From Caldisphaera sp. (GTDB taxonomy: Archaea; Thermoproteota; Thermoprotei_A; Sulfolobales; Acidilobaceae): a DNA stretch of 64,000 nucleotides. Of this stretch, positions 1 to 64,000 are shown one piece after another. Numbering within the stretch: the first letter of the stretch is position 1; the number at the start of each line of letters is the position of its first letter. The position numbers and the translations under genes were made by a program. The stretch lies in assembly GCA_049971805.1 (NCBI GenBank), contig JBMFKU010000002.1:32001-96000 (forward strand). Direction: 5' to 3'. The notes under the pieces were generated by a model. That model did not search any database and was not told the DNA's origin. It saw only the letters and a list, made by a program, of their open reading frames with translations.

Positions 1-141
1 AATGAGCTTAGAATAGTTAGCTTTAGGATAGACACAGATACATTGTTTGAGTTAGATAAAATTAGTCTTAAATCTAGGAAAAATAGGAGTGAAGTTATCA
101 GAAGGGCAATAGAAATATATCTAGCAGAAAATAATAAATAG
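1..141 (+). CDS. Ribbon-helix-helix (CopG-like) transcriptional regulator, 5' end outside window
   Basis: Frame 1 reads NELRIVSFRIDTDTLFELDKISLKSRKNRSEVIRRAIEIYLAENNK* with the RHH signature (beta strand, then RSEVIR.AI); not in ORF track. Confidence 0.8.
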   Translation, partial: NELRIVSFRIDTDTLFELDKISLKSRKNRSEVIRRAIEIYLAENNK

Positions 142-217
142 TTTTTCTATACATATTTTGTAGATATAAAAAATTGTAAATAAAAATTTTATTATGATAA
201 TTATTAGGTGAAAATAA

Positions 218-1348
218 GTGGCAAAAATCTGGACATATCTGATAGCAGGTTTAATAGTTGGATTAGTAATAGGGATACCATTAGGTTATGTTGTATCTCC
301 TAAACCTGTGTCTACAACTACGACAACTACAACACAATCGCAACAGGTTTTTACTATCGGAGCTGCAGGAACATTAAAATTTGCCTTTGGCAATTTATTG
401 AATTTAACTAATAAGCTATATCCAGGATTAAGTACAGGAACTCCGCTTTTCAAAGGTAGCGGAGAAGTAGCGCAAGATGAAATTTCTACAAAAGAGTTTA
501 GCGTTGTGGCATCTGCCGATACTACAACTATACCAGCTGATCTTTTTAAAAATGTAACAAATTACGAAATAGCTTTTGGTGTTACACAAATGGTTGTAAT
601 AGTAGACCTTCAAACTCAGCCAGGAAAAGAGGTTTATTCATTATGGAAACAAGTACAAACTATGGAACCTTTATCTCAACAATGGAATCAGACTTGGAAA
701 CAGATATTTAGTATTATTGCTTTGAATCCATCTACTGTAGTTGGTGTATCTAATCCATTTACCGATCCAAGTGGCTACCAAGCCCAATGTGTTTTAAAAT
801 TAGCTGGCTTAACCTTCTTTAACAATGCATCATATTTATATAATTCTGTATATGGGAATGTTAATAGGTATGATATGAGAAATACAGAAATCGATTTGCT
901 AACATTGATGGCAACTAATAATTCTGTTCAGTTTATTTTATCAGGTTACTTATCTAATGCGATGCCTCAAACAAAATCTTATCAAAGTCAAGGCATAAAT
1001 ATAACTTACATAACATTACCCCCTCAAATAAATTTGGGCAACTTAAGTTATGTAAATTATTATCATAATGTTAATGTAACATGGACAGAATTAGGAGAAA
1101 CAAAGACATTTACATGTAATCCTGTTGTATATACAATTACAATACCTGAACAAGCACCTAATAAGAATGCAGCTATTAATTTTATCTTATTGTTATTTAG
1201 TCCACTAGGTCAGCAGATTTTGCAGCAATACGGTATTAATCCAATTGTTCCAGGAATAGTTTATGGTAACATAAGTAGTGTACCAGCACAAATTAGACCA
1301 TTTGTAATTCCAGTTAACCAAACAAACTTAGCAAGCATATTTCCATAG
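218..1348 (+). CDS. wtpA: Tungstate/molybdate ABC transporter substrate-binding protein
   Basis: AAGTL, GSG, ASAD and DPSGY motifs of WtpA/ModA; N-terminal TM anchor and Thr linker; GGTGA SD. Confidence 0.8.
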   Translation: MAKIWTYLIAGLIVGLVIGIPLGYVVSPKPVSTTTTTTTQSQQVFTIGAAGTLKFAFGNLLNLTNKLYPGLSTGTPLFKGSGEVAQDEISTKEFSVVASADTTTIPADLFKNVTNYEIAFGVTQMVVIVDLQTQPGKEVYSLWKQVQTMEPLSQQWNQTWKQIFSIIALNPSTVVGVSNPFTDPSGYQAQCVLKLAGLTFFNNASYLYNSVYGNVNRYDMRNTEIDLLTLMATNNSVQFILSGYLSNAMPQTKSYQSQGINITYITLPPQINLGNLSYVNYYHNVNVTWTELGETKTFTCNPVVYTITIPEQAPNKNAAINFILLLFSPLGQQILQQYGINPIVPGIVYGNISSVPAQIRPFVIPVNQTNLASIFP

Positions 1349-1361
1349 GGATGCCAATGGC

Positions 1362-2171
1362 ATGAATAATTTTAGATCACATTCTTTTTTTGTTTTTGTG
1401 TTAATTATATCATCTTTGTTATTATTGTTTTTTATTTATCCTTTAGCTATATTAATAATAGTTGGTAGCAAGGGAATATTATCAGCTTTGGAGAATAAAC
1501 CATTTTTAGCTTCGATAGAGATTACTATAATAATCTCTAGCATAGCTGCTATATCAGCTATAATTTTTGGTGTTCCGCTAGGTTACATTATTGCTAGATA
1601 CAATTTTAAATTCAAGAATATTATAGAAACCATTATTGATATGCCAATAGTAATTCCTCATATAGTGGTTGGTCTAATGGTTATATTGGCATTTTCATCT
1701 CAATATGGTATAGGCCCATTGTTACATAGATATGGGATAACAGTTATAGATACTATATTGGGGGCGACTTTAGCTGTATCATATTTATCATCTACTTATA
1801 CTATTAGGGTTGTAGAATCCTCTATAAAGATGATAGACCCAGAGCTTGAGCTTGTTTCTCGAAGTTTAGGGGCTTCTCAATTTAGAACATTTTTTCAAAT
1901 AATAATACCTAATATTTGGAGGTCAATTATAAATGGGGCAATATTAACTTGGGCTAGAGCAGTTTCAGAAGCTGGAGCACTTTTTATAGTTGCATATTAT
2001 GTGGTATTTAATAAAACAACAGTATATCCTTCTTCAGTATTTATTTATGAAAGCTATATAGGTTTAGGTATTATAGAAGCAGTTAAGTTTGCTGCAACCT
2101 TAGCAGTAATAGTTATTGGTATATTTATTTTGTTTAGAATATTAATAAACTTAAAGGGAAACAAAAGTTGA
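1362..2171 (+). CDS. wtpB: Tungstate/molybdate ABC transporter permease
   Basis: Hydrophobic; DMPIVIPHIVVG, EAA-loop SRSLGAS, WARAVSEAGA. Confidence 0.85.
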   Translation: MNNFRSHSFFVFVLIISSLLLLFFIYPLAILIIVGSKGILSALENKPFLASIEITIIISSIAAISAIIFGVPLGYIIARYNFKFKNIIETIIDMPIVIPHIVVGLMVILAFSSQYGIGPLLHRYGITVIDTILGATLAVSYLSSTYTIRVVESSIKMIDPELELVSRSLGASQFRTFFQIIIPNIWRSIINGAILTWARAVSEAGALFIVAYYVVFNKTTVYPSSVFIYESYIGLGIIEAVKFAATLAVIVIGIFILFRILINLKGNKS

Positions 2172-3229
2172 AAATACTAACAATACAAAACTTAGTTACT
2201 AAGTTACCAGGATTTACACTAGGTCCTATCAATTTGGATATAGATGAATATGAGTATTATGTTTTATTTGGCCCTAACGGTAGTGGTAAATCTACACTAT
2301 TAAAGACTATATTGGGTTTTTATAGGCCAGAATCAGGAAAAATTATTGTTAATAATGTAGATATAACAAAAATTCCAATAGAAAAAAGAAATATTGGTTA
2401 TGTTCCACAATCGTATTCATTGTTTAATAATATGTCAGTAAAGGAAAACTTGGAGTTCGGATTAAGAGTAAGAAAAATTAATAAAAAAGATAGAGAAGAA
2501 AAAATAAATGAAGTTTCGGAGATGCTTAATATTAAAAATTTGTTGAATAAAAAATCAAATCAACTAAGTTCTGGTCAACAACAATTAGTATCAATAGCTA
2601 GGTCATTAGTTACAAGCCCCAAATTATTATTGTTGGACGAGCCTTTATCTAATTTAGACCCTCAAGTAAAACAAAACATCAGGAAAGTATTAAAAAAAAT
2701 TAAAAATTCAAGAAAAACAACTATAATTCATGTAACGCATTTAATTGAAGACGCTTATGAACTTTCCTCAAATATAATCTTTTTATATAAAGGAAGAATA
2801 TTAGAAATGGGTAACTCTATGGATTTGTTTTTATATCCTAAAACTAAAGAATTGGCTGAATATCTAGGATATATAAATATTTTTCCTGCAGAAATCAAGA
2901 AAACAAATAATGATTTAGTAGTTTCTTTAGATTCAAACTTTAATTTAAAGATACGTAATGATTATTATGAATCAGAAAATGTATTTGTAGCTTTTAGACC
3001 ACAAGATGTTATTATACAAGATAATATTTTAACAGATTATATTAACAATAATTGCTTTAAAGGAGTAATAGAAGATTTTACAATAACCTCTAATGGTTTT
3101 CTTTACACAATTAAGGTTTCAGACAAAATAAACATAGTTTTTTTATCAGATAAGAAATTTGAAAATGGTAAAAAAATAAGTTTTTGTATAGATCCTAATA
3201 AAATAAGAATAGTTAAAGAATTAAAATGA
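2168..3229 (+). CDS. wtpC: Tungstate/molybdate ABC transporter ATPase with TOBE domain
   Basis: Walker A GPNGSGKS, LSSGQQQ, LLLLDEP. Confidence 0.85.
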   Translation: MKILTIQNLVTKLPGFTLGPINLDIDEYEYYVLFGPNGSGKSTLLKTILGFYRPESGKIIVNNVDITKIPIEKRNIGYVPQSYSLFNNMSVKENLEFGLRVRKINKKDREEKINEVSEMLNIKNLLNKKSNQLSSGQQQLVSIARSLVTSPKLLLLDEPLSNLDPQVKQNIRKVLKKIKNSRKTTIIHVTHLIEDAYELSSNIIFLYKGRILEMGNSMDLFLYPKTKELAEYLGYINIFPAEIKKTNNDLVVSLDSNFNLKIRNDYYESENVFVAFRPQDVIIQDNILTDYINNNCFKGVIEDFTITSNGFLYTIKVSDKINIVFLSDKKFENGKKISFCIDPNKIRIVKELK

Positions 3230-3269
3230 AAAAATATTTCACCCCCTTTTTCGACAAAAACTATTGAAA

Positions 3270-3375
3270 GCCGGGGTGGCCGAGTGGTCCAAGGCGGCGG
3301 GCTGCAGTAGCAGTGAGGTTAGCCCATCGTTGTTAGAGACCCGTTATTTCCCGGGTTCGAATCCCGGCCCCGGCT
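3270..3375 (+). tRNA. tRNA-Cys(GCA) with 31-nt intron at canonical 37/38 (3308-3338)
   Basis: Acceptor GCCGGGG/CCCCGGC, U73, anticodon stem GCGGG-CT GCA G|intron|A-CCCGT, T-loop GTTCGAATC. Confidence 0.95.
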
Positions 3376-3434
3376 TTTTATGGATAATTATTTTTATTAT
3401 GAATAGATTTATCCCGTGAATTAACAATAAAACA

Positions 3435-3507
3435 GAGGGCTATGAAGTGCCTAGCGACGAGATGACCAATAATGAGGGATGAAATGGAAAAGCCGAATGA
3501 GCCCCTT
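3435..3507 (+). ncRNA. Candidate box C/D-like (K-turn) small RNA
   Basis: Terminal stem GGGC/GCCC, C-like ATGAAG (3442), D'-like ATGA (3472), C'-like GATGAA (3478), D-like ATGA (3497); boxes degenerate. Confidence 0.45.
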
Positions 3508-3885
3508 TCAAGTTGCAAGGTTAGAATAATTAATGGTTATGAAGATATAGTCAGCGAATTAAATAAAATTAAGGAGGTTATTTATGTATATAATTCTGAA
3601 ATATCAAATAAAGGATATTATTTAAAGCCAGTTCATAAGGTATATAAGTTAAAAAATAGGAATAAAATTATATATGAGTACTATGGTAGATATTGGTGGA
3701 AAAAATTAGATAAAAAGTTAATATATTCAGGGGTAGTCAAGCCTAAAATATTACCAAGCCCACCAGAAAATCCTATTGAAGGGTTATCAATAATTAGGGA
3801 AGGAAATGATATAGTCATAGATTGTAATGTTTATGAAAAATTTAAGTGGGTTTTCAAAAATAAAAAGATAGAAAGAACTTGGTAA
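3472..3885 (+). CDS. Hypothetical protein (start 3472 or 3484)
   Basis: ORF with YLKPVHKVYK..YEYYGRYWWK; co-oriented with rqcH. Confidence 0.7.
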   Translation: MRDEMEKPNEPLSSCKVRIINGYEDIVSELNKIKEVIYVYNSEISNKGYYLKPVHKVYKLKNRNKIIYEYYGRYWWKKLDKKLIYSGVVKPKILPSPPENPIEGLSIIREGNDIVIDCNVYEKFKWVFKNKKIERTW

Positions 3886-3903
3886 GATGGAGATGTTAAT
3901 GTA

Positions 3904-5868
3904 TTGGCAAGAAAAAGCATGTCAACTGTTGACATATATTCATGGATTAATACTACAGGCAAAAAATTGGTTGGTCAAAGAGTGGATAATATTTATCAAG
4001 AAGACGAACTAATATTAATAAAAATAAAAATAGACGTTGGGGATATGCTTTTAGTCGAACCTTCAAATAGAATACATTATACTCAAAGGATAAAACCATC
4101 GAAAGAATTTAATGAAAAGCAGTTCGTATTATTATTGAGAAAATATACTAGAGATTTAAGAGTAACTGATGTAAAGCAACTTGGATTTGATAGAGTAATA
4201 TCGTTTACTTTTTCTAATAACTTTAAACTTTATGCAGAGCTATTGCCTAGAGGAGTTAGTGTATTAGTAGATGATAATAATTTTATAATTGGTGGAAACA
4301 AATACATTAGGTTTAAGGATAGAGAAATAAAAATTAAAAAAGAATATAGGTTACCATCATTAATTAATGATAAACCATGGGAATTAAGTTATGGTGCTAT
4401 TGATAATCAATTACGTAAATTTAAAGACGTCATTAGAGGATTAGTATTAGGATTGAATCTACCTGGAGAAGTAGCGGAAGAGGTAGTTTACTTATCGGGT
4501 ATAAAAAAAGATGAAGATCCGAATAAATTAGAAACAAAAGATATAGAGTCATTATTAATTAATTTAAACAATTTAATAAAAGAATCATTATTGGGAAAAG
4601 GATATATAGGGTATTCACTGGATAACGAACCAATACAAGTTACTCCATTTAAACCTAAAAGTCTTATAGAAAATAATTTGAATGTATCTGAATATAATCT
4701 TTTTGATAATGCTTTAGATGAATACTTTAACACAATAGTTAAAGTTAAGGCAGATGTTAAATTAGAAGAAGAAAAGGAAAAAATTTTGCATAGCATAGAA
4801 GAGAACAAAGTATTAGCTAATCAATTTCTCGAAGAATCCAAAAAATTAGAAGAAGAAGCTAATATAATCGCTTCAAACTACTCATATTTTAACCAAATTT
4901 TACATTGTATTAAGGAATATTTAAATAAAAAAGATAAGATATGTGATGCTGTTAAAAAAATAGATTTTAAAGAAAGATATGCATTAATAAATTATGAAAA
5001 CGATTTAATAAAAATTTATTATGATGAAGAAGGTCTTGATAAAAGTATTGTAAGGCTTTACAAAGAAGCTGGAGAGCTTAAATCAAAGTCTAAAAGAGCT
5101 TTGAAATCAATAGAGGATATGCAGTTGAAGCTAAGTGAAATACAAAGCAAGCTAATTCTTAATGAAATTAAACAAAAGATTAGAAATAGAAAAAGAGAGT
5201 GGTACGAGAAGTATCATTGGGTTATCACAAAAAATAATTTATTAGCAATTGGGGGAAAAGATGCAGATCAAAACGAAAGTATTGTTAAAAAATACCTGAG
5301 AGATAAAGACATATTTATTCATGCAGATATACATGGATCACCTGCGGTAGTTTTATTTAATGAAGAAGAGAAGGCTAACGAAGAGGACATTTATGATGCT
5401 GCTATAATAACAGTTGCATATAGCAAGGCATGGAAAGGTGGAATGGGTGGTTTGAGGGCTTATTGGGTTTATGGAAATCAGGTATCTAAAAGCCCTCCTT
5501 CAGGGGAATATTTAGCAAAAGGTTCTTTTATGATATATGGAAAAAAGAATATCTTAAAACAATTTGACATGCAAATATTTGTTGGAATTGCATTAAATTC
5601 TGAAGGTTTACCAGTAATTATTTCTGGAAACGAAAATATAGTAAAGGAACAATCTTTAGTTTATGCAAAATTAATTCCAGGAAATTTCCAAGTACTTGAT
5701 ATCGCTAAAAAAATAAAAGAAATGGCAGAAAAAATAGTCATTTATGAATACAAGTCTTTAATAGTAGCAATAGATGATAATGAAATATCACAAAGAATTC
5801 CAGGCAAATCGCAAATAGTTTTTGTTAAAAATGGTGAAAATAAAAAATTAAAAACAATACAAAAATGA
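3904..5868 (+). CDS. rqcH: Ribosome quality-control protein RqcH/Rqc2 (NFACT family)
   Basis: NFACT-N region, coiled coil, WYEKYHW..GGKDADQNE, HADIHGSP, PSGEYLAKGSFMIYG. Confidence 0.92.
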   Translation: MARKSMSTVDIYSWINTTGKKLVGQRVDNIYQEDELILIKIKIDVGDMLLVEPSNRIHYTQRIKPSKEFNEKQFVLLLRKYTRDLRVTDVKQLGFDRVISFTFSNNFKLYAELLPRGVSVLVDDNNFIIGGNKYIRFKDREIKIKKEYRLPSLINDKPWELSYGAIDNQLRKFKDVIRGLVLGLNLPGEVAEEVVYLSGIKKDEDPNKLETKDIESLLINLNNLIKESLLGKGYIGYSLDNEPIQVTPFKPKSLIENNLNVSEYNLFDNALDEYFNTIVKVKADVKLEEEKEKILHSIEENKVLANQFLEESKKLEEEANIIASNYSYFNQILHCIKEYLNKKDKICDAVKKIDFKERYALINYENDLIKIYYDEEGLDKSIVRLYKEAGELKSKSKRALKSIEDMQLKLSEIQSKLILNEIKQKIRNRKREWYEKYHWVITKNNLLAIGGKDADQNESIVKKYLRDKDIFIHADIHGSPAVVLFNEEEKANEEDIYDAAIITVAYSKAWKGGMGGLRAYWVYGNQVSKSPPSGEYLAKGSFMIYGKKNILKQFDMQIFVGIALNSEGLPVIISGNENIVKEQSLVYAKLIPGNFQVLDIAKKIKEMAEKIVIYEYKSLIVAIDDNEISQRIPGKSQIVFVKNGENKKLKTIQK

Positions 5869-5964
5869 AATTAAAAATTTATAATAAAAAAGTTTTTTAT
5901 ATGAAAGTATAGCACAATAATTTTTAAAACCCAATTCTCTAATCTTTATGAGGGGTCTAATAAG

Positions 5965-6174
5965 ATGTCAGTAGTTACAGTAAAAAAGCTAGACATGCTA
6001 GATACAGTTCAGCCGCCTATATGTACTAGTTGTGGTAAGATAATTCATCCAAGAGAAAAAGCTGTAGCATTTTATTGCCCTAATTGCGGAAAAGCTTTAA
6101 TATGGAGATGCTCTAAATGCAGAAAGCAAGGCATGAAATACAAATGTCCTAATTGTGGATTTGTTGGTCCATGA
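5965..6174 (+). CDS. Small double zinc-ribbon protein (DUF1610 type)
   Basis: [30 protein letters not shown]; typical position upstream of EF-1beta. Confidence 0.9.
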
Positions 6175-6186
6175 GGTTTGATTTAT

Positions 6187-6462
6187 ATGGCAAAAGTTGC
6201 AGTTGTTTTAAAAGTCATGCCCAATTCATTGGATATTAATTTGAGTGACCTTAAAGATAGTATTAAGAAATCATTACCAGAAGGGTATAATATATTGGAT
6301 AGCAAAGAAGAACCTGTAGCTTTTGGTTTAAAGGCTTTAATACTTTTGGTCTCGATGCCAGAAAATACTGAGGGTGGAACTGAAGAATTGGAATCTAAAA
6401 TAAGAGAAGTAAATGGTGTAGAAGATGTAGAAGTGGAAACTATTAGTAGATTAAGTGAATAA
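6187..6462 (+). CDS. ef1b: Translation elongation factor 1-beta
   Basis: MAKVAVVLKVMP, EPVAFGLKAL, EGGTEELE. Confidence 0.95.
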   Translation: MAKVAVVLKVMPNSLDINLSDLKDSIKKSLPEGYNILDSKEEPVAFGLKALILLVSMPENTEGGTEELESKIREVNGVEDVEVETISRLSE

Positions 6463-7063
6463 CATTATGGTTTCTGGTTTCTCCAATCCATTTCTTACCT
6501 CAACAATTGTATTTATTTTATCTTTTATTTCTAATGTTATTCCTTTTGGAGGTCCACCATATACTATTGTTACTGTAACATTACTATTTGAAATTGGCTT
6601 TAAATACTATTGGCTATTTGTATTTATTGCATCGTTTGGAGCAATTCTATCAAAGATAGTTATGTTTTTAGTAGGAAAAGGATTTAGCAGGCAGTTAGGA
6701 AAAAATAAAAACGTTAGGTTGATATCTAAATTTTCAAGCAAGAAAATATTTTATTTGATATTGTTTATACTTGCAATAATACCTGTTTTACCTTTTGATG
6801 ACTATTTATTTATAGCTGGAGGTGCTGCAAACATTTCATTAATTAAAATGTCTTCTATAGTTTCTATTGCAAAATTGATAGAAACTTCTCTCGAAATTTA
6901 TATAGAATTAAAAATAATAGGTATATTTTCCTATATTTTATCTATATCTAAGCCAACTATAGCTGTTTTGCTAACGGTCTTATTTATAGCTGTTGGGATA
7001 ATTGGTTTTAAATTGGATTGGGAAAGTATTGTCCATAAGATAAGAGCATATTTTAACCATTAA
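6455..7063 (+). CDS. VTT/DedA-like membrane protein
   Basis: Multi-TM; SNVIPFGGPPY and PFDD motifs. Confidence 0.65.
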   Translation: MNNIMVSGFSNPFLTSTIVFILSFISNVIPFGGPPYTIVTVTLLFEIGFKYYWLFVFIASFGAILSKIVMFLVGKGFSRQLGKNKNVRLISKFSSKKIFYLILFILAIIPVLPFDDYLFIAGGAANISLIKMSSIVSIAKLIETSLEIYIELKIIGIFSYILSISKPTIAVLLTVLFIAVGIIGFKLDWESIVHKIRAYFNH

Positions 7064-7115
7064 ATATTTAAAGTTATAATTCTTTAAAGTAATAATAAAT
7101 TAGAGGTAAATTGAA

Positions 7116-8030
7116 TTGCCAAGATTGATAGAACTAATAACTCTAGGAACAGGAGGGGCTTACCCAGGAGAAAATAGATTTACCTCTTCTTATGTAATAA
7201 AGGACTGGTTAGGTAATATAATACTTTTAGATTCAGGGGAAGGAGTTCAACATAGACTCAGGCAGGCTGATGTTCCATTAACAAGAATAAATACGATATT
7301 AATAACTCACGGTCATGGAGATCATATAAATGGATTACCGGGTCTTTTGCAATCAATGTATTTAAATACTAGAAACATACCATTAAATATCGTAGCTCCA
7401 AAGGATGTAATTAATTTTATAAAAGAGGCATTAATTTTAGAGGGTTCAAACTTAGGATTTGAAATAAGGCTTTTTGAAATTAATAGTAGTTATGGCAATA
7501 TAGAAATTTTTAATCAAAGAGGAGATAAAATAATTGTGTATTGGTTTGAGGTATGCCATTCAAGGGAAGCTTATGGTTATACTATTGAATGGAATTTAAG
7601 ACCGAGGGTTATTAGAGGGGAAATGGAAAAACAAGGAATTAAACCCGGTCCAGATATAGAAAAAATTGTAGATAATTATGAAGAAAATCAAGATATCTTG
7701 ACCAAAATTAAACCCTTTAGGTTAGCTTATACTGGAGATACAAGACCATGCGAGAAGGTCATTAATGGTGCAAAAGGCTCTAATGTTATAATACATGAAT
7801 CAACATTTTCTGAAGAAAATTCGGACGAAGCAAACCAATTTTACCATAGTACAGCAAAAGGAGCAGCATTTATTGCAAAGGAGTCAAATTCTCAACTCTT
7901 GATTTTGACGCATATTAGCTCTAGATACGAGGGATTCGAAGCTGTTGAATTGGAAAGACAAGCAAAAGAAGTATTCCCTAATTCAATATTAACATGGGAT
8001 CTGGCAAAATACAGATTTATTGTTTCTTGA
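7116..8030 (+). CDS. rnz: Ribonuclease Z (tRNA 3' endonuclease)
   Basis: LGTGG, THGHGDHINGL, YTGDTRP, HEST, HST, THIS. Confidence 0.93.
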   Translation: MPRLIELITLGTGGAYPGENRFTSSYVIKDWLGNIILLDSGEGVQHRLRQADVPLTRINTILITHGHGDHINGLPGLLQSMYLNTRNIPLNIVAPKDVINFIKEALILEGSNLGFEIRLFEINSSYGNIEIFNQRGDKIIVYWFEVCHSREAYGYTIEWNLRPRVIRGEMEKQGIKPGPDIEKIVDNYEENQDILTKIKPFRLAYTGDTRPCEKVINGAKGSNVIIHESTFSEENSDEANQFYHSTAKGAAFIAKESNSQLLILTHISSRYEGFEAVELERQAKEVFPNSILTWDLAKYRFIVS

Positions 8031-8049
8031 CTTCTACTCCTTTTAGTAT

Positions 8050-8520
8050 TTAAAGACCTAGATTTTTATCATCTGGCAATCTTTTCTCCCATAAAGGTTT
8101 TCCTCTAGCAGTTTGGGGTGCCAGCCAATCTATTATTTCTCCTATACAATTGCATTCTATTATAATCTTTATTGGTCCTAAAGGTGATTCATTATCATAT
8201 GATATGAAGCTTATTTTACCTTGATAAGCAGCTTGCTTGTGTAATAATAGCACTAATTTATTTCCGTGAATTCTTTTCAACATATAAGATCTTGAGGCAT
8301 CTAAAATTGCTTGTATTCTTAAAGAATCATGAAGTTTGATTAATGATTTAAATGAATTCGAATATGCTTTAATTATTTTATAGTCTCCTTGATCTAAAAT
8401 TTCTAGGCTTTCGGGTGTGAAAAAATTTGTTATGGTCTTAATTACTTTTTCTTCATCTTCAGTAGGTCTCAATTCCGCCTCTACAGTAATTTTTCCATGA
8501 TCCATCTTTAATTGCACCAA
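8050..8520 (-). CDS. UPF0201/DUF54 RNA-binding-like protein
   Basis: RPTEDEEKV, LHKQAAYQG, ESPLGPI, WLAP. Confidence 0.85.
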   Translation of the reverse strand: MVQLKMDHGKITVEAELRPTEDEEKVIKTITNFFTPESLEILDQGDYKIIKAYSNSFKSLIKLHDSLRIQAILDASRSYMLKRIHGNKLVLLLHKQAAYQGKISFISYDNESPLGPIKIIIECNCIGEIIDWLAPQTARGKPLWEKRLPDDKNLGL

Positions 8521-9064
8521 TTATTTTTTCTATATTTAATGAGCTATTTCCTTCTTCTTCGTTTATAATCATGTAATCTGAAAGGGCTATAACGTTTCCT
8601 ATGCCATATTCTAAATTTTTCATGTCCCTAAAAAATAGATCATTCCAAGTAATTTCTTTCGATTCTCTATTTCTTTCTTTCAATCTAATCAACCTTTTAA
8701 TTGGGGATGCATGGACTGCTATTAAACAAATCTTGAATTTCTCTCTTAGTATTTTTAGTTCCTCAATCCCCCTAACACCATCTATTAAAACAATATTTTT
8801 GTTGTAGCTGTTTAATCTTTCTAAGAGAAGTAATGCAACAGCATTATTACCTTTTTCCTTTCTTAATTGGGTTGCTATTTTTTCAACATTTTCCAAGGTC
8901 AAAGGTAGGCCTCTTGACAAGACTTCTTCTCTAACTATATCACCCATAGAAAATATTGGGGCATTTAATCTATCAGATATTAGTTTTGCAATATAGCTTT
9001 TCCCACTACCTGGCATGCCTGTAATCGCGATTGCTAGCTTTTCTTCCAATATTTGCTTCACCAA
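8459..9064 (-). CDS. UPF0200 P-loop nucleotide kinase (dephospho-CoA-kinase-like)
   Basis: ITGMPGSGKS, SMGDIVREE, IDGVRG. Confidence 0.85.
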   Translation of the reverse strand: MVKQILEEKLAIAITGMPGSGKSYIAKLISDRLNAPIFSMGDIVREEVLSRGLPLTLENVEKIATQLRKEKGNNAVALLLLERLNSYNKNIVLIDGVRGIEELKILREKFKICLIAVHASPIKRLIRLKERNRESKEITWNDLFFRDMKNLEYGIGNVIALSDYMIINEEEGNSSLNIEKIIGAIKDGSWKNYCRGGIETY

Positions 9065-9067
9065 ATT

Positions 9068-9562
9068 TTAAAGTTTATAGCCGATTTTTCTTAACAATTC
9101 CTTTCTTTCCTTTTTGTCATTTTCATTTTCAATACCTAATGGTTTAAACCCATCACAAACACCAAGTATTGATCTGCTTTCTCCTAAATCGGCTATAATT
9201 AATTTTACAGGATTTGATGTTGCTACATATAAATTTACAACTTCTTGTATATTTTTTATTGCATTTAAAACGTTAATGGGCCATGAATCTTTCATGTATA
9301 TTACAAATACATGCCCTGCAGCGATTTGCTTGCATGTATCTATAGCCTGCTTGGTTAATCCATCTTCATTGCCTTCAAATCTTATTAATCTCTTTCCTGA
9401 GGCCTCACAAAAAGCAATCCCAAACTTTGATGAAGGGCAGCTTGTTGCTAGGGTTTCATATAAATCTTCAACAGATTTTATAAAATGACTCTGCCCTATT
9501 ATTACATTAGTTCCTTCTGGAACTTGCACATCTAGGACCTGCAATTCCAATTTAATCACCAT
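9068..9562 (-). CDS. DUF355 family adenosine-binding protein (adenosine-specific kinase family)
   Basis: NVIIGQSHFIKSVEDL, FGIAFCEASGKRL. Confidence 0.88.
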   Translation of the reverse strand: MVIKLELQVLDVQVPEGTNVIIGQSHFIKSVEDLYETLATSCPSSKFGIAFCEASGKRLIRFEGNEDGLTKQAIDTCKQIAAGHVFVIYMKDSWPINVLNAIKNIQEVVNLYVATSNPVKLIIADLGESRSILGVCDGFKPLGIENENDKKERKELLRKIGYKL

Positions 9563-9615
9563 TATTTTTTAATAAGAATAAACTTAAATGTTTTATTGTA
9601 TTACATAAATTTAAC

Positions 9616-10152
9616 CTAGTCACTTTTTGATAAAGATTTAAGCCTTTCTACAAATCCTAAGGCTTCAAGCCTTTCTAGCAAATAACCTGGTATACAATTT
9701 TTCCACCCATCTTGGCCTTTAATTATTTGGGTTCTGATTGAAGTACCGCTGCACATGTTTCTATTAAACATTGGTTGTACTATGGCCTTTAATCCCATGT
9801 CTTTAAAAAGATGCAATACTAGTTGGTTTCCTGAAACAACTCCATCAAAGTCAGGCAACAACATTTTTAAGTATTGAACCCATACCTTGTTCATCTCTAG
9901 GTCTAATGTTGGAACTATGTAGATTCTTTTACAATAATCTTCTCCAAATTCATTGATTAATGCTTCTTTAAGCAAAGAGATTCTTTCTCCAGCTGTTAAT
10001 GGGTTTTTTATAGTATAGCTTTCTTGAGAGGAACCTATTACTACTATAACCTCATTAGAAATGCTTAATGTATATTCAATAGCCTTTAGATGTCCGTAAT
10101 GGACCGGTTGAAACCTTCCTGGAAATAGCAATCTATTATATGGCACTTTCAT
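9616..10152 (-). CDS. nadM: Nicotinamide-nucleotide adenylyltransferase
   Basis: GRFQPVHYGH, GSSQES, NPLTAGER, SGTSIR. Confidence 0.92.
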   Translation of the reverse strand: MKVPYNRLLFPGRFQPVHYGHLKAIEYTLSISNEVIVVIGSSQESYTIKNPLTAGERISLLKEALINEFGEDYCKRIYIVPTLDLEMNKVWVQYLKMLLPDFDGVVSGNQLVLHLFKDMGLKAIVQPMFNRNMCSGTSIRTQIIKGQDGWKNCIPGYLLERLEALGFVERLKSLSKSD

Positions 10153-10213
10153 TTTTAACCCCCCGATATAAAAAAACTTTAGGGACTATAAAGTATTATT
10201 ATGTTGGTGAAGC

Positions 10214-11212
10214 ATGGATAAATGGAAGGAGATAGATGATAAAGTATTTAATTATAAAATAAATGAATTAGCAGAAAAGCTAGCAAAAAAATATGGATAT
10301 TCAAGCTATATAGTAGAAAGATATCTTATGCTTTTAGGAAAAGAAGAAACTATTGAATTGTTGCAAGCAAATGAAGCATCACTACCTGAAACGATAAGAT
10401 GTAATGATTTCCTTATCAAATGCAACAAATTGGAAAAGAGATTAAAGGAAAAGGGATTTAAAATTGGGAAAATACCTTTCCTACCTCATGGTTATGAAAT
10501 AATAAAGTCACCATATAAACCAGGCGCAACCCACGAGTATCTTATGGGTTATTATTATATACAGGACCCTGGCTCTATGTTGATTACTTATCTCTTAAAT
10601 CCAAGAAAAAATGAAATAATAGTTGATATGGCAGCTGCCCCTGGAGGTAAATCAAGCCAAATACTGCAGCTTACAAATGATAATGTGAGGCTAATAGCTG
10701 TTGAGCTTAAATCTAATAGAGTTAAATCTTTGAGATCCAATTTACAAAGAATGGGCTTTTCTAGTTATTTAATATTAGAGACAGACGCTAGGAAATTAAA
10801 TTTAAAAGATATAGATAGAGTACTATTGGATTCCCCATCAAGTGGGGAAGGAATTATTAGAAAAGATCCAAGAAGAAAGACAAGCAGACCTAGAGGAGAT
10901 ATGAAGAAAATTCATAGGTTGCAGCTCAACTTGTTAAATAAAGGATTAGATTTATTGAAGAATGGTGGAGAAATGATTTATGCTGCATGTTCAACTGCCA
11001 TTGAAGAGGGTGAATACGTTATTAACAAAATTTTACATGAAAGAAGTAACGTAGATATAGTTAAGGTGAATTCACCTATAGGAAGTAATGCATTTATCGA
11101 ATTTAATGGTGTAAAGTTTGATGATAGAATATCAAGCTGTTTAAGATTATGGCCACATAGGGATGGTACGGAGGGTTTTTTTATATGCAAGCTAAAGAAG
11201 CTCCAAGATTAA
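10214..11212 (+). CDS. NOL1/NOP2/Sun RNA m5C methyltransferase
   Basis: DMAAAPGGKS, LLDSPSSGEG, YAACS, RLWPH..GTEGFF. Confidence 0.9.
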   Translation: MDKWKEIDDKVFNYKINELAEKLAKKYGYSSYIVERYLMLLGKEETIELLQANEASLPETIRCNDFLIKCNKLEKRLKEKGFKIGKIPFLPHGYEIIKSPYKPGATHEYLMGYYYIQDPGSMLITYLLNPRKNEIIVDMAAAPGGKSSQILQLTNDNVRLIAVELKSNRVKSLRSNLQRMGFSSYLILETDARKLNLKDIDRVLLDSPSSGEGIIRKDPRRKTSRPRGDMKKIHRLQLNLLNKGLDLLKNGGEMIYAACSTAIEEGEYVINKILHERSNVDIVKVNSPIGSNAFIEFNGVKFDDRISSCLRLWPHRDGTEGFFICKLKKLQD

Positions 11213-11706
11213 GGGATCTAAGTGAAAAAGAGTTGCATATCATTAAGGAATTTACAGACAGTTTAGGGATAAAAATAGAGTCAATACTAAATAACCCTAA
11301 GATATTAATTGTGAAAGGCGCAAAATTTAATGATGTTTTTGATTTTCCTATTTATTTTAATGGCCTGATAGATGATATTAAATCCATATATTCTGGGGGT
11401 TATTATTTAGGTTATATAAAGAAAGAAAAATTTCATCCTGGGATACCTCTAGCAAATAGAATTTCAAGGTTATGTAAAATTATAGATTGCATTATTATCG
11501 ATGATACTGGAGAGAAAATTTTTCTATATGGGAAAAATGTAAACCAAAACCACTTAATAAAGTTTAGCAAAGGACTAAAAGTTGTTGTAAATGCAAATTA
11601 TGAATCCTTAGGTTGGGGAATAGGTAAAGTTATTAATGGGAAAAAAGAAATTAAAATAGTTGAACCACTGAAAGATTTGGGCTGGTATTTAAGAAGAGGT
11701 GGGTAG
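11185..11706 (+). CDS. Nip7-like PUA protein (ribosome biogenesis)
   Basis: EKIFLYGKNV, GWG, C-terminal DLGWYLRRGG; follows NOL1 gene. Confidence 0.75.
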   Translation: MQAKEAPRLRDLSEKELHIIKEFTDSLGIKIESILNNPKILIVKGAKFNDVFDFPIYFNGLIDDIKSIYSGGYYLGYIKKEKFHPGIPLANRISRLCKIIDCIIIDDTGEKIFLYGKNVNQNHLIKFSKGLKVVVNANYESLGWGIGKVINGKKEIKIVEPLKDLGWYLRRGG

Positions 11707-12442
11707 AATGGCATTTAATGATGGAGATTTCGTGCTAATAAACTATACCATTAAGGTTAAAGATGGTAATAATTTAAAGGTGCAAGAAACTACATATCAG
11801 GATGTGGCAAAACAAGCTGGAATATTTGATCCAAATAAAAAATATGGACCTTATTTAGTTGTTATAGGAAAAAGTCAATTAATTGAGGCTGTAGATGATG
11901 CTATTAAAGAAATGCAAGTTGGAGAAAAGAAAGAAATAATAGCTAAACCTGAAAAAGCCTATGGCGTAAAAAGAGAAGATTTAGTTATTAGATTACCTGT
12001 AAAGCAATTAAGAAGATATAATATACCTCCAAAGATAGGCCAAAAAGTTGAAATCGGTGGAAGAATTGGGATTATAGAAAGGCTTGCTGAAAGATTTGCA
12101 TATATAGATTTTAATCATCCTTTAGCTGGAAAAGATTTATCAATAGATTTGGAGGTAGTTCAGAAAATAGACGATTTTAATGATAAAGTTAAATATCTTG
12201 TAGAAAGATGGCTAGGATTAGACAAAAACAAAGTAAGCATTGAAGGGGATCAAGATAGTCTAAAAATTAATTTACCATCTGATGTGATAGGTATAAGTGA
12301 TTTGGAATCAAAACTTCAGCTTTTGACTAGGGATATATATCAGTATATTAAGCCAAAGGAGGTCAATATTAATATAAAGGTTGAATATAAAGAAGAAAGC
12401 AAGGTTGAAAATAAAGAAGAAACTAAAGAGAAAGGGCAATAA
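11699..12442 (+). CDS. Long-type FKBP peptidyl-prolyl isomerase (SlyD-like); likely start ATG 11708
   Basis: GDFVLINYT, PEKAYG, DFNHPLAGK. Confidence 0.92.
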   Translation: MGRMAFNDGDFVLINYTIKVKDGNNLKVQETTYQDVAKQAGIFDPNKKYGPYLVVIGKSQLIEAVDDAIKEMQVGEKKEIIAKPEKAYGVKREDLVIRLPVKQLRRYNIPPKIGQKVEIGGRIGIIERLAERFAYIDFNHPLAGKDLSIDLEVVQKIDDFNDKVKYLVERWLGLDKNKVSIEGDQDSLKINLPSDVIGISDLESKLQLLTRDIYQYIKPKEVNINIKVEYKEESKVENKEETKEKGQ

Positions 12443-12479
12443 GATAACAGATTAAAATTTTCTAAGAAACAAAATATAT

Positions 12480-12539
12480 GGACCGATGAAGGCTGATGGG
12501 CAGTCTGAAAGGTGGTGATATATTGCAGTTCTGAGGTCC
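12480..12539 (+). ncRNA. Box C/D methylation guide sRNA
   Basis: Terminal stem GGACC/GGTCC; C GATGAAG 12485, D' CTGA 12505, C' GGTGATA 12514, D CTGA 12531; 60 nt, intergenic, GC-rich. Confidence 0.88.
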
Positions 12540-13256
12540 ATTAATAAACAGCTAATACTTGCTACATCAGACATACATTCTCCTATATATTTTGATTTAT
12601 TTTTCACATCTTTAAATAAAATTGATGAGATTCCATGCATTTTTCTATTAGCAGGAGACATAATAAATAAAGGAAAAATTGAAAATGCAAGGCCCGTTTT
12701 CGATTTAATCAATAATAAATTTCCAGAGGTGAAGGTAATAGCAGTATTTGGTAATGATGAATATAGCGAGATATGGGATGAGCTTAGAAAGAAATACAGT
12801 AATGTAACATGGCTTTTAGATGAGTATATTGTAGTTGAATGTAATAAAACAAAGATAGCAATTGTAGGTACACCAGGGGCTATTGATAAACCTACAAAAT
12901 GGCAATTAACTCATATAAATGGCATTCAGAATTATTACCAAAATAGAGTAAATAAGATCAAAGAACTTTTAATAGAAGCTAAAGGAAAATCTGATAAAGT
13001 AATCCTGCTATCTCATTATGGTCTATCCAGCCTAACTTTAAAAGGAGAAAAACCTTTTGCATATAGTCAATTATATAGTTCGAAAATGGAAAAAATTATA
13101 TCGGAAATTAGACCTGATGTAGCAATACATGGACATGCTCATAAAGGAAAAAAGTTTGCGATATTAAATAATGTTCCTATATATAATGTAGCCATACCTT
13201 TAGTAAAAGAAGTTGTTAAAATTAAATTTAAAAAGACACTTATGGATTTAATTTAA
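12540..13256 (+). CDS. Calcineurin-like metallophosphoesterase; N-terminus extends upstream of ORF-track start, probable ATT start
   Basis: In-frame upstream of 12729: INKQLILATSDIHSP...LLAGDII (motifs I and II); then GNDE, SHY, HGHAH. Confidence 0.85.
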   Translation: MNKQLILATSDIHSPIYFDLFFTSLNKIDEIPCIFLLAGDIINKGKIENARPVFDLINNKFPEVKVIAVFGNDEYSEIWDELRKKYSNVTWLLDEYIVVECNKTKIAIVGTPGAIDKPTKWQLTHINGIQNYYQNRVNKIKELLIEAKGKSDKVILLSHYGLSSLTLKGEKPFAYSQLYSSKMEKIISEIRPDVAIHGHAHKGKKFAILNNVPIYNVAIPLVKEVVKIKFKKTLMDLI

Positions 13257-13400
13257 TTTTGCTAAGCTTATTTTTATTAGTTATTTAAATAGATAGGAAG
13301 TTTTGGAATAAAGTTTTTTATAAAGAGTATTTTATGGTTTTTTAAATTAAAAATAGAGGAAACATTTTAAAACATTTTACAATAACTTTTTTGAAGGGAA

Positions 13401-13475
13401 GCCGCGGTAGTATAGCCCGGCCCAGTATGCGGGCCTTTCGAGCCCGTGACCCGGGTTCAAATCCCGGCCGCGGCA
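13401..13475 (+). tRNA. tRNA-Glu(TTC)
   Basis: GCCGCGG/CCGCGGC acceptor, CGGGC-CT TTC GA-GCCCG, GTTCAAATC. Confidence 0.97.
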
Positions 13476-13670
13476 TAAACCTGCGTGGTCTGCACATAAA
13501 ACTATTTAATTTTTAAATGATCAGATACATAAACTGTGATGATGTTTCAGTTTTATGGAGCAAACTCTAACTTTAAAGAGCAGATATTTTTAGTTAGTGA
13601 ATGATTGTTTATTATAAACTTAAACTGAAACTTTATAAAGCCACTAATACGTTAATGTAAAATGTATTAG

Positions 13671-15455
13671 GTGTTTATCATGATAGAAGAAAAATCAGTT
13701 GAGTTAAACCTAGATTTTAGAGATTATCAGTTGAATGTGGGGAAAATTTTAGAATACGGTCATATGATAGCACCCAATCAAAAAATAATTTATGCTCCTC
13801 CTAACTTACCTATCAAGGAATATACTTATAGAGATCTTTATCAGCGCGTAAATGCCTTAGGAGCATTCTTTGAAGGGTTAGGCATTAAACGAGCTGAAAA
13901 ACCTCGAGAATTTGGTGGTAAAATAGCTGTTATGGATTGGAATACCTCAAGATACCTAGAACTTATGTATGCAGTACCTATGTATGGTGCTACATTATTT
14001 ACCGTTAACATTAGGTTAGCACCAGAAGAAATACTATACACATCAAATATTGTTAAACCCGAGGTTTTATTTATCCATACGGATTTTCTTCCATTGCTTA
14101 AACAAATTCTTACCAACATTGGAAGCATCAAATATGTAATAATAATGAATGACGCAGAAACTGTGGGAGCAAGTAAACCTCCAAAGGTTGAATTAGAGCT
14201 TCCAAGTACTGTTAAGCTCTATAACTACGAAGATATTGTTGGTAAAGGTAAAGCGCATTATGATTGGCCTGACATAGAGGAGCACGCTATAGCTGAGATA
14301 TTCTTCACATCAGGTACCACTGGTAGACCAAAAGGAGTCTATCACGAACATAGGCAAATAGTTATTGGCACAATGCAATTAACAATTGCTCATAGCCAAC
14401 CGCCAATTTCTCTTACTAATAAAGACACACAATTGCTTTTAACTCCAATGTTTCACATTCTTGGATGGCTTAACCCATATATTTCAATATTACTCGGATC
14501 ACCAATAATATTGCCTGGCAGATACGATTGGCAATACCTAACCAAATTGTTAGTTGAAAAATTTGTTCACGAGGCTAAAAAACTTAAAGGCAGAGCCATA
14601 GCATTTGGAGTACCTTCAATGCTAATATCAATTATTGAAAATGCTAAAGCCATGGGAATCAAAGAAATAAATAATTTTATGTATGGCTATGGAGGGCAAG
14701 CATTACCAGTTGCAATTTATGAAGAATGCAAGAAAATGAAAATTGAAATTGTAACAGGTTATGGCCCCTCAGAGACGCTTACAGCAATAACTCGCATGTT
14801 CATGCCTCCAAGATATTATTTAAAGGAAGGGATCGACGATGAAAAGTTTAGAGATCATGAAGTTATTGATAACACATTAGGTATACCTATTCCGCTAACT
14901 TTTGTTAAGGTTGTTGACGAGCAAGGCAGAGAATTACCATGGGATGGAAAAACTATAGGTAGACTTTTGCTTTATTCACCAACAGTAACTAGAGAGTATC
15001 TTGGTGATATCGAAAAAACTGATAGGGCTTGGAGATTTAAATATTTCGATTTGGATGACATGGTTGTAATAGATGAACATGGTTGTGTGTTTTTTGTAGA
15101 TAGGGAAAAGGATGCCGTTAAAAGCGGTGGGGAATGGATACCATCCAGCAGGCTTGAAATGTTCATATCAACACACCCAGCAGTTAGCGAAGTTGCAGTT
15201 ATAGGAGCCCCTCATCCAAGGTGGATTGAAAGACCAATAGCAGTTGTAGTGTTAAAACCAGAGTACATAGGCAAAGTTTCTGAAGAAGAGCTTAAAGACT
15301 ATTTGCAAAGAGAGTTTGTTGATAAGAATCTAATTCCTAAGTACTGGATTCCAGATAAGATAATTTTCACAAAGACGGAAGAACTACCAAGGACTTCAAC
15401 AGCAAAGATGGATAAAAAGGTTCTACGAGAAAGATATAAGAATTTATTCATATAG
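13671..15455 (+). CDS. AMP-dependent (long-chain fatty acid) acyl-CoA ligase
   Basis: FTSGTTGRPKG, GYGPSET, DREKDAVKSGGEWI, PHPRWIERP. Confidence 0.9.
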   Translation: MFIMIEEKSVELNLDFRDYQLNVGKILEYGHMIAPNQKIIYAPPNLPIKEYTYRDLYQRVNALGAFFEGLGIKRAEKPREFGGKIAVMDWNTSRYLELMYAVPMYGATLFTVNIRLAPEEILYTSNIVKPEVLFIHTDFLPLLKQILTNIGSIKYVIIMNDAETVGASKPPKVELELPSTVKLYNYEDIVGKGKAHYDWPDIEEHAIAEIFFTSGTTGRPKGVYHEHRQIVIGTMQLTIAHSQPPISLTNKDTQLLLTPMFHILGWLNPYISILLGSPIILPGRYDWQYLTKLLVEKFVHEAKKLKGRAIAFGVPSMLISIIENAKAMGIKEINNFMYGYGGQALPVAIYEECKKMKIEIVTGYGPSETLTAITRMFMPPRYYLKEGIDDEKFRDHEVIDNTLGIPIPLTFVKVVDEQGRELPWDGKTIGRLLLYSPTVTREYLGDIEKTDRAWRFKYFDLDDMVVIDEHGCVFFVDREKDAVKSGGEWIPSSRLEMFISTHPAVSEVAVIGAPHPRWIERPIAVVVLKPEYIGKVSEEELKDYLQREFVDKNLIPKYWIPDKIIFTKTEELPRTSTAKMDKKVLRERYKNLFI

Positions 15456-15789
15456 CTACTTGCCATGATGTTTATTAAAATTACATAGTAATCTAACATA
15501 TTTCAAATACCTATTCCTTAGTTTACAATGTTATCATGCGAGTCCTTACGGATGGTATGTAATTGAGAGATTGAAAAGGGTTAGGATAACTTTTTAAAAA
15601 GTATATGTAATGATCTTGTATAATATACACAGATCTTTGCAAAAAAGCTTTGAAAGTTGGAAGAAGTTTTTCATTTAGAGGATTTCTTTTAAATTAAAAA
15701 TAGAAAAAATTGAAAGGCTAAATGAGCAACAAGATTTTATTATAACGCTTAATGATTAGAATATCCTTCTTTCAATTATTTCTCTTATA

Positions 15790-16245
15790 GGCTGTTTATG
15801 CTTTTCTCTTGCATGTTCACAGTTGCATATCTCTCCTTTTCATGTCTGATGTTAGAGCCGTTATAGAATTGATATAAGCTTTCTCCTTTTGTCCCACTTT
15901 TTGTAAAAGTCTATTGGGGTATTTCAAGTTTGCTCTAGCCTTATTGGTAATTTTCAGCTTTGCTATGTTCAGAGCTATCACTTGATGAAGCTTTCTTGCT
16001 TTCTGGTTTGGTTTAGCATTATATATGCCATCAAAATAATCTGGGCTCAAGTTTTAAAGAGAAGCTTCTGAATTTATTCTATTCCTTGCAGCCTTAAATA
16101 GCTCGTTTGTTGAGTTAAACTGATACTCATTTCCTATTTCAATTTTTGCAAGCTTATAATTTCTAATCTTTTCAAGCACTATAGCCTTTCCGTGCTTCTT
16201 TCAGCAACATGGAATTTCCAAGATTGTAATTGGTAGCTTTCTATT
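15790..16245 (-). pseudogene. Degraded ORF downstream of IS607 tnpA, probably tnpB fragments
   Basis: Broken frames directly after tnpA on the same strand; call rests on position. Confidence 0.4.
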
Positions 16246-16858
16246 TTAACTGCCTCCTTTAACGTCTTCAACACACTTAATCACATTCTCGTATTTGCTG
16301 CTCTCATTAGCGTAGATTCTTGAGGTAAATGATTTAACAATTTCTACGAAATCCTTAAAGTTCATGCATATGATCCTTTGGTTCTTCTTGAAAAGCTACA
16401 ATAACGTTTACACCATAAGCCTTGAATAGTTCATCAAGGTACTCAAACTAAGCCGCGTTAGCCTATCCTTATAAGCTACTATAGCGTTGATTTGCTTACT
16501 TCTTGCGAGTTCTATTAACTTCCTTAGACCTTTCCTATTCAATTTCAAGGCAGAACCTGTGTCCTTAACCTCAATTACTTTAACTTCACAGAAAGTTTTC
16601 TTAGCTCAATGCCTCAAAGCGCTTAGTTCTCTTTCTAAATCGTCCTTTTGCAAGCTTGATGAAACCCTAGCGTATATTACAATTTGCCTGATCTTACACC
16701 GAAGTTACTTATTACTTCTCTATTTAGCTGTAAGGGATTCTCCACCTACTATTTATCTCAACAGCCCTAATTTTACCTTGCTTAATTCACTTAACAACAC
16801 TACTTCCAATCATGCCTAATACTTTAGCAACCCTTCTTGGAGTTAGGTGCCTTTCCAC
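16246..16858 (-). mobile_element. tnpA: IS607-family tnpA serine recombinase pseudogene
   Basis: Minus strand reads VERHLTPRRVAKVLG..GKIRAVEINSRWRIP, IYARVSS..QKDDLER, AYKDRLTR, DFVEIVKSFTSRIY with in-frame stops and frameshifts. Confidence 0.88.
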
Positions 16859-16888
16859 AGTACTTACCAAGGCATTTAATAGAAGTAT

Positions 16889-17665
16889 TTAAAAGTTACG
16901 ATGAATATTATAGTCTTTGTAAGTAATTTTATAACCCCTTGGTGCCACAGGCTCATAGAACATAAACTTAGGCGGAGGATATGAGTATATTTTCTTTATT
17001 CCTTCTAGACCACTAAAGATTTTATCAACAAATTCTGCTGGTATTATTATGCTTATTTCATCTTCTTCGGTCCTACCCCATACTGCTTCTCCTGAACCAG
17101 GTATGCTTATTTGAGGTTTCTTCACTTTATAAGCATAAGTAATTGAGGAACAAGAGCTTAGCCCTAGAAAGCTAGCTTCTGGGATTATGCCATGCCATAT
17201 GAGAGCTTTACCTATAGCAGCAATTTGTTGTGGTGTACCGTATATGTCAATGACATCGGGTGTAAAAGTAATATGTTCGAGAGGTGCTACTAGAACTGCC
17301 TTAACACTCCCTTGTGGTAATGCATGTTCGAGAAACTTTGAGTCTAAGTATTTCTTACCTTCATCGTTTGAAGTATGCCAGCCAGTAGCTTCTTTTTTGA
17401 GAAACTCTGGAAACTCAGGAGTTAATCCAAAAAGATATGCTCCTGCTATACAAAACATGTCCTCGAGAGTAAAAGCCATAGGCATCGAATAGTACCTAGC
17501 AAGGTTTATCACTTGGCAAACAGCTAAATGAATACCGAAATCCTTAGGCCTTTTAAAAGCAGATAACTCGCAAGGCTCTGTACAGAATTTAATGCCAAGA
17601 GGATAAGTATGTAACCCAAGTCTCCCTCTAAACTCTAGTCCAAATTTCTTAAATTCTTCAGACAA
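16889..17665 (-). CDS. DUF169 family protein
   Basis: YPLGIKF, VCQVINLAR, CIAGAYLFG, PLE..FTPDVI. Confidence 0.8.
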   Translation of the reverse strand: MSEEFKKFGLEFRGRLGLHTYPLGIKFCTEPCELSAFKRPKDFGIHLAVCQVINLARYYSMPMAFTLEDMFCIAGAYLFGLTPEFPEFLKKEATGWHTSNDEGKKYLDSKFLEHALPQGSVKAVLVAPLEHITFTPDVIDIYGTPQQIAAIGKALIWHGIIPEASFLGLSSCSSITYAYKVKKPQISIPGSGEAVWGRTEEDEISIIIPAEFVDKIFSGLEGIKKIYSYPPPKFMFYEPVAPRGYKITYKDYNIHRNF

Positions 17666-18199
17666 AGATTTTCTCCCATTTATGAAGAATTCTATAAGGA
17701 ATAAAAATCTTAGATTGCACTTGATATATATTTTGTATTATTCATGCTATAGAAAAGTAAAAAATCCTTAGTCATATTATCAGAATGTCTTTCATATCTT
17801 TTTAGAAAAGCTAAATCACTATTATACTACTATTTTGCAGCCTTCTTAGATCTTCGATTTCACTACTTAATGTTATAGGGCTGTGATATCTTGAAGGTCT
17901 TTGCTCTAGGTTTGATATGAAGCATTATATTGCATGCGGTAAGTTGCTCTAGGTTCTCATATTGTGTAATCAAAAGATGGCGTATCAGAAGATAAAATAG
18001 TTGCTCTCCTTCTTGTTTGAAGAGCGAATTTCTTAGGGTCTTAAAAATCACATCCTTTGTTGTCACTCTTAATAAATTCATTAATGTCTTCTAGTCGTTG
18101 TAGGAGTAAAGTTTGCTTCCGATCTCATTCTTGTTAATAAGACATAACTAATTTATAAAAGATTAAAAGCCTTGCCCCTTCTGCTGGGAATGAATAGCT

Positions 18200-18415
18200 T
18201 AAATACTCTTCCATTTCATGTCCTAAATGATGTAAGAAAATGGTTTAAATCAGACATCGTTGGTTTAAATGCTCTTGCAGTTATGAGAATGATAGAGAGT
18301 TATTCAATTACTAATTTAAATAGGGGTTCTCTGACCCTCGCTATTGCCCCTCGTAAGAGATGTAAACCCAAATTAATGAGAGGAAACTTGCAATTTATGG
18401 CGAGAAGGCTTCCAA
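18200..18415 (+). mobile_element. IS200/IS605-type tnpB 3' remnant with right-end region
   Basis: WFKSDIVGLN resembles the last RuvC motif; followed by GGGTTCTCTGACCC..TGCCCCTC..AGATGTAAACCCAAAT..TGAGAGGAAAC, which resembles crenarchaeal tnpB tails. Confidence 0.6.
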
Positions 18416-18429
18416 TATAAATTTTTATA

Positions 18430-19050
18430 TAAGAATTGTCCATAAACAGGTCTAGATTTGATCGTTGTTTTTTATTATTATTGTTGTTAACTAATCAATT
18501 TCAAATTATTATAGTAAAGCACTGCCCAAACTATTATTGCTAGCTTTCTAATGCAACAATAAGTTTCTTACCCTTTATTTTACCTCTATGTCATAAAATT
18601 CCATTATAACAGTTTACCTTTTATTTAATATGGAGAAGAACAATGCCTTCCTCAATATTTCATTCCCTTTCTCATATACCCTTACAGTTTCTTTATAGCT
18701 CCTCTTAACAACAGGGTCTAGCAATATGCTATGAACTTCCTCTTGTTTCTCTTTATATCACCAATCCTTGCTAGAATTAATGAGCCCATGTTCTTATAAT
18801 TCTTGATTGTAAATATAGGCGTTTATCAATTTTCTTAATTATTTCATTTTCTATCATTTCCTTCTCAAGCATCTTAATTTCTTCAACAAGAAATTCATCA
18901 GAAATATATCACCAATTTTTATTGCTCTAAGTTCTTCCTTGTTATCATTAAAACCTATTATTATAAGATCCCTCCTTACTTATTAATCTATTCTTAATCC
19001 TGAAATTTTAACAGTAAAATCCCATTGGCTTGTTAATCCCTTCTCTCTCC
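18430..19050 (-). mobile_element. IS110-family transposase pseudogene, C-terminal part
   Basis: LTSQWDF, RIKNR..RRDLIIIGF, ILARIGDIKR, FIAYC.DPVV, KGNEILRKALF, GKKLIVAL.RKLAIIVWAVL; heavily frameshifted. Confidence 0.8.
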
Positions 19051-19086
19051 ATAGGCTAAGAGCTCGAATAATAAGGGTGAAATTCG

Positions 19087-19380
19087 TTGGAGACTCCATT
19101 TACGGAATAGATTTATCTAAGAATAATTTAACCTTTTGAAGGCGTAATTTATAATATTTCAAATAATGAGAAAGGATATGAGTTAAAAAGTATATTGCCT
19201 AAAGTGTAATAGGCCTTGAAAGCACTGGTGTATATCATATAAACCTATGCATCTATCTAAATAAAATAATGGTTGTAAACTTAATTGAAGGTAAGGATTT
19301 TAGGAGAAAAAAAGAGCTCGGAAACGATGCTAAAAAGCTTTCTGTTAATATTTATGGAATTCAATGAGGTCAAAGTCTAC
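19087..19380 (+). mobile_element. IS110-family transposase pseudogene, N-terminal DEDD part
   Basis: GGTGA SD, TTG, then IYGIDLSK, IGLESTGVYH, DFRRKK..NDAKKL. Confidence 0.8.
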
Positions 19381-19448
19381 TCCAGCCAGATCTATTATTT
19401 ATAGATCTGACCAATATATCTTATATAAGAGAGGTCAGCATAGTTAAC

Positions 19449-20033
19449 GTGATGGCTATGAGTATAATTATTATATATCATGATACAGAAAATTATGAGA
19501 ACTATAAAGAATTGGAAGAAGATATAAAAAATAACCTAAACAATGCTATACTGATTCCTATTTCAGAAATTGATAAAATAAAATTAAATCATGATGATAA
19601 GGTGATATCTTTAATACCACTTAGAGGCGGGCACAACAAAAGCATTGAGCAGATATCAAAAAAATATAACATTATACTTTATAAACTACCTATAGAGTTA
19701 ATATTAAAAGGTATTATAAGTAATTTAAGATCGAATAAATGCGACGAACTATGCATTGTGTACTGGAAAGCCAAAAGGCTTGTAAACGAACAAGAAGAAG
19801 ATCTAAATTATCTCATAGAGAACATAAAAAATAACCTAAAAATAAGCAATGTATCACTAGATTGTAACAAATGTTATAAATGCGTTATAGCTTTAACGAT
19901 GCTAAAAGGTAAATTATCCGAAAACGCTTTAAAAATGAAAGAGAAATGTAACAGTTTTGTTATTGAGGATTTATATAGTATATCAAAAAGCGATATAATT
20001 AATTGGATAAAAAATGTAAGCCGCCAACAATAA
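19449..20033 (+). CDS. Hypothetical protein, weakly CbiX/chelatase-like
   Basis: IIIIYH and LIPLRGGH recall CbiX His motifs; duplicated alpha/beta pattern. Confidence 0.45.
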   Translation: MMAMSIIIIYHDTENYENYKELEEDIKNNLNNAILIPISEIDKIKLNHDDKVISLIPLRGGHNKSIEQISKKYNIILYKLPIELILKGIISNLRSNKCDELCIVYWKAKRLVNEQEEDLNYLIENIKNNLKISNVSLDCNKCYKCVIALTMLKGKLSENALKMKEKCNSFVIEDLYSISKSDIINWIKNVSRQQ

Positions 20034-20292
20034 TTAAAAGAATCAAGCGATTATTCGAGGCTTTATGCATCTTGCTTCATCTTTTTAGGTCACATATTAA
20101 TTCCTTATACCTTATTAACTCATGTGTTATACTAATTTATTTAAAAAATAAGAGCCCATTATCGTCAAAATACATTTAAATTTACCATGAACACAATAAA
20201 TTAAAGTGTGAAATTTTTTTCTTTCTATGAAACAAAAGAGTTTTAATATAGATAACATTTATTTAAGTTAATAAAATAATTATAGTTTTGAT

Positions 20293-20377
20293 GCGGGGGT
20301 GCCCGAGCCTGGCCAAAGGGGACGGGCCCAGAACCCGTTGGTGTAGGCCTGCGTGGGTTCAAACCCCACCCCCCGCA
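20293..20377 (+). tRNA. tRNA-Leu(CAG), atypical anticodon loop (C33, A37)
   Basis: GCGGGGG/CCCCCGC, A73, long variable arm, ACGGG-CC CAG AA-CCCGT. Confidence 0.88.
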
Positions 20378-20548
20378 CTTAATAAAAATATTTAATTTTA
20401 AATAATAAATTACTTTTATAATGATGTAGGCTCATAAAAAACCAATAATTTTTACTTAATTTTAAATAATAAATAAAATTTCTAGGTAGAGCTTAAATAT
20501 AAGGCCTATCCAGTGTATCTTTAGAAATAAAAAAGCGGTGCAAAGAGC

Positions 20549-22530
<1,982 letters not shown>

Positions 22531-22659
22531 TTTCCTTATTAGTTCTTAAAACATTTTCCTTAAAGGTTCAGGATTATAAATATTCTCTTTATAAAGATAT
22601 ATTCAACTTAATTTGACAGATTTATTAATTCCCATAAGTATACAACTCAGGGTGCAAAC

Positions 22660-23430
22660 ATGACTTACCATGAAACCGTTACAAGCGAAAAAAAGAAGAT
22701 GTGCTATTGGATATATATAAATAGACCTGAAAAGTTAAATGCATTAGATACTAGAACAACTGCTAAACTAATAGATGAGCTTAAAAAAGGTTGTAGCTCT
22801 GATAGCATAGCCATTGTATTAACAGGAAAGGGCAGATCTTTTAGTACAGGCGATGATATTGAAAACATGCTTAAACTCAACTCTAAAGAAGAAGCTGTAA
22901 ACTTTTTTAATGGCATCAAACAAACAATAAATTTAATTATATCTTGCCCTAAACCAGTAATAGCGCTTGTTAATGGATTGGCTGTTGGAAGGGGGGCAGA
23001 GATATTGTTAGCAGCAGATATTGTTATAGCAGCAGAAAATTCATGGTTTAGTTACCCAGAAATTAGCCTAGGAGTTATTCCATCAGTATTAATTAGTAAT
23101 GGGCCACATGTATTTGGATTTAGAAGAAGTAAATATCTTGCTATTACAGGTACGAGATTTTCAGCTCAAGATGCAAAATTAATGGGTTTAGTTGATGAAG
23201 TAGTCCCACAATCAGATTTGGAAAAGGAAGCAATAAACATTACTGATATTTTATCTAATTATCCCCCAGAATCTATTAAAGCTATTAAAGAAACTATAAC
23301 AAAACTCTATTGGAAGGATATAGAATATGCTATAGATCAATTAACCAATTTAGTTATTACTAAAGAAGCAAAAAATAGGATGAAAAGTTTTGAATTTCAT
23401 AAACTTAGGCCAATTAGAAATAGCCATTAA
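22660..23430 (+). CDS. Enoyl-CoA hydratase/isomerase family protein
   Basis: NRPEKLNAL, FSTGDD, PKPVIALVNG, PEISLGVIP. Confidence 0.88.
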   Translation: MTYHETVTSEKKKMCYWIYINRPEKLNALDTRTTAKLIDELKKGCSSDSIAIVLTGKGRSFSTGDDIENMLKLNSKEEAVNFFNGIKQTINLIISCPKPVIALVNGLAVGRGAEILLAADIVIAAENSWFSYPEISLGVIPSVLISNGPHVFGFRRSKYLAITGTRFSAQDAKLMGLVDEVVPQSDLEKEAINITDILSNYPPESIKAIKETITKLYWKDIEYAIDQLTNLVITKEAKNRMKSFEFHKLRPIRNSH

Positions 23431-23511
23431 ATATAAATAAAAACTTAATTTATAGTTTTGATAGTTATATCAACTAGAAATTAAAACCCTGTTTATAATT
23501 ATAAGAAATGT

Positions 23512-23597
23512 GCCGGGGTGCCCGAGCGGTCCAAGGGGACGGGCTTGAGACCCGTTGTCCCATGCGGGACGCGTGGGTTCAAATCCCACCCCCGGCG
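23512..23597 (+). tRNA. tRNA-Ser(TGA)
   Basis: GCCGGGG/CCCCGGC, G73, ACGGG-CT TGA GA-CCCGT, long variable arm GTCCC/GGGAC. Confidence 0.96.
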
Positions 23598-24686
23598 CTC
23601 CCGTCCCCTTTCTTAAACTTACCAGAACTTTTCCATTCCCTAGGATATAGCCCTTTTTCCAGAACTATTCTAAATGGTTGAACAGCTAATCCTTTTTCTT
23701 GCTTTTTTATTTCTTCTGAAGACATCAAGCTTTTGCCGATCCCTATCAATTCACCCTTTAACGTTAACATAGCTACTATATCATTTTTTCTTAAATTTTC
23801 ACTGTAGTAAGAAATACCAGGAATAGCTAAAGGAGATCCATGAGCTATGCTTTCTACGGCGCTGTCTCTAAGAATAACCTTCGGTAAACTACAAACACTA
23901 AACTCGCCAGGAATTATTACCTTTCTAATAAGATTTTCTTTTCCTTTTTCTCTAAGTTCATAAATTGCTTCAGAAATGTCATACATTGTTACCAGGCTCT
24001 TCTCTTCGCTAAAAGGACCAGTTTTAATTCTTCTAAGCTCTCTCATGTGAGCACCTGTTCCAAGAACCAAGCCTATATCCCAACACAATTTTCTCATATA
24101 TGTACCAGCTTCAGATTCTATTGTTAAAAGCACCTTTCTATCTACAACTTCATTTAAATCTATTCTATAAATAATTTTTTTCCTTAGAGTCCTTTTTACA
24201 TGGCTCCTAATGGGCGGTCTCTGATAAATTATTCCTTGAAATTCTCTTAATACAGACTTCAAGTTACTAATATCTGTATCTTTATGCAATTGCATTATGC
24301 AAACATAGGCTTTCTTTGAATGAGTTACAACACCTATAATCTTTGTCATTGAACCTAATGCTATTGGTAATACTCCAGTAACTCTAGGGTTTCCCCGCAC
24401 TTGCCATTTAAGGCAAGAGCTCTAGGGTTCCTCCATGGCCAGCTCTTTGTATACCAATAATCTTTTTAATCCAAGCAACTACCTCATGACTTGTTGGCCC
24501 AGGTGGTTTATCCAAGTTAATAACACCATAGTTTAAATATTTTTGTAATGGCCTTTCGTAAGGTATATAACCGTAATCTTGGTTTGTTTCTTCAGGAATC
24601 TTTTCCAATAATTTTTCTTTGTTATTGCAAAAATCATTTATAGATTTGATAAAATCTATTCCTTTTTTGCTAACCATATTACTCAA
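23579..24686 (-). CDS. cbf5: H/ACA pseudouridine synthase Cbf5, two exons joined by removal of a 31-nt intron (about 24391-24421)
   Basis: Exon 1 ends DKPPGPTSHEVV..GHGGTL; exon 2 resumes PRVTGVLP, GTYMRKLC, PUA domain; splicing restores GHGGTLDPRVTGVLP. Confidence 0.93.
24391..24421 (-). other. Archaeal mRNA intron in cbf5 with bulge-helix-bulge-like boundary
   Basis: CCCU/GGGG central helix, bulges AGA and AAA, intron hairpin GCUCUUGCC/GGCAAGUGC; contains in-frame UAA. Confidence 0.88.
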
Positions 24687-24726
24687 AATATCTCACCAAA
24701 TTGATTATATAAGAAAAATAACGATT

Positions 24727-25029
24727 TTAAGCTGTTATAGTTTTTTCTACTTTTTTAACAAAATCTAAGAAATTTTGCTCTTGTAAAGCTTTAGCTACTT
24801 CTTCATCCGAAGCTCCTTTATTTATGTTTAATTTATGCTCAGTTGGAATTAAGTGTTTAATATTAACCCTTCTTCTTTTAACTCCAGTAATATTTTTAGG
24901 ACCTGTGACCAATACAAAGCTTTGATCTATTATATCTACAATTACGCACTTTCTTCCGTTTTCTTTTCCGCTGGACTTAATACATATCCTGCCTATTTCA
25001 ATAGCAGGCAAACTGCTCACCCAAATCAC
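24727..25029 (-). CDS. rpl14e: 50S ribosomal protein L14e (probable start TTG at LPAIEIGR)
   Basis: IEIGRIC, GRKCVIVDIID, LVTGPK..GVKRRRVNIKHL. Confidence 0.95.
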   Translation of the reverse strand: MIWVSSLPAIEIGRICIKSSGKENGRKCVIVDIIDQSFVLVTGPKNITGVKRRRVNIKHLIPTEHKLNINKGASDEEVAKALQEQNFLDFVKKVEKTITA

Positions 25030-25083
25030 TATTAAGCATTAAACAATAAAAGTTTGACTCTTTCAGCTATAAAAATAAATAAT

Positions 25084-25809
25084 TTAAAATTTATTCTGGA
25101 ATTTTTCTTTTCTTAATTCATCAGCCTTTATCTGCTCTTCTCCTAAGATGAAATATCTTCCACTTTCTCTATATTCTTGTTTCCATATTGGCGCCTCATG
25201 CTTTACTTCATCTACTATTTTTTCTAACCCTGGAAAGACATTTTTTCTTGATTCTCCAGAAACAGCAACTATCATAGTTAAATCACCAGGCATCCTTTGA
25301 CCAACATAATGATATATTATAACCGAATCTAAACCAAACTCCTTTATTCCATTAAATGCTATTTCTTTAAGCTTACTTTCTATTAATTCCTGTGAATGCT
25401 CGTAAACTAACTTATTCACATTTTCCCCTTTATTTATTCCCCTAACAACTCCTATAAAAAGAGCAATAGCTCCAACATTTTTATTATTATAGATATCTTT
25501 AACTAATTCATTTAAGTCTATATGCTCATCGGTTAAAACCTTTATATCAACCAATCCTCCTGAAGAAGAAGGCAAAATAAATATCTCTTTTACATTACTA
25601 GGTATTTTATCTTTAAACGAAAGTACTTTACCATCAGCTATAATCCTTAAAGAATCCTTCATTTCAAATAGTATTTTATCAAGATTATATTTTGATAATT
25701 TGCTTAAAAAATCTTCAACTGTTAAATCACTATCTATATTAATTAATATCTCTTGGGAACCTGCAATTTCTCTTAAAATAGAATATAACTTGATTTTAAT
25801 AACGCTCAT
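25084..25809 (-). CDS. moaE: MoaD-MoaE fusion (molybdopterin synthase)
   Basis: Ubiquitin-like N-terminus ending LPSSSGG, then GAIALFIGVVR and KHEAPIWKQE. Confidence 0.88.
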   Translation of the reverse strand: MSVIKIKLYSILREIAGSQEILINIDSDLTVEDFLSKLSKYNLDKILFEMKDSLRIIADGKVLSFKDKIPSNVKEIFILPSSSGGLVDIKVLTDEHIDLNELVKDIYNNKNVGAIALFIGVVRGINKGENVNKLVYEHSQELIESKLKEIAFNGIKEFGLDSVIIYHYVGQRMPGDLTMIVAVSGESRKNVFPGLEKIVDEVKHEAPIWKQEYRESGRYFILGEEQIKADELRKEKFQNKF

Positions 25810-26051
25810 GCAATCACCTTTTTATTCTTTTTTTCTTTTTCCTCTAGTTTCTTTTCAAAATCCTTTATAACATCTTTTATACTGCTTTCTAAACACGATG
25901 CCTCAGGTCTTTCAATAAGCATTTTAAAAAAAGATGATGCACATTTATTACTATGAAATGTTAATTTTATAGATCCCCTTTGCATTACTATACCTTGACC
26001 TTCTGTAAACTCCTTTCCGCAAACAATACACCTATATTTTTGCCTTACCAT
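25806..26051 (-). CDS. Small TRASH/L24e-like Cys protein
   Basis: CIVCGKEF.EGQGI...FHSNKC. Confidence 0.65.
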   Translation of the reverse strand: MVRQKYRCIVCGKEFTEGQGIVMQRGSIKLTFHSNKCASSFFKMLIERPEASCLESSIKDVIKDFEKKLEEKEKKNKKVIA

Positions 26052-26155
26052 GTTATATCTCCAGATTTCATTAGAAACGGAGAGTTAATAAGAACTGCTT
26101 GCTAACTACATTTAGGTTTGTAAAAAGCGGGTAATATTAGTCTGGTAGATGTAAT

Positions 26156-28996
26156 ATGGAAGAGATACAAGAAGAATCAGCTACAATAAAAATGCTTCAT
26201 CCAAGCATAAGAAAAATGATAGAAGAGAGAGGATGGAATAAATTAACCGAAATACAAGAAATATCTATGCCGTATGTTATGAAGGGATATAATACTTTGA
26301 TTATGGCTCCTACAGGAGAAGGAAAAACAGAAGCAGCTCTGTTACCAATAGTTTCTATCCTTCTTAACTCAAATCAAGAACCTATAGATGTGCTATACAT
26401 AACACCTATGAAGGCATTAATAAATGATATATATAAAAGAGTTTCTTGGTGGACAGAAAAATTAGGACTAAAGGTTTCAAAGAAACATGGAGATACTCCA
26501 GCAAGTGAAAGAAGTAAAAGAACTAAACAGGTTCCAAATATTTTGATAACAACTCCAGAAAGTTTAGAAATAGATTTGGATTGGTCGCCAAAATTTAGAC
26601 AATATTATAAAAATATTAAAGTTGTTATTGTAGATGAGCTTCATGAGCTATTAGGCTCTAAGAGAGGGGTTCAATTACTCTTACTTTTAGAAAGACTTAG
26701 ACATATGTCAAGGTATGATTTTCAAAGAATAGGCCTTTCTGCAACAATAGGCTCTCCAGAAAAAGCAATAAATCTGCTTAGCGGTAGTAGCGAAAGATCT
26801 AAAAGGATAACATCGGTTGATTTTTCAAAGGAATATAAATTTGAAGTCAAATACATAGATGAAAATTCAGAAGATCCTTGGAAAGAGGTAGCTAATGAAT
26901 TAACAAAAGAAATAGAAAAACCAAGCTTGGTATTTGTGAACAGCAGATATATAGCAGAGAGGGTTAAACATTCCTTAGAATCTATAGGGGCTAAGGATAT
27001 ATTTGTTCATCATTCAAGCGTATCAGCAGAGTTAAGAGAAGAGGCAGAAAGTAAACTAAAAAAAGGAGAGCTTTCTGCTATAGTTTGCACAAAAACATTG
27101 GAATTAGGAATTGATGTAGGATCGGTTAATAAGGTTATTCAAATAAGATCTCCTGGCAGGGTTTCAAATTTAATTCAAAGGGTCGGGAGAAGCGGCCATA
27201 TCTCTGGGGGCTTGTCTAGAGGAAGCATAATAGCAATAGGCCCTATAGATTTCGCTGAAGCTCTAACAGAAGCAAGCCTTGCAAAAAATGGTTATGTAGA
27301 AGATGAAGTAATTGAAGATGCACCTATAGATGTAATAGCAAAAGAAATAATAGGTTTCACATTAGGTGAAGGTCCATCTGATCCAAGCTTGATATATAAC
27401 ATATTGTCGAAGTCTCCTATATTTAAACTTGACAAAAAAAGGTACATCGAGTTATTAAAATATATGCAAAAAAATGGCGTTATAAAAGAAGAAAACGGAT
27501 TAATAATGCCAGGTAATACATTTTACAAAATATGGAAATTCAAATCAAAGGATCAAATGAGAGCATGGTGGTCAAGAAGTTTTTCAGAATTCTTTACAAC
27601 AATACCAGAAAAAGATGTATTCGTAGTAAAAAATGGTGACACTACAATTGGATATATTGATTCGTTATTTGTTTACAGAAACCTTAGGACAGGAGATACA
27701 ATAAGACTAGCTGGTAGCTCTTGGGAAATCAAAAGAATCGATGACATAAACAGCAAAATTGATGTAATTAAAGCAAGTGGGGAGGCAGAAATCCCATTAT
27801 GGAAAGGCGAGGGATCTAAGAGAAGTAAGGTTATATCTAAAAACTTTTTAAATATAATTACTGATAATGCATCTCTTAGTGTTCAAGGTGATAAAAATGG
27901 CTTGGAAATATTGCAAAAAATAGGAGCTATCTATAAAGAAAAGAAAATTGCGTTTGATGATAAAAAGGTAATATATGAGCATTACAATGATGAGCATATA
28001 TTTATTGCCCCACTAGGAAGTGGAGTTTCTGAAGCTATAGCAATAATAATGGTTAACTTGGCATCAAAGGTGGAAGGTCTAAATGTTTATTATAGACCAT
28101 CATTTTACGGCTTTAGCGTGTTCATTGGTGAATTAAATCCGTTTGAGCTGCTTAAAAATATTGATCCAGATTCAATAGAAACCCAGCTAAGAGAGGCTTT
28201 ACAAAAGAGCCCGTATCTGTATCAATCTCTCAGAGAAGCACAACTTCATCTAGGGAAAATAGGATCAATAGACGAGGAAAACGATGAATTTCTGATCAAT
28301 GAAATAAGCAAACAAGTACTAAATGAATACTTTGATATCAATGGTGTTAAAGAATTTTTGAAATTATTGAAACAAGGAAAAATAGAATTTTTAAATATAT
28401 CAGAAATGGAACCGACCCCTTTGGCGAGAGGCATATTAGAAGTTCCATCTGTTAGACCTTGGATTCAAGATCTAGCAATAAAAATAGGAAGATTACTTGA
28501 TAACACGGGTTTGACAATATTCGAAATAGCAGATATACTGGAACTAGCTGAAAAAACCATAGAAAATAAACTGAAAGATATGAGAAAGCCTGAATATGAT
28601 GAATTGAGAGTAGTAAGATTTATTGATGTTGACGAAGACGACTCCAGATGGACTTTACTTAAGTCATTAGAAAGCATAGTAAATTCTGATGAGTTCAAAA
28701 ATTATTTTACACCAAAAAGGATAAATGAACCAATGAGAGTACATATTAGAGTTTCACCACAGGCTAAATCAAAAGAATACATAATAACACCTAAGTTTTT
28801 GATGGAAAGTTGGAATGACATGGAAAAGTTATTACCTGAAGAAATATATGAAGTTAAAATAACTTCAGCATATGAATATGGGTCTAGAGAAGATAGTAAT
28901 ATATTGCATTATTTTGTAAATGCTAAGGCTCTTAAACTATTGCTCTTAAATGCAGCAACATATATTGAAAGGAAGCAAATAAGAAGATATTTTTAA
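26156..28996 (+). CDS. Lhr-family DEAD/DEAH-box helicase
   Basis: APTGEGKT, TTPESL, DELH, LSAT, LELGIDVG, QRVGRSGH. Confidence 0.9.
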   Translation: MEEIQEESATIKMLHPSIRKMIEERGWNKLTEIQEISMPYVMKGYNTLIMAPTGEGKTEAALLPIVSILLNSNQEPIDVLYITPMKALINDIYKRVSWWTEKLGLKVSKKHGDTPASERSKRTKQVPNILITTPESLEIDLDWSPKFRQYYKNIKVVIVDELHELLGSKRGVQLLLLLERLRHMSRYDFQRIGLSATIGSPEKAINLLSGSSERSKRITSVDFSKEYKFEVKYIDENSEDPWKEVANELTKEIEKPSLVFVNSRYIAERVKHSLESIGAKDIFVHHSSVSAELREEAESKLKKGELSAIVCTKTLELGIDVGSVNKVIQIRSPGRVSNLIQRVGRSGHISGGLSRGSIIAIGPIDFAEALTEASLAKNGYVEDEVIEDAPIDVIAKEIIGFTLGEGPSDPSLIYNILSKSPIFKLDKKRYIELLKYMQKNGVIKEENGLIMPGNTFYKIWKFKSKDQMRAWWSRSFSEFFTTIPEKDVFVVKNGDTTIGYIDSLFVYRNLRTGDTIRLAGSSWEIKRIDDINSKIDVIKASGEAEIPLWKGEGSKRSKVISKNFLNIITDNASLSVQGDKNGLEILQKIGAIYKEKKIAFDDKKVIYEHYNDEHIFIAPLGSGVSEAIAIIMVNLASKVEGLNVYYRPSFYGFSVFIGELNPFELLKNIDPDSIETQLREALQKSPYLYQSLREAQLHLGKIGSIDEENDEFLINEISKQVLNEYFDINGVKEFLKLLKQGKIEFLNISEMEPTPLARGILEVPSVRPWIQDLAIKIGRLLDNTGLTIFEIADILELAEKTIENKLKDMRKPEYDELRVVRFIDVDEDDSRWTLLKSLESIVNSDEFKNYFTPKRINEPMRVHIRVSPQAKSKEYIITPKFLMESWNDMEKLLPEEIYEVKITSAYEYGSREDSNILHYFVNAKALKLLLLNAATYIERKQIRRYF

Positions 28997-29044
28997 GTTA
29001 AGCTTAATTTTGTTTACCAAAATATAATATAATGGTGGTTAGAT

Positions 29045-29641
29045 TTGAACAGTGATTGTATAGACATAACTCAAAATCTATATTTTGCTACTGCCGTATT
29101 AAACAACAAAGGAGAGGAATGGAACTTAGCGAAAAATGAGCTAAAAAAAGTTATTGATATATCAGAACAATATTGCAGGAATAATGTTATTGATGTCAAT
29201 TTTATGTTACAAACTTCAAACGATATATTAATTTCAATCAAAAGCGATGATATTAATAAAACAATGGATTGCATATCTAAAATCAAAAATTATTTAAAGG
29301 CTAATTCTAAGCTGTATTCTATTAATAAAAATCTAATGCTTTCCCGATTATTACTATCAATATCTTTATTATTAATTTCATTTATTATATTAGTTTTTGC
29401 ATCAATTAATATATATCAATGGATTACAAATCTTATTGTAATGAGCGTATCAATGGCTTCTGCAATGCTTTCATATTATACCTATTCAAATGCCATATTA
29501 ATAATAGCTTCTATTATTGAAAATCTAAATATATATACAATCAACAATATTGAATTATTTGCTGGACAAACGTTAATAACCATATTTTCAATAATAAATT
29601 TATTTTTAAATAATTTAACAAAAAATTTAATAAAAACTTAA
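29045..29641 (+). CDS. Hypothetical membrane protein
   Basis: Soluble N-terminal half plus about 4 C-terminal TM segments; GGTGG SD. Confidence 0.65.
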   Translation: MNSDCIDITQNLYFATAVLNNKGEEWNLAKNELKKVIDISEQYCRNNVIDVNFMLQTSNDILISIKSDDINKTMDCISKIKNYLKANSKLYSINKNLMLSRLLLSISLLLISFIILVFASINIYQWITNLIVMSVSMASAMLSYYTYSNAILIIASIIENLNIYTINNIELFAGQTLITIFSIINLFLNNLTKNLIKT

Positions 29642-29848
29642 CTATACCTCACTTTCTGCACCCACACTTTGATTAATATTGTATAGCAAGTTATCCTCTG
29701 CTGGAAGCTCATTCCAAAGTTCTCTTTTTAATAATTCTCTTATTGCAATTCTTATAACCTCGCTTCTGCTTGAATATCTTTGTGCTTTAACCAATTCATC
29801 TACTCCTTTAACATATAAATCGGGCATCTTAACAGTTATCAACTTCAT
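29642..29848 (-). CDS. RHH regulator, aCcr1/CdrS-like
   Basis: MKLITVKMPDLYVKGVDELV..RYSSRSEVIRIAIRELLKRELW; GGTGA SD before ATG 29848. Confidence 0.8.
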   Translation of the reverse strand: MKLITVKMPDLYVKGVDELVKAQRYSSRSEVIRIAIRELLKRELWNELPAEDNLLYNINQSVGAESEV

Positions 29849-30189
29849 ACAAATCACCATAGAAAAGTTTATAAGCTCTAGTATTATAAAGGTAAAAACT
29901 AATTTCATGAGGCATTAAGCAAAAATCAGGTTATATTAAAATACATTGTGTAGCCAATTTCTGGCTTAGAGATATTTACTTTCAGTTAACAGCTATGCTG
30001 TATTTTGTAAAATTATTAAATCATAAAATTAACTAAAAATATTTCATGGAATCTAAAGATAATAAAGTAAAGAAAAACTAGTTTTATGCAGAAAAAGTTT
30101 TTAAAGATTTTAAGAAACAAGACATAAAGAGGCTTCTTTCAGGTAAACCTAAATTAGACAAGTAGTGGGATCAACTTTACTCTTATCTA

Positions 30190-30278
30190 AAAGAGAAATT
30201 TGAGTGGCATCTATTAAATGAGTGAAATCCTCAAGACCTCAGGAGTACTCTCACTCTTTAGGGTGAGTAGGAGGTCAG
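30190..30278 (+). mobile_element. IS200/IS605 right-end relic
   Basis: Subterminal hairpin CTCACTCT-TT-AGGGTGAG followed by GGAGGTCAG. Confidence 0.65.
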
Positions 30279-30319
30279 AAATTGCGAAACGTCTACCGAT
30301 ATATGGAGGAGATTAAGCT

Positions 30320-31249
30320 ATGACAAATGAAATTAAAATAACAACCGGAAGCAGATTGCATGCAGGTTTTTATTATGCTGGTAGCGAATGGAGCATTAAT
30401 TGGGGTTCGGCAGGTTTTTACATAGATAAGCCATCATTCGAAGCTTATTTTTCAATAGATAAAAAACAATTTGAAGGGCCAAATTATATAAAACAAATAA
30501 TTGATAAGGTTGCGAGTTTGCTAAACATAAGGGATTATAGTGTTAGGGTTTCTTCTTATATCCCAGAGCATATCGGCTTAGGCAGTACTACACAAATAAC
30601 ATTAGCTACTATTACTTGTTTTAAAATGCTTTATGGTTTAAATATAAATTCAAACGAAATAATCGATAAATTAGGAATCAACAAATATAGCGGAGTCGGA
30701 TCATTGCTATTCAACAAGGGAGGATTCATAGCTGATTCAGGTGTACCAGATAAGCATGGTCCAAGAGAACTCATAAGTTTGCGAATACCTGAGAAATGGA
30801 AATTTGTTTGGGTTTTGCCAAATAAGCCAAAGGGATTAGATGATGCAAAAGAAAGCATTATAATGAAAATCCCATGGAATGTCTCAGAAGGAGTTAAAGG
30901 ACTAATGTCAAACGGATTGCTTAGATTGGCATCTGGTATAGCAAGAGAAGATATAGAAGATACCCTAGAAGGTTTAAGAACTATTCAAGAAGGTACAGGA
31001 CTTTACTTTTCAAAGATACAGGGAGGGGTTTTTAGAAATGATCTGACTAAAATAGCAAGTGAGGCCTGGAGATCAAGAATGATATTAGCTCAATCAAGTT
31101 GGGGACCAATACTTTACACAATATCTAGAGAAGACGAAGCTGAAGGCGATGCAGATCTACTTAAATTCATCTTAAATGAGCTAAAAATTAAAGGTGAAGT
31201 ATTTATTAGCAATCCTAGAAATAAAGGTTATGAAATTGTAAAGAGCTGA
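30320..31249 (+). CDS. Beta-RFAP synthase-like GHMP kinase family protein
   Basis: GSRLHAG, PEHIGLGSTTQ, SGVG..GGFIADSG, QSSWGP. Confidence 0.85.
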   Translation: MTNEIKITTGSRLHAGFYYAGSEWSINWGSAGFYIDKPSFEAYFSIDKKQFEGPNYIKQIIDKVASLLNIRDYSVRVSSYIPEHIGLGSTTQITLATITCFKMLYGLNINSNEIIDKLGINKYSGVGSLLFNKGGFIADSGVPDKHGPRELISLRIPEKWKFVWVLPNKPKGLDDAKESIIMKIPWNVSEGVKGLMSNGLLRLASGIAREDIEDTLEGLRTIQEGTGLYFSKIQGGVFRNDLTKIASEAWRSRMILAQSSWGPILYTISREDEAEGDADLLKFILNELKIKGEVFISNPRNKGYEIVKS

Positions 31250-31254
31250 TTTAA

Positions 31255-32460
31255 ATGAGTATTAGCGAAACTTCTTTAGGAATATTAAAAAAATACCCTT
31301 TGTGCAATAGATGCCTAGGAAGGCTATTTGCTAAGCTAGGATATGCATGGTCCAATGAAGAAAGAGGGGAAAGCATAAAGAAAATCATTCTTATGGAATA
31401 TCATAGAAAAATAAGAGATGGGGACGAAAACGCCCTAAATGAATTTAAATTAATAGCTAAAAATATGGGAAAGGTTTCTGAAGAAATATATAAATTATAT
31501 TTTAAAGATAATTTAGAACCTAATAATTGCATCATATGTAATGGTAAGCTTAATGATTTTATTAACACCGCATCGTTAAAAATAATTGAAGAGCTTAATA
31601 GAATGAAAGTGAAAAATTTTCTAATTGGAGTAAGAGTTGACCCAAAAGTATTGGAAATGGAGGACAAAATTAGATCGGAGTTTAAACTTGAATATGGAGA
31701 ATCAATAAAAAATGAAATAAAGAGAGAAATAGGGAAAAAAATTCAATCCTCAAGCCAATTTAAAGTAGATTTTTCTAAACCAGATATAGTAGTGGAAGTC
31801 GCTTTTCCAAAATTATCTATAAGAAATCAAATAAGATCTTTAATTGCTTTGGGAACATATAAAAAAATTGTTAGAGGGGAGTCAATAAAAAAAAGCGATG
31901 CTGAAAAAAAATTAATTAATATTATAGCTAATAAATTTAACGCAGAAGATATCATATTGTATTCGATCGCAAGAGATGAAAAAGATACCAGAGTTATAGG
32001 TGAAGGAATCCACCTAATAATGGAAATCAAGAGAGCAAAAGAAAGAAATATAGATCTACCTACAACTTTTACCAATAAAGGTCTGATAATTACCATAGAA
32101 AGTTTAAATGAAAAATACAAATCATATTTAGATAATAAAGAAAAAATTATGAATAGAATTTATAGATGTCTAATATATTGTGAAAACGATGTCAGCGAAG
32201 ACAATATAAATATTATTAATCAAATAAGAAATAAAATGATAGAACAAAATTTTAATGGGAAAAAAAGACTTGGTACATTAAGAGAAATAAAATGTAATAA
32301 AATATCGAACAATTTAATTGAGTGTTTAATTTTAATTGATGAACAAATATATATAAAAGAATTGATAAATGGCAATAAATCTTTATCTAGCATATCTTTT
32401 CTATTGAACAATAACTGTTCATGCATAGAAAGCGATTTGCTATCCTCTTCACCTTTTTAA
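31255..32460 (+). CDS. pus10: Pus10-like protein with degenerate catalytic motif
   Basis: LCNRCLGRLFA, C..C, ESIKNEIKREIGK, YIKELING; motif reads ARDEKD rather than GREDVD. Confidence 0.8.
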   Translation: MSISETSLGILKKYPLCNRCLGRLFAKLGYAWSNEERGESIKKIILMEYHRKIRDGDENALNEFKLIAKNMGKVSEEIYKLYFKDNLEPNNCIICNGKLNDFINTASLKIIEELNRMKVKNFLIGVRVDPKVLEMEDKIRSEFKLEYGESIKNEIKREIGKKIQSSSQFKVDFSKPDIVVEVAFPKLSIRNQIRSLIALGTYKKIVRGESIKKSDAEKKLINIIANKFNAEDIILYSIARDEKDTRVIGEGIHLIMEIKRAKERNIDLPTTFTNKGLIITIESLNEKYKSYLDNKEKIMNRIYRCLIYCENDVSEDNINIINQIRNKMIEQNFNGKKRLGTLREIKCNKISNNLIECLILIDEQIYIKELINGNKSLSSISFLLNNNCSCIESDLLSSSPF

Positions 32461-32577
32461 ATATCAATACATATTATAAGTTATAATAAAAATATATAAT
32501 AATTTAAACTATAAAATTCAAAATTTACAAAACAATAAAAACTTAAATATTATTACAAAGCAAGGGTAGAAATCGAA

Positions 32578-33882
32578 ATGATAATGCCAAAACAATACCT
32601 TGGCTTGATCATACTAACAATAATTATAGGAGGATTTATTACAAGAGCAAAGATTCCAAAAATTCCTGCCTGGTCAATAATGTCATTTAGTGCATCTTTA
32701 AGCATAATTTTTAAGCTAATTCCTATAAATGATATTAATAATATTGTTGATTGGAATGTGATACTTTTCCTAATAGGTATGTTTAGTCTAGTAAGCATTG
32801 CTGAAGCTTCTGGAATATTAGATTCTATTTCAGCAATAATTTCAAGCTATGCAAAGGGAAAGGTACAACTACTTTATTTATTTTCATTGTTTTTTGGAGT
32901 ACTAGCAGCATTTATGGTAAATGATGCTGTAGCAGTTGTAGGTACATCACTATCGGGTATATTAGCTAAGATTGCAGATCTACCTCTAGAGCCTGTTGCA
33001 ATTTTATTAGCATTTTCAATAACAATAGGCTCTACCATGACACCTCTAGGAAATCCACAAAATATGTTGATTGCAACACAAACAGGAATAAAAGCGCCTC
33101 TAATAACTTTTTTAGCCTATCTTGCTATACCAACTATAATAAACATATTTTTAACTACTTATATAATAACAAAAGTTTATAAGATAAAGAATACTGCTAA
33201 AAAAGAATTTTATTTAGGGGTACCTCAAGAACTTATAAAAAATAAAAGGGATGCATATATAAGCATAACAGCTATTATTATAACAGTATTATTAATATTA
33301 GTTAACGATATCTTAGAATTGGAAAAATTACCTCACATAAATGAAATAGGGATAATACCTTTTACAGTAGCAGCTTTTACTTATATTTTTGTATCGGATG
33401 CAAGAAACATAATATCTAAAGTAAACTGGGGTACTATAATATTTTTTATAACAATGTTTATAGCTACTCAAGGTATATGGAATTCTGGCATACTTTATTT
33501 ACCTTTACATGCAATTTTACCAACAGAAATACATGGACCAAGTAACATATTTAGAATTACATTTGCTTCACTAATATTTAGCCAACTAATAAGCAATGTA
33601 CCCTTTACAAATGTATTTATTATTTATCTGCAACAACTAGGTTATAGTGCTGCAAATTCAATAACATGGACAACCTTAGCAATGAGTACAACCATCGCAG
33701 GAAACTTAACAATACTAGGGGCTGCATCAAATGTTATTATATTAGAGATTTTAGAAACTAAGTTTGGTTCAACTATTTCTTACAGCAAATTTATGAAAAT
33801 AGGTATTCCAATCACTATCCTTAATACATTAGTCTATTTGGCGTTTATAATTCTTTATTCTTTTATGGGAAAGGTATTTTAA
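32578..33882 (+). CDS. ArsB/NhaD/CitMHS-type anion transporter
   Basis: FMVNDA, GSTMTPLGNPQN, SNVP, AGNLTILGAASN. Confidence 0.85.
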   Translation: MIMPKQYLGLIILTIIIGGFITRAKIPKIPAWSIMSFSASLSIIFKLIPINDINNIVDWNVILFLIGMFSLVSIAEASGILDSISAIISSYAKGKVQLLYLFSLFFGVLAAFMVNDAVAVVGTSLSGILAKIADLPLEPVAILLAFSITIGSTMTPLGNPQNMLIATQTGIKAPLITFLAYLAIPTIINIFLTTYIITKVYKIKNTAKKEFYLGVPQELIKNKRDAYISITAIIITVLLILVNDILELEKLPHINEIGIIPFTVAAFTYIFVSDARNIISKVNWGTIIFFITMFIATQGIWNSGILYLPLHAILPTEIHGPSNIFRITFASLIFSQLISNVPFTNVFIIYLQQLGYSAANSITWTTLAMSTTIAGNLTILGAASNVIILEILETKFGSTISYSKFMKIGIPITILNTLVYLAFIILYSFMGKVF

Positions 33883-33944
33883 ACAAAATTTATTGATTTA
33901 CAATCTTAGATATAACCTTTGAAGAAAATGTAAAGTTAATTAAA

Positions 33945-35027
33945 TTATAAGTTCCATACTTTTTTCGATGATAATATATAATTAACTATGAAACCAAATA
34001 TAATTCCTATGAACTGCCCAATTAATGGATAAATTTTTAAGATTTTAGCTAATAGTTCCATAACAAAAAATATAGTTAATCCGCTGGGTGCTACCATAAT
34101 ATGATATCTAAATAGCCTGTACCTTAATAGTCTATTTCTTCTATCTTTAAAAGTCCATAAATCGTTAAATAAAAAATTCGTTAATATGCTACTTTCTATT
34201 CCTAAAGCACTTGAATAATCATAAAACAATCCTAATCTCAAAAACAAATACATAACACCTAAGTTAACCACTGTTCCTGATGCCCCAACGACTGCGAATT
34301 TAATTGGCCTTGAATCTCTTATTGTATGTATAAAAAATTGAAATATTTCTTTAGTGCCTAGCTTGCTCTTTCCCTTATATCTATTTTTAAACACATATGA
34401 AATATCTGAAACCTTTAGGCTTGGGTGAGCATAAAGGATTTCCATCAAAATTTTATATCCAATAGGCTTAACCTTTTCTATATCAACTGATGATCTTTTA
34501 AAAATAAAATAACCTGACATAGGATCTGAAGTTCTATTAGATTCTGGAACCAGCAACTTTGCTAATATAGAAGCTCCCTTGCTTATCAATTTTCTTGTAA
34601 AACTCCATCCTTCTATGCCTCCACCTTTCTTATACCTAGATGCCACAACAACATCATCGTTGTTTTTTAAAGCCTGCTCTAACAGCAATGGTATTAATTC
34701 CGGTGGGTGCTGAAAGTCGGCATCCATAACTATAATATAATCACCTTTTGAAATTTTTATGCCATCTATTATCGCTGATGATAAACCCCTTTTTTCTTTT
34801 CTTAACAGCAGTTTAATGTTGTTATTTTTTCTGGAAATTTCTTCCACTAGTTTATATGTTCCGTCTGGACTATTATCATCAACCACTATGATTTCATAAC
34901 TGTAGCAATCTGATTTTTTCATTATTTCATCGATTCTATTTATTAAAGGTATTATGTTACCAGATTCGTTATATGTTGGCAATACTATCGAAATCTTTGG
35001 CTTTTTATTTATTTGACTTTTTTGCAT
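33945..35027 (-). CDS. Dolichol-phosphate mannosyltransferase (GT2) with GtrA domain
   Basis: VLPTYNE, VDDNSPDGT, MDADFQHPP, DPMSG; GtrA-like TM tail. Confidence 0.9.
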   Translation of the reverse strand: MQKSQINKKPKISIVLPTYNESGNIIPLINRIDEIMKKSDCYSYEIIVVDDNSPDGTYKLVEEISRKNNNIKLLLRKEKRGLSSAIIDGIKISKGDYIIVMDADFQHPPELIPLLLEQALKNNDDVVVASRYKKGGGIEGWSFTRKLISKGASILAKLLVPESNRTSDPMSGYFIFKRSSVDIEKVKPIGYKILMEILYAHPSLKVSDISYVFKNRYKGKSKLGTKEIFQFFIHTIRDSRPIKFAVVGASGTVVNLGVMYLFLRLGLFYDYSSALGIESSILTNFLFNDLWTFKDRRNRLLRYRLFRYHIMVAPSGLTIFFVMELLAKILKIYPLIGQFIGIIFGFIVNYILSSKKVWNL

Positions 35028-35160
35028 TATCTCTAACCCTCAATAATTAAATTAGAAATTAATATTATATTTTTGCTTTTAGCCATTATAGCATCTAGTT
35101 CATTTTTACCTATACTAATGCTAATATCTTCTAGATATAATCTAAAAAATGCGAGGAAAA

Positions 35161-35916
35161 ATGTCACTGAGCCTAGAAAAACTGAAAATACTAAATAGAT
35201 TACCAGTGCTAGTTCATGAAAAAAGTAATTCGGCAATAATTAGCGATATCCATCTTGGATATGAAGATGCTATGGCTAGTCAAGGAATATATTTACCTAG
35301 GTTGCAGTTAAAGAGAGCAAAAAATATTATTAATGAAATTTTAAGTCAGGGTTTTACCAAAATAGTAATAGCAGGCGACTTAAAGCATGTTTTTGAAAAA
35401 CTTACAAGGCAGGAAAGGGCAGAGATCTTAGAGCTTATTAGTTCATCGGTAAGAAATAAGGCAAAAGAAATAATTTTAGTTAAAGGAAATCATGATACAT
35501 TTATAGGAAACTTACTAAAAGACATAGGAATAGATGTTATAGATGATTATTTAGATTTAGGAGATGGAATATATATAACTCATGGCCATAAACTAATCGA
35601 TGAAATAAAAAATTCCCAATTTGTTATAATGGGACATGAACATCCAAGCATAGAAATAAGCTTATCGGGAAGTAAAGTAAGACTACAATCATTATTAAAA
35701 ATGCCATTAAAAGGGGGTTCAACAGCTCTGATATTGCCAGCTATTGGATTGTATCAAACTGGAACTGTTCTAAATTTAGATAAGTCTTCTTATTTATCGC
35801 CAATCAGTAGAGATTTAGGTATAATTGAAGAATCAATACCAATAATCATTGATAAAGAAATAGGTTTAATTGAGCTTCCACAATTAGGCTTGCTTTTTAA
35901 TGCAAAAAATAAATAA
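35161..35916 (+). CDS. Metallophosphoesterase (ICC-like, Lhr-associated type)
   Basis: SDIHLGYE, AGDLKH, KGNHD, HGH, GHEHP. Confidence 0.85.
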   Translation: MSLSLEKLKILNRLPVLVHEKSNSAIISDIHLGYEDAMASQGIYLPRLQLKRAKNIINEILSQGFTKIVIAGDLKHVFEKLTRQERAEILELISSSVRNKAKEIILVKGNHDTFIGNLLKDIGIDVIDDYLDLGDGIYITHGHKLIDEIKNSQFVIMGHEHPSIEISLSGSKVRLQSLLKMPLKGGSTALILPAIGLYQTGTVLNLDKSSYLSPISRDLGIIEESIPIIIDKEIGLIELPQLGLLFNAKNK

Positions 35917-35917
35917 T

Positions 35918-36553
35918 TTAAGATTCTTCTTTTATACAAGAATTATTCTTTAAAATATCGTAGATGCCAAACACTGCATCATCTACTTCGCTCTCTCTCT
36001 TTGCTCCAGTTATAACCATTTTTCCACTACTGAATATCAATAAAACAACTCTTGGTTTTTCCATTCTATATATTAAACCTGGGAATTGCTCTGGTTCATA
36101 CATACTTTTAGGTAGAGTAAAAGCTGCCTTTTCTAAATCAACTACTACGTTTAAATTTGCAGATGCTACTATGTTTTGTATTTGAATTTGAGGCTTCCCC
36201 TGCATAGGAACTCCTTTAACCATAAGCTTTTTGAGTATTGTCTTAACAGCCCAAACTAATTGTTTAACGCTTTTAGCTCCAGTAACAACCATTTTTCCCG
36301 ATTTAAATATAAGAGCTGTAATCTTAGGGCTTTGCAATCTATAAACTAAACCTGGGAATTGATCTGGATTATAATCTACATCTGGTATTCTAGTTTCAAT
36401 TAAGTTCAAATCCAATGGAGTATCTAATATTACAGTTGCCACTATATTTTCTATTTTAACAGTTGGTTTATTACCTTCTTCCATTTTTGGTAATTTAGCT
36501 TCCTCTTCAGAGAAACTTTCATTTTCTTCGTCTTTTCTTTCCAAAATCATCAC
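35918..36553 (-). CDS. tbp: TATA-box binding protein
   Basis: Two TBP repeats: [15 protein letters not shown] and [15 protein letters not shown]. Confidence 0.97.
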
Positions 36554-36722
36554 CTGCTTTTAAACTCACTTATTTAAATCAATTTAGAAATATATAAACC
36601 TTTTTAAACCATTTTTAAACTAAAGAGAGCGAAAACTATTTAATAAAATTTTAAATGTATCAAGATGTAAGTGCTATGCTTATGAATAAGATTTCAATAT
36701 TTTTATTGATTGTTTTTAAGAA

Positions 36723-36795
36723 CGCCGGGGGAGGGACTCGAACCCTCGACCGCCCGGTTAACAGCCGGGCGCTCTACCAGCTGAGCTACCCCGGC
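36723..36795 (-). tRNA. tRNA-Asn(GTT)
   Basis: Reverse complement GCCGGGGTAGCTCAG..CCCGG-CT GTT AA-CCGGG..GTTCGAGTC, G73. Confidence 0.97.
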
Positions 36796-36882
36796 AGAGC
36801 CAGAAGAATTTATAAGATATTTGGGTTTAAAGCATTTACTAATTGTTACCTAAAGAATAAATTTAAAAAGAGCATAAATACA

Positions 36883-37092
36883 TTAACTTAAAATCTTTTC
36901 TACCTTACCTAATATTTCTGCCCTTCCACCCGTAGATTTAATTAATAACGTTCCGCATGATAAACATCTAGCTGGAAATGTAGCATGACTGAAAATAACT
37001 TGCTTATGACCACAATTCGGGCATTCAACTATTAAAAATCGGCTCCTTGGCTGTGGTACCAATATCTTTCTTCTCTTATTATTCGCTGGCAT
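36883..37092 (-). CDS. rps27e: 30S ribosomal protein S27e
   Basis: PRSRFL..CPNCG..FSHA..CLSCG..TGGRA. Confidence 0.96.
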   Translation of the reverse strand: MPANNKRRKILVPQPRSRFLIVECPNCGHKQVIFSHATFPARCLSCGTLLIKSTGGRAEILGKVEKILS

Positions 37093-37098
37093 AAACTA

Positions 37099-37386
37099 TC
37101 ACCTTGATGGTTCTACTAATTCTATTTTCTTCAATCTAATGCCTAATATTGTTCTCTTATATCCACATTTACTGCACGTTAAAAGCAAAGTAACCTTTTT
37201 TGTTGTCTTTGCAAACCTTTTTTGTTCTGGTTTTCTTTTACTCCCATAACCTTTATTTTTTCTAATATATCTTCTCTGTCCTTCTGATAGGGTTCTTCTT
37301 TTACCAGATTTATATATAGATACAGTATGTTCTGTATGTTCATTACACCTTGGGCAATATGCTCTAATTTTCTTTGGAAACTTCAA
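37099..37386 (-). CDS. rpl44e: 50S ribosomal protein L44e
   Basis: [26 protein letters not shown]. Confidence 0.96.
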
Positions 37387-37482
37387 TTCTTCTCACTCTC
37401 ACTATCCTATATTGGCATATAGGAAACTCCTTATTAACTTTTATTCTTCTTTGAAATGATCTATTTTAAGATAACAAGGTTT

Positions 37483-37959
37483 TCATCTTTTTGCAATCAT
37501 ATGGCTTGACAAACTCTTTATTAAGCTCACATTCCCTAAAGCTGATAATAGTATTGCCTCCTCTAATAAAACTAAAGTCATTTCACCTCTCTCTATAAAC
37601 TTATTGTTTAATAAAATAAGATCTTTATTGGCTTTAACCAATACATACTCACCAAAAGATATAATTTCTCCAGAAAGGTAAGATGCATAATCAGACTTAA
37701 TTTTATTTAATTTTGCAAAGAATTCTCTGTCAATTCCTTTATAATCCTCATAATTAATATCCTCTATCCTCATTTCAGCTATATAATTAGATAACTCATA
37801 AATAATTTCATAAAATTTTTCGCACAATTTATTATCATTAGAACAATATAGACCCCATAGCCTTCTTGAATCCCTTATGCTATCTGCATTAACTTGCTCA
37901 TGAAGTCCAATTGCAGCCCTGAATGGGCCACCAACCGGTATTCTTTCTGACAACCACAT
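37483..37959 (-). CDS. GINS15-like replication protein
   Basis: Position in the conserved PCNA-PriS-GINS15-L44e-S27e string; helical N-terminus and beta C-terminus. Confidence 0.6.
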   Translation of the reverse strand: MWLSERIPVGGPFRAAIGLHEQVNADSIRDSRRLWGLYCSNDNKLCEKFYEIIYELSNYIAEMRIEDINYEDYKGIDREFFAKLNKIKSDYASYLSGEIISFGEYVLVKANKDLILLNNKFIERGEMTLVLLEEAILLSALGNVSLIKSLSSHMIAKR

Positions 37960-38974
37960 CTCCTCCTATAACATTAATATACTTTTTTGTAAATAAAAAT
38001 ATAGCTAATTGTGCTGGCAAGTTTAAATCTTCTTTTTCTTTAAATGATACCTTCTGACCCAAAATTTTCATTTCATTCAATTCTTTTTCTGCCTTTACAT
38101 CCAAATTTCCTGAAAATGGAGATAACCATTTGCCCATCTTAAATTCTCCACATATAGGAACTACCAACAAAGAAGCCTTTCCGTTTAATGTACCTGGAAT
38201 TCTGGTTAATCTACTTGGATCCTGAGTAACCATAATATCAATATCAACCTTTATTGATTTCACTATATTAATTATATCTTCTCCATCAAATTCATCTTTT
38301 AATCCGTTTCTTGCTATTAAGCCTCTCCAGCCTGGATCATCTTTGTTAGGCTTTGCTGCTTTCCCAGCTTTACTTGATTTTGGAAAAATTAAATCTAAAT
38401 CAATGCCCTGAGCAGCAATAAAGTTTGCTATTTCGATTCTTTCGTCCTTGCCTAGTTGTTTGCAATAATCACAAAAACCTCTAACATGGTATCCTCTATT
38501 TCCTGTAAAATATATTTGAGTATAACCACCTAAGAAGTTATCGACTATAAGAGATATAGTGTTTACATACTTTATTCCATTTTCAATACATTCGTCATCT
38601 GCTATATCCTCTACAATTTTGCAATCCTTCATATGATCGAGATCTAAATCAAATAACAGGTCTGAGCCTCTCCAGCCTTTCTCTTCCATAGTAGATGCTT
38701 CCGGTAAATCATAAACTGCTATAGAATAATAGACCTGCTTAGGTACATTTTTTGTTAAATATTCTAAAAATTTTCTTTCATTATCGAAGGAGATGTGTCT
38801 AACATAGCTTGTGGATTCAAACAACTGAAATGCAAATTCTCTATTTTTAATATCCTTTGGTAGTATAAGAGGAGGATTTAGGCTATAGTATTCTTTATAA
38901 AGGTATTTTAATGATTCATTACCCCATTTTTTTAATTTAATCTCTTTAGCTTCATTCAATTCTTGGTGAGACAT
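37898..38974 (-). CDS. priS: DNA primase small subunit
   Basis: REFAFQ, DLLFDLDLDH, FTGNRGYH, RLTRIPGTLNGK. Confidence 0.93.
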   Translation of the reverse strand: MSHQELNEAKEIKLKKWGNESLKYLYKEYYSLNPPLILPKDIKNREFAFQLFESTSYVRHISFDNERKFLEYLTKNVPKQVYYSIAVYDLPEASTMEEKGWRGSDLLFDLDLDHMKDCKIVEDIADDECIENGIKYVNTISLIVDNFLGGYTQIYFTGNRGYHVRGFCDYCKQLGKDERIEIANFIAAQGIDLDLIFPKSSKAGKAAKPNKDDPGWRGLIARNGLKDEFDGEDIINIVKSIKVDIDIMVTQDPSRLTRIPGTLNGKASLLVVPICGEFKMGKWLSPFSGNLDVKAEKELNEMKILGQKVSFKEKEDLNLPAQLAIFLFTKKYINVIGGDVVVRKNTGWWPIQGCNWTS

Positions 38975-39698
38975 ACGTTGTCAGCCTACCACCGCTTTGA
39001 TATTCCATATCAATCCTAATGGGCGCATCTTGAGAATATTGTAAGGAAATTAGATCTGCCTCTTTGGCTGCAAGTAAAATATCTGAAAAATATTCTACAC
39101 TATATGTCGATGAATCGGGAGAATCTATTACTAGCTCTATTAAATTCTGCTTTTCCATGGACAGCTCTATCTCTGCACTTTCTATATCTCCCTTACCAGT
39201 AATAATTAACTTATTTTCCTCTTCATTTGCAGTTATTGTTAAAGAATCTGCTATCGATTCTATATCGCTAACAAAGTCAATAAAAACATTATTAGATAGC
39301 TTAGCCTTAACATTAAAGGTTATTTTTGGTTCTGGTAATTTTTCTTGGCTTAAGCTTATTAACGGTATCTTAAAAATTCTTTCTCCTCTACCAACATATC
39401 TAAGCATTAATGAATTTTCATCAGATATCAATTCAAGTTCATCATTTTTTTCTGCCCTTTTCAATACATCGCTTAATACTGAAAATGATATACCTAAATT
39501 TTCTTCTTCTCCATTAATGCTGAATTCATCAAATGCGGATTTGGGATAATAGAAATCAATCATAATAACTCTTGACGTATCTAACGCCCTTAGTGACAAT
39601 CCATTATTATTTATATTAAACACTCCTTCATCTATTATCTTTTCAATAGAACCCATTATGTATCTCCAAACTTTTGGCTCTTTAAATCTTAACTTCAT
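38952..39698 (-). CDS. pcn: DNA sliding clamp PCNA
   Basis: LRALDTSRVIMID, YSVEYF, YVSPR. Confidence 0.93.
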   Translation of the reverse strand: MKLRFKEPKVWRYIMGSIEKIIDEGVFNINNNGLSLRALDTSRVIMIDFYYPKSAFDEFSINGEEENLGISFSVLSDVLKRAEKNDELELISDENSLMLRYVGRGERIFKIPLISLSQEKLPEPKITFNVKAKLSNNVFIDFVSDIESIADSLTITANEEENKLIITGKGDIESAEIELSMEKQNLIELVIDSPDSSTYSVEYFSDILLAAKEADLISLQYSQDAPIRIDMEYQSGGRLTTYVSPRIE

Positions 39699-39767
39699 GA
39701 TCTTTCACCAAATATAAATTATACAATCCTCTAATTTAGATTTTATATTTTAAACTAAAAAACTTAA

Positions 39768-39959
39768 TTACTCTTTTCCAATTACATGTTTAAAACTCTT
39801 AACTTCATATTTTATCATATATCTATAAGCAACAAACCTGTCTTGAGGACTAAACTTTGGAGGATGTGGTACTTTTACCATACCCCCGCAATAAGGACAT
39901 CTCTCTTGGTTTAATGTATATTTGCCACAAACAGTGCACTTTCTGAGCAACCATCTCAT
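39768..39959 (-). CDS. nop10: H/ACA RNP protein Nop10
   Basis: CTVCGKYTL..CPYCG..PHPPKFSPQDRF. Confidence 0.95.
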   Translation of the reverse strand: MRWLLRKCTVCGKYTLNQERCPYCGGMVKVPHPPKFSPQDRFVAYRYMIKYEVKSFKHVIGKE

Positions 39960-39962
39960 TAT

Positions 39963-40766
39963 TTATCCCTTTAGTCTTTCTAATGAATATTCTAGCTTTA
40001 AATCTTTAGCCAACTTCTCCGCTTTACTGCCTATTTTCCCCATAATGTTTTCTAAGGTTTTGTAATCAGGACCTATCAAATCTATCCTGTATTTAGGAGC
40101 TCCTATTGTATAAATCTTAGCATCTATGCCATTAAACTTCTTCACTTCTTCCTTTATGCTAATTAAGGTTTTCTTTATTTTCTCTATCCCATCAGGATTA
40201 TTTGACCTAAGGGTTATCACACCGCTTATTTCTACATGCTTAACTTCAATGTATTTTTTAGCTAAATCTGTTAAAACGCTTATCCATTCATCAGATATCT
40301 TTGCCTTTTTTAATAAATCTATCGAATCTGAGGCAGCAGCTTCGAGACCTGTCATAGAATCGCCAAAATAATCTTCTAATTTCCAAATAACCTCTTTATA
40401 TGCATCGTCTTCAGTCTTATTAAGTTGTTTGGCAGCCATTAAAATTAAGTTGACTGCTTTTAGTGTCCTTTTCCAATACATCATTTTTCTTTTTCTTTCA
40501 TTATCGCTAACTCTCTTTAAACTTACATCTACTTGACCTTTATTCCTATATACTCTTATTACCTTCACGGCAAGCTTTTGATTTTCTTTTATTACATTGT
40601 TTATATTTTTTACTGCCCTACTTGCTACTTCACTCCAAGGCAAAAAAGCTCTCAAATTATTATATTCATCTATAATCATATATGCACCAAAATCATGAAC
40701 TTCTTTTATTGTTCCGACAACTATCTCTCCTGTATCTGGTAATTCCTTTCTATTTTTTAGAGCCAA
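39963..40766 (-). CDS. eif2a: Translation initiation factor 2 alpha subunit
   Basis: S1 domain LPWSEV, VDVSLKRV, IGAPKYRI. Confidence 0.95.
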   Translation of the reverse strand: MALKNRKELPDTGEIVVGTIKEVHDFGAYMIIDEYNNLRAFLPWSEVASRAVKNINNVIKENQKLAVKVIRVYRNKGQVDVSLKRVSDNERKRKMMYWKRTLKAVNLILMAAKQLNKTEDDAYKEVIWKLEDYFGDSMTGLEAAASDSIDLLKKAKISDEWISVLTDLAKKYIEVKHVEISGVITLRSNNPDGIEKIKKTLISIKEEVKKFNGIDAKIYTIGAPKYRIDLIGPDYKTLENIMGKIGSKAEKLAKDLKLEYSLERLKG

Positions 40767-40884
40767 TCTAATCCCCCAGTTTATGTTAAATAAGGAGGCT
40801 AATGAATTTTTATTTTGCTTACAATCTTTATTTTAAATAAAGATTAAAAGCTTTATCTATTTAAAGAATAATAAGGGGTTTAAA

Positions 40885-41253
40885 TTGAAGAGCAACTACA
40901 TAAGCATTGAAAATAATAAAGTCATAGTTTATGGAATAGGAAGGCCAAAGGATTTGTATTTGCCAGGTGAAATTATGGACTGGATAGGTAAAAGCAAAAA
41001 TATAAATAGAATAATATCCTTACTTTTCACCCATAGTAAATTCAAGACAAGACTATCGAATCCTAATGCTATTAGAAGTCTAATGCTATATCTTTTTGCT
41101 AGAAAATATAATATTGCACCATATTTAATTGCTAGAAAATATAATATTGCACCCGAACAACTTTACAGGATAGAAAGGGGATTAAAGAAGGATAAATTAT
41201 ATAATGATGTAATAATACTATTAGATTTGGATGAAAATTTCATTAGCTCCTAA
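40885..41253 (+). CDS. Hypothetical protein with HTH-like C-terminus
   Basis: Clean ORF with GGGG SD; IARKYNIAPEQLYRIE. Confidence 0.7.
   Translation: MKSNYISIENNKVIVYGIGRPKDLYLPGEIMDWIGKSKNINRIISLLFTHSKFKTRLSNPNAIRSLMLYLFARKYNIAPYLIARKYNIAPEQLYRIERGLKKDKLYNDVIILLDLDENFISS
41096..41153 (+). repeat. Perfect 25-nt direct repeat, period 33, inside CDS
   Basis: TTGCTAGAAAATATAATATTGCACC at 41096 and 41129. Confidence 0.9.
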
Positions 41254-41343
41254 TAAAAATAGAAAACATCTAAGCAATGAAGGCCAGAAATAATTTTGAT
41301 ATATTTAAATATAAAAACCGCCGGATAGATAATTAAACTAGGG

Positions 41344-41628
41344 ATGAAAATTTCCATAGCTATAGTTATTGATGAAAATGATAACGTAGCTACGCTCTTA
41401 AATGATGTAAAAAATGGAGATATAATAATTCTTCATGGCGCACAAAAAGGTGAATTAAAAGCTGAGGATGACATACCAAAAGGACATAAAATAGCAATTT
41501 TTGACATACCAAAAGGTGGATATGTAATTAAATATGGCGAAGTTATAGGAATTGCTACAGCACAAATAAAGAAAGGCCAACATGTGCATGTGCATAACTT
41601 AGATAGCTTAAGGGGGAAAGTGTTATGA
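41344..41628 (+). CDS. UxaA-family dehydratase small (SAF) subunit
   Basis: DNVAT, IPKGHKIA, VIKYGEVIG, HVHVHN. Confidence 0.9.
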   Translation: MKISIAIVIDENDNVATLLNDVKNGDIIILHGAQKGELKAEDDIPKGHKIAIFDIPKGGYVIKYGEVIGIATAQIKKGQHVHVHNLDSLRGKVL

Positions 41629-42812
41629 AATTTAACCTTGAGTTTAAAGGTTTTGAAAGATATAATGGAAGGCCTGGTGCTAGAAATTATGTATTAATAC
41701 TTCCAACAGTTTCATGCAGTCTAGGGCTTAGCGAAGTTGCTTTAAAGAAAATAGCAGAGGAAATAGGGGAGAAAAAAGTTAAGCTCCTTAAAAACTTACA
41801 TGGTTGCGGGCAAGTAGGAGAAGACCTTGAACAAACAACTAGAACTTTAACTAATACTGCTTTAAATCCTAACGTCTACTCAACTATAGTTGTAAGCCTT
41901 GGATGTGAAAGTGTTGATGCTGAAAAAGTTGCTGATAGTATATCAGCAACAAAACCGACAGAATTGATAAGAATTCAAGATCTTGGTTACTCTAAGGCTT
42001 TAGATAAAATAAAAGAATTAGCCAAAAAATTTTCTTCGGAAGCATCATTGGTTAAAAAATCCAGCTTTGATGCTAGCCAATTGGTTGTTGGCCTCGAATG
42101 TGGTGGATCAGACTTTACTAGCGGAATTGTTTCGAATCCTCTTGTTGGAAGGATTTCAGATATGATAGTTTCATTAGGAGGATCGACAATCATAAGCGAA
42201 GTTCCTGAATTCATTGGGGCTGAGCACATTTATGCAAAAAGGGCCATTAATGATAATATAAGAAAACAGGCAATTGATACTGTTAGATCTTTTGAGGAAT
42301 GGCTTAAAAGGGAAGCTAATGTAGACTTTAGAGGAGCTCAACCATCACCAGGAAATATTGCTGGAGGGTTAACAACTATAGAAGAAAAATCATTAGGCGC
42401 AATAAAGAAGTCCGGTTCTTCTCCTGTTTCAGGTGTGCTTAAATATGCAGAGAGACTTGGAGAAAGAAATGGTCATTATCTTATGATAACTCCTGGATAT
42501 GATATTGTATCAGTATCAGGCATGGTTGCGGGAGGAGCGCAAATTGTTTTATTCACAACCGGAAGAGGTACTCCGACGGGTCATGCGATTGCTCCAGTTA
42601 TAAAGATTACAGCCAATGCCGATACATATAAAATCATGCAAGAATTTATAGATTACGATGTAAGTCCAATACTTAATGGAAATAAAACATTTGAAAATGC
42701 CACTCAAGAACTTTTAAAGATTATAAGTAAAACAGCAAGTGGAGAGCTAACTAAAGCTGAAATCTTAAATCAAGATGACTTTGGTATTTTTAGAATTGGG
42801 CCTACTTTTTAA
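41625..42812 (+). CDS. UxaA-family (altronate/galactarate) dehydratase large subunit
   Basis: HGCGQ, LGCE, ECGGSD, PSPGNIAGGLTTIEEKSLG, FTTGRG. Confidence 0.9.
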   Translation: MKFNLEFKGFERYNGRPGARNYVLILPTVSCSLGLSEVALKKIAEEIGEKKVKLLKNLHGCGQVGEDLEQTTRTLTNTALNPNVYSTIVVSLGCESVDAEKVADSISATKPTELIRIQDLGYSKALDKIKELAKKFSSEASLVKKSSFDASQLVVGLECGGSDFTSGIVSNPLVGRISDMIVSLGGSTIISEVPEFIGAEHIYAKRAINDNIRKQAIDTVRSFEEWLKREANVDFRGAQPSPGNIAGGLTTIEEKSLGAIKKSGSSPVSGVLKYAERLGERNGHYLMITPGYDIVSVSGMVAGGAQIVLFTTGRGTPTGHAIAPVIKITANADTYKIMQEFIDYDVSPILNGNKTFENATQELLKIISKTASGELTKAEILNQDDFGIFRIGPTF

Positions 42813-42951
42813 ATAATAAAACTATTTATAAACCAAGAAATAAAAATAATAAGTTAAATAGCTTGTTACTTAATGGATTTAATATTTAATATACTTTTAA
42901 ATAACCCATAATGATAAACTTGTAAATCTACATCGCATATAGTATATTCGA

Positions 42952-43158
42952 GTGGACATATTGGGTAATTATATAAGGTCTCCACAAAAGTAAGAAAAGA
43001 ATAGGTAGAAAAAGTGAAAAACTTGGTATTAATATCTATGAATTCTTGAGAGAAAAAATTAAAGAAGAAGTAGAAAGAAGAGAGCTTGAACTCTTATCTA
43101 AAAGACTTAACGACCTTGAAGATGTTCTAAATAAAATAGATATTGAAGATATAGTTAA
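42952..43158 (+). pseudogene. VapB/CcdA-like antitoxin pseudogene cut by IS end
   Basis: VSTKVRKE*VEKVK.LGINIYEFLREKIKEEVERRE..IDIEDIV, with stop and frameshift; ends at IS terminus. Confidence 0.55.
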
Positions 43159-43510
43159 CTGACATTCTCTCCAACCTAAAGGGTGAGGGTTCCTTAGGGC
43201 GATTCATTGGTTTGTGATTTACTGCCTTCATTTTTATCATTTCATAGCTAGTAGTTGTATGAAACACATACCCCGCTTTGTTTATCCAGCGATAGACTAC
43301 TAGCTGTGCCTTCAGCTCGTTAATCCTATCTCTTATGAGCTATCGAGAGGCCTCGTTACCTTCTTATTCTCTTCGTCTCCTGCTACTCGTACTTCCTTCA
43401 GTCCCTTTCTTTTTTAGGCCTGCTTTCGATTTACTCCCTCTGTATATGCTTATCTATCTTTTTCAGTGTGTTGCCTATGTCTAGTCCTCTCATCACTAGA
43501 TACTCCATTA
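43159..43510 (-). mobile_element. IS200/IS605 tnpB 3' remnant with right end
   Basis: Minus strand ends ..GAACCCTCACCCTTTAGGTTGGAGAGAATGTCAG; preceded by KAQLVVYRW..TSYEMIKMKAVNHKPMNRPK, a TnpB-tail-like peptide. Confidence 0.7.
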
Positions 43511-43713
43511 CTAATAAAGAATATTTAGCAATGCATGGAAAAATTTTAATAATTTGATAAATAATATGTGGCATTAAGCATTATATAGAGAATTTTTCTG
43601 GGAGAATATAATATAGCGCAAAGGCTATTAAAACTCGTCCAACAGCCAGAAAGGACTACATGCATCAGTACTTATATAATAGTAATGTTATCTATTTAAC
43701 TTGGTGAAGAAAT

Positions 43714-44427
43714 TTGCCAGGAGAAATTCCACTCATAGGTGAAAAGCTCCCTACGCTTAAGGTAAACACCACACATGGTCCAAAAACTCTACCAGATGAC
43801 TACGCTGGAAAGTGGCTCGTACTCTTTAGCCATCCAGGAGACTTCACGCCAGTCTGCACAACAGAGTTCTATGCATTTGCTTGGAGATTCAATGACTTTA
43901 AAGCACTTAATGCAGAACTACTCGGCCTTAGCGTCGACACAGTGCCATCGCACATACAGTGGATCAGATGGATAAAGGAGAATTTGAAAATCGAAATTCC
44001 TTTCCCCATAATTGCCGATCCCATGGGAACTGTGTCTAAGCAGCTAGGTATGATACAAGCCCAATCTGCAGCAAATACCGTCAGGGCAGTCTTCATAATA
44101 GATCCTCAAGGTATCATAAGAACCATTATTTATTACCCACTTGAACTCGGGAGGAACATAGACGAGATATTGAGAGCAATCAAGGGACTCCAAGTAATAG
44201 ACAGAGAGAAAGTAGCATTACCCGCCAACTGGCCAAACAGTGAGGTAGTTGGGGAGAATGCAATTGTCCCTACTGCGAAGACCCTTCAGGAGGCAGATGA
44301 GAGGCTGAAGCATTACAAAGGATTTGATTGGTGGTTAGCATACAGACCTGTCCCACCAGAAGATGTCGAGGTTGCTAGAAAGTACTTAGAGAGGGCCTCT
44401 AAAAAGCCTACTCCGCTCTCCAAGTAA
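43714..44427 (+). CDS. Peroxiredoxin (archaeal Prx6 type)
   Basis: [29 protein letters not shown]. Confidence 0.94.
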
Positions 44428-44844
44428 GCGTTAAGCATCCATATCATATTTTTTTAAATCATATTAGTTCCAATAAGCTAGAGCTAATGATCGCATGTTG
44501 CATAGTTCTTGGGGGGTAAACTAAAAATTGTTGTATAATCAGCATAATCCTTCCCTTTTATACATATTTCTATTGAGAATTCATCTATTCTTTTTGGATT
44601 TAAAAGAAACACTCTAATTTCATTTATTACTTTCCTCAGCCGCTTATCACGGATCTTTAAGTTATCTTCAAAATACTCACTAATATCTTCGCCATTCTTT
44701 TCTTCTTTTTTATTAACATTAATTATTTCCTTTTCTATTTCTTCTATGAGTTCTCTCTCCTCTCATAAATTGGGAACCATCACCAGTTTATATGAGTCTA
44801 AAAATTAGTGTTCAAAAGTTTATATGAAATTTATGATATTATGA

Positions 44845-44939
44845 AGCCGCCGGCGGGACTTGAACCCGCGACCACTGGCTTACAAGGCCAGCGCTATCGG
44901 CTCCCACGCAGGGAATCTACCGGTCTGAGCTACGGCGGC
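44845..44939 (-). tRNA. tRNA-Thr(TGT) with 21-nt non-canonical D-arm intron (44896-44916)
   Basis: GCCGCCG/CGGCGGC, CTGGC-CT TGT AA-GCCAG; D-stem GCTC/GAGC restored only after removing ATTCCCTGCGTGGGAGCCGAT. Confidence 0.93.
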
Positions 44940-45016
44940 TCCCACATATTTCGATAAAATTGGGGTTTTTAGTATTTTTCTCTGGATAACATTAAAAAGT
45001 AAGCTGGTGGAAAAAT

Positions 45017-46039
45017 TTGCCAAAAAAATACTATGCAATGCTATCTGGGCTTCACCCAACACTTCCATTAGAAGAGTTAACAGCATTGCTTGAATCGACT
45101 AATTCCCAAGGAATCATCAAATATAATTATGATGGAGTTTCTATAATAGAAGGAAAAATAGATGCAAATTCTATTATTGCTAGGTCAGGATATATAAAGG
45201 AAATTGGAGAATTATTAGATATCTATGAAATAAATCAAATAGACTATGAAAGCATTAGAGAAAAAATCAAACAGATGGGGATTAAAGATGCAAGAATAAA
45301 GGCAGCTAGATATAAAGGATACTCTAATTTTATAAAAAGTCAAGAAATTGAAATAAAATTAGCTAGAGAAATTGAAAAAATTGGTATAAATGCGTCAACG
45401 AAATCGAACAATTTAATAAAAGTTATAATAACAGAGGGCGTCGCTATTGTTGGTTTGACTTTGAGCAAACAGATAAACAATTTTAAAATAAATGCAGAAA
45501 AAAGACCGTTTAAAAGAGCAGGCCAAATTGATCAACAGCTAGCAAGGGTAATGGTTAACTTATCCAGATTAAAAGAAAATAATATTTTTTTGGATCCATT
45601 TTGTGGAACAGGCAGTTTATCACTAGAAGCATGCTTATTAAACTCGATAAAAATATTTTGCTTTGACTTAGATCCGGAAATGATATATGGTTCTAAATTA
45701 AATTTAACAAATATAAATTGCTGTAAATTTTCTCTAGTAGCTAGACATGATATAAGAAGTATCCCATTAAAAGATGAATCAATAGATTCTATAGCAACAG
45801 ATCCTCCGTATGGAAGAGCAACGTCAACAAAGAAAAGGGGATATGAAAACATTGTAATATCTTTTCTAGAGGAAAGCATGAGAATTTTGAAAAAAGGTTC
45901 CTATCTAGTTTATGCAGGACCATCTAGCGAGGAACCATATAAATATGTAATTGATTTAGGTTTTAAGTTAATTGGATTTCATGATATGTTTGTGCATTCA
46001 GGCTTAAACAGAGAAATAGTTATAGCTAGAAAGATTTAA
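45017..46039 (+). CDS. tRNA m2G10 methyltransferase (Trm11/TrmG10; THUMP plus MTase)
   Basis: ARVMVNLS, LDPFCGTGS, ATDPPYGR. Confidence 0.85.
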   Translation: MPKKYYAMLSGLHPTLPLEELTALLESTNSQGIIKYNYDGVSIIEGKIDANSIIARSGYIKEIGELLDIYEINQIDYESIREKIKQMGIKDARIKAARYKGYSNFIKSQEIEIKLAREIEKIGINASTKSNNLIKVIITEGVAIVGLTLSKQINNFKINAEKRPFKRAGQIDQQLARVMVNLSRLKENNIFLDPFCGTGSLSLEACLLNSIKIFCFDLDPEMIYGSKLNLTNINCCKFSLVARHDIRSIPLKDESIDSIATDPPYGRATSTKKRGYENIVISFLEESMRILKKGSYLVYAGPSSEEPYKYVIDLGFKLIGFHDMFVHSGLNREIVIARKI

Positions 46040-46088
46040 TAACGTTATTTCTAAAAAAGTAATTGATTTAATAATAGAGGGATATGAG

Positions 46089-46475
46089 ATGTTAAAGACA
46101 TATAAATCAAAATATAATTTTAATGAATTAAAAATAAAGTTGGAAAGCCAAATAATAAAGAGGGATATGAACATTTTTTCTCGTATAAACCATTCTGAAA
46201 ATGCTGAAAGTGTGGGCATGAAATTAAATAGGTCTATATTATTTATATTTGGTAATCCAAGAAACGGCACACTATTAATTAGAAACGATATGAGAATAGG
46301 ACTATATTTACCATTAAAAATTTTGATATGGGAGGATGATAATAAAAACCCATTTATTACCTATGAGCCCATAGGTGATGTAATCTCAAAATTTAATTTG
46401 AAGGAAAACAAAGATTTATTAATTAAAATGGACAATTTATTGGAAACTATAGTTAATGAATTAGCAGAAAAATAA
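46089..46475 (+). CDS. DUF302 family protein
   Basis: IFSRINH, FGNP..GT, LPLKILIWE. Confidence 0.85.
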   Translation: MLKTYKSKYNFNELKIKLESQIIKRDMNIFSRINHSENAESVGMKLNRSILFIFGNPRNGTLLIRNDMRIGLYLPLKILIWEDDNKNPFITYEPIGDVISKFNLKENKDLLIKMDNLLETIVNELAEK

Positions 46476-46476
46476 T

Positions 46477-47097
46477 TTATGATAATACTTTTTTAGATTT
46501 TATTATGAGCTTGTCTTCTTTATGGTCCCAATCAGTCTCATAAATTATTGGTTGTCCTGTTGGTATTTCAACTGTTGGTATTATATCTTCTGGTATATTC
46601 TCCAAAAACATTACAATAGATCTCAAACTGTTACCGTGAGCAACTACTAAGACATTTTTACCCTTTTTAAGATCAAGCATTATAGTATTTTTAAAAAATG
46701 GAACAGTTCTTTTTTGAGTTACCTCTAAACTTTCTCCATTTGGCGGGGATACTTTATAGCTTCTTCTCCATAATTTTACTTGCTCTTCTCCATAAATCTT
46801 AGCTGTTTCCTCTTTATTTAAACCCTGCAAATCGCCGTAGTGCCTTTCGTTTAGATGCCAATCTTTTATTATTGGTATTCTAGCACCCATTGCAGTTAAA
46901 GTTAGCTCTAATGTCTCTATAGCTCTTTGCAAAACACTTGTATATGCTACATCAAATTTATAATCTTTTAGCAATAAACCTGCTTTTAAAGCTTCTTGCC
47001 TACCCTTATCTGTTAAAGGTACATCAACCCACCCAGTAAATCTATTTTCCTCGTTCCATAAAGATTCTCCATGTCTTAATAAACATAATATTGCCAT
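46477..47097 (-). CDS. gpmA: 2,3-bisphosphoglycerate-dependent phosphoglycerate mutase
   Basis: LRHGESLWN..FTGWVDV, LNERHYGDLQG, WRRSY, AHGNSLR, IPTG. Confidence 0.93.
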   Translation of the reverse strand: MAILCLLRHGESLWNEENRFTGWVDVPLTDKGRQEALKAGLLLKDYKFDVAYTSVLQRAIETLELTLTAMGARIPIIKDWHLNERHYGDLQGLNKEETAKIYGEEQVKLWRRSYKVSPPNGESLEVTQKRTVPFFKNTIMLDLKKGKNVLVVAHGNSLRSIVMFLENIPEDIIPTVEIPTGQPIIYETDWDHKEDKLIIKSKKVLS

Positions 47098-47724
47098 TCT
47101 AGCTCGCCCACAAATTTTTAATTAAAACCCAAAAATATAAACTGTTGTTTGCTGTTAGTACTGGGCACTCTGAGCATTCCGCTGATCTTAAGAGATAATA
47201 TAGGTTACTCAAGCAGCTTATGAAATCTCTAATTTCACATAATATTTATAGAAGTTAAATGCATCATGCAGAGCTTACCTAGTTTTGACTAATAAAGTAA
47301 AGACAAACTTCGCCTTTCTGAGCAAAGCTCTTAATATTACTAAATAAAATAAACGAAAACCATTAAATGATATGTATACCAATAACTAACTTCCTTATAT
47401 TGGAGTAAAGCCGGCTCCCGCTACTCATCAATAATAAGTTGACCTGAGAGACATTTTAATCCTCCTTCTCCTTTCTTTTTCCATATCTTATTTGTCAACA
47501 AGATATTGCTTATTTCATATCGAGAAGCATATTACATTTAATGGCTTTTTTTATTTTATCTTAAAAGACATTAAAAGCTTTACTCGCCATTAATAGCTAA
47601 TATTGTTTATAATCTATCATATATATTATAAATATTTGCATGTATACACATATACTATAAATACAAATATTATGAATAATCCGCTTAAATTAGCTTACTA
47701 ATTAAAAAATTGAAGGTGTAGGTA

Positions 47725-48927
47725 TTGAAAGAAGAAAGTCAATATAGCATAGATAATGTTATATTATATTCTATCACATTTAGAGATTCATGCTTTGATG
47801 ATATAGGAAAGGTAGGAGAATTAAAAGAAAAGCTATATAACTATTTATACTCATTAGTTAATGGTATTGTTGTTTTATCAACATGCAACAGGTTTGAAGT
47901 TTATCTAGATTTATATAATGAAAAAATAGCAAGCGATGAATTATACGATATTGTTGGTCCATACTCTAAGCTTTTTCATAAATTACAGGGGAAAGTAGCC
48001 ATTAAGCATTTATTTAGAGTTTCATCAGGCTTAGAATCAGCAATAATAGGGGAAACAGAAATATTGTCTCAGATAAAAGAAGCATGGGATGAAGCTAAAG
48101 ACAGAGGACTAACAAGCAAACTGCTTGATGCAGTTTTTCATCAAAGTATAGTTGTTGGAAAAAGAGTTAGAAGTGAAACGGAAATTTCAAAAGGGGTTTT
48201 AGGATATCCTCAAGCTTCTGTTGAGATAATTGCAAATAAATTATTAACGTTAAATGGTAAGAGGATAGCAATAATAGGGGCTGGAAAAGCTGCAAAAGCT
48301 ATGGTTGATCTAATATGCAATAAATGGAATCCAGAAGAGATAACTATAGCAAATAGAAGTTTAGAAAATGCTAACAAATTAAAGAATGATAGGTGTAAAT
48401 TTAATGTTATTGGGTTGAATGAAATTATAAATAAAGAGTTTGATGTAGTTCTAATCGCAATAAAAGGCGGGCCCTTGATTTTTTTAGATAAGATAGCAAC
48501 AAAAAATTCCTTTATAGTTGATATCTCTACTCCTCAGGCTTTGTATTATAAAAAACCCACCTTCACAATTGATGATATACAAAATTATGTTAGTGAAAAT
48601 TATTATAATAGAGTAAAGCAAATTCCTTTTGTTGAAAAAATTATCGAAGAAGAAATGCTTAAATTTGATGAATATTTATTAAAAAGGAGAATAGATGAAG
48701 ATATTTCATGCATAATGAAAAATCTAGATGAATTAATTAAAAAAGAAATAGAGCAAACAAAGAAAAATATAGAGAAAGGCATTCCGGTGGAAGAAGCTTT
48801 AAAAATAGCATTTCAAAGCTACACTAAAAAATCGTTAAAACCTATGTTTGATTTATTGCATGAAAATTATAATAATGAAACATCAAAGCTTATTTTAGAT
48901 TATTACAAAAAAAGAGCTTGGAGGTAA
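47725..48927 (+). CDS. hemA: Glutamyl-tRNA reductase
   Basis: LSTCNRFE, SGLES..GETEIL.QIK, GAGKA, ANRS. Confidence 0.93.
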   Translation: MKEESQYSIDNVILYSITFRDSCFDDIGKVGELKEKLYNYLYSLVNGIVVLSTCNRFEVYLDLYNEKIASDELYDIVGPYSKLFHKLQGKVAIKHLFRVSSGLESAIIGETEILSQIKEAWDEAKDRGLTSKLLDAVFHQSIVVGKRVRSETEISKGVLGYPQASVEIIANKLLTLNGKRIAIIGAGKAAKAMVDLICNKWNPEEITIANRSLENANKLKNDRCKFNVIGLNEIINKEFDVVLIAIKGGPLIFLDKIATKNSFIVDISTPQALYYKKPTFTIDDIQNYVSENYYNRVKQIPFVEKIIEEEMLKFDEYLLKRRIDEDISCIMKNLDELIKKEIEQTKKNIEKGIPVEEALKIAFQSYTKKSLKPMFDLLHENYNNETSKLILDYYKKRAWR

Positions 48928-49949
48928 AAAAGATGGACTCTTTTCCAAGAATTAGGCCTAGACGTTTGAGATCTATCAGATACTTGAGGGATTTAATATC
49001 TGAAACTACGCTTGATCTATCAAAATTAATATTACCTATTTTTGTTAGCGAGACTATAAATAAGCCAATAGGGACTGAGGGATTGGAAGGGCATTTAACT
49101 TATCCTCCAGACTCGAAAGAACTAATAGAATATCTAACAAGTTCCATGGAATTAGGGGTACATTCATTTCTTTTATTTGGTGTTCCTAAAATAAAAGATG
49201 AGGATGGCTCTAGGGCCTATGCACAAGATGGGCCTGTTCAAGTCGCTATTAGAAATATTAGAAAGGAAATAGGTTGGGATCCGATAATATTTACTGACCT
49301 ATGTATATGTGAATATACAAGTCATGGGCATTGCGGGTTGCCTTTAAACACAAGAAAAGGTACTGTGATAGATAACGATTCCACATTAAAGGTTTATCAA
49401 AAGATAGCTATTTCTCAGGCACAATCTGGAGCAGATTTTATTTCTCCATCAGGAATGATGGATGGTCAAGTAAAGGCTATTAGAGAGGCATTAGATGATT
49501 CAGGATTTAACGATGTAGGAATAATGGCGTACTCAGCAAAATATGCAAGCTCTTTATATGGTCCTTTTAGATTAGCTGTTGATTCAACACCAAGGTTTGG
49601 AAATAGGAAAAGCTATCAGATGGATCCAAGAAATGCAAAAGAAGCTATAAAAGAAGTTAAATTAGATATAGAAGAAGGTGCAGATATTGTTATGGTAAAA
49701 CCAGCTTTATTTTATCTTGATGTAATTCGTTTAATTAAAGATTATTTTCCAGAGATACCATTAGCAGCCTATAATGTGAGCGGTGAATATGAAATGATAA
49801 GGACTGCTATAGCTAATAAATTGTTGGATGAAACACAATCTATAATTGAAGCATTAATATCAATAAAAAGAGCTGGAGCTGATATGATAATAACTTATTT
49901 TGCATTAGATGCAGCAAAGATATTAAATTCCAAAAAAGGCATATTTTAA
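48918..49949 (+). CDS. hemB: Porphobilinogen synthase
   Basis: RPRRLR, DLCICEYTSHGHCG, YGPFR, MVKP, YNVSGEY. Confidence 0.96.
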   Translation: MEVKKMDSFPRIRPRRLRSIRYLRDLISETTLDLSKLILPIFVSETINKPIGTEGLEGHLTYPPDSKELIEYLTSSMELGVHSFLLFGVPKIKDEDGSRAYAQDGPVQVAIRNIRKEIGWDPIIFTDLCICEYTSHGHCGLPLNTRKGTVIDNDSTLKVYQKIAISQAQSGADFISPSGMMDGQVKAIREALDDSGFNDVGIMAYSAKYASSLYGPFRLAVDSTPRFGNRKSYQMDPRNAKEAIKEVKLDIEEGADIVMVKPALFYLDVIRLIKDYFPEIPLAAYNVSGEYEMIRTAIANKLLDETQSIIEALISIKRAGADMIITYFALDAAKILNSKKGIF

Positions 49950-50038
49950 TTGAGCTTATTCTTAATTTATATTTATTGCTTTATTTTATAATTCAGGGGA
50001 GTAATATTTTGAAAAGGGCGTATATAGAGTAAAGAATA

Positions 50039-50114
50039 GGGCCCGTAGCCCAGCCAGGAATAAGGCGCCGGCCTGCGGAGCCGGAGATCCCGGGTTCAAA
50101 TCCCGGCGGGCCCT
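50039..50114 (+). tRNA. tRNA-Arg(GCG)
   Basis: GGGCCCG/CGGGCCC, CCGGC-CT GCG GA-GCCGG, GTTCAAATC. Confidence 0.95.
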
Positions 50115-50237
50115 TGCTAAGTTAGTATAGGATTATGACATTTTTTTAATGTCTATCTCACCTTTGCAATAGAGGCTTAGAATTTAAATTATTTTACAAT
50201 AAAATTTAGAATTTAAAACAAATTTTAAAAACAATAA

Positions 50238-50879
50238 TTATAATTGCTTTCCTATCAATTTAGCTATGTAATTAGGAATATTTTCATTATCAATTGGTTT
50301 CTCATATCTGCATTTGATCGTTATTTCTCCAGACCATATATTGTTTTTATTTGTGCTTGATTTATGATTTAATTTAGGTCCTCCTTCTCTCTTTTTTATG
50401 GAAAATTTATCTATGCTTATCTTTATTATAGAAACATTGTTTAAATCATTATCTGAAGGCAAAATACTATTTTCCCATCTTTCTGGAACCATTCTATCCA
50501 TTAAATTTTTAAAGGCTTTTAATTTATCACTATTGTTTTTAACTTCCTCGCTTTTTCCAAAAATAACTACAGAAACATAGTTAACTGAATTATCTTTAAC
50601 CATTTCAGCTAATACTATCCCATTTACCTTGGTCACAGATATAGATACTATCCCATTTACCTTTAAAACATTTACAATTCTGCTTTCAGGAGAGCCATGC
50701 AGATAAATGTAATTATCATCATTAGAATATAACATTGGAATAACATATGGTACCCCATCATATATGAATCCTACATGACATAAAAAGTTTTTGTTTAGAA
50801 AATCAATAAGTTCATTTTTATTGTATGATGCTCTCTCTGGATATCTTGTTACTCTAAACTTTATGTTGTTCTCATTAAT
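50238..50879 (-). CDS. Pyridoxamine 5'-phosphate oxidase-like flavin-binding protein; probable ATT start
   Basis: In frame upstream of 50735: RVTRYPERASY..FLCHVGF..GVPYVIPM; GGGGA SD precedes ATT at 50879. Confidence 0.82.
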   Translation of the reverse strand: MNENNIKFRVTRYPERASYNKNELIDFLNKNFLCHVGFIYDGVPYVIPMLYSNDDNYIYLHGSPESRIVNVLKVNGIVSISVTKVNGIVLAEMVKDNSVNYVSVVIFGKSEEVKNNSDKLKAFKNLMDRMVPERWENSILPSDNDLNNVSIIKISIDKFSIKKREGGPKLNHKSSTNKNNIWSGEITIKCRYEKPIDNENIPNYIAKLIGKQL

Positions 50880-51148
50880 CTTTTATCCCCTTTTAATTTT
50901 AGATTCTAAGTTACTTTAAATAGTTATTTACAATTTTAAGGCCATAGCGATAGTTAAATGTCTAATCATTACTTTAATAAATTGCTGTTTTACAGAGTTA
51001 AAGTTTACTATTTTTATTAGGAAGTATTTAACTTAAAATTAAAATATACAACTAATCATTAATTAATAAAACCTTATGTTTTATATTGTTTAAAACATAA
51101 GTGAAATAAAATATAAGCAAGCTTTGTTATTAATTAGCGGGGGATAAA

Positions 51149-51616
51149 ATGCAACAAATGTATAAGTCTATACCGGGAAGAGGTCTAGTGATATCTTCTA
51201 TTGCAATTGCAATGTTTTTCGCTATTATTATGATTATCGCAGGTTATTCTGTTAGTACAATACCTAATAAAGATATATATAACATAACAATCTCTTATTA
51301 TAAATTACCCAGCAATATAACTATATCTAATATAAAAAGCATGTTAGTTAATGTGCTCTATGGTTATGGTTTAGTTTTTTTAATATTGGGATTAATTAGT
51401 TTTCCGTTTGTTTATTTACCATTATCTCATGATTTACCAGAAAAGGCAGAAAATCCAGCGTTACTTTTAGGTATAGTAGAAATTGTAGCAGGTATAGTAA
51501 CAATCATATATATCATACCAGGTATTTTGATGTTGTTGGCATGGAACCAAATTAAAAAATACAACAGAAATAAAGCCATATCATTATCCCTACAGCCTCA
51601 AAACAAAACTCTTTAA
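51149..51616 (+). CDS. Hypothetical membrane protein
   Basis: 3-4 TM segments; GGGGG SD. Confidence 0.65.
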   Translation: MQQMYKSIPGRGLVISSIAIAMFFAIIMIIAGYSVSTIPNKDIYNITISYYKLPSNITISNIKSMLVNVLYGYGLVFLILGLISFPFVYLPLSHDLPEKAENPALLLGIVEIVAGIVTIIYIIPGILMLLAWNQIKKYNRNKAISLSLQPQNKTL

Positions 51617-51653
51617 ATTAAAGGATTTAAGTAAATATTTTACTTTATAATAT

Positions 51654-52793
51654 TTAATTTAAAATTCTTGAAAATCTTGAAATTAATCTAGCTTTTTCTT
51701 TAGTTATATACATCATATCTTCTATTCTAACTCCATAAAGTCCTGGGTAATAAATTCCTGGCTCTACTGTAACTATCATTCCAGGTTCAAGTAGATCCTT
51801 TGAGTTAGGTCTTAAATATGGAAATTCATGTATTTCAACTCCTACTCCATGGCCTAATCCATGGTTAAAATACCTAGTAATTCCTTGTTTGTCAAAGATT
51901 TTTCTAGCAGCACTATCAGGTTCCCAAGCTTCTATTCCAGGTTTCATTACATCCATTGCTTCAGATTGGGCTTCTCCAACAGTTTCTATTAATTTTTTAT
52001 ACTCTTTTCCTCCATCGCCATACCATAGTGACCTTGTCATATCGCTTAAATAACCATTCATATTAGCCCCAAAGTCTATTAAAACAGGACCTGGTCTTTC
52101 TAACGTTACTTTTCCAGGATTATAATGAGGTAAGGCTGTGTTTTCATAGAATCCGACAATTGTTGGAAAAGCTTCTCCCCATGCACCTTGTTCCATCAAT
52201 GAGCTATAGAATGTTGCTTCAACTTGGCTTTCTGTAGGATGGTTTTCTAAGGAATCTAATGCCTTTCTTAAAGCCTTTTCGCTTGCATTAATTGATTCTA
52301 TTATATTTTCAACTTCCCAATCATCCTTTGTTGACCTGATTTTAATGATATCATTGCTAATGTCTATAACTTTTAATTCTTCAGTTAAATATTTTCCAAT
52401 ATTATAATTGCTCCAAATTAAATCAGCCCCTATTTTATTTCCACATTGGCTTGATATAGATTTAATTGCTTCTAATAGACCTCCTTCAATAAGATCACTC
52501 TTGGATATAGGTGGTTCTGTTCCTTTTTCTCCTGGCCTATAAAATGCCTTTAACAATATATCCTTTGGAGCTCTACTTAGCATCCTAAAGTAATCTAATG
52601 TAGATGTTAGTAAATAATCAGGGCATTTATTAGATAGAATTAAGATTTCTGTGGGGTCTCTCATTCCAGTTGAGTATATTATATTTGCTTGTCCAGTTAA
52701 TATTATTGAATCAAGACCTTTATTTTCTAAAATAGACTTAATTTTGCTTTTGCTTTTGTTCCAATTTTCATTCAAAATTAACACCTTATACAA
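51654..52793 (-). CDS. Xaa-Pro aminopeptidase/prolidase (M24)
   Basis: [34 protein letters not shown]. Confidence 0.92.
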
Positions 52794-52983
52794 TTCTTAT
52801 GCGGTTAACTTTTTTATTTTGCCAGCTATACTTTCTTATTTTTTTGCTTTTTCCATATCCGCAGGCTGCACAATATCCCTTTGCTACATTAAAAGCTCTT
52901 CTTCCACATCTCCTACAAATTATATGAGTTTTGCCTTTGCTATGTAGCCCTCTAGACGGAGTACCTTTCGTCAATCTATTCAC
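52786..52983 (-). CDS. rpl37e: 50S ribosomal protein L37e
   Basis: [22 protein letters not shown]. Confidence 0.96.
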
Positions 52984-53219
52984 CCAGCAGGACTTACAGC
53001 TATAACATTATCTCCTCTTAATAATACTAATCCGAGAGGTCTAGATGTTTTGCCTTCGAGCTCTTCAGCTTTTTCTAAAACCAAATTGAGGTGTTGATCA
53101 TAGCTAGTAAGTATACCCTTAATTTCTCTATTCCCTTTCATTTTTACTAATACACTTGAATTTACGTAATCAGCTATTACCTTAAACGTGTTTGATTGTA
53201 AATGTGAATTTTCAGCCAT
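52980..53219 (-). CDS. Sm-like archaeal protein (SmAP1/Lsm)
   Basis: [21 protein letters not shown]; adjacent to rpl37e. Confidence 0.93.
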
Positions 53220-53328
53220 TACATTTCTCCTCTGTATCACTGAGTTATAAAGACTAACTAGGTTATTTAAAGTCTTTCTGTATTTTCACTAATGAAATTT
53301 AAACTTCTTTCGTAATAAATAAATAATG

Positions 53329-53392
53329 GCCCCAATGATAGGCATTCAAATTCAGAGTAAAACTATGATGAGCAACGGGTCTAACGAGGGGC
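53329..53392 (+). ncRNA. Box C/D methylation guide sRNA
   Basis: Terminal stem GCCCC/GGGGC; C AATGATA 53334, D' CAGA 53353, C' ATGATGA 53365, D ACGA 53384; 12-nt guides; D guide complementary to tRNA anticodon stem. Confidence 0.82.
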
Positions 53393-53457
53393 GCAGGACT
53401 TATTTGGATATTGGATTAAAATATTTTAATTCTTGGCTAAAAATTTAAAATAAGGAG

Positions 53458-53976
53458 ATGTATATGTCTGATAAGATAAAAATAAGTAAACGTTATCTAC
53501 TTTCTAAGAAGTCTGCAAAGGAGTTAAAAGAGAGAGTAGAAAAATTATATTCTAAATTAAACATAGAATGGGAAAACGTTGAAAGAGTAGAATATGAAAA
53601 TATAATTATATATGTAATTAATGGTATTGCCACTTTGACAGAAATAGACAATTTAATTTTTCCTACATTAATATATATGCTAAAAAAAGATAGTTCTTGG
53701 GCCCAGGGAGTAATAATAGATAGAGGAGCAACAAATGCAGTTTCTAGAGGAGCTGATCTGATGTTGCCAGGAATTAAAGGAATTAGAGGGAAATTTAAAG
53801 AAGGTGATATAGTTTTTGCTTTTGATATTGAGAAATCGATACCAGTGATGGTAGGTAAGGCTTTATTGAGTAGCGATAAAATAAATGAATCAATAAACCA
53901 AAAAGCCAAAGGTAGGGCTATACAAAATTTGCATTATGCAGGCGATTTAATTTGGAAGATTTCGATATCTATTTAA
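53458..53976 (+). CDS. PUA-domain RNA-binding protein (DUF1947-PUA, MCT-1-like)
   Basis: LSKK..KEL, IFPTL, DRGA..GADLMLPGI, NLHYAGD. Confidence 0.88.
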   Translation: MYMSDKIKISKRYLLSKKSAKELKERVEKLYSKLNIEWENVERVEYENIIIYVINGIATLTEIDNLIFPTLIYMLKKDSSWAQGVIIDRGATNAVSRGADLMLPGIKGIRGKFKEGDIVFAFDIEKSIPVMVGKALLSSDKINESINQKAKGRAIQNLHYAGDLIWKISISI

Positions 53977-54349
53977 TTTATAAAGCTTTTATTAAAAAGA
54001 TGCTTAAATAACTCCATCAAATAAAATGTAAGATTTTATTGTTTGATAATTTAGCATTGCTTTTTGCTAAATTTATAGGTTTTTAATTTGATATTGTGTT
54101 GAATAGTACCTCAATGAACCCTAAGGCAATGGTGGGGAAGCGCTTAATGAAAATCCTACATCTTCATAGGATCCCCTCATGTAGACTGCAATAAGGAAAG
54201 AAATAAGGGATACGATGTGAGTTTATATCTAATATTATGTGTGTCTTGAAAGCCTAAGGTTACTATCAAATAATCTTATGAGGATAAACCTTATTGTTTT
54301 ATGATAAAGAAACAACAAACTTTATCGTTTAGAACAAAGATCAGAAGAG

Positions 54350-54685
54350 TTATGATTTTCTAAGGCACAAATAATATTTTTCATTATAATTTAGTCCTAT
54401 AGGCGGATCAAATTGAAATAAAATTCCCCAAAGGGATAGAATTGTAATCTTAGCTTGATCTTCAGGTTTAACCAAATATCCATGAGCACAAAAATCATAT
54501 GACTCAATATTTTCAGGCTTCTTATTATCTATATATAGTTCTATTTTATCTCCTTCATTAACATTAAACAAATTTTCTATTAAATCAAATGTTATATGGA
54601 TCTTATCATTATTTGCTTCGACTACTTTAGCTCCCTGTAACTTTGATGGACTTATTTTCTTGATCTCAACTCTTGAATTGAACAT
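54350..54685 (-). CDS. rpo8: RNA polymerase subunit Rpo8 (RpoG)
   Basis: ITFDLIENL, DFCAHGYLV, ILSLWGIL match the crenarchaeal Rpo8 pattern. Confidence 0.8.
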   Translation of the reverse strand: MFNSRVEIKKISPSKLQGAKVVEANNDKIHITFDLIENLFNVNEGDKIELYIDNKKPENIESYDFCAHGYLVKPEDQAKITILSLWGILFQFDPPIGLNYNEKYYLCLRKS

Positions 54686-54747
54686 GCCTTACTCCCTAGT
54701 ATCTATGTTTTCTAAGGATTTATAAACTGATAAAATTTATTTTTGAA

Positions 54748-55092
54748 TTAAATATCTATTTCAATAAATCCATCATTATTTAGTCTAACTTTATATGTTT
54801 TTAAATTGACTGACTTATCCCTTTTAAATTCGCATGGAACTTCAGGTTTTATTTGAGGCGGGACAATCATCTTTCCGCTTATAACATCAAATTTTGCTCC
54901 ATGAAGAGGACAAGCAGCTATGTTATCTGAAACATCACTTAGTAAACCACAGCCCATATGAGAGCAAACGGCATCCATACCATAAAACTGGTCTTTATAC
55001 TTAACTATTAATATTGGCTTATCATCAACCATAACTATCGCAGAATTTCTTTTATCAAATATTTTTCCTATAACAGACAATCTTCTAAACAT
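54748..55092 (-). CDS. Rieske-type ferredoxin
   Basis: CSHMGC and CPLHGAKFD. Confidence 0.9.
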   Translation of the reverse strand: MFRRLSVIGKIFDKRNSAIVMVDDKPILIVKYKDQFYGMDAVCSHMGCGLLSDVSDNIAACPLHGAKFDVISGKMIVPPQIKPEVPCEFKRDKSVNLKTYKVRLNNDGFIEIDI

Positions 55093-55329
55093 TTATTTCG
55101 CCTCTTAGTTAATATATCTGTAACTAATATAAATATTTTAGTAATAAAAGTTTATTTCGCCTCTGTAATATAGCATATTAATTTAATTAAGGAATTTACC
55201 TTGAGCAATAGTAATGTGAAGAGAATAATTATTTTTGTTTTAAAATAGTTTTATATATAAAATAGTAAAATACTTAGGATCTTATAATTTATAAAATTTT
55301 AATATTGAGAGCAGTTAATAGCAATAAAG

Positions 55330-55623
55330 GTGAGGAAAACGGAATCAAATAAAAAATGCAGAAATTGCGCAATGTGGAGACCTCACGTAGTTTATCCATT
55401 TATAGGTTTATGTGTAAAACATGGCAAATTAACTGGTGATGACGATTCTTGCGATTATTTTATGGAAATTCAAGTAAATTCTCAGGATTTTTATTGGGTA
55501 CCAGAAATTAGAAGCAGAGTTTTTGGAGAGGAAGCAAAACTTCTTAAAAGAGAAGGGTTTAAAATTTATTTGGGAGCTTATGTAGATCCAGATGTAAGAG
55601 AAGAAATATATGGAGGTTTTTAA
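55330..55623 (+). CDS. Small Cys-rich hypothetical protein
   Basis: CRNC..GLC..SCDYF. Confidence 0.7.
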   Translation: MRKTESNKKCRNCAMWRPHVVYPFIGLCVKHGKLTGDDDSCDYFMEIQVNSQDFYWVPEIRSRVFGEEAKLLKREGFKIYLGAYVDPDVREEIYGGF

Positions 55624-55962
55624 ATTTTTAGATGCTGTAAATAAAAAGTGTGTAATTTGGAATTTGCACAGAAATTAAAAACTAATAAAAAGATATAGAA
55701 AGAAATTAACAACTCAAGGCTAATTAAAATAGCTTATTGAATTTATCTTTAATTAGAAAAGGTTTTTAATTTTAAAATACTTAAGATAAAAATGTATCAT
55801 AGTTTTAAGACAAAAGTTGTTAACTTTGAGCTATAGAAGATTAAAACATCAAAGTTAGACTTAAGTTAATAAAAATATAAAAATGAAGTTATATAAAAAG
55901 TAAATAACACCATTTATAAATATTATAAATTAGTTGTTAGATAGAAATAAAGTAGACGAGTT

Positions 55963-57459
55963 ATGAAAAATCAGACAATTATTGAAAAAGGATTAGTTAA
56001 GAAAAAATTTAGAAAAGGAATGAAAAAAATAGCATTATTTTACCCATCAAACTACAATATAGCTATGTCTTCTTTAATATATCATAGAATTTATTTCCTT
56101 CTTAATGATATTGATGACATCTATGTAGAAAGGTTTTTTATTGATATTAGAGATGAAAATACAGGTAGATTGAGAAGCTTAGAAAATAGGATGAACTTAG
56201 AAAACTTTGATTATATTATCGTCCCAATTCATTATGAATTAGATTATGTTAATATTATAAAGGCATTAATGAGCAGCAATATAGAAATTTATTCAATAAG
56301 AAGAGAAAAGCCAAAGATAATCCTAGGCGGGCCTACTGTAACAGCAAATCCAGAACCTTTAGGAGATTTGTCAGATATAGAAATTATTGGAGATTTAGAA
56401 GCAGTATGGGATGATCTCATTGATATTATACGAAATGATTCTATCGAGCCAAAGAGAGGGATTTATGTTCCAAAATTAGGTAAGATAGAAACAGAGGAAG
56501 CTATAGCAAAAAGCATATTTAAATCTGATTATAGAAGAATCTTAAGTAAAGAAGCTAAATTTACTTTAGCGGTAGAAGCCATGAGGGGTTGTCCATTTAA
56601 TTGCTTATTTTGTATGGAAAGTTATATAACAAAGCCTGTTAGATATAAAGAATATGATGATATAATTAAAGAAATTAATGAGCTTAATTCTAGGTATGGA
56701 GAAAAGATTACTTTAATGGGCCTAACGCTGAATTCTCACCCAAGGTTTAAAGAAATTCTTAAATATAGTATCGAAAATAAAATAGACATTTCTTTACCTT
56801 CTCTAAGAGCGGAGTTGTTAGATGAGGACTCAATAAAAATGATTTCTAAACTAAGGCAATTAACATTAACCATCGCTCCAGAAAGCTCTGAAAGAATTAG
56901 AAATGCGCTGGGGAAAAATATATCTAATGATGATATTATAAATGTTGCTAGATATGCTAAGAAGTATAATATGAATCTAAAGCTCTATTTAATGGTTTCC
57001 ATTCCAGGGGAAAATAAGGAAGATTTAAAGGAAATGGTAGAATTAACAAAAGAAATTAAAAAGATAGGAGTTAAAAAAATTCATTTGAGTGTTAACCCAT
57101 TAGTAATCAAGCCTAGGACTCCCTTACAATGGTTACCAATGAATAGCGAGAAAAATATGAAAGAAAAAATTAAATATATAAGGGAAAACGCTTTGTATGA
57201 TGATATAACTATATATGATCCTTTTTATGCGTTAATTCAAGGAGGTATATCATTATCTGATAGAAACGTCTTAAAACATTTAATAGATGTATCTATAGGT
57301 CAAGGTAAGCCTTCTTGGAGAAGGGCATTGAATAACGGTTTGGCTGAAAACGCTATTAGAGAAAAACACGAACCATTTCCATGGAGCCATATAAAGGGAT
57401 TTATAGAGGAAGCTATCATGAAGAAAATTCTAGAGGCTTTTTTAAATAGGATAAGCTAA
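55963..57459 (+). CDS. Radical SAM protein with B12-binding-like N-terminal domain
   Basis: GGPTVTANPEP, RGCPFNCLFC, SLPSLR, TIAPES. Confidence 0.9.
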   Translation: MKNQTIIEKGLVKKKFRKGMKKIALFYPSNYNIAMSSLIYHRIYFLLNDIDDIYVERFFIDIRDENTGRLRSLENRMNLENFDYIIVPIHYELDYVNIIKALMSSNIEIYSIRREKPKIILGGPTVTANPEPLGDLSDIEIIGDLEAVWDDLIDIIRNDSIEPKRGIYVPKLGKIETEEAIAKSIFKSDYRRILSKEAKFTLAVEAMRGCPFNCLFCMESYITKPVRYKEYDDIIKEINELNSRYGEKITLMGLTLNSHPRFKEILKYSIENKIDISLPSLRAELLDEDSIKMISKLRQLTLTIAPESSERIRNALGKNISNDDIINVARYAKKYNMNLKLYLMVSIPGENKEDLKEMVELTKEIKKIGVKKIHLSVNPLVIKPRTPLQWLPMNSEKNMKEKIKYIRENALYDDITIYDPFYALIQGGISLSDRNVLKHLIDVSIGQGKPSWRRALNNGLAENAIREKHEPFPWSHIKGFIEEAIMKKILEAFLNRIS

Positions 57460-57580
57460 AAAATTATTGGTAAATTTTATATTACTTTTTTTATAAGAGA
57501 ATCAGGTTAAGAATAATTTTATAATATTATGCTAAAAGATAAATTCTTTTTAAGCTTCATTAACTAAGAGGTGATGCATA

Positions 57581-57937
57581 GTGAATGAAATAAAGATTGT
57601 TCTTCACTTTGATAGTAACGATCAGCAAAAGTTTAAAACATTAATTTCAAGTTTGTATGATATAATAGATTCATTAAAAGACTCAGAAAAAGATATTAAT
57701 GTAGTAGTTAACGATGTTGGAGTTATGCAGTTTTTAAAAGGAAATTTTGATAAATATAATTTAGAAACTTTAAAGGAAGTCATGGGATCAGATGTTAAGA
57801 TATGGATATGTAGCGTCTCCTTAAGAAAGTACGGGCTATCTTTTAATGATTTAGTTGATGGGCTGCTATTAGCAAGTTCTGGTATGCTTAAATTAATGGA
57901 GTTTATAAAAAACGGATATGTTTATTTAAAAATTTAA
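57581..57937 (+). CDS. DsrE-family protein
   Basis: IVLHFD, IWICSVSL, GYVYLKI. Confidence 0.75.
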   Translation: MNEIKIVLHFDSNDQQKFKTLISSLYDIIDSLKDSEKDINVVVNDVGVMQFLKGNFDKYNLETLKEVMGSDVKIWICSVSLRKYGLSFNDLVDGLLLASSGMLKLMEFIKNGYVYLKI

Positions 57938-58118
57938 TATATTTGCCTAAATATGATTTATTTAGAAATCATAATAAATAATACCGAAGCTAGTAAGAGA
58001 TGGTACAAAAGTAGATACTATCTTATTTCCATCAACAGATAATTATCCCACGTAAAATACACAAATATGACCTGTTCAATACTGGGCTACAAACCTTTTT
58101 ATAGGTTGAAAAATACTA

Positions 58119-59408
58119 TTGTATCCTGAGGCGAATATATTGCCAGCTGGTAAAGATCCGTATGAGGAAGCAAAAAAGCAGTTAAGGCTCGCGGTTGATA
58201 TTCTAGGCTTAAGTGAAGAAGAATATGAGATGCTTTCAACACCCGAAAGAATAGTTCAGGTAAAAATACCAGTTAAGATGGATAATGGTAAGCTCAGAAT
58301 TTTTACCGGATGGAGGGTTCAACACAACAGCGCATTAGGGCCTTATAAGGGAGGGGTAAGATATCATCCAGAAACAAATTTAAGTGAAGTTATGGCACTT
58401 GCGATGTGGATGACATGGAAGAATTCATTAGCTGATATCCCATATGGAGGAGCAAAGGGGGGAATACAGGTAGATCCATTCCAATTAAGTGCAAGAGAGC
58501 TTGAAACATTATCAAGAAAATATTTTGCAGGAATCAGCAAGTTTGTAGGTGTTGATAGAGATGTTCCTGCACCTGATGTGAATACTAATCCACAAACTAT
58601 GGCATGGTTCTTGGACGAGTATTCAGGAAGATACGATTCCCAATTGTTTGGAGTAGTGACTGGTAAACCTTTAGAATTAGGCGGACTAAGGACCAGAATT
58701 TTCTCCACAGGTTTAGGTGTAGCCAGTGTAGCAAGGGAGGCGGCAAAGAAATTATTTGGTGATATAGAAGGAAAAACTGTTGCTATACAAGGATTTGGTA
58801 ATGTTGGTCTATATACATCAAAATTCCTTCATGAAATGGGCGCTAATATCATAGCAATAGCTGATGTTAAAGGTGGTATTTACAGTAGCAAAGGATTTAA
58901 TCCTGATGAAATAAAAGGAACACTAGATAAAAAACACAGCATGTTTGTCGTTGATTATCCAAATTATGAAAAGAAAATATCAAACCAAGAATTATTGGAA
59001 TTAGATGTTGATATTTTAGTTCCTGCAGCAATAGAAAACGTTATAACAGAAGAGAACGCACCACGCATTAAAGCTAGGTTGATAGTTGAAGGAGCTAATG
59101 GCCCAACATCACCTGAAGCTGAAGAAATACTAACAAAGAGAGGGATAGTGATAGTACCAGATACGCTAGCAAACAGCGGTGGGGTAATAATGAGTCATAT
59201 AGAGTGGGTTAACAACAGAATGGGTGGTTGGATAACTGAAGAAGAAGCAAAGAACAGATTAATAGAAAAAATGACTAACAATTTAAATATGATATGGAAC
59301 TTCTGGGAAAATAAATTAGATCATGATAGGCACAATTTGAGAATGGCAGCTTATGGCATAGCCGTTGATAAAGTTGTAAGAGCTATGAAACTAAGAGGAT
59401 GGATTTAA
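58119..59408 (+). CDS. gdhA: Glutamate dehydrogenase
   Basis: GPYKGGVRYHP, GGAKGG, PAPDV, QGFGNVG, EGANGP. Confidence 0.95.
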   Translation: MYPEANILPAGKDPYEEAKKQLRLAVDILGLSEEEYEMLSTPERIVQVKIPVKMDNGKLRIFTGWRVQHNSALGPYKGGVRYHPETNLSEVMALAMWMTWKNSLADIPYGGAKGGIQVDPFQLSARELETLSRKYFAGISKFVGVDRDVPAPDVNTNPQTMAWFLDEYSGRYDSQLFGVVTGKPLELGGLRTRIFSTGLGVASVAREAAKKLFGDIEGKTVAIQGFGNVGLYTSKFLHEMGANIIAIADVKGGIYSSKGFNPDEIKGTLDKKHSMFVVDYPNYEKKISNQELLELDVDILVPAAIENVITEENAPRIKARLIVEGANGPTSPEAEEILTKRGIVIVPDTLANSGGVIMSHIEWVNNRMGGWITEEEAKNRLIEKMTNNLNMIWNFWENKLDHDRHNLRMAAYGIAVDKVVRAMKLRGWI

Positions 59409-60428
59409 ATAGGTTATTATATTTTTTAATATATTGATTGAATCCTCTTTGTTTTTTAAAGAGGCTTTAAAAATATTATTTATGTCTATACCTAAATTAT
59501 CTATAAGGTGCTTTATTTCTTCTTCGACTTTATCAATAATTTCTGAGTTTAACGAATCTATTTTGTTGATTACAATATAAATTTGTTTATTAGCAATTAA
59601 ATCTTTAATTTCTTTTATTATATCTACTTGATTTTTTATATCCATATATGCACCTTCTGCTGGATCTAATATAAATAAAACAATCCCATCTAGGAACTTT
59701 AATGCTGATATCGCTTGTCTTTCCACTTTATTCATTTGATCTAATGGTCTATCAAGCAATCCTGGGGTATCGATAATTTGAATTAGCTCGTTACCAGTTT
59801 TATAATGACCTATAATTATCTTCTTTGTAGTAAATGGGTAAGAAGCTATTTCAGGCTTAGCAGAGCTAACGTTTGAAACAAATGTCGATTTGCCAGCATT
59901 TGGTGGGCCAGAAACTATTATAGTCTTTCTATTGACCATTATACCAGGTAGATCATTCAAAAAAATAATTAAATTTTTTAGGTACTCTAATGATTTTGAG
60001 CATCTTTTTATATAAGATAGCATCCTACCCCTAGCTTCCCTTGCAACAATTTTAATTTCTTTTGGATTATCAGCTGCTAACACATTGTTTCTATAATTTA
60101 TCCAAATTTCCTTGGCATTTTTTCTGGCCTTTTTGATACAATTAATAGATTTAACTATTTCTTTTTTATCAAAATTTATTTCTATGAGACCCCAATAGAA
60201 AGGGTGTATTTTTTCTAGTATTTTTCCTAATTTTATAGCTTGAATAGTTTTTGAATTAATTATGTTATAGGTTAATTCAATTGACTTTATTTCTTTCTCA
60301 TAAAGCTTTCCTTTCTTCTTCGGATATCTAGATTTAATTTTCTCTATAATTTCATCATATAATGATATATGAATTTCTTTTATAGATTTCGAAGGATCTG
60401 TGTCGAAACTTTCCATATCAATCCTCAT
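59391..60428 (-). CDS. NOG1-family GTP-binding protein
   Basis: HPFY, GPPNAGKS, YPFTT, DTPGLLDRP, NKID. Confidence 0.9.
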   Translation of the reverse strand: MRIDMESFDTDPSKSIKEIHISLYDEIIEKIKSRYPKKKGKLYEKEIKSIELTYNIINSKTIQAIKLGKILEKIHPFYWGLIEINFDKKEIVKSINCIKKARKNAKEIWINYRNNVLAADNPKEIKIVAREARGRMLSYIKRCSKSLEYLKNLIIFLNDLPGIMVNRKTIIVSGPPNAGKSTFVSNVSSAKPEIASYPFTTKKIIIGHYKTGNELIQIIDTPGLLDRPLDQMNKVERQAISALKFLDGIVLFILDPAEGAYMDIKNQVDIIKEIKDLIANKQIYIVINKIDSLNSEIIDKVEEEIKHLIDNLGIDINNIFKASLKNKEDSINILKNIITYLNPSS

Positions 60429-60470
60429 ATATTAGTTATGATGAAACCTTATTAGTTTTTTTAACATCTT

Positions 60471-61061
60471 TTAAGGTTTGCTTTTTAAATTATTTTCTAT
60501 AACATGAGCTAATTCAGCAATATAGTTATCAAGAGTTTTTCTTTGTTTATATAAAATATTTTTTAATGTATATTTAGAAATTCCGAGTTCTTTAGATACC
60601 AAATTTATTGAATGCATCTTTGAATAGTTATAAGATCTGTATAGCGCATATAATGCTATAGCATGTTTATTCCTTTTTGTTCTAGATTTTAATGTAGGAT
60701 AATTCTGTAATATCTGATAAGAAATTTTAAAATCTTTATTGTTTTCAATCTTGTTAAGCTTTTGGTCTATGATAGAGCTTATGCTTATTTTCCCATGATT
60801 TAATTTTAAAATCTTACCTCTTTTGATTATTTTTGGTGAAATATTCTCAATATTTCTTTCAATATTTCTTTGTGGCTTTATATTTTCACTTCTTGTTAGA
60901 GGATTATATTTTTTAGTTCTATTATCTTCTTTTTTTATGTACATAGAATCATCATAAATACTTTCTAGTACTGCCCCACAGTCTTTACAGACTAAATGAC
61001 CCAATTCGTGATCCCAAATTATATTTGTCGAGCCACAATACTTACACCTTATATAGTTCAT
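60471..61061 (-). CDS. TFIIB-type zinc-ribbon protein (short, TFB-like)
   Basis: CKYCGS..IIWD..GHLVCKDCGAVL; short helical C-terminus. Confidence 0.75.
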   Translation of the reverse strand: MNYIRCKYCGSTNIIWDHELGHLVCKDCGAVLESIYDDSMYIKKEDNRTKKYNPLTRSENIKPQRNIERNIENISPKIIKRGKILKLNHGKISISSIIDQKLNKIENNKDFKISYQILQNYPTLKSRTKRNKHAIALYALYRSYNYSKMHSINLVSKELGISKYTLKNILYKQRKTLDNYIAELAHVIENNLKSKP

Positions 61062-61306
61062 CAGTAAACACCAAGTTTTAAAGGCTTAGATATTTAATTA
61101 GTAGAGCGTTATCATAGATATCTTATCAGGGACTCTTCTTTTAACATTTATATATCTAATTAAAATTAATTCTTATATGGATCCTTTTTATTTTCTTATT
61201 AAAAGAATTGAAAGGAAAAATTTAATGTTATCCTTAAAAATAATGTAATACTATCTAGTACTGCTTTACTTTTTTATGTAACAAATAAGTCAAATAGGGA
61301 TATGTA

Positions 61307-62251
61307 TTGTCAAAGATAAGTATACCAAAAATTAAAATATCAAACATAACTATTGAAGAAGCATCTAGATTGTTTCTTCAAGAATTGGAAGCTTCTGGAG
61401 CATCTCAACATACAATTAAATCGTACAGAGCAGCTATTAAGCAGTTTATAAATTTTATTGGAAATAATAAAAAAATTGATCAAATAAACGATGAGAATTA
61501 TTTACAATGGATTAGTTTTGTAAGAAAGCATGGGTTTGCAAACTCGAAAAATGGCAAAAATTTTGAAGTCACTATACACTATTATTCTATATTTGTCAGA
61601 AGATTTTTGGTTTGGCTAGGTTTAAATGAAAACATACCAGTAATGAATGCAAGGAAGCAGTCCTTTAGCTATGCATTAACATGGGAAGAAGTTGGTAGGC
61701 TTGTTAATTCAATAAGGGATTTAGATGATTTATTAATAATTTCAATAATGACAGAGACAGGGATTAGAGTTAGAGAACTCTTAAATTTAAGATGGGATGA
61801 TATAGATTTTCAATCAGGCCAAATTAGGATTTTGGGAAAGTACAATAAAGAAAGGATCGTATTTATGGGGCCTATTAGTAAGCAGGCTTTGCAAACAGCA
61901 TATTCTATATATGGTAATAAAAGGCAAAACATAATAGGTATGACATACCAAGCTGTATATAAAAGGCTAAAAAGCTTGGCTATTAGAGCCAATTTAGATC
62001 CAAGAAAAATAAGACCTCACGTACTGAGACATACCTTTGCTACAGAAGCTTTGAGAAGAGGGATGAGCTTACCTGTTTTACAAAGATTGTTAGGGCATAG
62101 TGATATAAAGGTAACTCAGTTGTATTTGCATTTAGTAAATGATGATATGAGAAGAGAATATAGTAGATTATTTGATCAAAATAATTATGAGTATTTAGAT
62201 CAGAACAAACAGATGCATTATAGTTATAATAGAGGAATGGCTAGGATTTAA
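61307..62251 (+). CDS. xerA: XerA-type tyrosine recombinase
   Basis: TGIRVRE, GKYNKER, PHVLRHTFAT, LGHSDIKVTQLY. Confidence 0.85.
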   Translation: MSKISIPKIKISNITIEEASRLFLQELEASGASQHTIKSYRAAIKQFINFIGNNKKIDQINDENYLQWISFVRKHGFANSKNGKNFEVTIHYYSIFVRRFLVWLGLNENIPVMNARKQSFSYALTWEEVGRLVNSIRDLDDLLIISIMTETGIRVRELLNLRWDDIDFQSGQIRILGKYNKERIVFMGPISKQALQTAYSIYGNKRQNIIGMTYQAVYKRLKSLAIRANLDPRKIRPHVLRHTFATEALRRGMSLPVLQRLLGHSDIKVTQLYLHLVNDDMRREYSRLFDQNNYEYLDQNKQMHYSYNRGMARI

Positions 62252-62705
62252 GGTTCAATATATGGTCTATTCTTTCTTTTAGTTTCTTTAAACTTTCCTT
62301 ATATATAGATAGCATGTCTTTGTTTTCCTTGATTAAGTTTTCCAATATATCTAAATAGCTATTGATATTTTCTATCATAAAAGATGGATCCGGGGAAACA
62401 TAAAAAGCCATCCAGGTTGCCTTAACAAATTCCTTGCCTTCATCCGTAAGCTTATATTTACCATCATCTCCTTTAACAATTAATCCTTCATCCGTAAGCT
62501 CGTATAATATTGGATACAAACTGCCTGGAGATGGTCTCCAATTGCCCATAGTAGATATTTGTATTTCATTCATTAGTTCAACTCCATTCATTGGTTTTTT
62601 AGATAACAAAAATAGTATCATTGGTCTTAGCCAACCTCTGTGTCTCCATGCTCTGGCCCAACCTGGTGTTCTTCTTCTGTAAAAGTCCCAGCCTGACCAC
62701 GACAT
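62241..62705 (-). CDS. PadR-family transcriptional regulator
   Basis: RGWLRPMIL, WRPSPGSLYP, YKLTDEG; AGGAGG SD before ATG 62705. Confidence 0.88.
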   Translation of the reverse strand: MSWSGWDFYRRRTPGWARAWRHRGWLRPMILFLLSKKPMNGVELMNEIQISTMGNWRPSPGSLYPILYELTDEGLIVKGDDGKYKLTDEGKEFVKATWMAFYVSPDPSFMIENINSYLDILENLIKENKDMLSIYKESLKKLKERIDHILNLKS

Positions 62706-63023
62706 TTTTTGTTTCCTCCTATCATATATTGCTGTATTTTCTGAATTCTTAAGGATTGCAGAATAGGTAGAGAACAAATTTAATGGCAATAAATAGCGTT
62801 AACTCTAAAGTTTAGAACAAAGATTCCATAATGAAAGATTTAATTTCAATGATAGTGAATTTTTTGATAAAAATTGCTTAAGTTTTTTTGCATAATAAAA
62901 ACCATAGTCTCTCTTTTATGATATAAAAATTGTAAAATATGTTCGTATAATCAGAATCGATACAAGTTTATTTTATATATATAAAAAGTCCTATTATAAT
63001 TTGTAAAAAGGGTGTGACCAAAC

Positions 63024-64000
63024 TTGAGCGAAGAAGTTGATCTCTCAGTAATGATCGGTGGTCCACAAGGTGGTGGAATAGAATCTTCAGGTCAGATGCT
63101 AATTAGAACATTTATGATAAAGGGATACGATGTTTTCGGTATCAGAGAGTATCATAGTAATATAATGGGAGCGCACAGTTATTATAATGTTAGAGTTAAG
63201 ATGAACAGACCAAGAAGTGTGAGATTACCAGTAGATAGTTTGTTGGCATTAGATGCAGAAACAATATTTACACATTATAATGAAGTTTCTCCGAAAAGTT
63301 TTGTAATTTACGATACAGACATACTAAATACTCGTATGGAAAAAATTGCACCTATGGAACCAGAAGTAAAAGAAAGAGTAGAAAAAAACCTTAAGGGGCT
63401 AGGAGTAGAACCTGTAGTTTCTGATGTTATAAAATATCTATCAGGTCAAGGTGTAAGAACTATTGGCTTACCATTAAAAAATTTGTTAAAAACGACTGCA
63501 GAAAAATTAAAGACAAATGTCGTTTCTGTAGCAAAAACAGTTAACACAATGAGTATAACTGCTTCTGTTGCATTATTAGGGATTGACGTTGAAACCGTTG
63601 CAAAATCAATAAACTACTATTTTGCAGGCAGAAAATCAATAATAGATTCAAATGTGATGGCAGCGAGCGTGGCTTATGAGTATGTTAAAGAAAATTTTGG
63701 CATGGGAAAGCCAATTCCAGATGGACCAAACCGAAATAGAATAAGGATGGTTGCGACAGGAAATGATATAGTTGCTATGGGCAAATTGGCAGGCGGACTT
63801 ACTTTAGAAACTTATTATCCAATTACTCCGGCACAAGACGAAGCTTTTTATCTTGGAGATCACAGGCATTTCAAACTTGATGAATGGTCAGCAAAAGAAT
63901 TAGGTGTTGATAAACTAGGTGTATTATCTTTCCAGGCAGAGGATGAGTTAGCGGCTTTAAATATGGCAATAGGTGGTGCATTAGCCGGTGCTAGAACAGC
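63024..64000 (+). CDS. 2-oxoacid:ferredoxin oxidoreductase alpha subunit (gamma-alpha fused), runs off window
   Basis: TTG start; MIGGPQGGGIES, REYHSNIMGAHS, YYPITPA, QAEDELAA. Confidence 0.92.
   Translation, partial: MSEEVDLSVMIGGPQGGGIESSGQMLIRTFMIKGYDVFGIREYHSNIMGAHSYYNVRVKMNRPRSVRLPVDSLLALDAETIFTHYNEVSPKSFVIYDTDILNTRMEKIAPMEPEVKERVEKNLKGLGVEPVVSDVIKYLSGQGVRTIGLPLKNLLKTTAEKLKTNVVSVAKTVNTMSITASVALLGIDVETVAKSINYYFAGRKSIIDSNVMAASVAYEYVKENFGMGKPIPDGPNRNRIRMVATGNDIVAMGKLAGGLTLETYYPITPAQDEAFYLGDHRHFKLDEWSAKELGVDKLGVLSFQAEDELAALNMAIGGALAGART

Follow-up and report, generated by a model that had tools for sequence, protein, structure and literature searches.

On the forward strand of the window, at positions 12480-12539, lies a canonical box C/D sRNA of 60 nt with two 12-nt guides, and upstream of it lies a tRNA-Cys(GCA) gene interrupted by an intron (Table 1). 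The window is a stretch of 64,000 nt, positions 32001-96000 of contig C2, from an archaeal assembly of 1.52 Mb, 31% G+C and 66 contigs. The closest named relatives of the fibrillarin encoded in this assembly belong to Caldisphaera MAGs, with amino-acid identity of 83-85%.

Table 1. Features of the tRNA-Cys and sRNA genes (window coordinates)
Feature	Position	Strand	Remark
tRNA-Cys(GCA) gene, 31-nt intron	3270..3375	+	aragorn -i; Rfam tRNA 49.5 bits
D-guide site	3300..3309	+	G30-G37 and intron bases 1-2; predicted 2'-O-methyl target G34 = G3304
Intron after position 37	3308..3338	+	aragorn -i
Intron element GCCCAUCG	3322..3329	+	complementary to D' guide positions 4-11, 8/8 Watson-Crick
AT-rich TATA-like box, weak	12452..12459	+	21-28 nt upstream of the sRNA, within AT-rich spacer; by eye
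Terminal stem 5' strand GGACC	12480..12484	+	5 bp with 12535-12539; A-U becomes G.U in G001 and G004
Box C AUGAAGG	12486..12492	+	AUGA and G6 invariant in 7/7 genus sequences
D' guide CUGAUGGGCAGU	12493..12504	+	G12500 = fifth base upstream of D'
Box D' CUGA	12505..12508	+	invariant in genus
Box C' GUGGUGA, degenerate	12512..12518	+	invariant in genus; placement yields 12-nt D spacer
D guide UAUAUUGCAGUU	12519..12530	+	C12526 = fifth base upstream of D
Box D CUGA	12531..12534	+	CUGA in 6/7 genus sequences
Terminal stem 3' strand GGUCC	12535..12539	+	genus alignment

Architecture and distribution of the sRNA

The ends of the sRNA are capable of forming a kink-turn, in which AUGAAGG and CUGA face each other with a 3-nt bulge and a 5-bp stem, and the internal D' and C' boxes delimit two spacers. 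Both guides are complementary to stable RNA, with the fifth base upstream of box D or D' opposite the predicted target. A single G separates the stem strand GGACC from box C, and AAG lies between boxes D' and C'. Box C' is one position off consensus, and GUGAUAU may be an alternative frame for it. The C/D architecture proposed in the initial annotation was borne out, with the sequence as described there; its boxes were re-read, since taking box C as AUGAAGG instead of in the GAUGA frame makes both spacers exactly 12 nt long. Within the genus, positions 3-11 of the D guide are invariant and positions 1, 2 and 12 vary. Changes at box C position 5 go together with changes at position 2 of box D (A-U, G.U, and G-C in G002): the box D of G002 reads CCGA and is accompanied by a compensating G in box C.

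The genes of the required machinery, L7Ae, Nop5 and fibrillarin, are present in the assembly (matches to PF01248, PF01798 and PF01269 above cut-off). No curated C/D family of Rfam matches the sRNA at the gathering threshold; the best scores below it are those of SNORD113 (20.5 bits) and sR47 (16.3 bits), and of the 20 weak matches 18 are to C/D families. Judged from these features, the element at 12480-12539 is a genuine archaeal methylation-guide RNA.

On a separate matter, a metallophosphoesterase frame at window positions 12519-13256 is open from 12519, and the first ATG, GTG or TTG, at 12729, comes only after its DxH (SDIH) and GD motifs. Its start therefore seems to be a non-standard codon, situated just past the 3' end of the sRNA or overlapping it.

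The 60-nt sRNA is kept in all six other genomes of the genus that were compared, with both flanks diverged. As BLAST gave no convincing match outside the genus, a covariance model (R1) was needed for more distant relatives and was built from the seven genus sequences. It matched 102 of 141 genomes at E<=1 and recovered orthologs across the order. We examined 73 sequences, namely the seven from the genus, 26 best matches and 40 further matches. The core of the D' guide, GA(U/C)GGGC, is retained by 26/26 of the best and 37/40 of the further matches, hence in 70 of the 73 sequences, and in at least ten families of the order (f1, f2, f3, f4, f5, f7, f8, f9, f10 and f13). In several genomes of family f5 (G083 contig C13, G033 C4, G043 C7 and G101 C43) the sRNA gene is located 0.9-1.4 kb from the 16S rRNA gene, and in G083, G033 and G043 it stands upstream of it on the same strand.

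Candidate targets of the two guides in ribosomal RNA

The assembly contains no rRNA, and rRNA targets consequently rest on congeners; the rRNA of G001, G003 and G005 was used. An rRNA contig of G002 (L032, C27) was set aside because it looks foreign: it differs from its genus in reading ACCGCCCGUCG and CUGCAAUGG, has a divergent 23S start, contains a partial 16S and some N, and may have been mis-binned.

The D' guide forms 11 contiguous pairs with 16S ACUGCCCGUCG in all three congeners, and the C following the G of ACUGCCCGUCG stands in the methylation register. The homologous CCGCCCGUCA of the annotated E. coli 16S rRNA starts at position 1398 of 1541 (1399 if counted from the 3' end), which makes the target the equivalent of C1402 in standard numbering. 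By this complementarity, the predicted target of the D' guide is the decoding centre of 16S rRNA. The initial annotation had pointed instead to the CCCAUCAG region of 16S rRNA, a proposal that has to be dropped: the GGCCCAUCAU site near position 245 of the congeners offers 7 contiguous pairs, with guide position 3 mismatched, against 11 at the decoding-centre site. The eukaryotic snR70 and SNORD43 are guides for the 18S counterpart of E. coli C1402, a cytidine, and so for the same nucleotide as that addressed by the D' guide; homology of the sRNA to SNORD43 is not demonstrable at the Rfam level (12.8 bits against a threshold of 45 bits).

Guide and rRNA change together at D' guide position 3, which is A opposite U in family f1 (6/6 16S sequences) and G opposite C in all 14 16S sequences from the other families. 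The f1 sequences in question (L003, L004, L005, L117, L118 and L119) all have U at the equivalent of E. coli C1400 (ACACUGCCCGUC), matched by the A of the f1 guides; C1400 is usually regarded as an invariant base. A further deviation is found in the 16S rRNA of G083 and G033 (L106 and L108), which reads CCGCCCAUCGC, with A at the equivalent of E. coli G1405; this A makes the U at D' guide position 8 Watson-Crick paired.

Several rRNA sites were also weighed as targets of the D guide. One in 23S rRNA, near position 67 (CUGCGAUAU), was rejected, as it fits in G003 only; G005 and G001 have G or A beside the target while the guide is invariant. A 16S site near position 1200 (GGCUACAAUGG) was rejected for this genus on account of an A-C mismatch at the target base. 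The corresponding GCUACAAUGG of E. coli starts at 1232. Guides of other lineages that carry U at position 5 do fit there, and those checked (G022, G043, G092 and G101) form 9-10 Watson-Crick pairs with 16S GGCUACAAUGG.

The tRNA-Cys precursor and its complementarity to both guides

The gene at 3270..3375 is the sole tRNA-Cys among the 45 tRNA calls of the assembly and is missed by ARAGORN in its default mode. A single-sequence fold of its precursor shows a relaxed splice motif only. The D guide forms 10 contiguous pairs, 7 Watson-Crick and 3 G-U, with positions 3300-3309, and C12526 stands opposite G3304; two of the three G-U pairs fall inside the anticodon stem. The initial annotation had described precisely this pairing across the exon-intron junction, which was reproduced, and its register on G34 was confirmed by the gene model. 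Its statement that splicing reduces the match was confirmed as well: spliced tRNA-Cys can form 8 pairs, and the duplex energy at 37 C changes from -12.1 kcal/mol (unspliced) to -9.0 kcal/mol (spliced). If m1G37 is introduced early, it would block one guide pair. The sequence CUGCAG/UA (here and below the stroke marks the junction) is invariant in 7/7 tRNA-Cys genes of the genus.

Pre-tRNA-Cys ranks first for the D guide among the 45 tRNA calls. The second-best match, outside the window, is pre-tRNA-Tyr(GUA) GGCUGUAG/UGAG (G000 contig C26:9624-9728), which also has G34 in register, but only 5 of its 10 pairs are Watson-Crick. When the guide was shuffled, 41 of 400 versions equalled or beat the observed run in a tRNA pool of 57 sequences and 4782 nt, from which one aragorn call with a 980-nt 'intron' was left out, and genome-wide there are many matches to the D guide as good as that to tRNA-Cys. 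On the evidence of this one genome, the match does not clearly exceed chance.

Three observations concern tRNA-Cys as such. A second box C/D-like sRNA is located at window positions 53329-53392, with D guide GCAACGGGUCUA forming 9 Watson-Crick pairs with tRNA-Cys AGACCCGUU and with C39 in register; its pairing is identical before and after splicing, and its box D would be a non-canonical ACGA. Together with the sRNA at 12480-12539 it would mirror the Cm34/Um39 pair of tRNA-Trp. In G003 and G005 (L040 and L043) tRNA-Cys shares 94-97% identity over its first 34 nt with the tRNA-Ser(CGA) of its own genome, and thus has a Ser-like D arm. In family f13 (G040 and G131; L095 and L097) tRNA-Cys carries an extra insertion of about 20 nt in the 5' strand of the anticodon stem, besides the intron at 37/38.

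Comparison across the order is more informative. tRNA-Cys was retrieved from 24/26 and 30/37 genomes searched, from which 22 and 30 full-length genes were extracted; with the seven genus genes these make 59, and all 59 have an intron of 11-38 nt after position 37. Both the sRNA D guide and a tRNA-Cys gene were available from 55 genomes, representing 43 distinct combinations (G147 was counted despite a doubtful parse of its D guide). Guide positions 3-8 pair with C32-G37 throughout, except position 3 in 2/43 combinations. Beyond the junction, guide position 10 and intron base 2 are paired in 43/43 (33 C-G, 9 U-A and 1 U.G), and guide position 11 and intron base 3 in 31/43 (C-G, U-A, G-C, A-U and U.G). 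In a permutation test of the intron part, 0 of 20000 permutations reached the observed pairing. In 46 of the 55 genomes the duplex takes in two or more nucleotides of the intron, with nucleotide 34 in register.

Individual lineages illustrate how the guide follows the intron. Introns starting with UGG face guides with CCA, UAG or UAA face UUA (G083 and G033), UGAU faces (A/G)UCA (G120 and G082), and UA faces UA in this genus. The divergent intron start AGCU of G009 is matched by AGCU in its guide, which yields 9 Watson-Crick pairs. On the junction, guides of family f13 form 9 Watson-Crick pairs, and 16S offers them no match. The genomes of genus g11 (5/5) carry the tRNA-Cys guide on a separate sRNA with unrelated D' guides; it is therefore kept for its own sake. 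Introns of family f10 pair poorly with the guide.

Guide position 5, opposite nucleotide 34, divides the order. It is U in 36 of the 55 genomes, where G34 would be wobble-paired; such guides fit tRNA-Cys only through G-U at G34 and G37, and methylation of tRNA-Cys may be absent or weak in those lineages. In this genus it is C, which gives G34 a Watson-Crick partner. Guide positions 5 and 8 show every combination of U and C (in 27, 9, 11 and 8 genomes), and the departures from the rRNA-optimal guide are those that turn G-U into G-C on tRNA-Cys. The core of the initial annotation, a trans-acting guide across the pre-tRNA-Cys junction with G34 in register and the precursor preferred, is thus supported by guide-intron covariation in 55 genomes, and the f13 guides back it too; the support comes from comparison across genomes, not from this genome alone.

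A second region of the intron is complementary to the other guide. The element GCCCAUCG is kept in 7/7 introns of the genus against a variable remainder of the intron, its one change being a C-to-U in G003. In 5 of 6 congeners the match is longer, with 9-11 Watson-Crick pairs, G002 having 8, and among the longest matches of the D' guide to an intron are 12/12 Watson-Crick pairs in G018 and 11 in G001 and G004. The intron of G121 contains an exact 11-nt copy of the 16S site. For the order as a whole, 53 distinct guide/intron combinations were tested with the first four intron bases left out: at least 9 contiguous pairs were found in 24/53, shuffling gave p<=0.01 in 26/53, and a control with the guide reversed gave 0/55. 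Its sequence, CUGCCC in f1 but otherwise CCGCCC, follows both guide and 16S rRNA. The element is present in f1, f2, f5 and f9, partly so in f4 and f7, and absent from f3, f10 and f13, whose introns are short.

Within the genus, the element is part of an intron hairpin, as its 3' strand, and the opposite 5' strand changes so as to keep pairing. Since the 5' strand does change, the hairpin alone does not explain why the element strand is fixed. RNAalifold instead paired the element with the anticodon stem, on its 5' strand; this fold was rejected as not tRNA-like, and the element fits the D' guide better. On the precursor the D site lies 5' and the D' site 3', which is the antiparallel order expected of two arms and also the 5'-to-3' order of the two 16S sites. 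The chances that the intron element serves as a docking site for the D' arm are about even.

A proposed dual role and its relation to known guides

We propose that the sRNA probably guides two methylations, yielding Cm at the C1402 equivalent of 16S rRNA and Gm34 on unspliced tRNA-Cys. It would assemble with L7Ae, Nop5 and fibrillarin, and its D' guide would direct 2'-O-methylation of the decoding-centre cytidine. The D guide would pair with the anticodon loop and the first intron bases of unspliced pre-tRNA-Cys and bring the wobble G34 opposite the fifth guide base, so that Gm34 would be made before splicing; both the methylation and its timing are predictions from the pairing. The D' guide could in addition pair with the intron copy of its 16S site, in which case one sRNP would hold the precursor with both arms, as a putative docking aid.

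An unlikely alternative is that in this genus the D guide serves a G near position 376 of 16S rRNA, in CUCUGCAAUGCG, and that its match to tRNA-Cys is a by-product. This site forms 7 Watson-Crick pairs and a terminal G-U in 3/3 congeners, and 9 pairs where the guide ends with AA (G001 and G005; the same is expected for G004, whose 16S is unassembled); moreover, the match depends on a U that only this genus has. For the guide of this genome, however, the CUCUGCAAUGCG duplex is the weaker one, with -9.4 against -12.1 kcal/mol on pre-tRNA-Cys, and other genera have at that position a C, mismatching an A that is invariant in the guide. The change from C to U at guide position 10, specific to the genus, also weakens pairing with CUCUGCAAUGCG and strengthens that with the intron A.

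It is rather improbable that the sRNP acts on pre-tRNA-Cys mainly as a chaperone or splicing timer, with G34 methylation secondary or absent. Loop and intron would then be held apart, leaving the splice motif unable to form until release; the two paired segments do include the 5' junction, and they extend to within 1-3 nt of the 3' splice site in f5 and f9. A G-U pair at the target base, as is seen with the 36 guides mentioned above, is reported to impair methylation. Yet the lineages in which the guide specialises change to C exactly the base opposite G34, a substitution that matters more for catalysis than for binding.

That the D guide is a drifting remnant of a 16S guide (for the A in GGCUACAAUGG, about E. 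coli A1235), now orphan and fitting tRNA-Cys by chance, is very improbable: most orthologs (27/55) do have guides of the CCAUUGUAG type, in which positions 5 and 8 are U, and of which the four checked on 16S pair well as described, this genus has C opposite the 16S A, and the single-genome match to tRNA-Cys is at chance level in shuffling, but the departures from the 16S optimum are non-random, being two U-to-C changes that replace G-U by G-C with G34 and G37 and recur in f1, f2, f3, f7 and f13, guide positions 9-11 track the intron and not 16S, and positions 3-11 do not drift within the genus.

The dual-role reading can be carried further to the level of the order, though tentatively, and we would give this extension a little less than an even chance. 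Pre-tRNA-Cys would mimic the two 16S sites of one double-guide sRNA, and its intron would recruit an rRNA guide with both arms. The anticodon loop with the intron start, CUGCAG/UGG, would imitate 16S CUACAAUGG, the two differences being bridged by G-U, and the intron body would copy the decoding-centre site CCGCCCGUCG. Guides could then shift along a path neutral with respect to G-U, from the rRNA-optimal CCAUUGUAG to the tRNA-optimal CCACUGCAG, for which all four intermediate states are seen. If this is true, a conserved tRNA intron gains a function, and maturation of tRNA-Cys and of 16S rRNA would be linked through competition for one sRNP.

Guides of related type are known. In Euryarchaeota, the intron of pre-tRNA-Trp is described as holding a C/D guide for Cm34 and Um39 (Clouet-d'Orval 2001; Singh 2004). 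The present system resembles it, as far as these accounts go, in that both guides act on one precursor, the methylation is linked to an intron and the wobble base is targeted. The roles are inverted, however: here the guide is a separate gene about 9 kb away (sRNA gene at 12480, tRNA gene at 3270), and the 31-nt intron is devoid of boxes and contains a target-like element. The initial annotation had drawn the parallel to tRNA-Trp, of which the link between wobble base and intron stands; the closest precedent is instead the trans-acting guide of pre-tRNA-Met. This is sR-tMet of Haloferax volcanii, described as a box C/D RNA directing Cm34 in the precursor of elongator tRNA-Met (Joardar et al. 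2011). Shared with it are the trans-acting C/D guide and the wobble position 34 of an intron-containing precursor; different are the target, here G34 of tRNA-Cys, and the other guide, which here has its own rRNA target and matches the intron. sR-tMet reportedly pairs with intron bases. The marks of such a guide found here are the junction-spanning duplex with nucleotide 34 in register and the co-evolution of guide and intron.

In Pyrococcus, sRNAs are reported to target position 34 of tRNA-Leu(CAA) and tRNA-Leu(UAA), of tRNA-Met and of tRNA-Trp, and sR47 to be active in vitro (PMC7994747, PMC3413156). C/D-guided ribose methylation of a tRNA wobble base is common to these and our sRNA, which differs from them, as they are described, in the tRNA, the purine target, the junction-spanning pairing and the dual use of its second guide; sRNAs that target tRNAs are said usually to have an orphan second guide (PMC7994747). 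In many relatives both guides fit 16S rRNA (C1402 equivalent and A at about 1235), which recalls the double-guide rRNA sRNAs described for hyperthermophiles (PMC4644070, PMC6009581).

Guides of this kind could have escaped earlier surveys. According to their available descriptions, the Pyrobaculum survey scanned mature tRNAs only (Lui 2018, PMC6009581), and a survey of rRNA in seven species required at least 9 consecutive Watson-Crick pairs and has sparse predictions in helix 44 (Dennis 2015, PMC4644070); under such conditions, guides that span a junction or are interrupted by G-U would be missed. In an LC-MS survey, tRNA-Cys of Sulfolobales is stated to have resisted isolation (PMC7668247). 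No report of a guide for Gm34 of tRNA-Cys was found in the literature searched, which included the accessible text of PMC7668247, PMC6009581, PMC4644070, PMC7994747, PMC6313347 and PMC13520502, and supplementary tables of the sRNA surveys may list the family. The new element is the stretch of the tRNA-Cys intron complementary to the D' guide of the same sRNA, which suggests two-armed docking.

Why archaeal tRNA genes keep their introns is a long-standing question, to which the tRNA-Trp intron, acting as a guide, provides one clear answer. The tRNA-Cys intron, present in every gene analysed, co-evolves at its first bases with a separate guide, and four families also copy the rRNA target into it. 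Such guides are missed by searches that consider only mature tRNAs or only Watson-Crick runs free of interruption. As a natural series, the orthologs trace how a single guide moves between an rRNA and a tRNA target by way of G-U intermediates. The proposal predicts an unreported modification, Gm34 in archaeal tRNA-Cys, and the function of the intron becomes directly testable in genetically tractable relatives.
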